Shown here piece after piece: positions 1 through 63,898 of a stretch of DNA of 63,898 bases; the first letter of the stretch is position 1; every line of letters starts with the position of its first letter. A model generated the notes under the pieces. The model worked only from the letters and a program-made list of their open reading frames with translations, was not told the DNA's origin and did no database searches. The DNA comes from Actinomycetota bacterium (GTDB taxonomy: Bacteria; Actinomycetota; Actinomycetes; Actinomycetales; Microbacteriaceae), in contig WLGB01000001.1 of NCBI GenBank assembly GCA_009703455.1, positions 1 through 63,898 of the forward strand, written 5' to 3'. The position numbers were made by a program, and so were the translations under genes.

Positions 1-2
1 AA

Positions 3-677
3 ACACTAGAAGCGATGGGGGCCGACGCTATCGTTCTAAGGCATTCATCAAGCGGTTCGGCACATCGTTTGGCTCACACCGACTGGGTTGATTCTGCAGT
101 AATCAATGCTGGGGATGGCTCTCATGAGCATCCGAGTCAGGCACTTCTTGATGCGATGACCATCCGTCAGTCGTTTTGGCCAGACAACAGAGGTCGGGAT
201 CTCACGGGCTTAAAAGTCCTTATAGTTGGGGATATTTCCCACTCTCGCGTTGCTAGATCGAATCTGATTCTTCTTGACACGCTGGGCGCTGAGGCTCACG
301 TCGCCGGTCCTGCAACCTTGACGCCCGTTTCCTTGGTTGGTGTAGACCGAGTTCACTACTCATTCGACGAAGCTATTACGAATTTTGCGCCCGATGTTGT
401 GATGATGCTGAGAGTCCAACAGGAAAGAATGGACGCCTCATATTTTCCAACCGAGCGAGAATACTCGCGGGTATGGGGGCTCAACAAATCTAGACTTGCC
501 AAGTTGAGTTCTCGGACCATTGTGCTTCATCCTGGCCCCATGAATCGTGGGTTAGAAATCGATGCTGCAAGCGCGGACAGTTCCAACTCGCGAGTCCAGC
601 AGCAAGTCCGCAACGGCGTATCCGTGCGTATGGCTGTTCTCTACTCACTTCTTTCGGGAGAGAAATCCAATGACTAG
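3..677 (+). CDS. pyrB: Aspartate carbamoyltransferase catalytic subunit (5' truncated by window edge)
   Basis: Motifs [17 protein letters not shown], [27 protein letters not shown]. The frame is open to the window start. Confidence 0.97.
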
Positions 678-1965
678 CAACTTAATATTCACCGGGACAA
701 AAGACCTTGAAGGCAACGCGGTTGAAGTGGTGATTGAGAACGGTTTTATATCACGCGGCGCATCTGCTGGCATTGATCATGACCGTGTTGATTGCTCCGG
801 TCTAAGGGTGCTTCCGGGTTTCGTTGATTTACATACACACCTTAGAGAGCCAGGTTTTGAACAAAGCGAGACGGTGGCTTCCGGATCGCGAGCCGCCGCT
901 GCTGGTGGATTTACTGCAGTTCACGCCATGGCAAACACCTTCCCCGTTGCGGACACTGCCGGTGTCGTTGAACAGGTGGCAAGGCTTGGGCAGGAAGCCA
1001 GCCTGGTATTTGTTCAACCAATCGGTGCCGTCACAGTTGGACTAAGGGGAGAACAGCTTGCTGAGCTTGGGGCGATGGCCAATTCCAAAGCAGCGGTTCG
1101 GATTTTTAGTGACGATGGATACTGCGTTCATGACCCTGCTCTTATGCGGCGAGCTCTTGAATATGTAAAGGCATTCGGGGGAGTTATTGCACAGCATGCC
1201 CAGGACCCTAGGCTAACTGCGAACGCGCAGATGAATGAAGGCTCTCTTTCTACAAAACTCGGCCTTGCCGGTTGGCCTGCGGTTGCCGAGGAGGCAATTA
1301 TTGCCAGAGACCTGATGCTCACCGAACTAACACAGTCACGGCTTCACATCTGTCACGTGTCTACGGCAGGGTCTGTTGAACTCATTCGGCAAGCAAAGCT
1401 TCGTGGTATCCAAGTAACTGCTGAAGTCACACCGCATCACCTGTTGTTAACCGAAGCTCTAGCAGAAAGCTACGATCCGGTGTTTAAGGTGAATCCACCA
1501 CTGAGAACGCAAATCGATGTTGAAGCCGTTCGGCAGGGACTGATAGATGGAACCATCGATGCCATAGCTACGGACCACGCTCCACACCCGAAGGAGTCCA
1601 AGGATTCCGATTGGGCTAGCGCAGCTTTCGGAATGGTGGGTCTGGAATCTGCCTACTCCGTTGCGCAGCAGGTACTTGTTGACTCGGGCGTCTCTACGTT
1701 CTCGAGACTGGCTCAAGTGCTCTCTTTTGGTCCGGCACGAATTGGCGGACTTGTTGACCAGGGGCAGTATCTAAATCTAGGGAGTAAAGCAAATTTGGCT
1801 TTTGTTGACGAAGCCATGGAATGGAACCAGACCGCAAAGACCCAAAGCATGAGTGAAAATAATCCCTACCAGGGGCTGAAATTCAAAGGTGCGGTAGTCC
1901 ACACTGTTTATAACGGAGAATTTAGTTACAGGAATCGGAAGATAGTTGAAAGGGCCGCAAACTAA
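670..1965 (+). CDS. pyrC: Dihydroorotase
   Basis: [21 protein letters not shown] and ATDHAPH motifs. Start taken at ATG 670, overlapping the end of pyrB. Confidence 0.96.
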
Positions 1966-2444
1966 TGCAGACAAGTGACATCGGACTCATTGGTCTGTTA
2001 GTTCTGTTAATTCTTATCGCTTCGGCGATTTTCAACTGGATCGCAAAGAGCCGGAATCAAAGCAGTGAGCTACCTATTCCGCAACCACTAGTTAATACTG
2101 TCTTAGGGCAGAAGGCCATGTACGTTGCTACTACATTTGCTGATAGGCCATTAGAAAGAGTTATCGCCCATGGTCTAGCACACCGAGGTTTTGCCTTAGT
2201 TGGTGTTTCCGATGAAGGAGTTTCAGTATCCAGAACAGGCGAGTCGAGTTTTCTTATTCCGACTCAGAGCCTGCTCCACCTGGGCAAGACAACAGCCGTT
2301 ATTGATCGGGTGGTAGAACAAGATGGCCTTACTTCGATTCGCTGGAAGCTAGGCACGGCAGAGGTTGAAACGCATTTCAGGTTTATTAGTTCGAGCGGGC
2401 GAGACGCTTTCGTTTACGCACTGAAAACGTTGGCAGGTGTTTAG
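1965..2444 (+). CDS. Conserved actinobacterial membrane-anchored protein of the pyr operon (PH-like domain, Rv1382-like position)
   Basis: N-terminal hydrophobic helix and YVATTxAxxPLERV motif. Sits between pyrC and carA, with a 1-nt overlap with pyrC. Confidence 0.75.
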   Translation: MQTSDIGLIGLLVLLILIASAIFNWIAKSRNQSSELPIPQPLVNTVLGQKAMYVATTFADRPLERVIAHGLAHRGFALVGVSDEGVSVSRTGESSFLIPTQSLLHLGKTTAVIDRVVEQDGLTSIRWKLGTAEVETHFRFISSSGRDAFVYALKTLAGV

Positions 2445-2447
2445 GTC

Positions 2448-3587
2448 TTGACGATAGCGAGACTTGTCCTTGAGGACGGCAAGGTTTTTGAAGGACTTGC
2501 CTTTGGAGCTGAAGGCCAAACCTTGGGTGAAGTTGTGTTTGCGACTGGCATGACTGGGTACCAGGAGACATTGACCGACCCATCATACGCGGGCCAGATT
2601 GTGGTGCAGACCGCGCCACACATTGGAATAACAGGGTTGAACACAAGGGACCAGGAGTCCAACCGAATCTGGGTATCAGGTTATGTCGTGCGCGAACCCT
2701 CGAGGATCGTCTCAAATCATCGCTCCGAAAGCTCGCTTGAAGAGGAACTTAGGGAGAACTTTGTAGTCGGTATAAGCGGTATCGACACAAGAGCTCTCAC
2801 CAGGCATATCAGATCGCTCGGGGCAATGCGAGCAGGCATCTTCTCTGGGCCCAGAGCGCAGCAGTCTCCGGAAAGACTTCTGGAAATTGTTAGGGAGGCC
2901 CCAGAGATGGCAGGCCTATCACTTAGCTCAGTTGTGACAACTCCAGACGCCTATGAAGTTCCTCACATGGGTCAATACATAGGTCGGGTCACAGTAGTTG
3001 ACCTTGGAATAAAACGTTCCACCATCGACCACATGATTAACCGTGGCCTCGTTGTAACAGTTTTGCCTGCTACCGCAAGAATTGATGCGGTCCTAGCTGC
3101 AAAGCCGGATGCCGTCTTTTTCTCCAACGGGCCTGGCGATCCGAGTGCATCTAAAGAACAAGTCACCGTGCTGCGAGAGATCCTCAAGCGGAGGATTCCA
3201 TTCTTTGGAATCTGCTTTGGAAACCAGCTTCTGGGTAGAGCTCTTGGGTTTGAAACATACAAGCTTGCATTCGGTCATCGGGGCATCAATCAGCCGATTC
3301 TAGATAGGAAGACAGGGCGGATAGAGGTGACTGCTCACAATCATGGCTTTGCAGTGCGAGTGCCTGGCGGCGAGTCCGGTGAACTAGTGCAGTCGCCCGG
3401 AGGCTTTGGCAAGGTTCGCGTCTCCCACATTAACCTCAACGACAACTGCGTCGAAGGACTTGAGTGTTTGGATCTACCGGCGTTCTCGGTGCAGTACCAC
3501 CCTGAAGCCGCAGCTGGTCCCCACGATTCGAACTATTTATTCGACCGCTTTGCAAAAATGATTACCAGCCGTGGGAGCAGAAGTTAA
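2448..3587 (+). CDS. carA: Carbamoyl-phosphate synthase small subunit
   Basis: [46 protein letters not shown] start. Confidence 0.98.
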
Positions 3588-6500
3588 TGCCGCTAAGAGA
3601 GGATCTAAAGAGCGTTCTGGTCATTGGATCTGGCCCGATTGTGATTGGGCAAGCCTGCGAATTTGATTACTCTGGAACTCAGGCATGCCGGGTGCTAAGA
3701 GCCGAGGGTATTCGGGTAATCCTGGTGAACTCCAATCCCGCCACAATCATGACGGACCCCGACTTTGCTGACGCTACCTATGTCGAGCCAATTACAGCTC
3801 AAGTAATCGAGGCCATCATTGCCAAGGAAAGGCCCGACGCAATTCTCCCAACTCTGGGTGGACAAACCGCGCTCAACGCCGCGATGGAACTTCATGAGCT
3901 GGGCATCCTGGAGAAGTACAACGTTGAATTGATAGGCGCGAATATAGCTGCGATTAAAGCTGGCGAGGATCGTCAATCCTTCAAGCAGCTTGTGTTGGAC
4001 GCTGGCGCCGACGTTGCTAAATCGGTTATAGCAAGAGACATTGACGAGATTCTCGTCGGAGCAAAGCAGCTTGGTTATCCACTAGTTGTTCGACCTTCCT
4101 TCACAATGGGTGGCCTAGGTTCTGGCATTGCATACAACGAAGCCGATTTAATTCGGATAGCAGGAGCGGGACTGCAAGCCAGCCCTACAACAGAGGTCCT
4201 ACTTGAGGAGTCAATTCTCGGCTGGAAGGAGTATGAGCTTGAGCTCATGCGAGACAAGAACGACAACGCAGTTGTTGTTTGCTCTATCGAGAACGTAGAT
4301 CCAGTCGGCGTTCACACGGGGGACTCTATTACTGTTGCGCCTGCCCTAACACTTACAGATCGGGAGTATCAAAACCTCCGTGATATATCTATCCAAATAA
4401 TTCGGGATGTTGGGGTTGATACCGGTGGCTGCAACATTCAATTTGCCGTGGATCCTGCTGATGGTCGAGTAATCGTTATCGAAATGAACCCACGGGTTAG
4501 TAGATCGTCGGCTCTGGCATCAAAGGCCACCGGTTTTCCCATAGCAAAAATAGCAGCGAAGCTTGCTGTGGGATACACACTTGATGAAATCCCGAATGAC
4601 ATCACCAAAGTCACTCCGGCAAGCTTTGAACCAACGCTAGATTACGTTGTCGTGAAGGTACCGCGGTTTGCTTTTGAGAAGTTTCCGGCAGCGGACCCGA
4701 CATTAACAACAACTATGAAATCTGTAGGCGAGGCCATGGCGATAGGCAGAACCTTCTCACAGGCGTTGCAAAAGGCGCTTCGATCCTTAGAGAAGAGGGG
4801 CTCGTCGTTTCATTGGGACCAGAACGTCACCCCTGTCGCCGATCTCCTTATGTCCATTAGTCGTCCCACTGACGGCAGGTTTGTAGACGTTCAACAGGCC
4901 CTCTTCAAGGGAGCAACTGTCCAACAGGTATTTGATGCAACCAAGATAGATCCTTGGTTTCTGGACCAAATTGTTCTGATCAACGAGGTTGCGGCTGAAA
5001 TCCGCGACGCTCAAGAGCTAGATTTTGCAACATTTAGGATTGCAAAAACTCACGGTTTTAGTGATCACCAAATCGCAGCGTTGAGACGACTAGCCGAGGA
5101 GGACGTGCGCAGCTTGAGGCACCAACTCGGGCTTCGCCCGGTTTTCAAAACTGTCGACACTTGCGCTGGTGAATTTCCGGCTCTCACCCCGTATCACTAT
5201 TCGACTTACGAACAGGAAACTGAAGTTGCACCGTCTGATCGAAAGAAGGTAATTATTCTTGGGTCGGGACCTAACCGCATAGGTCAAGGAGTGGAGTTTG
5301 ACTACTCTTGCGTCCATGCTTGTTTTGCTTTGTCGGATGCAGGGTTTGAAACAATAATGATTAATTGCAATCCTGAAACTGTGTCCACAGACTATGACAC
5401 GTCGGACCGCCTGTACTTTGAGCCTTTGACTCTTGAGGATGTTTTAGAGGTCATTCATGCCGAGTCTGCATCTGGTGAAATCGTTGGTGTCGTGGTGCAA
5501 CTTGGTGGTCAAACAGCCCTTGGGTTAGCGCAAGGCCTGTCAAAAGAAGGCGTCCCGATTCTAGGAACCTCACCAGATGCCATTGATTTAGCTGAGGAAA
5601 GAGGATCGTTTTCGAAGATTCTAGACTCTGCCGGTTTGTTGGCTCCGGCAAACGGAACCGCCACTACTGTCCAGGAGGCTAAGGTAATCGCCAACCGAAT
5701 CGGTTTCCCGGTGCTTGTTCGACCATCTTTTGTCCTGGGTGGACGAGGAATGGAAATCATTTATGAGCAAAAGGGTATCGATGATTATTTCGGTCGCATT
5801 GAAGATCAGGCCATCGTTGGTCCGGCTCACCCGCTGTTGGTTGATCGTTTTCTCGAAGATGCAATTGAAATCGATGTCGATGCCCTTTACGACGGAGTCG
5901 AACTGTATGTCGGCGGGGTCATGGAGCACATTGAGGAGGCTGGAATACACTCTGGCGACTCAAGTTGCACACTGCCGCCCATCACCTTAAGCGATTCTCA
6001 GATTGCCAGAGTTAGAGATGCTACCGAGAGGATTGCTAGGGGAGTCGGAGTAAGAGGGCTACTAAACGTCCAGTTTGCTCTTGCGGCTGATGTTCTCTAT
6101 GTTCTGGAAGCCAATCCCAGGGCATCGCGAACAGTACCGTTTGTTTCAAAGGCGCTGGGTATTACCCTGGCAAAAGCAGCCGCTCTTGTGATGGTAGGAA
6201 GAAGCATTAATCAACTGAAGTCTGAAGGACATCTTCCCCTACTTGACGGGACGCACATCCCGAGCAACGCTCCAATCTCAGTCAAAGAGGCTGTCCTTCC
6301 ATTTAAGCGTTTTGCCACTCCCGACGGTAGATTCGTTGACTCACTTCTTGGTCCCGAGATGAGATCTACTGGTGAAGTCATGGGAATCGATGTTGACTTT
6401 CCTAAGGCTTTCGCAAAGTCCCAGGCAGCTGCGGGGAGCGCACTTCCGACTCGTGGACGAATCTTCATATCTGTGGCAGATCGCGATAAGCCTCAAATGC

Positions 6501-6886
6501 TGCTTGCGGTTCGAAGGTTGGGTCAGCTTGGATACGAAATTCTTGCTACTGCAGGGACCGCTCAGATACTTCAAAGACATGGGATCAGCGCTAAAGCCGT
6601 TCGTAAACATAGCCAGGGTTCATCTCCTACTGAAGGGCCAACGATCGTTGAACTAATAACCGCGGGGGAGATAGACGTAGTTGTCAACACACCAACGGGC
6701 TCAGCGGCAAGGAAAGACGGTTATGAGATTAGGGCTGCAACCACCGCTGCAGATAGGCCAATTTTCACCACACTTGCACAACTGAGCTCTGCAATTGGCT
6801 CCTTCGAAGCTGTGATTGCCGGACCATTTGATGTGAAGTCCTTACAAGAGCACGCTGCCGATCGCAAGGCGGCCCTAAGTGCCTAG
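3587..6886 (+). CDS. carB: Carbamoyl-phosphate synthase large subunit
   Basis: [17 protein letters not shown], a duplicated ATP-grasp domain and a C-terminal MGS domain; 1099 aa. Confidence 0.99.
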
Positions 6887-7706
6887 CTTCGCGAACCGGC
6901 TATCGGAGCAGTTTGCTTCCTTCGGTCAGCTGTGCGTTGGTATAGATCCCAGTGCCGAACAGCTCGGTCAATGGTCCTTACCGGATAGCGCCAACGGCGC
7001 TAAAAGGTTTGCACTTGAAATCCTCGAGGCAAGCCAAGGGCAAGTTGGCATTGTTAAGCCACAAGTGGCTTTTTTCGAACAGTACGGCGCGGTCGGATTA
7101 GCAGCTTTGAACGAGGTGATGTCGAGAGCCAAGGAAATGGGTTTTTTGGTGATTGCTGACGCTAAGCGCGGGGACATCGGTAGCACAATGGCCGGCTACG
7201 CCCGCGCGTGGCTTTCTGAAGAAGCTACCTTCGAAGCCGACGCACTAACTCTGAGTCCATTTCTTGGACTTGAAACCCTCCGGCAAACAATAGACACAGC
7301 TTTGAGCAATCAAAAAGGAGTATTTATTCTTTCTGCAACTTCAAACCCAGAGGCCGCCAGCATTCAAACTGCAATGATTGGATCCCAAAGTGTTGCGGCA
7401 TCAGTTGCTAGCTTTGCAGCTTCTTTTGTTGACACTGATCTTGGTTCGGTTGGACTAGTTTTAGGAGCAACGGTTGATTTGGAATCGTTCGGTCTGGTAG
7501 CAGATGGATTAGTAAACGTACCTGTACTTATGCCTGGCTTTGGACAACAAGGAGCTTCGCTTACGACAGTATCGACCCGGTACAAGTTATTTAGGAGCGG
7601 TTTGATTTGCAATGTATCCAGATCTGTTGCGGGAGATTCTGCAACTGGGCTTACAAATCGAATTTCCTCAGCGAAAAGAGAACTTGAGCAAGGATTGGAA
7701 AGATGA
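6879..7706 (+). CDS. pyrF: Orotidine-5'-phosphate decarboxylase
   Basis: [15 protein letters not shown] and [10 protein letters not shown] motifs. Confidence 0.96.
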
Positions 7707-8263
7707 CCATAAATGGAAAGCTAGTCGTAATTGCTGGCCCCTCAGCGGTAGGCAAGGGTACTCTCGCGAGCTTCATCGTCCAAAACTATCCGAGTTTTCA
7801 TTTGTCGGTATCCTCAACCACTAGAGCCCCTAGAAGCGGTGAGATCCACGGACTCTCATACTTTTTTCTAAGCCAGGAGGAGTTCTCTAAACAAGTCGAA
7901 GCCGGCCAGATGTTGGAGTGGGCCACGGTCCACGGTAAGCACAGCTACGGGACCCCTAGGTCTCCGGTGGAGAAGGCTCTGGCCAGCGGTCAAAACGTTC
8001 TTCTGGAAATCGATGTTCAGGGGGCGTTTCAGGTCAAAAAAGCCCTGCCAGAGGCACTGTTGGTGTTTGTGAGCCCACCTCATTTTGATGACCTAAAGGA
8101 CAGACTTGATAAAAGAGGCACAGAATCTGAGTTGGACAAGGCAATTCGGCTAGAAACAGCGAAACAGGAAATAGCCGAAGCAACAAAGTTCGACTTTCAG
8201 GTGATTAATGATGATGTGGCAAGATGTGCCCACGAGGTCGTAGAATTGAGCCAAGCCACCTAA
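7703..8263 (+). CDS. gmk: Guanylate kinase
   Basis: [10 protein letters not shown]-loop, TTRAPRx[10 protein letters not shown]. Confidence 0.97.
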
Positions 8264-8279
8264 TCTTTGGAAAGTTGTT

Positions 8280-8534
8280 ATGTCTGAAAAGCTCGAAGGA
8301 ATTGTTTCTCCATCAATCGACAGATTGATGGACCGCGTTGACTCCAAATACGAGTTAGTAATGTTTGCAGCTAAGCGAGCTCGCCAGATCAACGACTATT
8401 ACTCAGCTCTTCATGAAGGAAGCCTTTTTAGCAATGTTGGTCCTCTGGTCGATGTGACTATTGACGAGAAGCCACTGACTATCGCCCTACACGAGGTGGA
8501 CCAGGGTCTTCTTTCAAAGCGCCACCTAGACTAA
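8280..8534 (+). CDS. rpoZ: RNA polymerase omega subunit
   Basis: [16 protein letters not shown] and KPLTIALHE; gmk-rpoZ-coaBC synteny. Confidence 0.96.
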
Positions 8535-8547
8535 CAGGCGTCTAGCA

Positions 8548-9747
8548 GTGGCCAACGTAGTCGTCGGTGTCACCGGTGGTATAGCGGCGTACAAAAGTGC
8601 TCCTCTTATAAGACTTTTCTCCGAATCCGGCCACAACGTGCAGGTTGTCGCCACCGAAAACGCATTCAAGTTCATAGGGAAGACAACTCTGGAGGCTCTT
8701 TCTAAGAATCCAGTGTCCGTGGTTGACCCAGATCTTTTTACTGACGTTGATCAGGTGAAGCACATCGCTATTGCAAAATCGGCAGATCTAATAGTCGTTG
8801 CGCCAGCGACGGCATCATTTATTGCTAAGATTTCCGCCGGAATTGCCGACGACTTACTAACGACCACGGTTCTTGCTGCCAAAGTACCGGTTGTTCTCGC
8901 ACCAGCTATGCATTCCGAAATGTGGGAGAACGCTGCAACCATGGCCAACATCGCAACGCTCGAATCTAGGGGCTATGAAATAGTGGCCCCTGGTGTTGGA
9001 CGATTGACAGGCGATGACAGTGGAGTTGGACGACTTGCTGAACCGAAAGAAATCTTCGAAGCTTCACTGGCGCAACTAAAGGGACCGCTCACCGGAATTA
9101 GGATTTGCGTAACTGCAGGTGGTACCAGGGAGCCAATAGACGCCGTGAGGTACGTCGGAAACTATTCTTCGGGGAAACAAGGTGTTGCCTTCGCAACCGA
9201 GGCTAAACACCTAGGAGCAGAGGTTCACCTCATCGCTGTAAACCTTGATGAGCAAATGTACAAAGGGTTTGACGTCACTTGCGTTGGGACCGCTGCTGAA
9301 TTAGGTAAGGCAGTGGCCGCAAAAAGGGATTGGTTTGGTGTTTTAATCATGGCTGCGGCTGTTTCTGACTATTCTCCAGTAAGTCCATCTGATCAGAAAT
9401 TGAAGCGCTCCGAGATTGGTAGCAACCTGGAGCTACAGCTGAGGGCAAACCCGGACATTTTGCTTGAAACAACTAATGCACTCAAAGCCGGTTCGAGGAA
9501 AGCAATTACCATTGGTTTTGCAGCTGAAGCGGACCCCGACCTTGCTACTCTCGGGAAATCGAAACTAGCTTCCAAGGGTTGTGACTACGTAATTGCCAAC
9601 GACATAAGTGGTGGAAGCGTATTCGGCAGTGATCAGAATAAAGTTCTGTTGATATCGGGTGATTCACTAAAGGAATACGAGGGAAGCAAGTCCAGCATTG
9701 CAAAGGCCATATTGATGGAACTGCAAAGCAAGATTGGGGGATCATGA
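8548..9747 (+). CDS. coaBC: Bifunctional phosphopantothenoylcysteine decarboxylase / phosphopantothenate-cysteine ligase
   Basis: [33 protein letters not shown] and GFAAE motifs. Confidence 0.96.
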
Positions 9748-10937
9748 CCAAACTGAGGCAATTCACTTCAGAGTCAGTGACCGAAGGTCACCCGGACAAA
9801 GTTTGCGATCAAATTTCTGACGCCATTTTGGATGCGATGTTGGTGCAAGACCCAAATGCAAGAGTCGCGGTAGAAACAATGGTGACAACTGGTTTGGTAC
9901 ACGTGGCGGGAGAGGTCTCCACCTCGGGCTACGTTGAGATTCCTTCGATTGTTAGAGAGACGATTCTTGGAATCGGCTACAACTCGTCGAAGATTGGCTT
10001 TGACGGGGAAAGCTGTGGAGTGTCAGTGTCGATTGGCCAACAGTCGCCGGACATCGCACAAGGAGTCGATGCGGGTCTTGAGGTTCGGGACCTTGGTTCA
10101 ACGGATCGTTTCGAAACTCAAGGTGCGGGTGATCAGGGTCTTATGTTTGGATACGCCAGCAATGAAACTGCGACATTCATGCCGACTGCCATTTTTCTAG
10201 CTCATAAGCTTTCAGAAAAACTTGCACAAGTTAGAAAGAGTGGGCAAGTTGCCTTCCTTCGACCTGATGGTAAGACTCAGGTCACCGTTGGTTTCGATGG
10301 TGCGACGCCAAAAACTATCGAAGCCATTGTTGTGTCTAGCCAACATGACGATGGAATTTCGCAATCGGACATTCATGCGGCTATTAATGAGTCAGTTATC
10401 ACTCCGATACTTGAGGAATCTGGTCTTGATTATTCAGCTGCCAAGTATTTCATCAACCCAACCGGCAAATTCGTTTTCGGTGGACCGCAGGGTGATGCTG
10501 GCCTGACTGGTCGCAAAATCATTGTCGACACCTACGGTGGCGCTGCCAGACATGGTGGCGGAGCATTCAGCGGTAAGGACCCATCGAAGGTTGATCGCTC
10601 GGCAGCGTATGCCATGCGCTGGGTCGCCAAAAATGTTGTGGCTTCGGGAGCAGCAGACCGCGCCGAGGTCCAAGTTGCCTATGCAATTGGTGTTGCAAAC
10701 CCAGTCGGTGTCTACCTCGAGACTTTTGGAACCGAAAAGATTGAGACTTCACTTATCGAAGCAGCCATACGCGACATATTTGATCTGCGGCCGCGCGCAA
10801 TCGTTGAGCAGTTAGAACTCCTAAGGCCGATTTACGCAAAGACTGCAGCTTACGGACACTTTGGAAGAGAGCTTCCTGGGTTCACGTGGGAGAATCTTGA
10901 CCGTGTAGACGCGCTGCGATCAGCTCTTAACATTTAG
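9744..10937 (+). CDS. metK: S-adenosylmethionine synthetase
   Basis: [28 protein letters not shown]. Confidence 0.99.
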
Positions 10938-10938
10938 C

Positions 10939-12867
10939 ATGTCCAAGATAGCTAGGTTGGCTATCCAGTCTGGATTGCCTCAACTCGATAGATTGTTTGA
11001 TTACGTAGTCCCAGATGCCTTGCTAGACAACATTTCTATAGGGTCTCGAGTAAAAGTTGGGTTCGGGAACTCAAAGAAATCACTCGAGGCGTTTGTAATT
11101 GAATTTGCCGAATCTTCCGATTTCAAAGGGCAACTGTCTGAAGTTCAATCGATTGTTGGTACTGGCGCATTCTTAGAATCGGAAATCTTCTTGCTGTGTA
11201 GGCAACTTGCTGAAAGAAGCGCCTGCGCTTTAGGGGAAGTTCTCAAGACCGCTATTCCAGCTCACATGCCGCGCGCTTATGCAGCGCATACAGCATTTAG
11301 TGAAGTCACTGATGCTATTCAGGGGGAGATGGCGTCGACTTTCGAGGCGGAGTATCTGTCGGAACTTGCTGCTGCTGGTGCTAGAGCATTTCTACTCTCG
11401 GAACCTCGGGAACTTAAGCTTGCCCTAGGTCAAAAGCAGATAAGCACGCCTGCTTGGCTAGCTTTGTTTTTGGCAATCGCAGTCAAGAACATACAGCGGG
11501 GACAGTCCACGATCATTTTGGTGCCTGATTATCGAGAGCACACCATCGTCGTGAGTGCGATAAAAGCTTTAGGGCTTGATAGTTATCTCGCCGATTATTC
11601 ACAGGAGCAGGCGAAATCGAAACAGTACACCGGTTTCTTGCGCGCGTTGGACCGTCAACCTCGGATTGTTGTGGGTTCCCGATCAGCCGCATTCGCACCA
11701 GTGCACAAGCTAGGTTCAATTCTTTTGTATGACGAATCTGATCGAAGCTACGTAGATCAATCCTCGCCCTACCTGCACACCAGAGATGTTGCGTTGGTAC
11801 GAGAGTCAATTCAGGATTGCTCATTGGTTATGGCGTCTCATTCGATGTCCACGGATGTAAGACGATTGTTAGACACTGGATACCTCTCTGACGCGACCCT
11901 TAGCTACTCGCCACCCCGAATTTCCATTTCAGAACCTGGCCTTCGAGTGGACTCTCATGCCTACAACGCAATCAGGCAGGGATTAATTGTGGGGTCTGTT
12001 CTTGTTCAGGTAGCCTCCCTAGGAGATAGCACGGCCCTGTACTGCAAGTTGTGCGACGAAGTTGCCCGCTGCCCCAATTGCAGTGGTCCGCTCTGGGTCG
12101 ACAGTGGCGGGTCAAAGAAATGCCGTTGGTGCAACGGCTTTGCGTTGGACTACCTGTGCAACTGTGGCTCTGCCGAGTTTTCCCTAGGACGGGCGGGTGC
12201 TACACGAACTGCCGCAGAGCTCGGCAAATCATTCCCATCAGCCCGAGTAGTCGAGTCAACCGGAGAAAACCGGTTAGTTCGCATTAAGCCAGGGAAGACG
12301 CTAGTGGTTGCAACAGCGGGAGCTGAGCCATATCTTGCAGGCGGGTATGCTGCTGTGGTCTTGCTGGATGCTCGCATTTTTCTGGGTAAACAAAATCTTC
12401 GATCCCTTGAGGAATCTGTAAGAGTGTGGTCGAATGCGGTCGCGAAGCTGGCTACGAAGTCAAATGGCGTTCTAGTGGGCGTTTCAGGTGAACTGGCTCA
12501 GCTTTTTGCGCTGTGGGACCACTCAAGGATTTCCAGCAATGAGCTTGCGGCCAGAAAGGAACTGCAATTACCCCCCGCCGTTCGCATGGGAAGCGTGACG
12601 GCTGAACTGAATCTGGTCAGCGCTATTTCGGAATCGCTTTCTCAATTCGGCTCAGTTGTGAAAATCGGGCCTGCACCGGTGCCTGGAAAGCCAGGCTCTA
12701 GTCTGTGGAGACTGATTTTCAAGTACCAGTATTCCGAGGGTATTTCGCTGGCAAGGCACCTAAAGAGTGAGGTCACGCGCATCGCAAGCGGAAGATCTAG
12801 AGTCACCGATTCTGGGCGTAATGCCCGGGCAGTGACGATAAAGATGAATGACGCTGAAGTAGTCTAG
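10939..12867 (+). CDS. priA: Primosomal protein N' (actinobacterial type, degenerate helicase motifs)
   Basis: LDRLFDY N-terminus, VVGSRSAAFAP and a Cys-rich region (CKLC, CPNC, CRWC, CNC); metK-priA-fmt synteny. Confidence 0.9.
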   Translation: MSKIARLAIQSGLPQLDRLFDYVVPDALLDNISIGSRVKVGFGNSKKSLEAFVIEFAESSDFKGQLSEVQSIVGTGAFLESEIFLLCRQLAERSACALGEVLKTAIPAHMPRAYAAHTAFSEVTDAIQGEMASTFEAEYLSELAAAGARAFLLSEPRELKLALGQKQISTPAWLALFLAIAVKNIQRGQSTIILVPDYREHTIVVSAIKALGLDSYLADYSQEQAKSKQYTGFLRALDRQPRIVVGSRSAAFAPVHKLGSILLYDESDRSYVDQSSPYLHTRDVALVRESIQDCSLVMASHSMSTDVRRLLDTGYLSDATLSYSPPRISISEPGLRVDSHAYNAIRQGLIVGSVLVQVASLGDSTALYCKLCDEVARCPNCSGPLWVDSGGSKKCRWCNGFALDYLCNCGSAEFSLGRAGATRTAAELGKSFPSARVVESTGENRLVRIKPGKTLVVATAGAEPYLAGGYAAVVLLDARIFLGKQNLRSLEESVRVWSNAVAKLATKSNGVLVGVSGELAQLFALWDHSRISSNELAARKELQLPPAVRMGSVTAELNLVSAISESLSQFGSVVKIGPAPVPGKPGSSLWRLIFKYQYSEGISLARHLKSEVTRIASGRSRVTDSGRNARAVTIKMNDAEVV

Positions 12868-12880
12868 GCACGGAGAGAAC

Positions 12881-13801
12881 TTGAGAATAATTTTCGCAGG
12901 AACACCCGACAACGCCGCCAAGACACTTGAGTCACTGTTGGCAAGCGGGCTTGACGTGGTAGGGATTTTAACCCGTGAGGATGCTCGTATTGGTCGCTCA
13001 AGAGTTCTGACGGAGTCCCCGGTTGCTTCTGTCGGATCTAAGCACGGAATTGAAGTTCGAAAGTCCAATTCGATTTCTGTTGCAGTTGTTGAATGGATGC
13101 GCGGTCTTGAGGCCCAACTCGGAATTGTTGTTGCCTACGGGGCAATTTTCGGCCCGGATGTTTTGGAAACCCCAGAACTTGGTTGGATTAACGTTCACTA
13201 TTCATTGCTTCCCGAGTATCCAGGCGCGGCTCCAGTTCAATACGCACTTTTAGACGGAAAGGAAGCAACGGGTGTGACTATTTTTAGATTGGACGAAGGA
13301 GTAGACACAGGCCCCATTCTTGCGAGCAAACTGCTTGAGATTGGAGAGAGCATGAATGCCAGCTCTCTTCTCCTAGCCTTGACCTCCGTCGGCTCTAACC
13401 TGCTTTTGGAGACGTTGCACAATTTCGATCAGCGACTGGATAATCAAATCGTTCAAGAGCGGTCACCCCTGATTCGGGTTGCAAAAAAGTTGAGCCGAAA
13501 AGATGCAAAGCTTGATTTCGGGAAGTCAGCGCGAGTTGTTCACAATATGGTACGAGCCATGAACCCTGAACCAGTTGCTTGGTTTGAGACAAACGAAATG
13601 TCCGTAAGGGTTTTAGAAACTCGGGTATCGAACGTGACGGGTATTCCCGAGGGTGAAGCCGTATTGAATAGCGGTGAGCTATTAGTTGGTTGCTCAGATG
13701 TGGCCCTTGTTCTATTACTTGTTCAGCCTGCGGGCAAGGCCGTGATGGCTGGCGCTGACTGGTTTCGGGGTTTGAGGCAACAGAAGCTGTTGCTTTCGTG
13801 A
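12881..13801 (+). CDS. fmt: Methionyl-tRNA formyltransferase
   Basis: IIFAGTP, NVHYSLLPxYPGAAP, DEGVDTGP. TTG start with a GGAG SD. Confidence 0.96.
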   Translation: MRIIFAGTPDNAAKTLESLLASGLDVVGILTREDARIGRSRVLTESPVASVGSKHGIEVRKSNSISVAVVEWMRGLEAQLGIVVAYGAIFGPDVLETPELGWINVHYSLLPEYPGAAPVQYALLDGKEATGVTIFRLDEGVDTGPILASKLLEIGESMNASSLLLALTSVGSNLLLETLHNFDQRLDNQIVQERSPLIRVAKKLSRKDAKLDFGKSARVVHNMVRAMNPEPVAWFETNEMSVRVLETRVSNVTGIPEGEAVLNSGELLVGCSDVALVLLLVQPAGKAVMAGADWFRGLRQQKLLLS

Positions 13802-15144
13802 CGAGAGAGATCGCGTTCGAGCTTCTGAGTCGAGTGGAAAATGACGATGCCTACGCGAATCTTCTTTTACCCACTTTACTCAGACGCGCAAATCTCGATG
13901 GTAGGGATGCGGGCTTCGTCCAGGAATTAGCTTTCGGAACAATCCGAAATCGTTCGCTTTACGAGAGCATTATTGAAAAAGCTTCAGGCAGGCAGCTATT
14001 AGACATAGAGCCAGCAGCACAACTGGTTTTACTTCTGGGTGTTCACCAGCTTCTTGAGATGCGTGTGCCCACCCACGCTGCTATAAACGAGACAGTGAAT
14101 CTTGCCAAAGCCAAGGCCAATAAGGGTTCCGTCGGATTCGTAAATGCAGTTCTACGTAAAGTCGCCTCGAAGGATAAAGACGATTGGATAGATGCAGTCA
14201 CATCAAAACTACCCGTGCTAGAAGCGCTATCTCTGCAGTATTCGCATCCAATGTGGATAGTACAGGCCTTCAAGTCAGCCCTTAGTTCCAGGCAGATGCA
14301 AGCAGGACTTGAGGCCCTGCTGGCAAGCGACAATAGGCCAGCTAAAGTATCTCTGGTTGCACTGCCTGGGCTATCCGAGCCTCAGGATCTGGCGGACGCA
14401 GATTCCTTAGGTCCAGCTTCCCCAATCGGCGTTGAAATCAGCGGGAATCCTTCAAGCATTGAGGCCGTGCGAGAAGGTAGGGCGAGAGTTCAGGATCAAG
14501 GATCACAGCTGATGGTGCTTGCTTTGCTCGCTGCCAAGACAGGCTGTCCAGACAACAAGTGGTTGGACATTTGTGCTGGTCCAGGCGGTAAAGCAGCTGT
14601 AATGGCTGCTGTCGCCAAACAGAGAGACGTTGAGTTGATTTGCAACGAGGTTCTACCTCACAGAACTGAGCTAGTGGCAAAAGCTCTTGATCCGATTGGA
14701 AAGTTCGAGCTCACAACGTTAGACGGTCGCGACCTAGGAGACCTTCCAGAGAAGTTTTCACGAGTTCTTCTTGATGCACCATGCACTGGCCTGGGAGCCC
14801 TTCGCAGACGGCCAGAGGCGAGGTGGCGTCGGAACAGCGAAGACCTTGTCGACCTAGTAAAACTGCAGAGACAGCTATTTGAGAGCGCATGGGGCACACT
14901 CAATCCCGGGGGAGTCCTTGCTTATGTAACGTGTTCCCCACACCTTTCAGAAACCACTGCTCAGGTGGCTTGGGCCGAAGCGAAATACAAAGGTGAGCTA
15001 GAGCTGATCAACGCCAATGAAATCCTGAACGAGATAAATCCCAACCTAAGACTTGATGCCAGCCTGAGGACTTGCCAGCTTTGGCCACACGTTCAGGGAA
15101 CCGATGCAATGTTTCTAGCGATGTTTCGCAAATCGCTAAACTAG
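13798..15144 (+). CDS. rsmB: 16S rRNA m5C967 methyltransferase RsmB/Sun with NusB-like N-terminus
   Basis: VQDQGSQ, DICAGPGGK, LDAPCTGLG, YVTCS. Confidence 0.93.
   Translation: MTREIAFELLSRVENDDAYANLLLPTLLRRANLDGRDAGFVQELAFGTIRNRSLYESIIEKASGRQLLDIEPAAQLVLLLGVHQLLEMRVPTHAAINETVNLAKAKANKGSVGFVNAVLRKVASKDKDDWIDAVTSKLPVLEALSLQYSHPMWIVQAFKSALSSRQMQAGLEALLASDNRPAKVSLVALPGLSEPQDLADADSLGPASPIGVEISGNPSSIEAVREGRARVQDQGSQLMVLALLAAKTGCPDNKWLDICAGPGGKAAVMAAVAKQRDVELICNEVLPHRTELVAKALDPIGKFELTTLDGRDLGDLPEKFSRVLLDAPCTGLGALRRRPEARWRRNSEDLVDLVKLQRQLFESAWGTLNPGGVLAYVTCSPHLSETTAQVAWAEAKYKGELELINANEILNEINPNLRLDASLRTCQLWPHVQGTDAMFLAMFRKSLN
15137..15142 (+). promoter_or_regulatory. Putative -10 box (TAAACT) for leaderless rpe
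   Basis: TANNNT hexamer 6 nt upstream of ATG 15149; no SD. Confidence 0.5.
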
Positions 15145-15148
15145 ATAG

Positions 15149-15802
15149 ATGATGGTTCGAATTGCGCCCAGCATACTCAGTGCGGATTTCGCTAACCTCG
15201 AATCCGAGTTGAAATCCATCAGCAGTGCTGACTTGATTCACGTCGATGTTATGGACGGTCATTTCGTTCCCAATCTGACAATTGGTTTACCTGTTGTGCG
15301 TCGAATTTCAGAGGTGACACGGGTGCCTCTCGATATCCACCTAATGATTGATCAACCAGAACTTTGGGCTTCAAAGTATGGCGAGTTTTGTGAATCGGTG
15401 ACCTTCCACTACGAAGCGGCCTCGTCCCCTGAAGTCTTGATAACTCAGATCAGGGAAGCTGGCGCTAAGCCAGCCATGGCTATAAAACCTAGTACAAGCT
15501 TCGCCGAAGTTGAAGACCTCTTGCCGCTTCTGGACATGCTTTTGGTGATGACTGTTGAACCAGGTTTTGGAGGCCAGAGCCTAATTGAAAGCACTATTTC
15601 TAAAGTAAGTAGCGCACGTGCTTATGCCACCAAGAATGAGCTGGAACTGTCAATCCAGGTTGACGGCGGCATTACCATCGAGAATATCGGCTTGCTGGCA
15701 AAAGCCGGGGCGGATACTTTCGTAGCGGGGACCGCGGTGTTTTCAGAGACAAATAGGAATAGCCAGATTGACCTACTTCGCCAGCGAGCAACGGTTGAAT
15801 AG
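15149..15802 (+). CDS. rpe: Ribulose-phosphate 3-epimerase
   Basis: IAPSILSADF, HVDVMDGHFVPN, MTVEPGFGGQ, VDGGI. Confidence 0.98.
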   Translation: MMVRIAPSILSADFANLESELKSISSADLIHVDVMDGHFVPNLTIGLPVVRRISEVTRVPLDIHLMIDQPELWASKYGEFCESVTFHYEAASSPEVLITQIREAGAKPAMAIKPSTSFAEVEDLLPLLDMLLVMTVEPGFGGQSLIESTISKVSSARAYATKNELELSIQVDGGITIENIGLLAKAGADTFVAGTAVFSETNRNSQIDLLRQRATVE

Positions 15803-15860
15803 AGCATGGCTACTTTTAGAGGACGCTGTCCCGAAGTTTCCAAGAAATACATTCGAGTTG

Positions 15861-15884
15861 ACTTTAGAGAACGGGCTCTAAAGT
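15861..15884 (+). promoter_or_regulatory. Perfect 9-bp inverted repeat overlapping the trpE start codon
   Basis: ACTTTAGAG (15861-15869), loop AACGGG, CTCTAAAGT (15876-15884). The trpE GTG is at 15883-15885. Confidence 0.5.
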
Positions 15885-17397
15885 GATCACGCTTGACCAG
15901 GCCAAGGAACTAGCGAAAAGCCATCAAGTAATTCCAGTGGTTCAGTCAATGTTTTCTGGGACCGAAACACCGCTATCAATCTTTGAGAAACTCGCGATGC
16001 TAGTGCCAGGCAGCTTTCTTTTAGAGTCTGCCGAGCAAGGTGTATGGTCTCGGTATAGCTTCATCGGGGTTTCGAACTTGGGCTTTTTGATATCAACTGA
16101 CTCTGGACTCAGTTGGAAGAACTCCTCCGATAAACATCCGTCGCCTTTGGGAGAAACGGAGCTTTCTGGTCTTTCTGGCTTCGATGCCTTGGAGCTACTT
16201 CAGCGCAAGTGGAAGGCGGCCCCTGTAGAGGACCTACCTCCGCTGGTGTCTGGAATGGTAGGACTAATGGGATGGGATTCCATTCATCAAATCGAGAATC
16301 TTCCCGAAGCAAAGAAGAAAGAGTTCCCGATTCCTGATCTGGCCATGGCCGTAATCCGTGACATGGTTGTGGTGGACCACCTGGACTCCTCTCTAAAGCT
16401 CGTATCGAACATGTACATTCAAGAGATATCAGACATTGCAGCTGAGTACGAGGCAGCTCTTGCGCGCATCCAATCCATGAAGAAGGGATTGCTTGGCACA
16501 GTTGAAACGTTTCTGGCCCAAGTTGACCTAAACGCCGACCCCAAGTTTTCAAGACGAACTAGCGACCAGGAGTTTGAGCAATCTGTTTTAGAGGCCCAGA
16601 AGCATGTCGTGGCTGGCGATGTCTTTCAAGTGGTTATCTCGCAGCGTTTTGACATGGCAACCTCCGCCTCGCCTCTTGATGTGTATCGGATGCTGCGAGC
16701 AATTAACCCAAGCCCCTACATGTACCTGTTGAATTTTTTTGATGAGCACGGTGACTTTGCGGTGGTTGGATCCTCACCCGAGGCGCTGGTCCGAATAAAC
16801 GCCGGTGAAGCCGTGCTGCACCCAATCGCCGGTTCAAGGCCGAGGGGAAAAACTGGTGATGCCGACCTAGCCCTTGCTACTGAACTTAGCTCGGATGCCA
16901 AGGAGAAGGCGGAGCACCTTATGCTCGTGGACCTTGCCAGAAACGATCTCTTAAAGGTTTGCGAGCCTTCCAGCGTTGCAGTAACAGAGTTCATGACAGT
17001 CGAACGATATAGCCACATCATGCATCTCGTCTCAACAGTTTCAGGAAAGGTTTTAACCGGTTCAAGTGCGGTAGATGTAGTCAGGGCAACTTTTCCGGCA
17101 GGAACGCTCTCGGGAGCGCCGAAACCCAGGGCACTTGAGATTATTGAGAATCTCGAACCGGCTAACCGGGGATTGTTTGGTGGCGTAGTTGGCTATTTCG
17201 ACTTTGCTGGAAACGCTGACCTTGCAATAGCAATTAGGACGGCTGTGATTCGCGACGGGCTAGCGCACGTTCAGGCTGGTGCCGGAATAGTTTTGGACAG
17301 TGATCCTAAGAGCGAGAACCAAGAAACTCTCAGTAAGGCTTCAGCCCCTCTTCGAGCTATACAGGCCGCCAATAGTATGACTAGATACAAAAATTGA
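15883..17397 (+). CDS. trpE: Anthranilate synthase component I
   Basis: FLLESAEQG, NPSPYMY, GSSPE, HPIAGSRPRG, EHLMLVDLARND, FPAGTLSGAPK. Confidence 0.97.
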   Translation: MITLDQAKELAKSHQVIPVVQSMFSGTETPLSIFEKLAMLVPGSFLLESAEQGVWSRYSFIGVSNLGFLISTDSGLSWKNSSDKHPSPLGETELSGLSGFDALELLQRKWKAAPVEDLPPLVSGMVGLMGWDSIHQIENLPEAKKKEFPIPDLAMAVIRDMVVVDHLDSSLKLVSNMYIQEISDIAAEYEAALARIQSMKKGLLGTVETFLAQVDLNADPKFSRRTSDQEFEQSVLEAQKHVVAGDVFQVVISQRFDMATSASPLDVYRMLRAINPSPYMYLLNFFDEHGDFAVVGSSPEALVRINAGEAVLHPIAGSRPRGKTGDADLALATELSSDAKEKAEHLMLVDLARNDLLKVCEPSSVAVTEFMTVERYSHIMHLVSTVSGKVLTGSSAVDVVRATFPAGTLSGAPKPRALEIIENLEPANRGLFGGVVGYFDFAGNADLAIAIRTAVIRDGLAHVQAGAGIVLDSDPKSENQETLSKASAPLRAIQAANSMTRYKN

Positions 17398-17924
17398 CCA
17401 GGCAAAGGCTAACCATGACCTGGGTTTTGACGATTTTTCTAATGTCCATCTTTGCTGGTCTTTCGTGGGCTGAAGTTGACCTGACGCTAGCTGCGGGAGG
17501 TCAAAACCTTGAAGTATCAGGATTCCAAGCCTTCCCGGTGGCTAGCGCTCTGATCCTTCTTCAAGCAGTTGCATTGCTTACCAATCTTTTTACCCCAGAG
17601 CTTTTTGGACGTCTGATTGCGGCGCTACTTATTCCCATTCAGCTCTGGCATCTAATAGCAGTGTCATCATCAGGCGCAATGGCTGTTCAGATTGCGGTAG
17701 AAACTAAAGTCGCCGAGATCACGGGAGTTGTTGGGAGCGCTGGCCAAATTGAGTTCATTCAGTCAACCATTACGACCTCTATGTGGGGGGTCTACATTTT
17801 TGCTTTGGCTATAAATCTATTGGTCCTCGTTGCTAGAAGCTCACTCAAGGCTTCGCCTAGAGTAAGAAATCCATCGGCACCTGAGGATCAAGACTCGGGT
17901 GATCTCTGGGAAAGTCAGCGCTAG
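17394..17924 (+). CDS. Trp biosynthesis-associated membrane protein
   Basis: About 4 hydrophobic segments and a C-terminal DLWxxQ. Lies between trpE and trpC, as is typical in Actinobacteria. Confidence 0.75.
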   Translation: MTRQRLTMTWVLTIFLMSIFAGLSWAEVDLTLAAGGQNLEVSGFQAFPVASALILLQAVALLTNLFTPELFGRLIAALLIPIQLWHLIAVSSSGAMAVQIAVETKVAEITGVVGSAGQIEFIQSTITTSMWGVYIFALAINLLVLVARSSLKASPRVRNPSAPEDQDSGDLWESQR

Positions 17925-17964
17925 GTTTAATTGATAAACTAGTGCCAACAGGAGGAGTTCAAAA

Positions 17965-18186
17965 ATGTCTGAACGTAACGTAGAGCCAGGACACGGCGAC
18001 TCCGTTGCTGCCTGGGCGACCGTCTCCATTATCATTTTGGCAGTTGCCCTTGGGACAATGTTTTTTTGGTTTGATGAACCAGTCCTAGTTGTGACCTCTG
18101 CGGGCCTAGCCTTAGTTGGCTTAGCTGTGGGTTTCTTCCTAAAAAAGGCGGGCTGTGGCGTCGGCGGATCCAGGTCAAAACAGTAA
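17965..18186 (+). CDS. Small two-helix membrane protein (HGxxPAAW-like family)
   Basis: GHGDSVAAW N-terminal motif, two TM helices, strong GGAGG SD, trp-operon position. Confidence 0.8.
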   Translation: MSERNVEPGHGDSVAAWATVSIIILAVALGTMFFWFDEPVLVVTSAGLALVGLAVGFFLKKAGCGVGGSRSKQ

Positions 18187-18966
18187 GTGCTTGACTCTCT
18201 ATATGCTGGCTCTCTGGCCGACTCGGATGGGCGACAGGTAAGCGTTTCCAGCTCGCAACTAGAGGCATTGGCTTTGGAATCAGCAGCTGCACTAGACGCA
18301 ATCTCATTTTTTAGCGACGTCAGTCACATAGGTGTAATCGCCGAAATAAAGCGGGCAAGCCCAACCAAAGGTGACCTGGCTATGATTGCGGATCCAGCAG
18401 GCCTAGGAATCTTGTATGAGCAGGCCGGTGCGTCCGCAATCAGCGTTCTTACCGAACAACGCTCGTTCAAAGGTTCGCTAGATGATCTCAAAGTGGTTCG
18501 TGCAGCTTGCAAGGTCCCTGTACTTCGCAAGGACTTTATTTGCAATGAGTACCAAATTCTTGAGGCAAGAGCGCACGGAGCCGACATCGTTCTTCTCATA
18601 GCGGCTGGTCTGGAAGACAATGTTCTTATTCGACTGAAAGCCTTTACAGAATCTCTCGGAATGACAGCGTTTCTCGAAACGCATAACCGAGCTGAAGTCG
18701 AGTTCGCGGCCGCCATCGGGGCGAGGCTTGTCGGGATAAACGCGCGTGATTTGAAGACTTTTGAGACAGATCGAGCACTATTTGCTTCGCTGGTGGGGTA
18801 CTTACCCAAATCAACAATAAAGGTGGCGGAATCGGCCGTGCGAAATTCTCAAGATGTGATGGACTACGCGGCCGCCGGGGCAGACTGTGTCCTAGTCGGG
18901 GAAGCGCTCGTAACTGGTAATCCGATGGAGCTGATTTCGTCCTTTACTCAAATTCCCAAGGTCTAG
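18187..18966 (+). CDS. trpC: Indole-3-glycerol phosphate synthase
   Basis: IAEIKRASPTKG, ISVLTE, LRKDF, GINARDL. Confidence 0.97.
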   Translation: MLDSLYAGSLADSDGRQVSVSSSQLEALALESAAALDAISFFSDVSHIGVIAEIKRASPTKGDLAMIADPAGLGILYEQAGASAISVLTEQRSFKGSLDDLKVVRAACKVPVLRKDFICNEYQILEARAHGADIVLLIAAGLEDNVLIRLKAFTESLGMTAFLETHNRAEVEFAAAIGARLVGINARDLKTFETDRALFASLVGYLPKSTIKVAESAVRNSQDVMDYAAAGADCVLVGEALVTGNPMELISSFTQIPKV

Positions 18967-18969
18967 ACT
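18964..18969 (+). promoter_or_regulatory. Putative -10 box (TAGACT) for leaderless trpB (internal promoter)
   Basis: Hexamer 6 nt upstream of ATG 18976; no SD. Confidence 0.5.
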
Positions 18970-18975
18970 CTATAA

Positions 18976-20172
18976 ATGGTGCAGAAACTAACCGAGCAAG
19001 TCGGCCCGTATTTTGGTGAATTTGGTGGCAGGTTCGTCCCCGAATCGCTGATTGCCGCTCTCGATGAACTTGATGAAACTTACCAGCACGCAAAAAATGA
19101 CCCCGAGTTCATTGCCGAGCTGGCCCACCTGCACAAGACATATACCGGCAGGCCTTCGATAATCACCGAAGCTCCGAAATTTGCAGCGTCGATTGGTGAC
19201 ATCCGTGTTTTCCTAAAGCGCGAGGATCTCAATCACACCGGGTCGCACAAGATCAATAACGTCTTAGGACAAGCCCTTCTTGCCAAGCGCATGGGAAAAT
19301 CACGAATCATCGCTGAAACTGGTGCGGGACAACACGGCGTCGCTAGTGCAACAGCCGCTGCACTTCTTGGCCTCGAGTGCGTTGTCTACATGGGCGCAGT
19401 TGACACCGTCAGGCAGGCACTGAACGTAGCTCGCATGAGGCTTCTGGGTGCAGAAGTGATTCCGGTGACCACTGGCTCCCGCACATTGAAAGACGCCATC
19501 AACGAAGCTCTTCGGGACTGGGTCGCAAACGTAGAAAATACACACTACTTACTTGGTACCGTAGCTGGGCCTCACCCATTTCCAACAATGGTTCGTGACT
19601 TTCACTCGGTGATTGGCATCGAGGCAAGGCAGCAAATGCTTGACCAATTTGGTTCGCTTCCTGATGTTGTTGCAGCCTGCGTCGGGGGTGGCTCAAACGC
19701 AATCGGAATTTTCCACGCGTTCCTCGATGACGAAAGTGTCAGATTAGTTGGCATGGAGGCAGCCGGCGATGGTGTCGACACACTTAGGCATGCGGCTACT
19801 TTGAGTATGGGAAGACCTGGAGTCCTGCACGGAGCCAAGAGCTATCTTTTGCAGGATGAGGACGGCCAGACCCTCGAGTCTCATTCAATTTCTGCTGGAC
19901 TTGATTATCCCGGAGTCGGCCCTGAGCATGCCTGGTTAAAAGACATTGGCCGTGCTGAATATATTCCTGTGACCGATACGGAGGCGATGGAGGCTCTCAA
20001 ACTTCTGTCAAGAAACGAGGGCATTATTCCCGCCATCGAGACGGCACATGCACTTGCGGGAATTGAAAAACTCATGCCAACTCTTAGGCCAGGCAGTAAA
20101 ATTCTGGTCAACCTTAGCGGTAGGGGAGATAAGGACATGGAAACTGCCGCGAAGTATTTCGGGTTGATCTAA
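18976..20172 (+). CDS. trpB: Tryptophan synthase beta chain
   Basis: [41 protein letters not shown]. Confidence 0.99.
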
Positions 20173-20954
20173 TGAGCCGCACAGAGGACGTCTTGAGGCG
20201 AAACAAGGGCAACGGTGGTTCGCTCATCGGGTATTTCCCACTGGGCTACCCTTCCCTTAAGGAATCAATCGACGCGGCGGTTGTCATGTGTGAGTCGGGA
20301 GTTGATGTTCTGGAGCTTGGAATTCCGTACAGCGATCCAGTAATGGATGGAATAGTAATTCAGCAGGCAACTGAACAAGCACTGGCTAACGGCTTTCGGT
20401 TAAGGCACACTTTCGATGCCATTAGAGAGGTCACTTCCCGAGTAAGTGCGCCAGTACTGGTTATGACCTACTGGAACCCTGTGATGCAATACGGGCAAGA
20501 GAAATTCGCCTCCGAACTTGCGGCCGTTGGTGCTTCAGGTGCAATAACTCCTGATCTGATACCGGACGAGGCTTCCGGGTGGATTGGAGCCACAAACAAC
20601 CACGGTCTGGATCGAGTTTTCCTTGCGACCCCAACGAGCTCGCCAGCTCGAACTGAGAGCGCATGCGCAAATTCAGTCGGGTTCGTGTATGCAGTATCAA
20701 CCATGGGCATAACTGGAGCCAGGGAAGATTTAGATCAGAAGGCAAAGCAAGTTGTAGCTGAGGTTAGAACTCAGTCGTCGGATTCAATGACTGCTGTGGG
20801 CATAGGAGTCTCCACAGCAGCACAGGTTCGAGACATAAACAGCTACGCTGATGGTGCAATTGTCGGCTCGGCCTTCGTCAAGGCTTACCAGCAGGGCGGT
20901 CTTGATGGCCTCAGAAGAAAAGTTTCAGAGCTAGCGAAAGGCAAGTCAAAGTGA
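20172..20954 (+). CDS. trpA: Tryptophan synthase alpha chain
   Basis: ELGIPYSDPVMDG, MTYWNP, GITGAR, DGAIVGSA. Confidence 0.98.
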   Translation: MSRTEDVLRRNKGNGGSLIGYFPLGYPSLKESIDAAVVMCESGVDVLELGIPYSDPVMDGIVIQQATEQALANGFRLRHTFDAIREVTSRVSAPVLVMTYWNPVMQYGQEKFASELAAVGASGAITPDLIPDEASGWIGATNNHGLDRVFLATPTSSPARTESACANSVGFVYAVSTMGITGAREDLDQKAKQVVAEVRTQSSDSMTAVGIGVSTAAQVRDINSYADGAIVGSAFVKAYQQGGLDGLRRKVSELAKGKSK

Positions 20955-21907
20955 GCGTACTAAGAATTTTTTCCTCAATCCCCTCTCCTGACATTAGCTA
21001 CATAGAACTTGGACCACTCCGGATTCACTTCTATGCACTGTTTATCCTGACTGGAATAGTCTTTGCTTTACTTCTTACTGAATCCAGACTTCGTGCTCGA
21101 GGTGGAGAGGCAGGAATTGCCCTGGACATATCTTTGTGGGCCATTCCATTCGGAATTGTAGGCGGTCGATTCTTCCATGTGATTACGCATCCAAACGATT
21201 ACTTTCTCTCCGGTGCCGACCTACTCGCAGTTTTCAGAATCTGGGAGGGTGGTTTAGCGATCTATGGTGCTCTTGCATTCGGAGCCCTTGGTGCTTTTAT
21301 CGGGGCAAGGCAGGCAGGAATTAGGTTTACTTCATACCTTGACGCAGTTGCGCCTGGAGTGCTGTTGGCCCAAGCCATTGGTCGATGGGGAAACTATTTC
21401 AACAACGAACTTTTTGGAACTCCGACTGATCTTTCTTGGGGACTTCAAATTCCTAGTAGCAACCCCGCTTACCCGGCCGGCCTTCCAGAGGGAGTGCTTT
21501 TTCACCCGACATTTCTATATGAATCAATTTGGTCGCTAGCTGGTGTTGCTTTGCTACTTGCCGCTGACGGCAAGTTCAAACTGCGTTGGGGAAAGATGTT
21601 TGGCCTTTACTTCGTTTATTACTCGCTAGGACGAATCTGGGTCGAAGCCATCCGGATAGACCCAAGCGAGGTTCTGCTTGGACTTCGAATAAACATCTGG
21701 TCCGCACTTGCAGGAATAGCTGTAGGAGTGTTGATAATGGTGGTTCAGTCCAGACGACACCCTGGCATTGAGACCTCTGTGTATCGGGCTGGTCGAGAGC
21801 CAGCGATTTCCGAGAATACTTCTATTCCCGAATCACTTTCGCTAGAAGACAAAAACAACCCTGACGATGCCACTGACGCTGAGGGTAAGGTAGTATCAAA
21901 GAAGTAG
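20951..21907 (+). CDS. lgt: Prolipoprotein diacylglyceryl transferase
   Basis: IWEGGLAIYG, QAIGRWGNYFNxELFG, HPTFLYES. Confidence 0.97.
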   Translation: MSVLRIFSSIPSPDISYIELGPLRIHFYALFILTGIVFALLLTESRLRARGGEAGIALDISLWAIPFGIVGGRFFHVITHPNDYFLSGADLLAVFRIWEGGLAIYGALAFGALGAFIGARQAGIRFTSYLDAVAPGVLLAQAIGRWGNYFNNELFGTPTDLSWGLQIPSSNPAYPAGLPEGVLFHPTFLYESIWSLAGVALLLAADGKFKLRWGKMFGLYFVYYSLGRIWVEAIRIDPSEVLLGLRINIWSALAGIAVGVLIMVVQSRRHPGIETSVYRAGREPAISENTSIPESLSLEDKNNPDDATDAEGKVVSKK

Positions 21908-21915
21908 CCTCACAA

Positions 21916-22014
21916 GGCCCCCATCGGCATCAAAAGTGCCTGGTTCCAGTTCCGTCTCAGTAACTGTTGTTCGGGCCAGCGTTGTCCCATCAAATTTTTT
22001 GATTGGAGTGATGC
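21916..22014 (+). promoter_or_regulatory. Candidate structured 5' leader of gltB
   Basis: Nested complementary segments GGCCC/GGGCC, GGCAT/GTGCC and CAGTT/AACTG, plus a hairpin covering part of the GGAG SD. Confidence 0.4.
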
Positions 22015-25000
22015 ATGCGCGCTGTTTCCCCGTTTGAACGCTTCGGGCGATTGCCCAAATCTGGGCTGTACCAGCCCGATTCGGAAAAAGATGCTTGTGG
22101 CCTTGCCATGGTGGCAACGCTCAGAGGGACTCCTGGCTACGACATCATCGAAACCGCGCTAACAGCTCTCCGAAACCTCGAGCACCGTGGCGCAGTTGGC
22201 TCTGATGCTGGAACAGGTGACGGTGCAGGAATACTCATTCAGATGCCGGATGCATTTTTCAGGGCGCAACTTGAAGTTCAACTTCCCAGGGCTGGTGAAT
22301 ATGGTGCTGGTGTGGTTTTTGAATCCAATGACTCTAACGAGCGCAGCGTTGACCGGGACAGCTTCGCCAAGCTTGCTTCCGAGGAACACCTCAGTGTGAT
22401 TGCCTGGCGGAAGGTTCCAATCAACCCTGAGGTGCTCGGGGATCTTGCTCGTGAAGCCATGCCGTACATCTCGCAAGTATTCGTCGCATCCAAAAAGGGC
22501 GCCACCGGTCTTGACCTTGAGCGTGCTTTGTACCGATTACGTAAACGCAGCGAGAGTGAAATCGGTATCTATCACCCTTCTCTTTCAGCAAAGACCATTG
22601 TTTACAAGGGTATGGTCACCACGTTGCAGTTGGAACCTTTCTTCCCTGACTTGAGTGACCGAACTATGGTGTCCGCATTGGCACTCGTTCACTCTAGATT
22701 TTCCACGAATACTTTTCCTTCCTGGCCACTGGCCCATCCCTATCGGATGATCGCTCACAATGGCGAGATTAATACTGTGCGGGGAAACCGGAACTGGATG
22801 AAGGCACGAGAGGCCCAACTTCAATCTGAACTGCTGGGCGATATTGAATCCCTAAAGCCGATAATCACAAGGGGAGCAAGTGACAGCGCCTCCTTTGATG
22901 AAGTTGTTGAGCTGCTTTATCTGGCGGGACGATCACTTCCTCATGCAATGATGATGATGATTCCGGAGGCCTGGGAAAAGCACGCGGACATGGATCCCGT
23001 GCGGAAAAGCTTTTATGAATACCACTCAATGCTCATGGAAGCATGGGACGGACCCGCGGCCGTAATCTTTACAGACGGATCATTGGTCGGTGCCACACTT
23101 GATAGGAATGGTCTTAGGCCTGGGCGATACATCATTACTGAAGATGGTCTTGTGGTCTTAGCTTCAGAGATTGGGGTTGTAGACATAGACCCTTCAAAGA
23201 TTGTTCGAAAGGGCCGATTGCAACCAGGGAAGATGTTCTTGGTTGACACTGCGGCAGGACGCATAATCGAGGATGACGAAATAAAGTCAGACATCGCCGC
23301 TTCTGAGCCGTGGGAGACGTGGCTTGGCGAGAATCGAATCAATCTGCGTGATTTGCCGGAACGAGAGCACATCGCTCACACTCCGTCATCAGTCAATCGC
23401 AGACAACGTACCTTCGGATACACCGAAGAGGAACTGAAAATCCTGCTCAAGCCAATGGCAACTGCTGGCACTGAGCCACTAGGCGCGATGGGATCCGATA
23501 CACCCATCGCTGCAATCAGCGACCGACCTCGCCTTCTTTTTGACTATTTTGTTCAGCAATTTGCGCAGGTTACAAACCCTCCTCTCGACGCGATCCGCGA
23601 AGAGGTGGTGACATCGCTTTCGACGGGAATTGGTCCGGAGCGAAATCTTCTTTCGGCAGGTCCTTCGCATGCGAAGCAGGTAATCCTCGATTTCCCCGCT
23701 CTCAGTAATGACGAGCTGGCCAAGATAAAACATATTGATGAAATAGCCGGTAGCGGCGAGGCTTTTGTGGTTCAGGGTCTGTATAAAGTCTCGGATGGAG
23801 CAGTGGCTTTGGAGCAGAGGCTCGAAAAGCTAAATCGTGAAGTTGATGCAGCCATCAATGATGGAGCAACCTATCTGATCCTTTCGGATCGCAACTCAAA
23901 CAGGGACCTTGCGCCGATCCCATCACTTCTGTTGACTTCGTCGGTGCATCATCACTTGATTCGCACCGGACGCAGGACAATGGTAGGCCTAGTTGTTGAA
24001 GCCGGAGACGTCCGCGAGGTCCATCATGTAGCGGCACTAGTTGGCTATGGCGCAGCTGCTGTAAATCCTTACCTAGCTCTCGAATCAGTTGAGCTTATGG
24101 TGCGAAGCGGTTCTCTTGAGGGCATTAGTTTTGAGCAGGCATCTTCGAATTTAATCAAGTCACTAGGTAAGGGCGTTCTAAAGATTATGTCCAAGATGGG
24201 CATTTCGACCGTGTCTTCTTACAGTGGGGCCCAATGCTTTGAGGCTATTGGACTAAACGCTGACGTTGTTGAGAAGTATTTCACCGGCACTGTCTCCCAG
24301 TTGGGCGGCATTGGGATTGAGGTCCTGCACCAGGAGATTGCCGCTAGACATTCAAGTGCCTACCCAGTAGAGCGTGCCGTAAACATCCATAGAAGCCTTG
24401 ACGTGGGTGGCGAATACCAATGGCGTCGTGAAGGGCCTCCTCACCTTTTCAATCCGGAGACCGTATTCAAGCTTCAGCATTCAACTCGTGCTAAGCGTTA
24501 CGACATCTTTAAGGAATACACGCGTTCAGTCGACGACCAGGCGGAGCGCCTTATGACTCTGCGTGGTTTGTTCAAGTTCAAAGACAAGGTCCGCAAACCT
24601 GTCCCGATTGACGAGGTAGAGCCTGCATCTGAGATTGTCAAGCGGTTCTCTACCGGCGCGATGAGCTACGGCTCCATCTCCCAGGAAGCCCACGAGACTC
24701 TGGCCATTGCCATGAACAAGCTCGGCGCGAAATCTAATACCGGCGAAGGTGGCGAAGATCTAGAGCGATTGCTTGACCCCGAAAGACGAAGCGCCATCAA
24801 GCAAGTTGCCTCTGGACGCTTCGGTGTCACAAGCATGTATCTCTCAAACGCCGATGACCTTCAAATAAAAATGGCCCAAGGGGCAAAGCCTGGAGAAGGC
24901 GGTCAACTTGCTGCCAACAAGATATATCCCTGGATTGCCAAAACGAGATACTCAACTCCAGGAGTTGGACTAATTTCACCGCCACCTCATCACGACATCT

Positions 25001-26571
25001 ACTCAATTGAAGATCTAAAGCAACTGATTTTCGACCTAAAACGTGCCAATTCCTCGGCACGGGTGCACGTCAAGCTAGTCAGTCAAGTTGGTATCGGAAC
25101 AGTCGCGGCTGGAGTCGCTAAAGCCAAGGCAGATGTCATCTTGGTCTCGGGTCACGATGGTGGAACCGGAGCCTCGCCACTTAATTCCCTAAAGCATGCA
25201 GGTACGCCCTGGGAGCTAGGTCTAGCGGAAACACAGCAGACCCTAATGCTCAACGGATTGCGAGACAGAGTCTCCGTTCAAGTTGACGGCCAGATGAAAA
25301 CAGGCAAGGACATAGTTGTCGCAGCGTTGCTGGGGGCCGAGGAATATGGTTTCGCAACGGCACCGCTGGTGGTTTCGGGATGCATACTTATGCGAGTCTG
25401 TCATCTAGATACTTGCCCTGTAGGAGTAGCAACCCAGAACCCTGTTCTCAGAGAACGTTTTACAGGTAAGCCGGAGTTCGTTATCAACTTTTTTGAATTC
25501 CTTGCTGAAGAAGTCAGGGAGATTTTGGCAAGTCTAGGATTTAGGTCTCTTGACGAGGCGATTGGACAAACAGATCTACTCGACATCGATAAGGCGATAT
25601 CTCACTGGAAGGCCGATGGTCTAGATCTGACTCCAATTCTCCAAGGGTCGGGTTTGGATGTGAACGCACCCAAGCGTCGCTTTACAACTCAAAACCACGA
25701 GCTAGAAAAGCACTTTGACCACAAGCTAATAGCGCTTGCCGACAAAGCTCTCGAGGACGCACAGCTTGTTGAATTGGATTTGCCCATTCGAAACACGGAG
25801 CAAGCCGTTGGCACAATGATTGGGCATGAGATAACTAGGCGATTCGGCGCAGAGGGTCTAGCGGACTCAACCATTCAAGTCACTCTTCGAGGCTCGGCCG
25901 GTCAATCGTTTGGAGCGTTTATCCCGAGTGGACTTAAGCTCACCCTTGTTGGAGACGCGAACGATTACGTTGGCAAAGGCCTAAGCGGAGGAACTATTGC
26001 GGTTCGCCCCGACGAGAGGTCCAACTTCGCTGCCGAAGACAACACCATTGCTGGCAATGTAATTGGATACGGTGCTACGAGCGGGAGCATGTACATATCA
26101 GGCATCGTGGGAGAGCGTTTCTTGGTTAGGAATTCGGGCGCGACAGCAGTGGTTGAAGGAGTCGGTGACCATGCGCTCGAATACATGACAGGTGGTCGAG
26201 CAGTGATTTTGGGTCGTACCGGAAGAAATCTCGGCGCCGGAATGAGTGGGGGATATGCCTTTGTATACAAACTGAATCACGCAAATGTAAACCCTGACGC
26301 TCTCAAAGTTGACGACTTGCGCCTGATGCCACTTAATGAAGAATTTGCTTCGGAGCTGAGAAACCTATTAGATGCCCATGTTCAGCAAACCGGCTCACTG
26401 CTAGCCGAGCGCCTAAGCAGCAACTTTGAAACTGAGCGCACCCATTTCACCGTTGTTATGCCAACCGATTATGCAAGTGTCAGCGAAATACGGCTGTCCG
26501 CTCAAATGCAAGGTATTGATCCAGATGGCGATACAACATGGAAAAAAATTCTGGAGGCGACTAGTGGCTGA
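22015..26571 (+). CDS. gltB: Glutamate synthase large subunit
   Basis: DACG (catalytic Cys after the propeptide), [29 protein letters not shown] cluster motif; 1518 aa. Confidence 0.99.
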
Positions 26572-28024
26572 TCCAAGAGGGTTCCTAAAGACCACCGAAC
26601 GTTCGACGGCAAATCGCAGGCCCGTTTCAGTTCGCATCATGGACTGGAAGGAAGTCTATGATAGGCGAGACTCCGACGTGGTCCAGGCACAAGCTGGTCG
26701 GTGCATGGATTGCGGCGTTCCGTTTTGCCATCAAGGATGTCCGCTGGGAAATCTTATACCCGAGTTCAACGACGCTGTCTGGCGGAAGGACGGGGCAACG
26801 GCAATAGACCGCCTTCACGCTACAAACAATTTCCCAGAGTTCACCGGGAGGCTATGCCCTGCACCCTGTGAGTCAAGTTGTGTGCTTGCGATTAATCAAC
26901 CGGCTGTGACTATCAAGGAAATTGAAGTCTCAATCATTGATGAGGCTTTCGATAATGGTTGGGTCCAGGCCCACGCCCCGGAGCGCCTTACCGGGAAAAC
27001 TGTGGCGGTTGTTGGATCCGGTCCGGCAGGACTTGCCGCAGCTCAGCAACTGGCTCGAGCGGGCCACACGGTTGCAGTTTTCGAAAGAGACGACAGAATT
27101 GGCGGACTGCTTCGATACGGAATCCCAGACTTCAAAATGGAGAAGCAACACATCGACCGTCGATTAGCTCAGCTCGAGGCCGAGGGCGTCAGGTTCCGAG
27201 TTGGCGTCGAGATCGGAACTGACATAAGTTGGTCGGATTTGCGGAGGCGCTACGATGCCGTATTAATCGCAACAGGGGCCTCGGTTCCAAGGGATTTGGC
27301 GGTACCCGGTCGAAATCTTTCGGGAGTTCACTTCGCAATGCAGTATCTGACTCAAGCCAACCGCGTAGTTTCGGGACTTGCTGTTGAGAATCAGATATCA
27401 GCCAAAGGAAAGCGTGTAGTGATCCTTGGCGGGGGAGACACTGGTGCCGACTGTCTAGGAACAGCGACTAGACAAGGAGCCAAAAGCGTCACAACTTTAG
27501 CCATTGGAGTGAAGCCGCCAGAGCAAAGACCCGAGACTCAACCTTGGCCAATGTTTCCAAATCTTTACGAAGTAAGTAGTGCGCACGAAGAGTTCGGCGA
27601 GCGTAGCTATCTTTCTTCAACCCTTGAACTGGTAGGAGCCGATGGGGAAGTCACCGGAATCAAAATTGCAGATACTGATTTCCTAGACGGAAAGCGAGTG
27701 CCTAAGCCTGGAACTGAAAGAGTAATCGAGGCTGACTTGGTCTTGCTCGCTCTGGGTTTTACCGGTCCCGAGGTTGAGTCGTGTGTGGCCGAAATCGAAA
27801 TTTCACTCGATCAAAAGGGCAATTTCGGCCGCAAGGACAGCTTTGCCTCGGAACTAGACGGTGTCTTCGTAGCTGGCGACGCCGGCCGGGGACAGTCGCT
27901 GATTGTCTGGGCCATGGCCGAAGGGCGAGCTGCAGCAGCTAGCATAGACAAGTTCCTAGAAGGAACCACCGAGCTACCTTCACCGGTGAAGGCTTCGGAT
28001 CGACCGATTTCCATATACAGCTAA
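26564..28024 (+). CDS. gltD: Glutamate synthase small subunit
   Basis: GTG start (MADPRGFL) overlapping the end of gltB; [25 protein letters not shown]. Confidence 0.97.
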
Positions 28025-28058
28025 CCAAGGGCCAAAAGCCAGAAACGAAAAGGAAAAA

Positions 28059-29480
28059 ATGAGACGCGCGAAGATAGTTGCAACTCTGGGTCCGGCAACA
28101 TCCAGCTACGAAAGCATAAAGGCCATAATCGAAGCGGGTGTGGATGTCGCGAGAATGAACTTAAGCCACGGCAGTCACGATGTCCACGAAGGAATTTACG
28201 CTCTGGTGCGCAAAGCAGCAGCCGATCTAGGCAAGTCTGTAGGTATTTTTGTTGACCTACAGGGTCCCAAAATTCGATTGGCAAAATTCAAGGACGGTCC
28301 CGTTTACCTCGAGAAGGGCGCGACTTTCAAGATAACAACCGAGGATGTTGAAGGCGACGTCAACATGTGCGGGACTACCTTTAAGGGCCTGCCCAATGAC
28401 GTTAAGGTCGGTGATTTTCTTCTAATCGATGACGGGAAAGTTCGCCTAAGGGCTACAGCTGTTTCAGCTACAACCGTGACCGCTGAGGTTGAGGTTGCTG
28501 GCGAAGTATCTAATAACAAGGGAATTAATCTTCCTGGTGTTGCGGTAAACGTACCAGCATTGTCAGAAAAGGACGAGATAGATCTACGCTGGGCTCTCAC
28601 TACTGGTGTCGACATGATTGCGCTATCTTTCGTTCGAAATGCATCTGACATCGTTCGAGTCCACGAGATTATGGTTGAAGAGGGTAGAACATTGCCGGTC
28701 ATCGCGAAAATTGAAAAGCCTCAAGCCGTAGAGAACCTCGAGGAAATTATTGACGCGTTCGATGGAATCATGGTCGCCCGCGGTGACTTGGGTGTCGAGC
28801 TTCCCTTGGAGCAAGTTCCGCTTGTGCAAAAGCGCGCTGTTGAGCTTGCAAGAAGGTGGGCGAAGCCAGTAATAGTTGCGACACAAATGCTGGAATCGAT
28901 GATCTCTTCAAGTATTCCAACTCGCGCGGAAACTAGCGATGTAGCAAATGCTGTCTTAGACGGAGCAGACGCACTAATGCTCTCTGGCGAGACAAGCGTC
29001 GGTGAATTCCCGGTGGAAACAGTTCAAACCATGGCAAAAATTATCCACTCCACAGAGGAAAACGGACTGGACCGAATCCCGAGCCTTGGAACAAGACCTC
29101 ACACTCATGCCGGTGCAGTTTCCTTTGCAGCCATGGAGATAGCCGAGCTTCTCGGGTCAAAATATGTGTGTGTCTTTACTGAAAGTGGAGACTCCCTAAA
29201 GAGAATTTCTAGACTGCGATCGGCAGTGCCGGTACTTACTTTTACTCCTAACGAAGATGTAGCTAATCGAATGTCGCTAGTTTGGGGTTCGCGAACATTT
29301 CTAGTTGGAAAAGTAGACCACACGGACGCAATGTTTGATCAAGTTGATAGAACTGTCCTGGCGGAGGGCCTGTGCAAGCCAGGTGACGAAGTAGTTGTTG
29401 TGGCTGGAACACCACCCGGGGTTTCCGGCTCTACCAATACGTTGAGAGTACACAAAGTAGGCTCTGGGGCTAAAAGCTGA
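28059..29480 (+). CDS. pyk: Pyruvate kinase
   Basis: KIVATLGP, DLQGPKIR, MVARGDLG, PTRAExSDVANA. Confidence 0.99.
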   Translation: MRRAKIVATLGPATSSYESIKAIIEAGVDVARMNLSHGSHDVHEGIYALVRKAAADLGKSVGIFVDLQGPKIRLAKFKDGPVYLEKGATFKITTEDVEGDVNMCGTTFKGLPNDVKVGDFLLIDDGKVRLRATAVSATTVTAEVEVAGEVSNNKGINLPGVAVNVPALSEKDEIDLRWALTTGVDMIALSFVRNASDIVRVHEIMVEEGRTLPVIAKIEKPQAVENLEEIIDAFDGIMVARGDLGVELPLEQVPLVQKRAVELARRWAKPVIVATQMLESMISSSIPTRAETSDVANAVLDGADALMLSGETSVGEFPVETVQTMAKIIHSTEENGLDRIPSLGTRPHTHAGAVSFAAMEIAELLGSKYVCVFTESGDSLKRISRLRSAVPVLTFTPNEDVANRMSLVWGSRTFLVGKVDHTDAMFDQVDRTVLAEGLCKPGDEVVVVAGTPPGVSGSTNTLRVHKVGSGAKS

Positions 29481-29486
29481 TAATTG

Positions 29487-29572
29487 TGGTGCCGGAAGTG
29501 GGATTCGAACCCACACGTCCTTTCGGACAAAGCATTTTGAGTGCTCCGCGTCTGCCGTTCCGCCATTCCGGC
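29487..29572 (-). tRNA. tRNA-Leu (anticodon CAA), CCA end encoded
   Basis: Minus strand reads GCCGGAATGGCGGAACGGCAGACGCGGAGCACTCAAAATGCTTTGTCCGAAAGGACGTGTGGGTTCGAATCCCACTTCCGGCACCA. It has a 7-bp acceptor stem, long variable arm and TTCGAAT T-loop. Confidence 0.97.
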
Positions 29573-29588
29573 CAACACCACGCCTTGA

Positions 29589-29636
29589 AGTCTAACGGAT
29601 TTGGTTTCCCCACAACTGGCGTGACTGGAATATAGT
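29589..29636. promoter_or_regulatory. Divergent promoter pair: TAGACT (minus, tRNA-Leu) and TATAGT (plus, leaderless pdtaR)
   Basis: The reverse complement of agtcta at 29589-29594 lies upstream of the tRNA. TATAGT at 29631-29636 is 7 nt before ATG 29644. Confidence 0.5.
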
Positions 29637-29643
29637 TAGGCTC

Positions 29644-30228
29644 ATGGCAGATCAATTAACTCAAAGAAGAGTCGTTGTGGCAGAGGACGAATCCCTCATT
29701 CGAATGGACATCGTCGAAACGCTCCGAGATCACGGCTTTGATGTTGTTGGCGAGGCCGGAGATGGGAATATGGCCGTCGAGTTAGCCGAGCAACTTAGAC
29801 CGGATTTGATTGTCATGGATATAAAGATGCCGGACTTGGACGGCCTTTCCGCAGCCGAAAAAATTGCGGATCTGAAGATTCCCGTGGTGTTGCTAACTGC
29901 GTTTAGTCAGCAAGAACTCGTCGCAAGAGCAGCTGAGGTGGGAGCCATGGCTTTTCTAGTGAAGCCATTTACCCCAAGTGATCTTCTCCCTGCTATCGAG
30001 ATTGCTTTATCCAGGCACTCGCAGTTGGTGGCGCTAGAAAGCGAAGTCTCAGATCTGGCCGATAGACTTGAGACGCGCAAGTTAGTGGAAAGAGCGAAGT
30101 CCGTGTTGAGCGAGAAGATGAAGCTCACTGAACCTGAGGCTTTTCGTTGGATACAGAAGGCATCTATGGATCGACGAATAAGTATGGCTGATGTGTCAAA
30201 GACCGTCTTGGACCAACTAGCGAAGTAA
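29644..30228 (+). CDS. pdtaR: ANTAR-domain response regulator (PdtaR family)
   Basis: Receiver domain (VVAEDE, MDIKMP, LTAFSQ, KPF) followed by an ANTAR domain (RKLVERAK...AFRWIQKASMDRR). Confidence 0.92.
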   Translation: MADQLTQRRVVVAEDESLIRMDIVETLRDHGFDVVGEAGDGNMAVELAEQLRPDLIVMDIKMPDLDGLSAAEKIADLKIPVVLLTAFSQQELVARAAEVGAMAFLVKPFTPSDLLPAIEIALSRHSQLVALESEVSDLADRLETRKLVERAKSVLSEKMKLTEPEAFRWIQKASMDRRISMADVSKTVLDQLAK

Positions 30229-30648
30229 CTAAGGTTGACGGATTAGGTTCGTGATCCGAACTGTGGAGCAACGCTGACCGAGTTCGTTGGTTATGACAAT
30301 TTCGTGAACGGTAAGTGTTTTGCCTAAAGAAATTGCGGTGGCAACACCAGTGACTTTACCTTGAGTAGCGGACTTTGAGTGAGATGCGGAAATCTCAATT
30401 CCGACTGCGTAGCCATCGGGGGCAGCCCAGACGTTTGCCGCGAATGAGCCAAGAGTTTCACCAAGAACAAGATATGCACCGCCATGTAATAACCCGCGCG
30501 GCTGGGTGTTACCTTCAACTGGCATTGTGGCCACGGCTCGCTCAGCACTGAGCTCAACAATCTCAATACCCATCTTCTCGGCCAGCTCACCAACGCCTCG
30601 TTTGGTGGCCAGGTGCTTCGCATCATCGCTGAGAATCGGCTCAGACAT
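30229..30648 (-). CDS. Hotdog-fold thioesterase (PaaI/MenI-like)
   Basis: NTQPxGLLHGGAxLVLGETLGS motif; AAAGGA SD. Confidence 0.9.
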   Translation of the reverse strand: MSEPILSDDAKHLATKRGVGELAEKMGIEIVELSAERAVATMPVEGNTQPRGLLHGGAYLVLGETLGSFAANVWAAPDGYAVGIEISASHSKSATQGKVTGVATAISLGKTLTVHEIVITNELGQRCSTVRITNLIRQP

Positions 30649-30702
30649 GTTGGGTCGTCCTTTCGGGCGGAACTAAAGACCAAGCAAAGTAGGCTTGTTC
30701 CC

Positions 30703-33384
30703 ATGAGTGATAAGCCTACCCTTCTGCTTATTGATGGCCACTCTTTGGCCTTCCGGGCCTTTTACGCACTGAATCCTGCAAACTTCAAAACACCTGATGG
30801 ACAGCACACGAACGCTGTCCACGGTTTTATCTCAATGTTGCTGAACCTCTTAGAAGGAGAAAAGCCAACGCATCTAGCAGTTGCCTTTGACATTTCAGGC
30901 CCATCATTCAGGGCGATCGAATACCCCGAGTACAAGGGAAATAGGGGTGAAACGCCAGAGGAGTTCTTCGGGCAAACTGAACTTCTCGAAGAGGCAATGA
31001 GCGCGATGAACATCACAACACTCACGAAAAAAGATTACGAAGCGGACGACATTCTCGCTTCGCTTGCGGATCAAGCCGCTGAGGCCGGGTACAGGGTTCT
31101 GGTTGTCTCAGGAGATAGAGACACATTTCAACTGATAGGAGACAACACCACGATTCTTTATCCTATTAAGGGCGTGATGAACCTAGCGCGGATGAACGAT
31201 GAGGCAGTAGTTGAGAAGTACGGAATTCATGCCAAACAATATCCTGATCTTGCCGCTTTAGTTGGCGAAACCAGCGATAACCTCCCGGGAATCCCGGGAG
31301 TCGGGCCAAAAACGGCAGCAAAATGGCTTCAGGCTTATGGGAATCTAGACACCGTTTTAGCAAAATCCGATGAGATTCCAGGAAAGGTGGGGGAGTCACT
31401 CAGAGAACACAGCGGCCTTGCGACGAGAAACCGAAGACTAAACCACCTCGTTCGCGATTTGGATTTGGAGCTCGAATTCGACTCTCTTCGATTGACAGCT
31501 GTGGATGAGGACAAAGTCCGAAAAGCCTTTTCCAAGATGCACTTTAAAACTCTCACCGAACGGGTCCTCAGGCTCAGGGGGACCAGGGGGACTCAGACTA
31601 GCGGTCTTGGTCCAGCGTCTACCGTCAGTTCATTACCAGAGCTAGTCACTGCCGACACTGAGATAAAGATGTTTGACACTATCGAGATTCCTCCCGCTGG
31701 CTCCCTTGACTCGGTCGCGCTGATCAAATGGCTTGGGACTCAAGGAAGTGTTGGATTTGAGCTGGAGGATAATGAAGGAAGTCTTGCTTTTGGTTTCGCC
31801 TCAAAGACTGAACGCTTTACTCTCTCAGGGACAATAACCAAAGAGCTTGCTAAATGGCTGGTTGACACTGAAAGACCGAAAACTCTTTTTGACTTCAAGG
31901 GGACAAAACGAATACTTCTTTCGCACGGGTACGACATTGCAGGAGTAGAAGATGACGTTCTGCTGTTGGCATACCTTCTTAACCCTGTTCGTAGAAACTA
32001 CTTCGTTGACGAGATCGCTTTGGAACAACTCGGACTCGCAATCAAACGGTCTGACCCAAACCAGCTGATTCCTGAGGCAAGTTCTGATCCGAGTCTCGAC
32101 GCTTGGCTAGCGCTTAGCCTGGCAAGTGGAATGCGGGCCAAGGTCACCGAACAGGGGCAGCTTGCGGTATACAGCGACATTGAGCTTCCTAGTTCAATGA
32201 GTCTTTCCATAATGGAATCTCAAGGTATCTCCATTGATGTCAAGAAGCTCGAGGACCTGTTTGAGACTCTGTCGACTGAGGTTGGAGAAATTGCCAAGGA
32301 GGCCTTCGAAATTATTGGGAAGGAGATTAATCTAGCCTCTCCCAAGCAGCTTCAGACAGTGCTATTTGACGACCTAGGAATGACCGGGACCAAGAGTTTG
32401 AAAACCGGGTTTTCTACCAACGCGGCAGCACTCACCGAGCTTTTTGAGTCAAACGGGCATCCGTTTTTGGAAAAGCTGCTCGCTCATAGAGACTCCACCA
32501 AGCTGAAGCAGATGGTTGAAACTCTTTTAAAGGCAGTTGAGTCGGATTCGAAGATTCACACGACTTATGTTCAAACTGGAACCTCAACAGGGCGCTTAAG
32601 TTCTGAGAATCCGAATCTCCAGAACATTCCAATTAGAAACCCTCGCGGGTCTCAAATCAGGGACTCATTTGTGGCCTCAAAGGGTTTCGAGATGCTTTTG
32701 ACAGCGGACTATTCGCAGATTGAAATGCGAATCATGGCACATCTATCAGAAGATCCTGGACTTATAGAGGCGTTTAATAATGGGGAGGACTTGCACCGGT
32801 TCGTTGGGTCTCGAATTTTTGGTGTGTCTCCCGATGCTGTGACGGCGGACATGAGATCGCAAGTCAAGGCGATGAGCTACGGTCTGGTTTATGGCCTGAG
32901 CGAATACGGGCTTGCTAAGCAGCTGGGGCTTTCCAATGCAGACGCCAAGCAACTAATGAAGGACTATTTTGATCGTTTTGGAGGTGTACGGAAGTACCTG
33001 GCGAAAGTTGTTGAGGACGCGAAGGCAGCTGGCTACACCCGAACCCTTTACGGCCGAAGAAGACCTTTCGATGATCTAACCAGCTCGATATTCCAGGTAA
33101 GAGAAAACGCAAGGCGAGCGGCCCTAAATGCCCCAATTCAGGGGACCGCCGCCGACATCATGAAGCTAGCCATGAACTCCATACATGCGGCAATGATGGG
33201 CGAAGGTTTTAAATCGAGAATGCTGCTTCAGGTGCACGACGAGCTTGTATTTGAGGTCGCCAAGGGCGAGCTTGAGACCCTGCGGGCAATGGTTGTGGAA
33301 AAGATGTCTACCGTGGCAAAGCTGTCAGTGCCCCTAGAAGTCCAGATTGGGACCGGCCGAAGCTGGGACGAAGCCGGACACTAG
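30703..33384 (+). CDS. polA: DNA polymerase I
   Basis: LLIDGHSLAFRAF 5'-3' exonuclease, ADYSQIEMR, KAMSYGLVYG, QVHDEL. Start at ATG 30703 (MSDKPT), preceded by TAGGCT at 30690-30695. Confidence 0.98.
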   Translation: MSDKPTLLLIDGHSLAFRAFYALNPANFKTPDGQHTNAVHGFISMLLNLLEGEKPTHLAVAFDISGPSFRAIEYPEYKGNRGETPEEFFGQTELLEEAMSAMNITTLTKKDYEADDILASLADQAAEAGYRVLVVSGDRDTFQLIGDNTTILYPIKGVMNLARMNDEAVVEKYGIHAKQYPDLAALVGETSDNLPGIPGVGPKTAAKWLQAYGNLDTVLAKSDEIPGKVGESLREHSGLATRNRRLNHLVRDLDLELEFDSLRLTAVDEDKVRKAFSKMHFKTLTERVLRLRGTRGTQTSGLGPASTVSSLPELVTADTEIKMFDTIEIPPAGSLDSVALIKWLGTQGSVGFELEDNEGSLAFGFASKTERFTLSGTITKELAKWLVDTERPKTLFDFKGTKRILLSHGYDIAGVEDDVLLLAYLLNPVRRNYFVDEIALEQLGLAIKRSDPNQLIPEASSDPSLDAWLALSLASGMRAKVTEQGQLAVYSDIELPSSMSLSIMESQGISIDVKKLEDLFETLSTEVGEIAKEAFEIIGKEINLASPKQLQTVLFDDLGMTGTKSLKTGFSTNAAALTELFESNGHPFLEKLLAHRDSTKLKQMVETLLKAVESDSKIHTTYVQTGTSTGRLSSENPNLQNIPIRNPRGSQIRDSFVASKGFEMLLTADYSQIEMRIMAHLSEDPGLIEAFNNGEDLHRFVGSRIFGVSPDAVTADMRSQVKAMSYGLVYGLSEYGLAKQLGLSNADAKQLMKDYFDRFGGVRKYLAKVVEDAKAAGYTRTLYGRRRPFDDLTSSIFQVRENARRAALNAPIQGTAADIMKLAMNSIHAAMMGEGFKSRMLLQVHDELVFEVAKGELETLRAMVVEKMSTVAKLSVPLEVQIGTGRSWDEAGH

Positions 33385-33410
33385 CCTTTGTGGCTTTGGT
33401 TTGTTGGCAC

Positions 33411-33534
33411 TAGGCTTAGAGGGCGCCTTGGCGCATGACCCCTATCCGCTGTTGCGATGGCAATCATTTCTTTTGAATCTAGAAGGCTTGGAGCCACCGC
33501 GACCTGAGTAATCAAAAATGGAGTACCTATCTCT
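33411..33534 (+). promoter_or_regulatory. rpsA promoter (-10 TAGGCT at 33411-33416) and structured ~110-nt 5' leader
   Basis: GCGC-CTTG-GCGC hairpin at 33423-33434. GTTGCGATGGC (33451-33461) pairs with GCCACCGCGAC (33493-33503). GGAG SD at 33520-33523. Confidence 0.5.
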
Positions 33535-35016
33535 ATGACCACCGATACGACCGCAAAGGCACCAAAGCAAGTAGCAATAAACGACATCGGCACCGCTGAG
33601 GAGTTCCTAGCTGCAGTCGAAAAGACCTTAAAGTTCTTCAACGACGGCGACCTCATCGAAGGAACCGTTGTGAAGATTGACCGAGACGAAGTCCTACTAG
33701 ATGTGGGCTACAAGACCGAGGGTGTTATTCCCTCTCGCGAGCTTTCGATTCGTCACGACGCTGACCCGGGAGACATTGTCTCGGTGGGAGACAAAATTGA
33801 GGCACTTGTTCTTCAGAAGGAAGACAAAGAAGGCCGACTAATTCTTTCCAAGAAGCGTGCTCTCTACGAGCGCGCCTGGGGCGATGTAGAAAAGATCAAG
33901 GAAGCCGATGGCACTGTCACTGGAACAGTGATCGAGGTAGTCAAGGGTGGACTTATAGTCGACATCGGACTTCGTGGATTCCTACCAGCATCTCTGATTG
34001 AGCTTCGCCGCGTTCGAGACTTAGGCCCATACCTTGGGCAAGAAGTTGAGGCTAAAATTCTGGAGCTGGACAAGAACCGAAACAACGTGGTTCTTTCTCG
34101 TCGTGCCCTGCTTGAGCAGAGTCAATCCGCTTCTCGTTCGACATTCCTAGCCGACTTAGCTAAGGGTCAAATTCGTACCGGTGTTGTTTCTTCCATAGTG
34201 AACTTCGGAGCATTTATTGATCTAGGCGGCGTTGACGGGCTCGTACACGTGTCGGAGCTTTCTTGGAAGCACATCGAGCATGCCTCTGAGGTTGTCGAAA
34301 TTGGCCAAGAAGTCACCGTTGAGGTGTTAGAAGTAGACCAAGACCGTGAGCGTGTATCGCTGTCCCTCAAGGCAACTCAAGAAGATCCTTGGCAAGTGTT
34401 CGCGCGTACACACTCAATCGGGCAGTATGCACCCGGTAAGGTCACCAAGCTAGTTCCGTTCGGTGCGTTCGTGCGTGTTGCAGATGGCATCGAGGGCTTG
34501 GTTCACATCTCAGAGCTTTCAACAAAGCACATTGAGTTGGCCGAGCAAGTGGTCTCAATCAACCAAGACGTGTTCGTTAAGGTTATTGACATTGATCTTG
34601 ACCGCCGCAGAATATCACTTTCTCTCAAGCAGGCTCTAGAAGAAGTAAATCCTGAGGGAACTGATTTCAACCCAGCGCTTTACGGAATGTATGCCGAGTA
34701 TGACGACAAGGGACAGTACAAGTACCCAGAAGGCTTTGATGCTGCAACCGGTGAGTGGCAGCCAGGGCACGAAGAGGCTAGGTCGAAGTGGGAGAAGGAA
34801 TACTCCGAAGCTAATGCTCGCTGGGAGGAGCACAAGAAGCAGGTTGCAGCGGCAAACAAGCTTGCAGCGACTCTTCCTGATATCCCAGCAGCTAGTGACA
34901 GTGCAGAAACTGAATCGCACACAAGCGAGTCAGCCGAAGCCGTAAGCGCTGGGACTCTATCTGATGATGAGATGTTAGGCGCGCTTCGCGACAAGCTGTC
35001 TGACGACCAGAAGTAG
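33535..35016 (+). CDS. rpsA: 30S ribosomal protein S1
   Basis: Four S1 repeats (DVGYKTEG, RGFLPASL, DGLVHVSELSW, EGLVHISEL) and the actinobacterial C-terminal extension. Confidence 0.99.
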   Translation: MTTDTTAKAPKQVAINDIGTAEEFLAAVEKTLKFFNDGDLIEGTVVKIDRDEVLLDVGYKTEGVIPSRELSIRHDADPGDIVSVGDKIEALVLQKEDKEGRLILSKKRALYERAWGDVEKIKEADGTVTGTVIEVVKGGLIVDIGLRGFLPASLIELRRVRDLGPYLGQEVEAKILELDKNRNNVVLSRRALLEQSQSASRSTFLADLAKGQIRTGVVSSIVNFGAFIDLGGVDGLVHVSELSWKHIEHASEVVEIGQEVTVEVLEVDQDRERVSLSLKATQEDPWQVFARTHSIGQYAPGKVTKLVPFGAFVRVADGIEGLVHISELSTKHIELAEQVVSINQDVFVKVIDIDLDRRRISLSLKQALEEVNPEGTDFNPALYGMYAEYDDKGQYKYPEGFDAATGEWQPGHEEARSKWEKEYSEANARWEEHKKQVAAANKLAATLPDIPAASDSAETESHTSESAEAVSAGTLSDDEMLGALRDKLSDDQK

Positions 35017-35028
35017 GCAAAAAGAATT

Positions 35029-35070
35029 GAATCGGGGATTGGCGTTTAGCTGGTCTCCGATTCTTTGTTT
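35029..35070 (+). terminator. Intrinsic terminator after rpsA
   Basis: 15-bp stem including G-U pairs (GAATCGGGGATTGGC / GCTGGTCTCCGATTC), 5-nt loop, then TTTGTTT. Confidence 0.85.
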
Positions 35071-35083
35071 GTAGGCTTATCGA

Positions 35084-35701
35084 ATGTTCTTAATAGGCCT
35101 TACCGGAGGAATAGCCTCGGGCAAATCCACCGTTGCAAAGCATCTAGCGGCACTAGGGGCTGAGACTATCGATGCCGATCAAGTGGCAAGAGACGTCGTC
35201 CTGCCCGGCTCTCAGGGTCTGAATCAGATCGTTAAATCCTTCGGGCCAGAGGTGCTCAATGCTGCCGGCGGTCTATCGCGCGAGGCACTGGCAGAAATCG
35301 TGTTCCCGGACCCGACAAAACGACTCGAGCTAGAGGCGATTTTGCACCCTCTAATCCGTGCGCGAACCATGGATTTGATCTCACGGAGTCAGAGCAAGAT
35401 TTTAGTGTATGCCGTTCCACTTCTGGTGGAAGCGAATGTTGATTATCCCTTCGATATGGTGGTGACGGTCGAAGCTGGGGTTGAGAATCAAATCGCGCGC
35501 CTAATGACCTCCCGCGGACTTACTGAAAACCAGGCGCAAGATCGCATTGAAGCCCAAGCCAGTGAGCAGCAGCGCGTTGAAAGAGCGGACTACCGAATCG
35601 ACAGTTCAGGAACTCTTGAAAATTTGGAGCGACAGGTCGGTAATCTTTGGACTGAAATTCAAAACGCTGCGAAGCAAAAGGGTAATAGTGGAACGAACTA
35701 G
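35084..35701 (+). CDS. coaE: Dephospho-CoA kinase
   Basis: [34 protein letters not shown] at 35072-35077 lies 6 nt upstream. Confidence 0.96.
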
Positions 35702-37760
35702 ATCTTTCACTCCCTTCAAGGTTGTAAGCAACTTTCAGCCCTCTGGTGACCAGCCTGAAGCTATATCTCAGCTCACTCAGCGCATCAAGGCAGGTGAGAA
35801 GGACGTAGTTCTAATGGGGGCAACAGGTACAGGAAAATCTGCAACAACTGCTTGGCTAATAGAGGCGCTTCAGCGGCCAACACTTGTCATGGCTCACAAT
35901 AAGACACTTGCCGCACAGTTGGTCACTGAGTTCCGTGAGATGTTTCCAAATAACGCCGTTGAATACTTTGTCAGCTACTACGACTACTACCAACCTGAAG
36001 CCTACGTTCCCCAGACCGACACTTTTATAGAAAAGGACTCAAGCATCAACGAGGAAGTTGAGCGCCTGAGATACTCAGCAACCATGAGTTTGCTCTCTCG
36101 TCGCGATGTGATTGTGGTTTCAACAGTTTCCTGCATTTATGGGCTCGGCGCACCGAAAGAGTATTTGGACCAATCCATCCCGCTCCAGGTGGGCCAGTCA
36201 ATTGATCGAGATGATCTGATCCGCAAGTTTGTCTCCATGCAATATCAGAGAAACGACATCGACTTCTCAAGAGGAAATTTCCGAGTCAAGGGTGACACTT
36301 TAGAGATCATCCCGGTCTATGACGAATACGCGACAAGGGTTGAATTCTTCGGTGACCAAATCGAAGCAATTTACTCGCTTCACCCACTCACCGGTGATGT
36401 CATCAAGCAACTTGATGCGGTGGCGATTTTCCCAGCCAGCCACTACGTTGCGTCGCCAACCCAAATGGGTCGAGCAATTGAAGCGATTGAAAACGAACTA
36501 GCTGGCCGGCTAAGAGAGTTCGAATCGGCAGGTAAGCTTCTCGAGGCCCAGCGAATTAAGATGCGGACAAACTTTGATCTGGAGATGATTAGAGAACTCG
36601 GTTTCTGCTCCGGAATTGAAAACTACTCTCGACACATTGATGGTCGCGCCGAGGGTGAGCCACCATCTTGTCTTCTGGACTATTTTCCGGAGGATTTCCT
36701 CACAGTGATTGACGAATCACACGCCACCGTCCCTCAAATTGGTGCTATGTATGAGGGCGATTCCTCTCGGAAGCGAACATTGGTGGAGCACGGTTTCCGG
36801 CTCCCATCGGCCTTGGACAATAGGCCACTAAAGTGGTCCGAGTTCCAACAGCGAGTTGGGCAAACTGTCTACTTATCCGCAACACCTGGAAAGTATGAAC
36901 TGGCCGCCGCCGACGGAGTGGTTGAACAAATAATTCGTCCAACCGGCCTAATCGACCCTGCAATCATTCTTAAGCCAACAAAGGGGCAGATTGACGACCT
37001 CCTTGAGGAGATAAACATTCGTTCCGCAAAACAGGAGCGTGTTCTAGTGACAACACTTACTAAGAAGATGGCAGAGGAGTTGACTGACTATCTATCTGAG
37101 GCCGGGGTTAAGGTTCGCTACCTGCACTCTGACGTGGACACCTTGAAGCGGGTTGAACTACTGAGACAGCTAAGGCAGGGGGTTTACGACGTCTTGGTGG
37201 GAATCAATTTGCTTAGGGAAGGACTTGATCTTCCTGAGGTGTCGTTAGTTGCCATTCTGGATGCGGACAAGGAAGGCTTCCTTCGATCCGGCACCTCCCT
37301 AATTCAAACAATCGGCCGTGCGGCACGAAACGTCAATGGAGAGGTGCATATGTACGGCGATAAGCTAACCGACTCCATGAAGAAGGCTATAGACGAGACC
37401 AACCGAAGGCGTGAAAAGCAGGTCGCATACAACAAGGCCAAGGGAGTTGATCCACAGCCACTCCAGAAGAGAATTGTCGACATAACTGACCAGATTGAGC
37501 GTGAGGAAATCGACACTGCGGAGCTTATCGCCGAGTTCGGGCCAGGTAAGGGTCGAAAGAAACAGGCTGTTCCTCTGCGATCCAGTCGAGGAATTGCATC
37601 CATGGCGCAAGATGAGATTATGGCCGTGGTGATTGATTTGGATGCACAGATGAGGCACGCAGCTAAGGAGTTGCAGTTTGAGCTTGCTGCTCGCCTGAGA
37701 GATGAAATAGGTGAATTGAAGCACGAACTGCGCCAAATGAAGAAAGCGGGGCACATTTAG
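35688..37760 (+). CDS. uvrB: Excinuclease ABC subunit B
   Basis: [32 protein letters not shown]-terminal UVR coil. Start taken at GTG 35688. Confidence 0.98.
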
Positions 37761-37792
37761 TTGCTACCGTCTAGTTGGTTAGGCTGGTACCT

Positions 37793-40654
37793 GTGAACCC
37801 CAAGGCAATCCAATCCTTCGACACCCTTGTAGTGAAGGGCGCGAGAGTTCACAACCTGCAAAACGTCACGGTCGAGATGCCGCGAAACTCGCTGGTTGTC
37901 TTTACAGGGCTTTCCGGGTCTGGAAAGTCATCGCTGGCTTTCGACACGATTTTTGCTGAAGGCCAGCGTCGCTACGTTGAGTCGCTATCTGCCTACGCGA
38001 GGCAGTTTCTTGGCCAAGTTGACCGACCGGATGTTGACTTTATTGAAGGCCTCAGTCCCGCTGTGTCCATCGACCAAAAATCTACCAACCGCAACCCTCG
38101 ATCAACCGTTGGGACCATCACCGAGATTCATGACTATCTGAGGCTTTTGTGGGCACGAATCGGCGTTCCATTCTGCTCCGAATGCGGCGAGAAGATTGTC
38201 CGACAGACACCTCAGCAGATTGTGGACCAAATTCTGGAGAACGAGGAAGGAACAAAGTTCCAGGTACTCGCGGAATTGGTCGACCAGAAAAAAGGCGAGT
38301 TTGTTGACCTATTTAAGGATCTCATCTCTCAAGGCTATGCACGAGCCATGGTTGATGGGGAAACAATTGCTCTTGCCGATGCTCAGCCACTTAAGAAGTC
38401 CTATAAGCATGATATCGCTGTTGTTGTGGATAGGTTGGCAATCAAGGCAGGCATTTCGGGCCGTCTTACGGACTCAATCGAAACCGCTCTGAAGCTTGCG
38501 GGTGGAAAAGTAACAATTGACTTTGTTGATCGCAAAGGGGCTGACTCAACAAGAACCTTCTCCGAGCAAATGTCCTGCCCCAACGATCACCCCTTGGCTA
38601 TCACTGAAATTGAACCTCGAACATTTTCCTTTAATGCACCCTTTGGCGCATGTCAGGGGTGTTCCGGTCTGGGAACGAAGATGGCTGTTGATGGCGACCT
38701 AGTTATTGGCGATCCGGAGGCGTCGATCCTTGATGGTGTGATCATTCCTTGGTCCACCCAAGGCAAGGGTTTGTTTCACTATTTCTCAAGAATGCTTCAG
38801 GGCCTGGCCAAGGACTTGGGGTTCTCTCTTAAGACTGCGTGGCAGGATCTTCCAGAAGAGGTTCAGTACGCAGTCTTACACGGGAATGATTTTGACGTGC
38901 AGGTTCGTTGGAAGAACCGCTATGGCCGAGAGCTTAGATACACCACAGGTTTTGAAGGAGTGCTCAACTACATTGAGCGCAAGTATTTAGAATCAGAGAA
39001 CGACTACTCGCGCGGAAAGTGGGCTGGATTTCTGAGGGAAATTCCTTGCCCTGCCTGCGACGGAGCGAGACTAAGACCAGAGGTACTGGCCATCCAGATT
39101 GCGGACACCTCGATTGCGGACGTCACTGCTTTGAGCCTAGGGGAATGCGTCGACTTCTTTGCAAAACTGAAACTCAATAAGCGGGACGAGAAGATCGCAG
39201 CACAGGTACTGCGGGAAATCAGGGCTCGCCTGGATTTTTTGATGTCGGTTGGCCTGGATTACCTCTCGCTAGAGCGCGCTGCTGGATCACTTTCCGGCGG
39301 TGAGGCGCAGAGGATTCGGCTAGCGACGCAGATTGGCTCAGGACTCACGGGTGTTCTCTACGTCCTGGATGAGCCTTCCATTGGGCTTCATCAGCGCGAC
39401 AACCGAAGATTGATAGACACCTTGATTCAGCTTCGGGAGCTAGGTAACACTCTGGTGGTTGTGGAGCACGACGAGGACGCGATCAAAACCTCGGATTGGG
39501 TCGTGGACATAGGCCCCGGTGCTGGCATCAATGGCGGTCAGGTGGTTCACTCGGGAACCTACAAAGAGCTATTAGCAAACCGGGAGTCCATCACAGGGGA
39601 TTATCTTTCGGGTCGCCGGAGCATAGCCATTCCAACAACGAGACGGCCGGTAGATTCCAAACGAAGTCTTTCCATTGTGGGAGCAAGAGCCAACAATCTC
39701 CAGAACCTCACGGTGAACTTTCCACTCGGTGTCTTTATCGCAGTCACTGGAGTAAGTGGCTCAGGCAAATCAACTCTCGTCAACGACATCCTCTACAACG
39801 TTTTGGCAAATGCTCTAAACGGGGCCAAGTTGGTGGCTGGAAAACACACTCGTGTGACTGGGGTATCGCAGCTGGACAAAGTAGTTCACGTGGATCAAAA
39901 TCCTATCGGCAGAACTCCGAGGTCGAACCCCGCCACATATACTGGCGTGTTCGACCACATCCGCAAACTTTTCGCCGAGACTTCAGAATCAAAAGCACGC
40001 GGATATCTGCAGGGCCGATTCTCATTCAATGTGAAAGGGGGTCGCTGTGAGTCCTGTAGTGGTGATGGAACACTAAGAATTGAAATGAATTTCCTGCCAG
40101 ATGTCTATGTGTCTTGCGAAGTATGTCAGGGTTCGCGATACAACCGTGAGACTCTGCAGGTCAAATACAAGGGCAAATCAATTTCCGAGGTTCTGGAGAT
40201 GCCAATTGAAGAAGCTGCGGTATTTTTTGAGGCGATTTCCTCTATATCCAGGTACCTGACGACCTTGGTTGACGTTGGACTGGGATATGTCCGACTGGGT
40301 CAATCCGCCACAACTTTGTCAGGGGGAGAGGCCCAACGAGTAAAGCTCGCAACAGAGCTTCAAAGAAGATCAACCGGAAGAACCGTCTACGTGTTAGATG
40401 AGCCCACGACCGGGTTGCACTTTGAAGACGTGAGAAAGTTGCTTCTTGTATTGAACTCGCTAGTCGACAAAGGTAATACCGTAATTGTGATTGAACACAA
40501 CTTGGACGTGATCAAGTCTGCCGACTGGCTGCTTGACTTAGGCCCAGAGGGCGGACACCGCGGTGGGCAACTCGTGGCCGAGGGCACACCAGAACAAGTT
40601 TCGAAGAACAAGGCAAGTTTCACGGGAGTTTTCCTGAAGGAAATACTCCAGTAG
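37793..40654 (+). CDS. uvrA: Excinuclease ABC subunit A
   Basis: Two ABC ATPase modules ([16 protein letters not shown], two LSGGEAQR) and zinc fingers. Start taken at GTG 37793, 7 nt after TAGGCT. Confidence 0.98.
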
Positions 40655-42514
40655 ATGGCAAACGATCTGTCGTTTCGCCCAAAAACATCAGAGATTCCAA
40701 CCAGGCCAGGGGTCTATCGATTCTTTGATGAGAATCGCCGCGTCCTCTATGTCGGAAAAGCTAAAAACCTTCGCGCCAGACTCCAGAACTATTTTGGACC
40801 GGTGGAATCATTGCACGAGCGCACCAGGCGCATGGTTCTTTCGGCCGTGGATGTGGATTGGACGATTGTGAAGACCGAATTCGAAGCACTGCAACTCGAA
40901 TTCACCTGGATAAAGGAGTTCAACCCTCCGTTCAACGTGCGTTTCAAAGACGATAAATCTTATCCGTACCTGGCAGTTTCGCTTTCGGAGAAGATGCCAC
41001 GCGTTTTCATCACCAGAAACCGTGACCTCAAGGGGGTCAAGTACTTCGGCCCATATACCCAAGCGTGGGCGATTAGACAGACCTTAGACACTCTTCTTCG
41101 TGTGTATCCGATTCGATCCTGTTCTGTTGGTGTTTTCAAGGCTGCAAAGAGCGCTAATCGACCATGCCTCCTCGCTGACATCGGGAAGTGCTCAGCACCC
41201 TGCGTTGGTCGTGTCAGCGAGAAAGAGCACCATGAAATCGCCAGAGATCTAGTTGGCTTCATGAACGGCATGGATCCAAAACAAATTGAGCTTCTGCAAG
41301 AGAAAATGACGAGGGCTTCGGATGCCCAGAATTACGAGCTCGCAGCAAGGCTTCGTGACAATATCGGGGCGTTAGAAACTGTTCTTGAGAAAAGCACTGT
41401 GGTGTTTAGTGATTTGACTGATGCGGATCTGTTTGGTGTGGCCGATGACGAGTTGACCGCTGCCGTCTCTTTGTTCTGCGTTCGAGGAGGTCGAATCAGG
41501 GGAGTGCGATCATGGGTGGTGGATAAGGAAATTGAGCAGCCTCTTGAAGAGCTCGTAAGACAGATCATCTTGTACGCCTATACCGCAGTCGAAGGGGTAG
41601 AGCCTCCAACTGTGCCTAAAGAGATTCTTGTTCCTGCTCTTCCAGAAGACGCCAGTGATCTAGAGAAATTCCTCGAGCAGGCCAGAGGGGCTGCAGTGTC
41701 TCTTAGAGTTGCCAAGCGGGGAGATAAAGCGCAGCTGGCTGCGACCGCAAAAGAGAACGCTGATTACTCGCTGGCGTTGTATAAAACTCGAAGAACTGCA
41801 GACTTCACTGCTCGCTCGGAGGCTTTGACAGCGCTAGCAGAATCTCTAAATCTTTCGGAAGCCCCATTGCGAATCGAGTGCTACGACGTGTCGCATTTGT
41901 CGGGCACTAACATTGTGGCTTCAATGGTTGTGTTTGAAGATGGCCTTCCGAAAAAGTCGCAGTATCGCCAGTTCAATATTGAATCCGCAGCCGACGACAC
42001 TGAGGCAATCTACCAAGTGCTGTCGAGACGTCTCAAGTATCTCCGAGATCCAGAAAGTTTGGATTATGGGAAATTTAGCTATCTGCCATCATTGATTGTT
42101 GTCGACGGCGGTATCCCGCAAGTTACGGCAGCAGCCAGAGCCATTGCTGAAAGTCCTGTTCCAGATTTACCGCTTTGTGGTTTAGCAAAGCGCCTCGAGG
42201 AAGTTTTTAGGCCCGGATCTGATTTCCCGATTATTTTGCCTCGCGGCTCCGAGGAGCTATTCCTACTCCAGCGAGTTAGGGATGAGTCCCATAGATTCGC
42301 CCTCACCGCCTCACGCAAGAAGCGGTCGAAATCCCTCTCGAGCGACCTAATGGACATCCCCGGACTCGGGGAAAAACGCGTCACAGCGCTTCTTCGTAGA
42401 TTTGGTTCGGCAAAGCGCTTGAAAATCGCTACGCTCGAGGAGATTTCGGATGTGGCAGGCATTGGCGGACAGCTTGCCCAGGAGATCCTCAATCGCCTAA
42501 AGTTTGACTCGTAG
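40655..42514 (+). CDS. uvrC: Excinuclease ABC subunit C
   Basis: GIY-YIG domain (PGVYRF...YVGKAKNL), [13 protein letters not shown]-terminal HhH. Confidence 0.98.
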
Positions 42515-42570
42515 GGCGCTCGGGCGTGTCGCACATTCGTTAGACTCGTTTCAGACGAGGGGAACCGTGA

Positions 42571-43446
42571 ATGCCTGAAAATCTGGGCCACCAGCTACTG
42601 ATTGTCACCGGAATGTCCGGTGCTGGTCGCTCAACCGTTGGAAATGCTCTCGAGGACCTAGGCTGGTACGTCGTCGACAATCTGCCGCCGCAGATGCTTG
42701 GCCCAATGGCAGATCTGTTCACCATCACCAAAACACCGGTGCCAAGGCTAGCCGTGGTTATCGACGTTCGAGGTGGAGAGTTCTTCGCTGAACTTGAAGA
42801 AAACATTAGCTTGCTTGGGGGAAAGGCAGTTTCAGTGCGAGTGGTCTATTTAGAGGCCAATGACTCGACTTTGGTGCGCAGGTTTGAGCAGGTTCGAAGA
42901 CCACACCCGCTTCAGGGCGATGGCACAATTCTCGACGGCATCGCTGAGGAGCGCAAGCGCTTGCTAGCCCTTAGGGAATCTGCAGATGTCGTGATTGATA
43001 CCTCGGATCTGAATGTGCACCAGCTATCAACCAAGACTGCTGAGCATTTTTCGGTGGACTCTACAGTTAAGCTCCAGCTAACAGTAATGAGCTTTGGATA
43101 TAAATATGGAATCCCTGCCGATGCTGATAACGTGGCAGACGCTAGGTTTCTTCCAAATCCTTTTTGGAACGATAAGCTCCGTCCCTTTACAGGGCTTGAT
43201 TCGCAGGTAAGCGAGTATGTCCTTGGGCAAACCGGCGCCATGGAATTCATTGAAAGCTACCTCAAAGCGCTGCAGCCAGTTCTCGAAGGCTACCTGCGCG
43301 AGAACAAGCATTACGCAACTATCGCAGTCGGATGTACTGGAGGTAAACACCGGTCAGTGGCTGTTAGTACAAAGCTTGCGGAACTACTTTCGGGAAATAA
43401 CGAGATTACGGTCACGGTCAGGCACCGCGACCTTGGTAAGGAGTAG
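42571..43446 (+). CDS. rapZ: RNase adapter / P-loop nucleotide-binding protein RapZ (YvcJ family)
   Basis: [33 protein letters not shown]. Confidence 0.95.
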
Positions 43447-43450
43447 CACA

Positions 43451-44431
43451 TTGGCACTTACAGCCGACATCAAAGATGAGCTTGCAAGAATTGACATTGC
43501 AAAGAACTCTGTTCGGGCAGCCGAACTTGCAACCGTTCTGAGACTCGCCGGCGGACTGCACTTGGTCTCCGGGAAGGTAGTTATTGAGGTTGAGCTTGAC
43601 TCGGCTCAAGTGGCAAGGAGAATCCGGAAGGACTTATCCGAGCTTTTTGGTTGCGACAGTGAACTTGCAGTTATTTCAGCGGGTGGGATTCGAAAGACCA
43701 ACCGTTATCAAGTCCGAGTTCTAGGCCAGGGCGAAGTGCTGGCGCGACAAACTGGTCTGGTAGATAGCAGAGGAAGGCCAGCTCGAGGACTTCCTGCGGC
43801 TCTCGTCACTGGCTCGATTGGGGAAGCTCAGGCCGTCTGGCGTGGAGCGTTCTTAGCTCACGGGTCATTGACTGACCCTGGTCGCTCGGCTGCCCTTGAA
43901 GTCACAGCGCCGGGAAATGAAGTTGCAATGGCGCTAGTTGGCGTTGCCAGAAGACTTGGAATTGTGGCTAAACCACGTGAGGTTCGTGGTGTTTTTCGTG
44001 TTGTGATTAGAGACGGTGATGCCATCAGTGCAATGCTTACCCAAATGGGTGCTCATGGACAGCTTTTGAAGTGGGAGGAGCTCCGGCTCCGTCGAGAAGT
44101 TCGCGCGACTGCTAATCGGCTGGCAAATTTTGACGATGCAAACTTACGAAGGTCGGCACAGGCAGCGGTGGCTGCCGGCGCTAGGGTTCAAAGGGCCATA
44201 GAAATTCTCGGTGAAGACGTCCCGGATCACCTGAAGTACGCCGGACAACTAAGGCTAAAGCACAAGCAGGCCAGCCTGGATGAGCTGGGTCGTCTAGCAA
44301 ACCCACCCATGACTAAAGATGCGGTTGCGGGAAGAATTAGAAGACTGCTATCAATGGCCGACAAGAAGGCCGAAGACTTAGGGATAGAGGGTACAGACGC
44401 ATTTTTACCGGATGACCTCGAGAACGACTAA
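43451..44431 (+). CDS. whiA: DNA-binding protein WhiA
   Basis: TTG start ([11 protein letters not shown]); [39 protein letters not shown]. Confidence 0.96.
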
Positions 44432-44483
44432 TAACTCGAGAATAAACGCATAATAGAACTAGACCTCTACAAAAGGAAACCAG

Positions 44484-45107
44484 ATGGCTAACTACTCACT
44501 TCCAGACCTTGAATATGACTACGCAGCGCTAGAGCCGCACATTTCGGGCCGTATCATGCAATTGCACCACGACAAGCATCACGCGGCTTATGTTTCTGGA
44601 GCTAACTCAGCTCTCGACTTAATGGCAGAAGCTCGAGAGAAAAATGACCTGACTTGGATAAACAAACTGCAGAAGGACCTTGCCTTTAACTTGGGTGGAC
44701 ATGTGAATCACTCGATTTTTTGGAAGAACCTTAGCCCTGATGGGGGAGACAAACCAACCGGCGAGCTAGCTGCTGCAATCGACGAATTTTTTGGAAGCTT
44801 CGATGCCTTCCGCTCGCACTTCACTGCCACCGCGATGGGTATTCAAGGTTCAGGTTGGTCAATCTTGGCTTGGGACACTCTGGGGCAGCGCCTGATCATC
44901 GAACAGCTTTACGACCAGCAGGGAAATCTTGTGGCCGCTTCAATTCCATTATTAATGCTGGACATGTGGGAGCACGCGTTCTACTTGGATTATCAGAACG
45001 TCAAGGCAGACTACGTCACAGCGTTTTGGAAAATTGTTGCCTGGGGCGATGTCCAGGCTCGTTTTAAGGCAGCCCGAGACCAAACCAATGGCTTACTGCT
45101 AGTCTAA
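44484..45107 (+). CDS. sodA: Superoxide dismutase (Mn-type signatures)
   Basis: [35 protein letters not shown]. Confidence 0.96.
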
Positions 45108-45149
45108 GCAGAGCTGGTCCACCCAAGGGCGCGTGGATCTAATTTTTAG

Positions 45150-46190
<1,041 letters not shown>

Positions 46191-46195
46191 ACACC

Positions 46196-47398
46196 TTGAG
46201 AACAATTCCCGACCTCGGCAATCTGGCCGGTAAGCGCGTGCTGCTGCGCTGCGACTTCAACGTGCCATTTCAGGATGGGAAAATTGCTGACGATGGTCGA
46301 ATTCTTGCCGCTGTTCCTACAATTCGACGCCTCTTAGATAGCGGCACGAGTGTTCTAATCTGCTCACACCTTGGAAGGCCGGAAGGCAAAGTCGTTGATG
46401 ATCTTTCCTTGCGCATGGTTGGCATCAGGCTAGCGGAACTGCTCGGTCAGGACGTTGGTTTCGCGGGCGACACTATTGGGGAGCAAGCTAGGAAATTGGC
46501 TGAGACCCTATTGCCAGGGTCGGTTGCGCTAATTGAAAACCTCAGGTTCAACAGCGCCGAGACCAGCAAAGACGAGACGATAAGGAAGGAGTTTGCAACC
46601 AAACTGGCAGCACTCGCTGATGTGTTTGTTAGCGATGGTTTCGGAGTTGTGCATCGCAGGCAAGCTAGCGTATATGAACTGGCGAAACTTTTGCCCTCAG
46701 CCGCTGGTCTACTTGTCGAGAGGGAAGTTCAAGTTCTCGCTGAACTAAGTTCATCAACTAGAAAGCCCTTTACTGTTGTTCTTGGGGGATCCAAGGTCTC
46801 AGACAAACTTGGCGTTATCGGATCTCTGCTGCCTAAAGTAGATAACTTGGTTATTGGTGGGGGAATGGTGTTCACGTTCCTGGCTGCAAAGGGCATAAAT
46901 GTGGCGGCTAGTTTGCTAGAAGAAGATCAGATTTCCGTCGTGCAGGGCTACCTTGATCAGGCCAAGCAGCTTGGGGTGAACATAGTTCTGCCCACAGACA
47001 TTCGAATGGCAAGCAAGTTCGCCGCCGATGCTGAGATTGAGATAGCTGCTATCGAAGACTTGGCACAGACTCGATTTGGCGATAAGGCCATTGGTCTAGA
47101 CATAGGGCCCGAGTCCGAGGTTCGGTTTGCTGAAGTGGTTGCTAACTCGAAGATCTGTTTCTGGAATGGACCGATGGGTGTATTTGAATTTGAGAGGTTC
47201 GCAAGCGGCACTCAATCTGTGGCAAGAGCGCTTAGCCAGATGGATGGATTAAGTGTTGTGGGTGGTGGTGACTCGGCTGCTGCTGTTAGAGCACTCGGGT
47301 TCGAAGATAGCGACTTTAGTCATATTTCCACTGGTGGCGGAGCTAGTCTTGAATACTTAGAAGGAAAGAATTTGCCAGGCCTGGAGGTACTAAATTGA
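46196..47398 (+). CDS. pgk: Phosphoglycerate kinase
   Basis: RCDFNVP, SHLGRP, ENLRF, WNGPMGVFE, STGGGASLE. Confidence 0.98.
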   Translation: MRTIPDLGNLAGKRVLLRCDFNVPFQDGKIADDGRILAAVPTIRRLLDSGTSVLICSHLGRPEGKVVDDLSLRMVGIRLAELLGQDVGFAGDTIGEQARKLAETLLPGSVALIENLRFNSAETSKDETIRKEFATKLAALADVFVSDGFGVVHRRQASVYELAKLLPSAAGLLVEREVQVLAELSSSTRKPFTVVLGGSKVSDKLGVIGSLLPKVDNLVIGGGMVFTFLAAKGINVAASLLEEDQISVVQGYLDQAKQLGVNIVLPTDIRMASKFAADAEIEIAAIEDLAQTRFGDKAIGLDIGPESEVRFAEVVANSKICFWNGPMGVFEFERFASGTQSVARALSQMDGLSVVGGGDSAAAVRALGFEDSDFSHISTGGGASLEYLEGKNLPGLEVLN

Positions 47399-48180
47399 GC
47401 GAGCGTAAGCCACTGATAGCTGGCAACTGGAAGATGAATCTTGATCATCAGCAAGCAATCGCATTGGTTCAGAAGCTCTCCTGGGCTCTTAAGGACGTGA
47501 GCCATGATTTCGACAAAGTAGAGGTTTCGGTCTTCCCGCCGTACACGGATCTGCGAAGTGTGCAGACTCTCATCGAAGCCGACAAGCTTCCCTTGGTTCT
47601 TGGGGCCCAAGATCTTTCAAAGTTTGATTCCGGTGCCTACACCGGAGAAGTGTCAGGGGCCTTTCTAAAAAAGCTTGCCGTCAAATACGTTATTGTAGGC
47701 CATTCGGAGCGCCGTCAGCACCACAATGAGACTGACGAGGACATCCAAGCAAAAGTAGCGGCCTGCTTTAAACACAACCTAGTTCCAGTCATATGTGTTG
47801 GAGAGACTCTGGAAGAGCTGGAGGAGCAGGGTGCGGCTGCTGTGCCGATTAGGCAACTAACTGCGGCTCTAGCGGGACACAAAGAGGTAAATGAGTTTGT
47901 TGTGGCATACGAGCCGGTTTGGGCTATCGGAACAGGGAAAGTAGCCACGTCAGAGCAGGCCGCCGAGGTCGCCAAAAAGCTTAGACAATCAATCAGCGAG
48001 CAAGTCTCGATAGAGGTGTCCTCGGCCACAAGAATTTTGTACGGCGGATCGGTCAAGAGCTCGAATGTAGCGGGATTCCTGGCTTCAGAAGAGGTTGATG
48101 GTGTCTTGGTCGGTGGAGCGAGCCTAGATATCGATGAATTCACCGGTATCTGCCGCTTTCAGAAGCATGTCACCTTATAA
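47395..48180 (+). CDS. tpiA: Triosephosphate isomerase
   Basis: AGNWKMN, GHSERR, AYEPVWAIGTG, LVGGASL. Confidence 0.99.
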   Translation: MSERKPLIAGNWKMNLDHQQAIALVQKLSWALKDVSHDFDKVEVSVFPPYTDLRSVQTLIEADKLPLVLGAQDLSKFDSGAYTGEVSGAFLKKLAVKYVIVGHSERRQHHNETDEDIQAKVAACFKHNLVPVICVGETLEELEEQGAAAVPIRQLTAALAGHKEVNEFVVAYEPVWAIGTGKVATSEQAAEVAKKLRQSISEQVSIEVSSATRILYGGSVKSSNVAGFLASEEVDGVLVGGASLDIDEFTGICRFQKHVTL

Positions 48181-48181
48181 T
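48176..48181 (+). promoter_or_regulatory. Consensus -10 box (TATAAT) upstream of secG-rbpA
   Basis: Perfect TATAAT overlapping the tpiA stop codon, about 30 nt before the secG ATG. Confidence 0.55.
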
Positions 48182-48213
48182 CGTCTAGTACCAAAAACAG
48201 AACAGGTAAAATA

Positions 48214-48459
48214 ATGGCAGCTATTCAAATCGCCCTGCAGGTGCTTCTTGCTATCACTAGCTTGTTGCTGATACTGATGATCCTTCTGCACAAAGGGCGC
48301 GGTGGTGGGCTTTCTGACATGTTTGGAGGCGGTGTCACTTCGACCATGGCCTCCTCTGGTGTTGCTGAGCGAAACTTGAACCGAATCACCATAATCTTGG
48401 GACTTGTCTGGATCTCAACAATTATCGGACTTGGCCTTTTCACAAGATTTGGATTCTAG
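48214..48459 (+). CDS. secG: Preprotein translocase subunit SecG
   Basis: LLHKGRGGGLSDMFGGG and ERNLNRIT; two TM helices. Confidence 0.96.
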   Translation: MAAIQIALQVLLAITSLLLILMILLHKGRGGGLSDMFGGGVTSTMASSGVAERNLNRITIILGLVWISTIIGLGLFTRFGF

Positions 48460-48468
48460 GGGACTACA

Positions 48469-49164
48469 TTGGCTAGCGGTGGTTCAGCAATCAGGGGGTC
48501 TCGCGTCGGTGCCGGGCCTATGGGCGAGCAGTACCGAGGCTTCAAATCCGAGCGGGTACAGCGCAGCTACTACTGTATAAACGGTCACGTCCAAGAGCCG
48601 ATGTTCGCAGCCCACATCGACCCGAGTGAAATTCCCGTGATGATTGATTGCCCAAACTGCGGAATGCCGGCCGGGCAAGACAAGAAGGCTCCTCCCGAAA
48701 TTGCTAAGCACGAGCCGTACAAGACACATCTGGCTTATGTCAAGGAAAGACGAACTGCAGATGAAGCCAAGGCTTTGCTAGACGAAGCACTTACCTCAAT
48801 TAGGGACAGGCGGACCAAACTAGCTCAAGAAGCGACCAAGCAAGCCAAGCTCGCTGTTGCTAAGACTGCGGCCGCAAAGATCGCTGCAGCAAAAGCCGCA
48901 GCCGCCAGGGCTGTAAAGCCCGCGAAGGTGTCGAAAATAGTTCAGAAGCCAGTCGTGAAAAAGGCGGCAACGCTAAAAGCTGCAAAGCCGGCCGCGAAGA
49001 AATCATCTAAGACTGTGGCAAAGCCATTGACCAAAAAGGTCATCAAAAAAGGGTCAAAGTCTCCCGCAAAGCCCGTTGCAAAGGCCACAAACAAAAAGAC
49101 GGTCGTCAAGAAAACCGCAAAGCTAGCAACCAAGAAGGTCACCAAAAAGGTTTCTAAAAAGTAG
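48469..49164 (+). CDS. rbpA: RbpA-family RNA polymerase-binding protein with a long Lys/Ala-rich C-terminal extension
   Basis: AIRGSRVGA N-terminus, C36/H40/C61/C64, YKTHLAYVKERR...LLDEAL sigma-interaction helix, secG-adjacent position. Residues ~116-231 are a basic low-complexity tail. Confidence 0.9.
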   Translation: MASGGSAIRGSRVGAGPMGEQYRGFKSERVQRSYYCINGHVQEPMFAAHIDPSEIPVMIDCPNCGMPAGQDKKAPPEIAKHEPYKTHLAYVKERRTADEAKALLDEALTSIRDRRTKLAQEATKQAKLAVAKTAAAKIAAAKAAAARAVKPAKVSKIVQKPVVKKAATLKAAKPAAKKSSKTVAKPLTKKVIKKGSKSPAKPVAKATNKKTVVKKTAKLATKKVTKKVSKK

Positions 49165-49861
49165 TCTCCGAGGCTGCTGCCTGATCCAGGTACCACTTAG
49201 TTATTTTTTGGCCCGAAACTTTCGCAGCAGGTAGATCTTCTCCCGCAAATACGCGCTTAACAGCCTGTGCTTTGTCGGCGCCCGCGACTAAGAACCAAAC
49301 CTCTGATGCGCTGCACAGTGCCTTGTAGCTTAGAGAGATTCTGTCCTTTGGTGGTTTAGGGGAGCGGTCCTGCGCGATTACCCAATCTCCAAAGGAGTGT
49401 CCTTCCAGTTCCGGAAAAAGTGACGCAACGTGAGCGTCGGCCCCCATACCCAGAAGAACTATGTCAAACAAAGGAGCAACCAACTCAATCTCATTAGCAA
49501 ACTGCGCTGCGGCTTGATCTAGACTCAGAGTTTCTGAAGAAGGCATTTGGTGAAGGTTTTCCTTCGGAATCGTGAGTCTTGAAAGAAGGAGTTTCTCAGC
49601 CTGTACAAAATTTCTGTCTTGGCTATCCTTTTGGACGAATCTCTCATCTCCCCACCACAATTGAAGTTTTGATAAATCAACTTTTACAAGCTCGGCGGAA
49701 AGGGCTTCCAACATCAAGTTTCCAACTGTCCCGCCTGTAAGGACGAGGTTTACCTCGTCTTGTCTTGCCAGGTAATCCTTCAGGCTCTCAGAGAGGTCCA
49801 TTGCGGCCGTGGTCGCCAGTAGCCCCGAGGATGCAAAACCTGTTCTTATGTCGAGATTCAT
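49154..49861 (-). CDS. pgl: 6-phosphogluconolactonase
   Basis: LTGGT, WGDERFV, LGMGADAHVASLFP, SPKPPxxRIS. Confidence 0.95.
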   Translation of the reverse strand: MNLDIRTGFASSGLLATTAAMDLSESLKDYLARQDEVNLVLTGGTVGNLMLEALSAELVKVDLSKLQLWWGDERFVQKDSQDRNFVQAEKLLLSRLTIPKENLHQMPSSETLSLDQAAAQFANEIELVAPLFDIVLLGMGADAHVASLFPELEGHSFGDWVIAQDRSPKPPKDRISLSYKALCSASEVWFLVAGADKAQAVKRVFAGEDLPAAKVSGQKITKWYLDQAAASETTF

Positions 49862-50793
49862 TCCATGTCCTGATTTAGAAGTTCAAGGCCCTCGACAACT
49901 ACTTTTTCGAAAGCCAAATCGGGATCCAAACGTCTCAAGTCCTCCGCGAGGCAATCTCGCAAGGAGCGGACAGGCAAAGACAACTCCTTTGGTGGTTGGT
50001 TGGTTTGTGACAAGACGGCGATGTCAGATTGATCTCGAAGAACCTCAATTGCACTATCCGCACGGTGAAGTCGGACAAGGTAAACCGCCTTTACCCCAAG
50101 GCTGTCAGGACGATGTTTCGTGCTGACTTCGCATTTGAGCTGCAATCGCAGCCACGCCGCCAACAGCACGACGCTTGGATTTGCCAAGTCGCCAATCAAT
50201 TCGACAGATGTGACCGGCTCGTAGGGCGGTTGATCAAGTATTGCAGCTAGTTGGGCCCTCCAGAGAGTGAGCCGCGTCCAAGCGAAATCGCTGTCCCCGG
50301 GGGCGTATGACTTTGCCAAGGCACCAAGGAAGGCTGTTGGATTCGCCTGACTCGCTGCGTCAGTAATTCTTCTTGTTGCAATCTTTCCGATAGGTGACTG
50401 CGATAACACAGTCGGAGCACTACCTGGCCACCAAGCAACAACGGGGGCATCAGGCAACAGTAGACCCATCACGAGCGACTGCGGATATCCCGCTGCCGCA
50501 CCATAGGGCTTAAGGATTATGACCTCCGATGCTCCGGCATCGCCTCCTACGCGAATTTCAGCATCCAGCCTCGCCTCGGCTTGCTGAGGTGAATCGATGA
50601 GCACAATGATTCTGGAGGGATGCTCTCGAGAGGCGCCGTTTGCAGCATCAATTGCGCGTTCGGCATTTTCAGGATCTGTCTGAATCACCAATGTCAAAAC
50701 GCGACCAAGCGCTACAGCCCCTCCTTGCTCACGAAGTTGTATTAGGGACCTGGAAATCTTACTGACAGTAGTGTTTGAGATCTCAACGATCAT
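49858..50793 (-). CDS. opcA: Glucose-6-phosphate dehydrogenase assembly protein OpcA
   Basis: GRVLTLV, ASREHPSR, LLLPDAPVVAWWP, DFAWTRLTLWR; located between zwf and pgl. Confidence 0.95.
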   Translation of the reverse strand: MIVEISNTTVSKISRSLIQLREQGGAVALGRVLTLVIQTDPENAERAIDAANGASREHPSRIIVLIDSPQQAEARLDAEIRVGGDAGASEVIILKPYGAAAGYPQSLVMGLLLPDAPVVAWWPGSAPTVLSQSPIGKIATRRITDAASQANPTAFLGALAKSYAPGDSDFAWTRLTLWRAQLAAILDQPPYEPVTSVELIGDLANPSVVLLAAWLRLQLKCEVSTKHRPDSLGVKAVYLVRLHRADSAIEVLRDQSDIAVLSQTNQPPKELSLPVRSLRDCLAEDLRRLDPDLAFEKVVVEGLELLNQDME

Positions 50794-52325
50794 GGACGTC
50801 TCCAGCTTCTACCATCAATTTCCATCATGGCTTCCGCAGATTTGGGTCCCCAAGAGCCGGGCAGATAGCTATCTGGCCTACCGCTGTCTGCCCAGTATTG
50901 CTCAATGGGATCGAGGATCTTCCAAGAAAGCTCGACTTCTTCGTGGCGGGGAAAAAGTGGCGGATCCCCTAGCAATACATCCAGTATCAGTCTTTCATAG
51001 GCTTCAGGAGAGTCCTCAGTAAACGAGTGGCCATAGCCAAAGTCCATCGTCACGTCGCGAACTTGCATACCTGGACCTGGAACTTTGGATCCGAATCTTA
51101 TGGTTATACCCTCGTCGGGCTGAACGCGAATCACGATCGCATTAGGGCCAAGGGTTGAGGTCTGGCGATGATCGAAAAGTTGTTGCGGGGCATCTTTCAG
51201 AACCACTGCAATTTCTGTCACTCGTCGGCCGAGGCGCTTGCCAGCGCGAAGATAAAATGGGACACCGCTCCAGCGTGGAGAGTCAACATCCAGACGTAGC
51301 GCAGCATAGGTTTCGGTGACGGATTCTTTACTAATGCCGTCCTCATCGAGATAGCCGGTGACCTGCTCGCCGCCTTGCCAGCCGCCAAGATACTGCCCTC
51401 GGGCAGTATGTCTTGCTAGATCTGCCGGGATTCTGACAGCGGCTAAAACCTTCTCCTTCTCTGCACGAAGATCGCTGGCGGCGAAAGTAGTGGGCTCTTC
51501 CATGGCCGTAAGCGCCAGAAGTTGCAGTAGGTGATTTTGAATCACATCACGAGCAGCGCCTATGCCGTCGTAGTAGCCTGCACGACCCCCAACACCAATG
51601 TCCTCGGCCATCGTAATCTGGACGTGATCGATATAGTTCGCATTCCAAATTGGTTCGTATAACTGATTTGCAAATCGCAACGCAAGAATATTCTGAACCG
51701 TCTCCTTACCTAAGTAGTGATCTATGCGGAAGACGGAGTCTTGGGGGAAGACTTTGCCAACAGCCCTATTCAGTTCACGAGCTGTTTCAAGATTGGAACC
51801 AAAGGGTTTTTCAATAACCACTCGACGGAAAGTGTTGGGTTTACCATCGGCCAACCCGGATCGAGAAAGCTGCTTGGTCACTAGAGGGAAGGATTTTGGC
51901 GGTATGGCAAGATAAAAAGCGTGATTGCCATTGGTGCCACGTTGGGTGTCTAATAGCTCAATGGTTTCTCTTAATCTGTCAAAGGCGGCATCGTCATCAA
52001 AATCACCCGCAACAAATCTAATTCCACTGGCTAGTTGATTCCAAACATCCTCTGACCATGGAGTTCGGGCATATTCACGAACGGAATCATGTACAACATT
52101 TTCAAAGTCTTGATCCTTCCACTCTCTTCGAGCAAAACCAACTAGCCCAAAACCTGGCGGGAGCAGGCCTCTGTTGGCTAGATCGTAGACCGCAGGCATG
52201 AGTTTCTTGCGGGACAGGTCTCCAGTGACACCAAATATGACCAGCCCCGAGGGACCAGCTATACGATTCAAGCGATTATCGTCTGGATCCCGAAGTGGAT
52301 TTTTGAATGTCTCTGATTTAGACAT
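50790..52325 (-). CDS. zwf: Glucose-6-phosphate 1-dehydrogenase
   Basis: FGVTGDLSRKK, IEKPFG, RIDHYLGKE, DVIQNHLLQ. Confidence 0.99.
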   Translation of the reverse strand: MSKSETFKNPLRDPDDNRLNRIAGPSGLVIFGVTGDLSRKKLMPAVYDLANRGLLPPGFGLVGFARREWKDQDFENVVHDSVREYARTPWSEDVWNQLASGIRFVAGDFDDDAAFDRLRETIELLDTQRGTNGNHAFYLAIPPKSFPLVTKQLSRSGLADGKPNTFRRVVIEKPFGSNLETARELNRAVGKVFPQDSVFRIDHYLGKETVQNILALRFANQLYEPIWNANYIDHVQITMAEDIGVGGRAGYYDGIGAARDVIQNHLLQLLALTAMEEPTTFAASDLRAEKEKVLAAVRIPADLARHTARGQYLGGWQGGEQVTGYLDEDGISKESVTETYAALRLDVDSPRWSGVPFYLRAGKRLGRRVTEIAVVLKDAPQQLFDHRQTSTLGPNAIVIRVQPDEGITIRFGSKVPGPGMQVRDVTMDFGYGHSFTEDSPEAYERLILDVLLGDPPLFPRHEEVELSWKILDPIEQYWADSGRPDSYLPGSWGPKSAEAMMEIDGRSWRRP

Positions 52326-52327
52326 CT

Positions 52328-53920
52328 CTAAGCCAGCATATCAATCAAACGTTTTAGGCCAGGTTTAGGGTCCTGCAGCTTCAGAATCAATACAGGGGAG
52401 CCTTTTTCACCGAGAACCCTGGCATCACCGCTGGATTGAGAATCAATCAATTGGCGATAACCAAAACGGCGCCCCGGGATTGAGAGGTCATCTTGAGCTC
52501 CTGAGACAATTTGGAGAAACACTCCTTGGTTTGGCCCTCCTTTGTGATATTGCCCGGTTGAGTGCAAGAATCTTGGTCCCCATCCAAAAGTAGTTGGTCT
52601 GCCAGTTTTCAGTTGAAGAAGACTTTGCAGTTCTGCGGCTTCGGGCAGAGTATGTCGATTTAGGTAGCACTGTATCGAGAAGTAGCTATCTGCCTTGGCA
52701 AGTGAAATTAGCTGATGAAGGCTGCTTGATAAATCGCTCCCTGTCAGCTCGAATCCCTCAGAGTCAATATCAATTCCTTGGTCCTTAATCGAGAATTGTC
52801 TTGAGTCGGAGGGGGACTCTAGTAAAGCACGCGCGGCAAGTTTTGCTGATTCAACATCCGGTTGGTCAAATGGGTTTACTCCAAGAAGTCTCGACGCCAC
52901 AACGGTCGCCACTTCCCAGAGAATTATCTGCGCACCTAGCTCACCAGAAATAGAAACCTCAAAATTTGAATCTGTTGCATCATTGGCAAGCTCCACAATC
53001 AGCACATCATCCATGGATTGGCTTGCTTGTACTGAGTTGCTGTCTAGAATCACTGGTAACACACCACGTTCCAATTTTCCAGTTGACTCAGCTATCAATT
53101 GCTCCACCCAGTCCCCAAAACCAACAATTGGGGTGCCGTTCGAAAAGATGCCAAGTTTGTCCTTGGCACCAGAATGTGATCTTGATTTGGCCATTGCCGC
53201 ACCAAGTAACAGGCCCGGGTTCGTTTCGTTGTCTATGCTAAGAATCTTTGAAGCTGCGACTGCGCTGTCGAGAATTTCGGTCATATCAGCACCTGCAAGA
53301 ATCGAGGGCACCACTCCAAAGGCCGTGAGAGCTGAGTAGCGCCCTCCCACCATCGGGTTCGCTAGGAACACTCGGTATCCATCCTGGATTGCCTGTTTGT
53401 GCATTGGAGAATCTGGATCGGTGACAATAAAGATCCGATCGGTTGGTGCAATGTCCGACTCGAGAAACGCTTGCTCGAAGTTTCTTTTCTGCGAATCCGT
53501 TTCAACGGTGGAACCTGACTTCGATGACACTACGACGACTGTCTTTGCAAGGTCTTTACTCAGCGCTAGCTGCACCTGAGCGGGGTCCGTTGAGTCCAAG
53601 ACCACCAAATCTAAACCGAGAGTTCTGCTTATAACCTCAGGAGCTAGCGATGATCCGCCCATGCCGCAGAGGACAACGCGAGACAAACCTTGGCTCACTA
53701 GTTGGGCTCTAAGATCAGTGACTTCGGCCACCAGCTTCAAAGACTCTTCTGCCGCTGCTACCCAACCCAACCTGATTGCTGCCTCGGACTCGGCGTCTGT
53801 TCCCCATAATGTCGGGTCTATTGAAAAGAGTCTGGATGCCACTTTATCTTTGACTAAAGACTCGATGTTCTGCTTCGCTGCAATGGCGGCTGCACCCGAG
53901 AGCACCACCTGAAGTGTCAT
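52328..53920 (-). CDS. pgi: Glucose-6-phosphate isomerase (type related to the PGI half of Tal-Pgi fusions)
   Basis: [44 protein letters not shown]. Confidence 0.92.
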
Positions 53921-55023
53921 CTATTGCCTTGAAGAGCATTTGATACGGTTGCTACAAGTTCATTCCAAGAAGTCACAAACTTGTCGATGCCTTCTTGCTC
54001 CAACAGGTTAACAACTTCTTGATAGGAGATGCCAAGCGCTTCGATTTCAGCAAGAATCGACTTCGCCAACTCATAGTTTCTTGAGATCGTATCACCGTCA
54101 ATCACGCCATGGTCAAACACCGCTTCCATGGTTTTTTCGGGCATAGTGTTCACGACGTGAGGAGCCACAAGCTCAGTCACGTACAAAGTGTCAGGGAGTG
54201 ACGGGTCTTTGACTCCAGTCGAAGCCATTAGAGGTCTTTGAGCTTGGGCTCCAGCTGCTGCAAGTGCCGTCCAGTCAGATTTGCTGAATTCTGTTTCAAA
54301 CAGCTGGTATGCAAGCCGTGCATTAGCAAGCGCGGCTTTGGATTTAAGGGCCGTAGCTTTTTCGCCGCCGATGGCATCTAGTCTTTTATCAATTTCAGAA
54401 TCTACGCGCGAAACAAAAAACGATGCAACCGAATGAATCTTGTGTAAATCGTGACCGTTGGCCTGAGCTTGACGAACCCCTTCCATAAATGCCTCTATAA
54501 CTAATTTGTAGCGGTCTAGGGAGAAAATCAAAGTCACGTTTACTGAGATCCCGGAGGCAATCACCGCAGTGATCGCTGCAAGACCTGGAATAGTGGCGGG
54601 TATTTTTATCATCACGTTTTCGCGGCCCACGGCCTGGAAAAGCGCCTTTGCCTGCGCAACGGTTTTATCTGTATCAAGAGCAAAGCTAGGCTCGACTTCT
54701 ATTGATACCCTGCCATCTACTCCTGAGGTCGCGCTATATACCTCTTTGAAAACATCGCATGCCGCCCTAACATCGTCTGTAGTGGCTTCAAAGATGGCCT
54801 CATCAGCACTTGCACCTCGAGCTGCAAGGCTAGCCAACTGTTTTGCGTAGGCCGCTCCATTGGAAAAAGCTCCCGCAAAAATTGTGGGATTAGTAGTGAC
54901 TCCTGAAACTGCTCTAGTTGAGATGAGTTCCAGCAACGAGCCAGATTCCAGGCGCTCCCTCGATAAATCATCCAACCAGATGCTCACGCCGGCTTCTTTT
55001 AGCTTGTTTAGCGGAGAAGTCAT
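53917..55023 (-). CDS. tal: Transaldolase
   Basis: [34 protein letters not shown]. Confidence 0.98.
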
Positions 55024-55025
55024 TG

Positions 55026-57113
55026 CTATCCCTTCAGAAGTGCGTTGGCCGCCTGGACCACGGCGTTGGTCGTCATGCCGAATTTTGCAAACAGAGTCTT
55101 GTAATCCGCCGATGCCCCAAAGTGTTCGATTGAAACGCTCGAACCATCCGCGACGTACTTTGCCCAGCCAAGAGCTAATCCCGCCTCCACTGAAACGCGA
55201 TTTCTGATACTGCTTGGTAAGACAGCCTCGCGGTATGAAGCCGGTTGCTCTTCAAACCACTCAAGACATGGAGCCGAGACCACACGAGTGGGGATGCCGT
55301 TTGCTTCAAGCTCCAATCTGGCCGCTACCGCTAACTGCACTTCCGAACCGGTGGCTATCAGAATCAGTTGTGGTGATCCACTGGATGCCTCTGCTAGAAC
55401 GTAAGCACCATTCTCGGCCTCTGCTGCAGAGGCGTATGTAACCCCTGTCGAGTCAGCTTGCAATCGATCGAACACTGGGATGTTCTGCCTGGTTAGTGCG
55501 ATTCCAGCGGGTCCAAGACGGCGATCCAAGATCTTCTTCCAGCAGTGTGCGACCTCGTTAGCGTCTGCTGGTCTGACTACATCTAGCCCAGGAATTGCTC
55601 GCAATGTTGCTAATTGCTCAATCGGCTGGTGAGTTGGCCCATCTTCCCCAAGCGCAACCGAGTCGTGGGTCCAAACAAAAATGGATGGCACCTTCATCAA
55701 TGCCGCAAGGCGAATAGCTGGCCTCATGTAGTCGCTGAATATTAAGAAGGTTCCACCGTACGATCTTGTCTTGCCGTGTAGAGCAATTCCATTGAGAATG
55801 GCCCCCATTGCGTGCTCGCGAATTCCAAAGTGCAGCACACGTCCATAACGATCAGCGGTCCACTCATTGGTTGAATGTTCTGACGGGGCAAAGGACTTAG
55901 CACCAGTGATTGTGGTGTTATTGGATTCGGCCAGGTCGGCCGACCCGCCCCAAAGTTCCGGCATAATCTTTGCGATTTCGTTCAGGACTTTTCCAGAGGC
56001 CGCTCTAGTAGACACTTCAGTCCCAAATTCGAACTGGGGAAGTGCTGACAGTAAATCGGCTGGAGCTTTTCCATTTTCTAGGCGATCGAATAGTTGTTTC
56101 GCTGTTGGGTTTGCCTTGGCCCAGGAATCGAAAGATTTCTCCCAAACGGATTTCTCTTCTTGGCCTCGAACCACTACCGCCCTGGTGTAATCCAAAACTT
56201 CAGGTGCGACTACGAAGCTGTGGGCTGGGTCGAACCCCAAGGCCTGCTTTAGACCAACCAGTTCCGCTTCACCGAGAGCTGACCCGTGGATTTTTCCTGT
56301 GTTTTGCTTATTTGGAGATGGGTATCCAATAATGGTGCGGATTGTAATCAACGACGGCTTGTCGGTCACAACTTTTGCCGTCTGAATTGCCTCGTATAAC
56401 TCTCGAACATCCTCGATGTAGCTTCCGGTCTTTTTCCAGTCAACAACCTGAACGTGCCATCCGTAGGCGCGGTAACGGTCCTCTAGGTTTTCGGTGAAGG
56501 CAATCTTGGTGTCGTGCTCAATTGAAATCTGGTTCGAGTCATACAGCACAATTAGATTTCCGAGCTGTTGATGGCCCGCTAGCGAAGATGCTTCGGCAGT
56601 AATGCCTTCCTGCATGTCCCCATCGCCTGCGATGCAGAAGATGAAGTGATCAAATGGGCTTTGGCCCTGGGGTGAGCTAGGGTCAAAAAGTCCCCTTTCA
56701 AACCTGGCTGCGTATGCGAACCCAACCGCGGAGGCTAGCCCTTGCCCTAGAGGCCCAGTGGTTATCTCAACACCCTTGGTGTGACCGTACTCTGGGTGGC
56801 CAGGAGTCAGCGAGTCCCAAGTGCGAAGTGCCTTGAGATCTTCGAGTTCTAGTCCGTAGCCTGCAAGAAACAACTGGTTGTAAAGCGTAATCGATGAGTG
56901 ACCAACACTGAGAATGAATCGATCTCGCCCTATCCAGTTCGGATTCTCCGGGTCGTGACGCATTACCTTCTGAAACAATAGGTGTGCCACCGGAGCCAGG
57001 CTAATTGCCGTGCCTGGGTGGCCATTTCCAACTTTCTCAACTGCATCCGCGGCCAATACACGGGCAGTGTCTACCGCCTGGGTGTCTAGCTCGGTCCAAG
57101 TAAATTCACTCAC
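55026..57113 (-). CDS. tkt: Transketolase
   Basis: [39 protein letters not shown]. Confidence 0.99.
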
Positions 57114-57242
57114 TAGTTTTCTGATTCCTTTTCTTAACGCGGCCCGAGCCTAAAAATTGAGTAGCTGGCCACGCTGCACAGCTAAAAGTGTTGCTGCGGA
57201 ATCCCTGCCAAAGCATTGAAGCCGCTTATAGCTCCCACTTTA
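57114..57242 (-). promoter_or_regulatory. tkt promoter (-10 TAAAGT at 57237-57242) and ~115-nt foldable leader
   Basis: Minus-strand GCGGCTT (57225-57219) pairs with GGGCCGC (57145-57139), with an inner CGCAGC/GCTGTG stem. SD is AAAAGGA. Confidence 0.4.
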
Positions 57243-57309
57243 CACACATTGCCTAAGCCCTATTTAGGACCGGGGCGGTCTAGGAATCAGCTTAGACTTG
57301 AGCTAAACC

Positions 57310-58236
57310 ATGAGCACACAAGCCCCAAATCTAACGCCTGAGCGCAGGAGTTTTGGGCGCAAAGCTAAGGCCTTCTTTGAGCTGACGAAGCCTCGGGTTA
57401 TTGAGCTACTGCTGGTGTCCACTGTGCCCACCATGATATTGGCCCAACGAGGCATTCCGGATATTTGGCTTATGGTGGCCACTATCATTGGCGGGGCCTT
57501 GAGCGCCGGAAGTGCAAACTCCTTCAATTGCTACATCGATGCAGACATCGACAAGATTATGGGTCGAACCAAAGCAAGACCGCTTGCAACAGGGGAGCTC
57601 ACCAAGACAGAGGCCTACGTTTTTGCATGGGGACTTGGAGTGCTGTCGGTAGTCTGGCTAGCCGTTTTGGTGAACCTCCTGGCTGCGGCTCTATCTCTGG
57701 CAGCAATATTGTTTTACGTCTTTATCTACACGCTGCTACTAAAGCGTCGCACTCCGCAGAACATTGTCTGGGGTGGAGCCGCAGGCTCAATGCCAGTTCT
57801 AATTGGCTGGGCGGCGGTGACCGGGGAACTGTCGGCTGCTGCTTGGATTCTGTTTCTAATAATCTTTCTTTGGACCCCTCCGCACTACTGGCCGCTGTCA
57901 CTTCGGTACAAGGAGGACTACGCGAAGGCCGGAGTTCCGATGCTCCCGGTGGTGAGAAACAACAGGACCGTTGGGGTTCAGATTATTCTGTACGCCTGGG
58001 CTCTCGTGACGTCCACACTACTACTGATTCCAATAGCCTCCATGGGACTGATCTACTCATTAACTGCAATCGCTGCAGGAATCTGGTTCATTTCGGAGTC
58101 GTATCGTCTCTATCGACAGTCACTCTCGAGCGAGATAAAGAGCCCAATGAGACTTTTTCATGGTTCAATCAGTTACCTAACGGTGCTGTTTGTGGCAATC
58201 GCAATTGACCCACTACTTTATTTTAATTTCCTCTAA
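57310..58236 (+). CDS. ctaB: Protoheme IX farnesyltransferase (heme O synthase)
   Basis: LTKPRVIELLL, NCYIDADID, RTKARPL, WTPPHYW, DYAKAGVPMLP. Confidence 0.97.
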   Translation: MSTQAPNLTPERRSFGRKAKAFFELTKPRVIELLLVSTVPTMILAQRGIPDIWLMVATIIGGALSAGSANSFNCYIDADIDKIMGRTKARPLATGELTKTEAYVFAWGLGVLSVVWLAVLVNLLAAALSLAAILFYVFIYTLLLKRRTPQNIVWGGAAGSMPVLIGWAAVTGELSAAAWILFLIIFLWTPPHYWPLSLRYKEDYAKAGVPMLPVVRNNRTVGVQIILYAWALVTSTLLLIPIASMGLIYSLTAIAAGIWFISESYRLYRQSLSSEIKSPMRLFHGSISYLTVLFVAIAIDPLLYFNFL

Positions 58237-59580
58237 CCGAGCCAGCGACTCATCCCTCTCAGCCTTATGGTCAAGCATTGGCTCGGGGTAGCCATGTGTC
58301 AGTCCGTCTACTATCAACCAAGGTTCATGTACCTCAATACCTTCTAGGTGTCTGAGTTCTGGAATGTACTTGCGAACATAGTTTCCCTCTGGATCAAATT
58401 TGTAACCTTGAAGAATTGGGTTGAAGACCCTGTAATACGGAGAGGCGTCGGTGCCGCAACCTGCTGTCCACTGCCAACCATGCGAGTTCGAGGCAGGATC
58501 AAAGTCAGAAAGGTTCTCTTCAAACCAATTGGCCCCTTGTTGCCACTCAAGATGCAAATCCTTGACCAGAAAAGACGCCACGATCATCCTTACCCGATTA
58601 TGCATCCAGCCGGTCAATTTTAACTGCCTCATCCCGGCATCGACCATAGGGAATCCGGTGGTCCCAGTTTTCCAACGCTCAAGCTTTTTCTGAGCAGAAG
58701 CCCCGGAATCGTATCGCATGTTCCTAAACCGTGGCTCGTAGTAATCATCTAGAGTGTGTGGATTTCTATAGAGCACGTCGGCATAGAACTCTCGCCAAGC
58801 TATTTCCTTCCGAAAGACGTTGTGACCTTCGGTGCCCGAAAGCCGAGCGAGTAAAGTTCTGGGATGAATTTCGCCATGCGCCAAAGCATGAGACAGGTGA
58901 GAAGTCCCCGACAGATCGGCTCGATTGCGATCTTCGGAGTACTGATCTAGCGCTCGATCTTGGAATCTGGAAAAGGTCGCCAAGGCAAAAGCTTCGCCGG
59001 CACGAACTCGAAAGCTAGCCTCAGAAGTAGGCATGGGGATTAAGCTCTCACCGCTTCGCTCTGTCCAAATAAAACCCTCTGTAAGCTCTGCTGGCTCCAG
59101 CCATCCTGCGTCGAACCAGGCTCGAAAAAATGGAGTGTAAACCCGGTAAGCGGTTCCATCCGATGGCTTGTGCACGGTGCCAGGTTTCACCGCGTAATAG
59201 GAATCTTCCAATACCAGCTCAATGCCGGCACCCTTAAGTTTGGCGGCCAGAACTCTTTGTTCTGCAATGCCCTCAGGGTCGAAGCTTTCTGTGGCATGCA
59301 CATGCCTAACTCCTTGTTTGATAGCCAAATCAACAAGAGAAGACATTGTGTCATCGGAGACCACCTGCAGGCTTCTAGCTGTTGACTCGTCAAGAGCTTT
59401 TAAAGACTCAACCAGTGAGTGCTGACGGACTCCACTCAGTGACAAAAACTCCTTGTCGTTATACCAAAAGACGGGTAAAACACTCTTGTCGCCATCTTTG
59501 ATGGCAGCACTCGCACACCCATTTAGTGCCACGTTGTCTTGGAGTCTCCGGTCTCGCCGGAACCAGAACATTCTGGCCAT
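58213..59580 (-). CDS. phrB: Deoxyribodipyrimidine photolyase (class I CPD-photolyase-like)
   Basis: WFRRDxRLQDN, YRVYTPF, TSHLS, WREFY, TGFPMVDAGMRQL, GWMHNRVRM, WQWTAGCGTDA, RVFNP. Confidence 0.92.
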   Translation of the reverse strand: MARMFWFRRDRRLQDNVALNGCASAAIKDGDKSVLPVFWYNDKEFLSLSGVRQHSLVESLKALDESTARSLQVVSDDTMSSLVDLAIKQGVRHVHATESFDPEGIAEQRVLAAKLKGAGIELVLEDSYYAVKPGTVHKPSDGTAYRVYTPFFRAWFDAGWLEPAELTEGFIWTERSGESLIPMPTSEASFRVRAGEAFALATFSRFQDRALDQYSEDRNRADLSGTSHLSHALAHGEIHPRTLLARLSGTEGHNVFRKEIAWREFYADVLYRNPHTLDDYYEPRFRNMRYDSGASAQKKLERWKTGTTGFPMVDAGMRQLKLTGWMHNRVRMIVASFLVKDLHLEWQQGANWFEENLSDFDPASNSHGWQWTAGCGTDASPYYRVFNPILQGYKFDPEGNYVRKYIPELRHLEGIEVHEPWLIVDGLTHGYPEPMLDHKAERDESLARLEEIKIK

Positions 59581-60492
59581 TTAGTTTCGACCAAATCTTT
59601 GATACCTCGAACGCAGTGCAAGCAACTGAAATGTCAAAAATGCAATAATCACTGCCGCACCAAACATGTGTGCCCCCGCCATAAGAGCAGGAACCCCTAG
59701 GTTTGACTGCACCACTCCAAGTATCGCCTGCATGACAGAAACCAACAGTAGTGATCCGAGGGATATATATGCTGGGTTAGATAAGCGTGAAGATTGAAGG
59801 CTAGCCGCTGTTAAGAAAAAAGCTACAGCAATCAAAAGCGTCATTAGGTAAGCCGGATATGAGTGGTAGTGCTGCCAAACTTCTAGATCAAATCCGTTTC
59901 TAGGTGTGGCGGCATCGCCCGCATGAGGACCGGCACCCGTGACAACGACTCCAACAACTACTGCAGCCCAGCCCACAACAAAAATGGGCCAGGAAAGATT
60001 AACAGCCCAATAGCTAATGGGGGAATGCTCAGGTGAATACACTCTCCACGTCAACACTGCTGCTATGGAGATCAGGACTCCCGAAAGAAGGAAGTGAGCT
60101 CCCACAACCCAGGAATTCAGGCCAGTGAGCACTGTTAAGCCACCTAGCAGGGCTTGAGCAATAATTCCAAGGCCCAGTAGCAGTGCTGGCCAGGTAAGTC
60201 CAAAGCGGAGGCTCTTTGAAGTCCGTCGCACTACGATAAAGGTCAGCAGGGCGATGATAACAAGCACAAAAGTTAAGAGCCTGTTGCCGAATTCGATGAT
60301 CCCGTGCCAGCCCATTTCAGGGACCGTGACAAACGAGTCTTCTGTGCACCTCGGCCAGGTTGGGCAACCTAGGCCTGAACCGGTTAGTCGGACCAAGCCT
60401 CCGGTCACCACAATCATTATTTGGCTTGCTAGTGATGCTATGGCATAGACCTTGAGTCTCTCGGGGGAGAAAATGGCCCTAATCAGCGTCAT
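59581..60492 (-). CDS. ctaA: Heme A synthase (COX15/CtaA family)
   Basis: GGLVRLTGSGLGCPTWPRC, IEFGNR, TGAGPHAGD, about 8 TM helices. Start taken at ATG 60492 with a GGGAG SD. Confidence 0.93.
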   Translation of the reverse strand: MTLIRAIFSPERLKVYAIASLASQIMIVVTGGLVRLTGSGLGCPTWPRCTEDSFVTVPEMGWHGIIEFGNRLLTFVLVIIALLTFIVVRRTSKSLRFGLTWPALLLGLGIIAQALLGGLTVLTGLNSWVVGAHFLLSGVLISIAAVLTWRVYSPEHSPISYWAVNLSWPIFVVGWAAVVVGVVVTGAGPHAGDAATPRNGFDLEVWQHYHSYPAYLMTLLIAVAFFLTAASLQSSRLSNPAYISLGSLLLVSVMQAILGVVQSNLGVPALMAGAHMFGAAVIIAFLTFQLLALRSRYQRFGRN

Positions 60493-60539
60493 ATAACTCC
60501 CTGACATCTCTCTATCACGCCTAGCTAGGGCAATGTTGG

Positions 60540-60641
60540 TAAACTTTGAAGACACTACAAGTTTCGCATGATTTTCGTGCGGGAATTCCGCAGCTTGAAG
60601 GCGGGTTGTACTGGTCAGCACAACTTACCTAAGGGGTCTAC
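60540..60641 (+). promoter_or_regulatory. suf operon promoter (-10 TAAACT at 60540-60545) and candidate structured 5' leader
   Basis: Three nested stems with plus-strand G-U pairs (see findings); AAGGGG SD at 60631-60636. Confidence 0.5.
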
Positions 60642-62060
60642 ATGACTGAGAACATCATCGAACGGCCAGAACTTGACAGCCTCGGTACTTACGAATACGG
60701 CTGGTCAGACGGAAACGACGCCGGCGCAACCGCCAAGCGCGGTATCAGCGAGGATGTAGTTCGTGACATCTCGAACCTAAAATCCGAACCCCAGTGGATG
60801 CTTGACCGTAGGCTCAAGGGCTACGAGTACTTTCTAAAGAAGCCGATGCCGGCATGGGGCGCGGACTTATCTGGAATTGACTTTGACAACATCAAGTACT
60901 TTGTTCGCTCTACTGAGCGCCAGGCACAGAGTTGGGAAGATCTGCCTGAGGAGATTAAGAACACCTATGAGAAGCTAGGAATCCCAGAGGCAGAGCGCCA
61001 GCGTCTAGTGGCTGGAGTTGCTGCTCAGTACGAGTCCGAAGTTGTTTATCACCAGATAAACGAAGAACTGGAGAAGAAGGGAGTCCTTTTCCTAGACACC
61101 GACACTGCCCTAAAAGAACACCCTGAAATCTTTAAGGAATACTTCGGTACCGTAATTCCTGCCGGCGATAACAAGTTTGCCGCATTGAACACATCGGTAT
61201 GGTCGGGGGGGTCGTTTGTCTACGTCCCAAAGGGCGTACAGGTAGAAATCCCTCTACAGGCCTATTTCAGAATCAACACCGAGAACATGGGTCAGTTCGA
61301 ACGAACCCTGATTATTGCGGACGAGGATTCTTACGTTCATTACATCGAAGGTTGCACCGCTCCGGTCTACAAGTCAGACTCACTGCACTCGGCTGTAGTT
61401 GAAATCATTGTTAAAAAAGGTGCGCGCGTTAGATACACCACAATTCAGAACTGGTCGAACAACGTTTACAACCTAGTCACCAAGCGTGCCATCGCACATG
61501 AGGGCGCCACCATGGAGTGGATCGATGGCAACATCGGTTCGAAGGTTACAATGAAGTACCCATCAGTAATTCTGGCGGGGGAGCATGCACGTGGTGAGAC
61601 ACTTTCAGTAGCGTTTGCCGGTGAAGGTCAGCATCAAGACGCCGGTGCCAAGATGATTCACTTAGCCCCATACACATCTTCGTCAATTGTTTCCAAGTCC
61701 ATTGCTCGCGGCGGCGGAAGAACTTCTTACCGTGGAGAGATTCGCGTAAACCCTGGGGCACACCACAGCGCAAACACAGTTCGCTGTGACGCATTGCTTG
61801 TGGACACGATTTCACGATCCGACACATACCCAGCCGTAGACGTGCGTGAAGACGACGTGTCCATGGGCCACGAAGCAACTGTGTCCAGAGTTAGCGAAGA
61901 ACAGCTGTTCTATCTTCAGTCACGCGGTATGCCTGAAGACGAGGCGATGGCAATGATTGTTCGTGGCTTCATTGAACCAATCGCCAAGGAACTGCCGATG
62001 GAGTATGCACTTGAGCTAAACAAACTAATCGAGATGCAGATGGAAGGGGCTGTCGGCTAG
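60642..62060 (+). CDS. sufB: Fe-S cluster assembly protein SufB
   Basis: [36 protein letters not shown]. Confidence 0.98.
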
Positions 62061-63235
62061 TGGGAGAGGCGACCAAGACAGCTCAACACGGGCTGTCAGA
62101 GCACAGCCATGGCTTCGGCGTCCCGATTCAAACCCGATCCGAGAGATTAAAATCTTCGGTTCTGGCCGATTTTGCCGAGATCTCTACCAGGGAAGAGCAG
62201 TGGAGATACATAACCGCTGATCGCCTTGGTGGGCTTGATCAACCTGGTTTGGATGAGTTCTCTGGTGACATTGAAGCAAAACTCGCAGAGGGTGTTGAGG
62301 TTTCCTGGATTGACTCCACACACAAGCTATTTGGTGCCGCCGGCCTTCCGGAGGATCGAGTCGCAGCCGCTGGCTGGGAAGCGGCAAAGGCCGCATATTT
62401 GGTGTCTATTCCTGGGTCGGTAATTGGTTCAGCGCAGAGTAGTGTTGCAATCACATCAGTCAATACTGATCCTGCCGCTCTACACATGATTGTGGAGGCC
62501 AAGCGAGGATCAGATGCAGTTGTGATTATCGACCACCGCGGCGACGCTACCTTGTCAGAAAACATTGAATTCTTTCTCGAAGATGAAGCAAAACTTACAG
62601 TTGTCAGTATCCAGGACTGGAACGATGGTTCGATACACAACGGGGCTCAGTACGCGATGCTTGGGAAGAATTCGACTCTTAAACACATCATGGTGACACT
62701 AGGTGGATCGGTTGTTCGCATGACACCTTCGGCCTATTTTGGAGCTGCCGGTGGAGATGCCGCACTTTATGGACTGTACTTTGCCGACGCTGGCCAATAT
62801 CTCGAGCATCGAATCTTTGTAGATCACGCCACCCCCAATTGCAAATCCAGAGTTACCTACAAGGGCGCATTGCAGGGGAAAAATGCACACACAGTTTGGG
62901 TGGGCGACGTACTAATTCGAGCCGAGGCCGAAGGTACCGATACTTATGAACTAAACCGGAATCTACTGTTGACTGACGGTGCAAGAGCTGACTCGGTGCC
63001 AAATCTTGAGATCGAAACCGGCCAGATACAAGGTGCCGGCCACGCTAGCGCATCGGGTCGCTTTGACGATGAGCAGCTTTTTTACCTCCAGGCTCGCGGT
63101 TTACCCGAACTAGAGGCAAGAAGACTTGTGGTCCGCGGATTTCTTATGGAAGTAGTTCAGCAAATTGGTGTTCCTGAACTTGAGCTTAGGCTGGCTGAAT
63201 CAATTGAACTAGAGCTGGAGAGGAGCGCGAGCTGA
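62060..63235 (+). CDS. sufD: Fe-S cluster assembly protein SufD
   Basis: EEQWRY, YKGALQG, ADSVPNLEIE, GHASASG, FYLQARG. Confidence 0.96.
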   Translation: MGEATKTAQHGLSEHSHGFGVPIQTRSERLKSSVLADFAEISTREEQWRYITADRLGGLDQPGLDEFSGDIEAKLAEGVEVSWIDSTHKLFGAAGLPEDRVAAAGWEAAKAAYLVSIPGSVIGSAQSSVAITSVNTDPAALHMIVEAKRGSDAVVIIDHRGDATLSENIEFFLEDEAKLTVVSIQDWNDGSIHNGAQYAMLGKNSTLKHIMVTLGGSVVRMTPSAYFGAAGGDAALYGLYFADAGQYLEHRIFVDHATPNCKSRVTYKGALQGKNAHTVWVGDVLIRAEAEGTDTYELNRNLLLTDGARADSVPNLEIETGQIQGAGHASASGRFDDEQLFYLQARGLPELEARRLVVRGFLMEVVQQIGVPELELRLAESIELELERSAS

Positions 63236-63555
63236 TGGCCATTAAGATTTGCAAAGTCGAAGATGTTGCACCAGGCAAAGCGCTTCGCGTAAAAATCGGG
63301 GAAGATGCTATTGCGCTAGTGCACACCAAAAAAGGTGAGTTCAAGGCCATAGCTGACAAATGTTCGCACGGCGAGATTTCGCTCAGTGAAGGCTTCGTCG
63401 ATGACGAGACAATCGAGTGCTGGGCTCATGGAGCAAAGTTTTCACTTGACACCGGCGAGCCACTTAGTCTTCCAGCCTACGAACCGGTAGCGGTTTACGA
63501 AGTGCTCATCGATAATGGTGAAATTTTTATTGAATATGACAAGGACACGGAGTAA
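63235..63555 (+). CDS. Rieske-type [2Fe-2S] ferredoxin in the suf operon
   Basis: CSH...CWAHG Rieske ligands; 106 aa. Confidence 0.93.
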   Translation: MAIKICKVEDVAPGKALRVKIGEDAIALVHTKKGEFKAIADKCSHGEISLSEGFVDDETIECWAHGAKFSLDTGEPLSLPAYEPVAVYEVLIDNGEIFIEYDKDTE

Positions 63556-63559
63556 TTAA

Positions 63560-63898
63560 ATGGCGACACTGGAAATTAGGAACCTACACGTATCGGTTGA
63601 GACCGAGCAAGGCACCAAAGAAATTCTGCGCGGAGTTGACCTTGTGATAAAAAGCGGGGAGACCCATGCAGTTATGGGCCCAAACGGCTCAGGTAAGTCG
63701 ACCCTTGCCTACTCAATCGCTGGTCACCCGAAATATCAAGTGACTCAAGGTGAGATTCTGCTCGACGGCGAGAACGTGCTGGAGATGTCAGTCGATGAGC
63801 GAGCACGCGCTGGACTATTTTTGGCAATGCAGTACCCAGTGGAGATCCCTGGAGTGAGTGTTTCGAACTTTCTGCGAACTGCCAAAACTGCAGTGGAT
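63560..63898 (+). CDS. sufC: Fe-S cluster assembly ATPase SufC (3' truncated by window edge)
   Basis: ATG 63560 reads [13 protein letters not shown]...[14 protein letters not shown]...[13 protein letters not shown]; open to the window end. Confidence 0.96.

What the first reader, a model, noticed from the sequence alone, without database searches (positions are those of the whole stretch)
48469..49164. RbpA RNA-polymerase activator fused to a histone-H1/HupB-like basic tail
Seen: residues 1-115 form a complete RbpA-family protein, with putative zinc ligands C36, H40, C61, C64 and the KTH...ERR sigma-interaction region. The frame continues for ~116 more residues (nt ~48814-49164). By my count this tail has 36 Lys, abundant Ala, Pro, Val and Thr, and no acidic residue after E121. 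It is built from degenerate KP[AV]xK and xxKK units with varied codons, so it looks selected at the protein level rather than being a DNA repeat. Established: RbpA proteins are usually ~110-125 aa and bind RNAP and principal sigma factors; K/A/P-rich tails of this kind bind and compact DNA in mycobacterial HupB and Ku, and in histone H1. Inference: this may be a combined transcription activator and nucleoid protein that tethers holoenzyme to DNA or nucleates condensates, possibly regulated by Lys acetylation. I do not know of a description of this architecture, but I cannot search for one.
Basis: partly seen in the sequence, partly recalled or inferred. Interest (0 to 1): 0.8.

Follow-up and report, generated by a model that had tools for sequence, protein, structure and literature searches.

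The report
Second RbpA with lysine-rich tail
In some small-genome freshwater Rhodoluna bacteria, a little-studied second copy of the transcription helper RbpA carries a conserved 110-residue lysine-rich tail that likely acts as a non-specific grip on DNA; this pairing was not found in print, but such tails decorate many actinobacterial proteins.

Summary
The ORF (231 aa) has a Pfam RbpA domain (7-112) and a 116-aa tail with 36 Lys and no acid after E121. It is no artefact: 120 of 120 top homologues carry the tail, and contigs from two other studies span the junction. Two corrections. (1) This is not canonical RbpA. The genome has two copies; this is the secG-linked paralogue (R79->K, K76->E, W82->L), and the canonical copy elsewhere is tail-less. 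(2) The tail is not family-wide: long in 36 of 150 listed matches in the genus, and absent in 0 of 139 non-genus loci showing one (longest 15 aa). It has two parts: a conserved Ala/Lys helix predicted to extend the sigma-binding helix (pN/pS 0.06) and a disordered polycation (0.27). The core is predicted to bind this genome's sigma-A region 2; the tail makes no confident contact. The genus puts similar tails on sigma-A, TopA, GyrB, FtsH and YajC, and has a stand-alone H1-like protein, so a dedicated nucleoid role is unlikely. Best reading: an electrostatic DNA tether on a sigma-A cofactor. DdbA (DksA plus H1-like domain) is the precedent. New variant of a known kind; interest 0.4.

The parts
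48469..49164 (+). Whole gene: secG-linked RbpA paralogue ('RbpA2') with lysine-rich tail, 231 aa, TTG start
48553..48675 (+). Core domain, about residues 29-69, with CHCC zinc-ribbon ligands C36/H40/C61/C64
   Evidence: beta strands in the model; same arrangement as S. coelicolor RbpA (PMC3675491 passages)
48694..48723 (+). Basic-linker equivalent, residues 76-85: K85 at the R79 position, E82 at the K76 position, K80 at the K74 position
   Evidence: alignment; 130 of 130 genus loci have K and E at the R79 and K76 positions
48724..48804 (+). Sigma-interaction domain, residues 86-112, with the ERR motif; predicted to touch sigma-A region 1.2-2
   Evidence: interface residues 85-112
48814..48912 (+). 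Conserved Ala/Lys segment, residues 116-148, predicted to continue the last sigma-binding helix
   Evidence: helix 97-148 (83-148); pN/pS 0.06
48913..49161 (+). Distal K/A/P/V/T/S-rich tail, residues 149-231, predicted disordered, ends in KK
   Evidence: pLDDT <50 for 152-231; pN/pS 0.27 with whole-codon indels; 36 of 36 long tails end in KK
48214..48459 (+). secG, directly upstream (9-nt gap with an AGGGGA ribosome-binding-like site); marks the paralogue's conserved locus
   Evidence: Pfam SecG; secG present in 130 of 130 genus loci
49154..49861 (-). Convergent pgl (6-phosphogluconolactonase); its end overlaps the tail's last 11 nt

Best explanation
The gene encodes the second, secG-linked RbpA paralogue of a Rhodoluna-type bacterium, whose core is predicted to bind sigma-A region 2 and whose lysine-rich tail likely works as a sequence-independent electrostatic tether that keeps the factor and its RNA polymerase on DNA longer. 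Shown here: the anatomy, the paralogue identity, the restriction to part of one genus, and purifying selection on the tail. Predicted by models: docking of residues 85-112 on sigma-A, extension of the last helix to residue 148 (about 50 Angstrom more, by arithmetic at 1.5 Angstrom a residue), and disorder beyond residue 150. Inferred from tested lysine-repeat tails (TopA, Ku, HupB, DdbA): the distal polycation binds the DNA backbone without sequence preference and raises residence time or sliding. It would tune, not create, RbpA2 activity, since most relatives keep the core with no long tail. It is one case of a genus-wide habit of adding basic tails to proteins.
For: Core: Pfam RbpA; the top 23 Foldseek ranks include RbpA chains and RNA-polymerase complexes with RbpA; ERR kept in 82 of 82 secG-type sequences. 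Complex model with the genome's own sigma-A region 1.2-2.4: ipSAE 0.71, best of 3 controls 0.00; the mark was reached by 116 of 157 solved and 2 of 215 mismatched pairs; runs agree in at least 84% of contacts; partner pLDDT at least 80; confident contacts only at residues 85-112. Like complexes are solved, so this shows likeness, not binding. Tail under selection: pooled pN/pS 0.03 core, 0.06 helix, 0.27 distal over 15 chosen pairs; Lys fraction 0.33 +/- 0.03 over 36 long tails whose sequences diverge. Kept in genomes of about 1.2-1.4 Mb. Precedent: lysine repeats stabilise the TopA-DNA complex and are over-represented in DNA-binding proteins, 175 of 554 (PMC5714199, title and passages); DdbA's H1-like domain shifts plasmid DNA (PMC3643593 section 14). 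Placement is not random: the canonical RbpA (7 of 7 genus copies seen) and HU (29 of 29) have no tail.
Against: No DNA-binding, expression or activation data; no paper found that tests this paralogue. 94 of 130 fetched genus loci lack the long tail with the same core motifs, so it is dispensable in principle. It does not compensate for the K76->E change, which tail-less copies share. Similar tracts occur on proteins that need not touch DNA (FtsH, YajC, MmpL, YflT in this genome; an aquaporin-like and an ABC-ATPase-like protein in relatives, named by my reading of the sequence). For Ku, removing the tail raised DNA affinity (PMC3553676 abstract), so the sign of the effect is not certain. dS is saturated in several pairs, and aligning low-complexity text lowers pN.
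Confidence: 0.55

Rival explanations
1. The tail is part of a lineage-wide charge decoration with no transcription-specific job: these low-GC freshwater lineages add basic K/A/P tracts to many abundant proteins (for solubility, stability, or general attraction to nucleic acid, ribosomes or anionic membrane), and selection acts only on charge.
For: 13 of 1161 proxy genes in this genome carry such a tract against 2-5 after within-protein shuffling, including FtsH, YajC, MmpL, YflT, IF2 and RNase E/G. Across 29 chosen genomes, tail length tracks the net charge of the sigma-A N-terminal tract (rho 0.75) and across 27 that of the FtsH tail (rho 0.55). Tailed loci have lower GC (0.50-0.51 against 0.55; rho -0.56, n=125), and the RbpA2 core itself is more basic (rho 0.79). 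Freshwater proteomes are shifted basic (PMC6706942 abstract).
Against: After correcting for kinship the link is thin: contrasts r 0.73 for sigma-A but only 15 same against 11 opposite of 28; FtsH r 0.28, p 0.15; only 2 independent pairs. Neighbouring enzymes shift little (Tpi rho 0.33, Pgl 0.23). The proximal helix is conserved almost like the core (pN/pS 0.06). Mid-tail lineages have the same low GC without the long tail.
Confidence: 0.25
2. The protein is a true bifunctional nucleoid protein and transcription factor, like DdbA: the tail compacts or bridges the chromosome and couples that to sigma-A transcription.
For: Tail size and make-up match DdbA's 93-residue H1-like domain. It is the longest acid-free Lys tract in the genome. 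The genus's HU has no lysine tail.
Against: HU is equally tail-less in short-tail genomes, so there is no hand-over (29 of 29). A stand-alone H1/HC2-like protein exists in this genome (C9; Pfam HC2 28.6 bits, below the cut-off of 40), in 7 of 7 tested genomes of its clade and also in short- or mid-tail genomes G078, G148, G174, G191. Abundance is unknown. No Pfam H1/HC2 match on the tail.
Confidence: 0.12
3. The tail binds acidic protein segments rather than DNA, above all the D/E-rich block that follows the basic tract in sigma-A's N-terminus, and so regulates holoenzyme assembly or DNA entry.
For: Sigma-A of all 29 genomes read has a long acidic block before region 1.2; RbpA2 is predicted to sit on the same subunit.
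Against: Sigma-A carries its own basic tract next to that block. The block is present whether the RbpA2 tail is long or short. It was not modelled.
Confidence: 0.08

Closest known systems
RbpA (S. coelicolor, S. venezuelae, mycobacteria; Pfam PF13397)
   Same: Same four-part anatomy, CHCC zinc ligands as S. coelicolor RbpA, ERR motif needed for sigma binding (PMC3675491 passages), predicted docking on sigma region 2.
   Different: Separate paralogue clade (SH-aLRT 100). E-values to solved RbpA are 6e-7 to 6e-4, against 6e-24 to 2e-19 for the C2 copy. R79->K, K76->E, W82->L. Next to secG instead of lnt/GT2. Has a 116-aa tail.
Second RbpA-annotated cluster of Streptomyces (cluster 4 of PMC13118837) and the secG-rbpA-opcA locus of Cryobacterium (PMC12943682)
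   Same: Very likely the same paralogue: an RbpA-annotated gene among glycolysis and carbon-metabolism genes (passages). Found at E<=1e-25 in 197 of 301 order-level and 190 of 201 family-level genomes. I recall the name RbpB for it; the library gave no such use, so the name is unverified.
   Different: Those papers list it only; no function or tail in the passages I saw. Outside the genus it ends 2-15 residues after the sigma-binding helix.
DdbA (SCO2075) of Streptomyces
   Same: An RNA-polymerase-modulating domain joined to an H1-like basic domain of variable length; the basic domain binds DNA (PMC3643593 abstract and section 14).
   Different: DksA-like, not RbpA; H1-like part is N-terminal; present throughout Streptomyces, whereas this tail is in a minority of one genus.
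Actinobacterial lysine-repeat tails of TopA, HupB/HupS, Ku, HrdB, FtsK
   Same: K/A/P-rich low-complexity appendage; tested cases modulate DNA binding; acetylation reported for HupB and Ku (PMC5714199 and PMC7398561 passages; PMC3553676 abstract).
   Different: Not reported on an RbpA-family protein in what I could search. Here it starts with a conserved 33-residue predicted helix, and it sits in a 50% GC streamlined genome, whereas PMC5714199 links such repeats to GC-rich genomes.

Membership tests
RbpA family (PF13397) | Profile match above curated cut-off | tested here: met
   104.6 bits against 25; no NCBIfam match at E<=0.1
RbpA family (PF13397) | Core domain with CHCC zinc ligands or the zinc-free variant | tested here: met
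   C36/H40/C61/C64; strands in model; zinc itself not measured
RbpA family (PF13397) | ERR motif in the sigma-interaction domain | tested here: met
   E93-R94-R95; 82 of 82
RbpA family (PF13397) | Binds region 2 of the principal sigma factor | tested here: inconclusive
   Model passes (0.71 against 0.00) but like complexes are solved
RbpA family (PF13397) | Stimulates sigma-A transcription | not testable with these tools
   needs in vitro transcription
Canonical RbpA orthologue | R79 and K76 in the basic linker (called absolutely conserved in PMC5302886) | tested here: not met
   K and E in 130 of 130 genus copies; the 27 canonical-type copies have R (27) and K/R (27)
Canonical RbpA orthologue | Groups with, and is the best match of, solved RbpA proteins | tested here: not met
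   C2 copy is far closer; the two types split with full support (solved proteins were not in that tree)
Actinobacterial lysine-repeat (H1-like) tails | K/A/P-rich, acid-free low-complexity tract | tested here: met
Actinobacterial lysine-repeat (H1-like) tails | Binds DNA without sequence preference | not testable with these tools
   needs EMSA
HupB/HupS or Hc2 histone-like proteins | HU domain or Pfam HC2/H1 match | tested here: not met
   only RbpA found at E<=0.1; tail has no DNA-level likeness to the genome's H1-like gene
Nucleoid-associated protein (as DdbA) | Abundant, chromosome-wide binding, condenses DNA | not testable with these tools
   no RNA holder listed; no proteomics

The most novel reading that the evidence does not exclude
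Streamlined Rhodoluna, whose HU lacks the lysine tail, have moved H1-like polycations onto the transcription machine itself. A second RbpA projects a +36 tail on a rigid helical arm and, together with a sigma-A N-terminus whose charge rises with it, turns the holoenzyme into a DNA-compacting or condensate-forming particle, gained more than once in the genus and switchable by exchanging tailed RbpA2 for tail-less RbpA on the same sigma surface.
Probability: 0.12. Interest if true: 0.75.

Novelty: new variant of a known kind. Interest (0 to 1): 0.4.

Why it matters
It points at an almost unstudied second RbpA that is widespread in Actinomycetales and differs at the very residues that let RbpA touch promoter DNA. 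It also gives a natural series (tails of 5 to 126 residues on a near-constant core) for asking what lysine-repeat tails do for a transcription factor. That genomes of about 1.2-1.4 Mb keep 110 extra residues under selection suggests a real benefit. If the tail only tunes non-specific DNA affinity, the finding is a modest addition to a known actinobacterial theme.

Tried and rejected
Assembly error or lost stop: rejected. DNA tandem repeat: rejected. Fusion with the genome's H1-like gene: no DNA likeness; all 36 long tails start with a motif also seen in 31 of 56 short and 24 of 38 mid tails, which points to growth of the native C-terminus. Tail compensates for the K76->E loss: rejected, tail-less copies share it. 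Tail handed over from HU: rejected, HU is tail-less in both classes (one of 29, G154, ends differently but without a Lys tail). Repeated independent origin: suggested but not shown; the best tree needs 3 changes, but the AU test does not reject one clade (p 0.21; 49 of 134 rows used). Long open frames outside the genus: 40 picked for long frames all end 2-15 residues after the helix. Tailed canonical RbpA: none among 449 candidates of 210-2000 aa, weak evidence. Phage copies: no match. Expression: no RNA holder listed. Promoter/terminator scan: nothing above chance. First fold with 20 close sequences was poor (mean pLDDT 53.7); a deeper alignment of residues 1-156 gave 76.5. Earlier scan notes: three look-ups, nothing. 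Database names for tailed relatives are 'hypothetical', 'RNA polymerase-binding protein' or a spurious 'FimV'.

Full report
Observation. The ORF at 48469-49164 (+) gives 231 residues. Pfam finds RbpA at 7-112 and nothing else. The locus is whiA-sodA-gap-pgk-tpi-secG-[gene], facing pgl-opcA-zwf-pgi-tal-tkt (secG, whiA and pgl confirmed by Pfam, the other names are my reading of the sequences). The nearest named records are Rhodoluna, 91-92% identical in the core.

It is real. A search with residues 1-116, limited to proteins of 127-405 aa, gave 1516 hits; the 120 listed are 219-237 aa and each has a tail of 31-36 Lys with different sequence. That search could not show short forms. Contigs of runs X3 and X6 (two studies other than the possible source) cross the core/tail junction with no difference. 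There is no DNA array, and codons are mixed.

It is the second paralogue. The genome holds two PF13397 genes. The other, on C2, lies beside lnt and a GT2 glycosyltransferase (that this matches the ppm1 neighbourhood of mycobacterial rbpA is recalled, not checked), matches solved RbpA at E 6e-24 to 2e-19 against 6e-7 to 6e-4 for the window's gene, and ends 7 residues after the helix. A tree of 64 cores splits 27 canonical-type from 37 secG-type with full support. Against the mycobacterial numbering, the secG type has K for R79, E for K76 and L for W82 in 130 of 130 genus copies, while 27 of 27 canonical-type copies keep R79 and K/R76. PMC5302886 (passages) reports R79 as needed for activation and R79 and K76 as absolutely conserved. 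So membership in the family is met, orthology to the studied activator is not. The paralogue is widespread: 197 of 301 order-level and 190 of 201 family-level genomes. It is listed without study in PMC13118837 and, by its neighbours, PMC12943682 (passages).

Spread of the tail. One search covered 183 genus genomes and listed 150 strong matches (148 genomes; a few weaker ones were not listed). I fetched 130; the 20 left have open frames of at most 150 codons and cannot hold a long tail. Tails beyond residue 115 were 5-15 aa in 56, 17-25 aa in 38 and 57-126 aa in 36, with nothing between 25 and 57. So 36 of 150 are long. Outside the genus, 0 of 119 loci (10 of 129 rows dropped as genus members by name or sequence) and 0 of 20 more exceed 15 aa. 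Among the best 150 of 640 cluster representatives, only 2 have a Lys-rich tail, both of this type. Long tails fall in two or three places on trees of neighbouring genes, but one origin is not rejected (AU p 0.21).

Anatomy and selection. With an 82-row alignment, residues 1-156 fold with mean pLDDT 76.5: a small beta core, helix 87-94 and one helix 97-148; the top Foldseek matches are RbpA chains. Beyond residue 152 the model is unstructured. Over 15 close pairs that I picked from the tree, pN/pS is 0.03 in the core, 0.06 in the next 35 residues and 0.27 in the distal part, which also takes indels; Lys stays at 33 +/- 3% and 36 of 36 long tails end in KK. Synonymous sites are saturated in several pairs, so these ratios are rough. 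A complex model of residues 72-150 with this genome's sigma-A region 1.2-2.4 scored 0.71 against 0.00 for the best of 3 controls (mark reached by 116 of 157 solved and 2 of 215 mismatched pairs; at least 84% contact agreement; pLDDT at least 80). Confident contacts stop at residue 112. Since RbpA-sigma complexes are solved, this shows likeness only.

Context against a special role. Thirteen of 1161 proxy genes in this genome carry a K/A/P tract (2-5 after shuffling): this gene, sigma-A, TopA, a GyrB-family subunit, IF2, RNase E/G, FtsH, YajC, MmpL, YflT, two without a clear family, and a stand-alone H1-like protein. In 30 genomes chosen as 15 long and 15 not, HU has no lysine tail in any of 29 found, and the H1-like protein occurs in both classes. 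Tail length follows the net charge of the sigma-A N-terminal tract (rho 0.75, n 29) and of the FtsH tail (rho 0.55, n 27), but not the length or Lys count of the sigma-A region. With kinship removed the support is thin: 15 against 11 contrasts, and only 2 independent pairs. Tailed lineages have lower GC.

Mechanism. Most likely the core sits on sigma-A as RbpA does, K85 taking the place of R79 (inferred), the extended helix carries the polycation away from sigma (predicted), and the polycation grips DNA without sequence preference, lengthening residence (inferred from TopA, PMC5714199 passages; DdbA, abstract and section 14; Ku, abstract, where removal raised affinity). Confidence 0.55. Rivals: general charge decoration 0.25, true nucleoid protein 0.12, binding sigma-A's acidic block 0.08.

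Novelty. Ten literature searches listed no paper on an RbpA with a lysine-rich tail. The library lacks most subscription papers, and I read no supplements. Also seen: PMC3675491 (passages), PMC4255298 (passages), PMC5121209 (term look-ups), PMC7049703 (passages), PMC7398561 (passages), PMC6706942 (abstract). The pairing looks undescribed, but both parts and the principle (polymerase factor plus H1-like domain) are known. Verdict: new variant of a known kind, interest 0.4; the boldest reading has probability about 0.12.

Noticed in passing
G000:C9:1-399 (-), locus L383; relatives L384-L396, L399, L407, L408: Stand-alone histone-H1/Hc2-like protein made of AAKK-type repeats after a short helical head (cut by the contig end here; up to about 250 aa in relatives). 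Likely the genus's real H1-like nucleoid protein, since HU lacks a tail.
   Followed up: partly
G000 C17, C3, C4, C39, C50, C51, C78, C79 (L414-L424); L400, L402, L404: The genus adds K/A/P tracts to many unrelated proteins, including membrane ones (FtsH, YajC, MmpL; aquaporin-like, ABC-ATPase-like and L15-like proteins in relatives). Many end in KKK. Odd for streamlined, 50% GC genomes; may deserve its own study.
   Followed up: partly
L193-L221, L381: Sigma-A N-terminal regions are very long (about 190-390 codons from the upstream stop) with a basic tract followed by an acidic block; the tract is nearly acid-free in long-tail lineages and mixed with Glu in many short-tail ones.
   Followed up: partly
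alignment A3: About 19 of 82 secG-type paralogues replace the zinc ligands (C36->D, H40->N, C64->S/T; C61->S in 14), an apparent zinc-free variant parallel to that of mycobacterial RbpA.
   Followed up: no
P0142, P0152, P0157, P0202: Four secG-type RbpA representatives carry a Pro/Ala/Arg linker ending in a shared small Cys/His motif, possibly a zinc finger: another fusion type.
   Followed up: no
downstream of the paralogue in L033-L162 (window 49154-49214): A stable hairpin follows the stop in 38 of 56 short-tail loci but only 8 of 38 mid and 6 of 36 long ones, where the gene abuts or overlaps the convergent pgl. GC content confounds this.
   Followed up: partly
window 44484-45107: A superoxide dismutase-like gene sits between whiA and gap in the otherwise conserved whiA-gap-pgk-tpi-secG cluster (named from the sequence, not scanned).
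   Followed up: no
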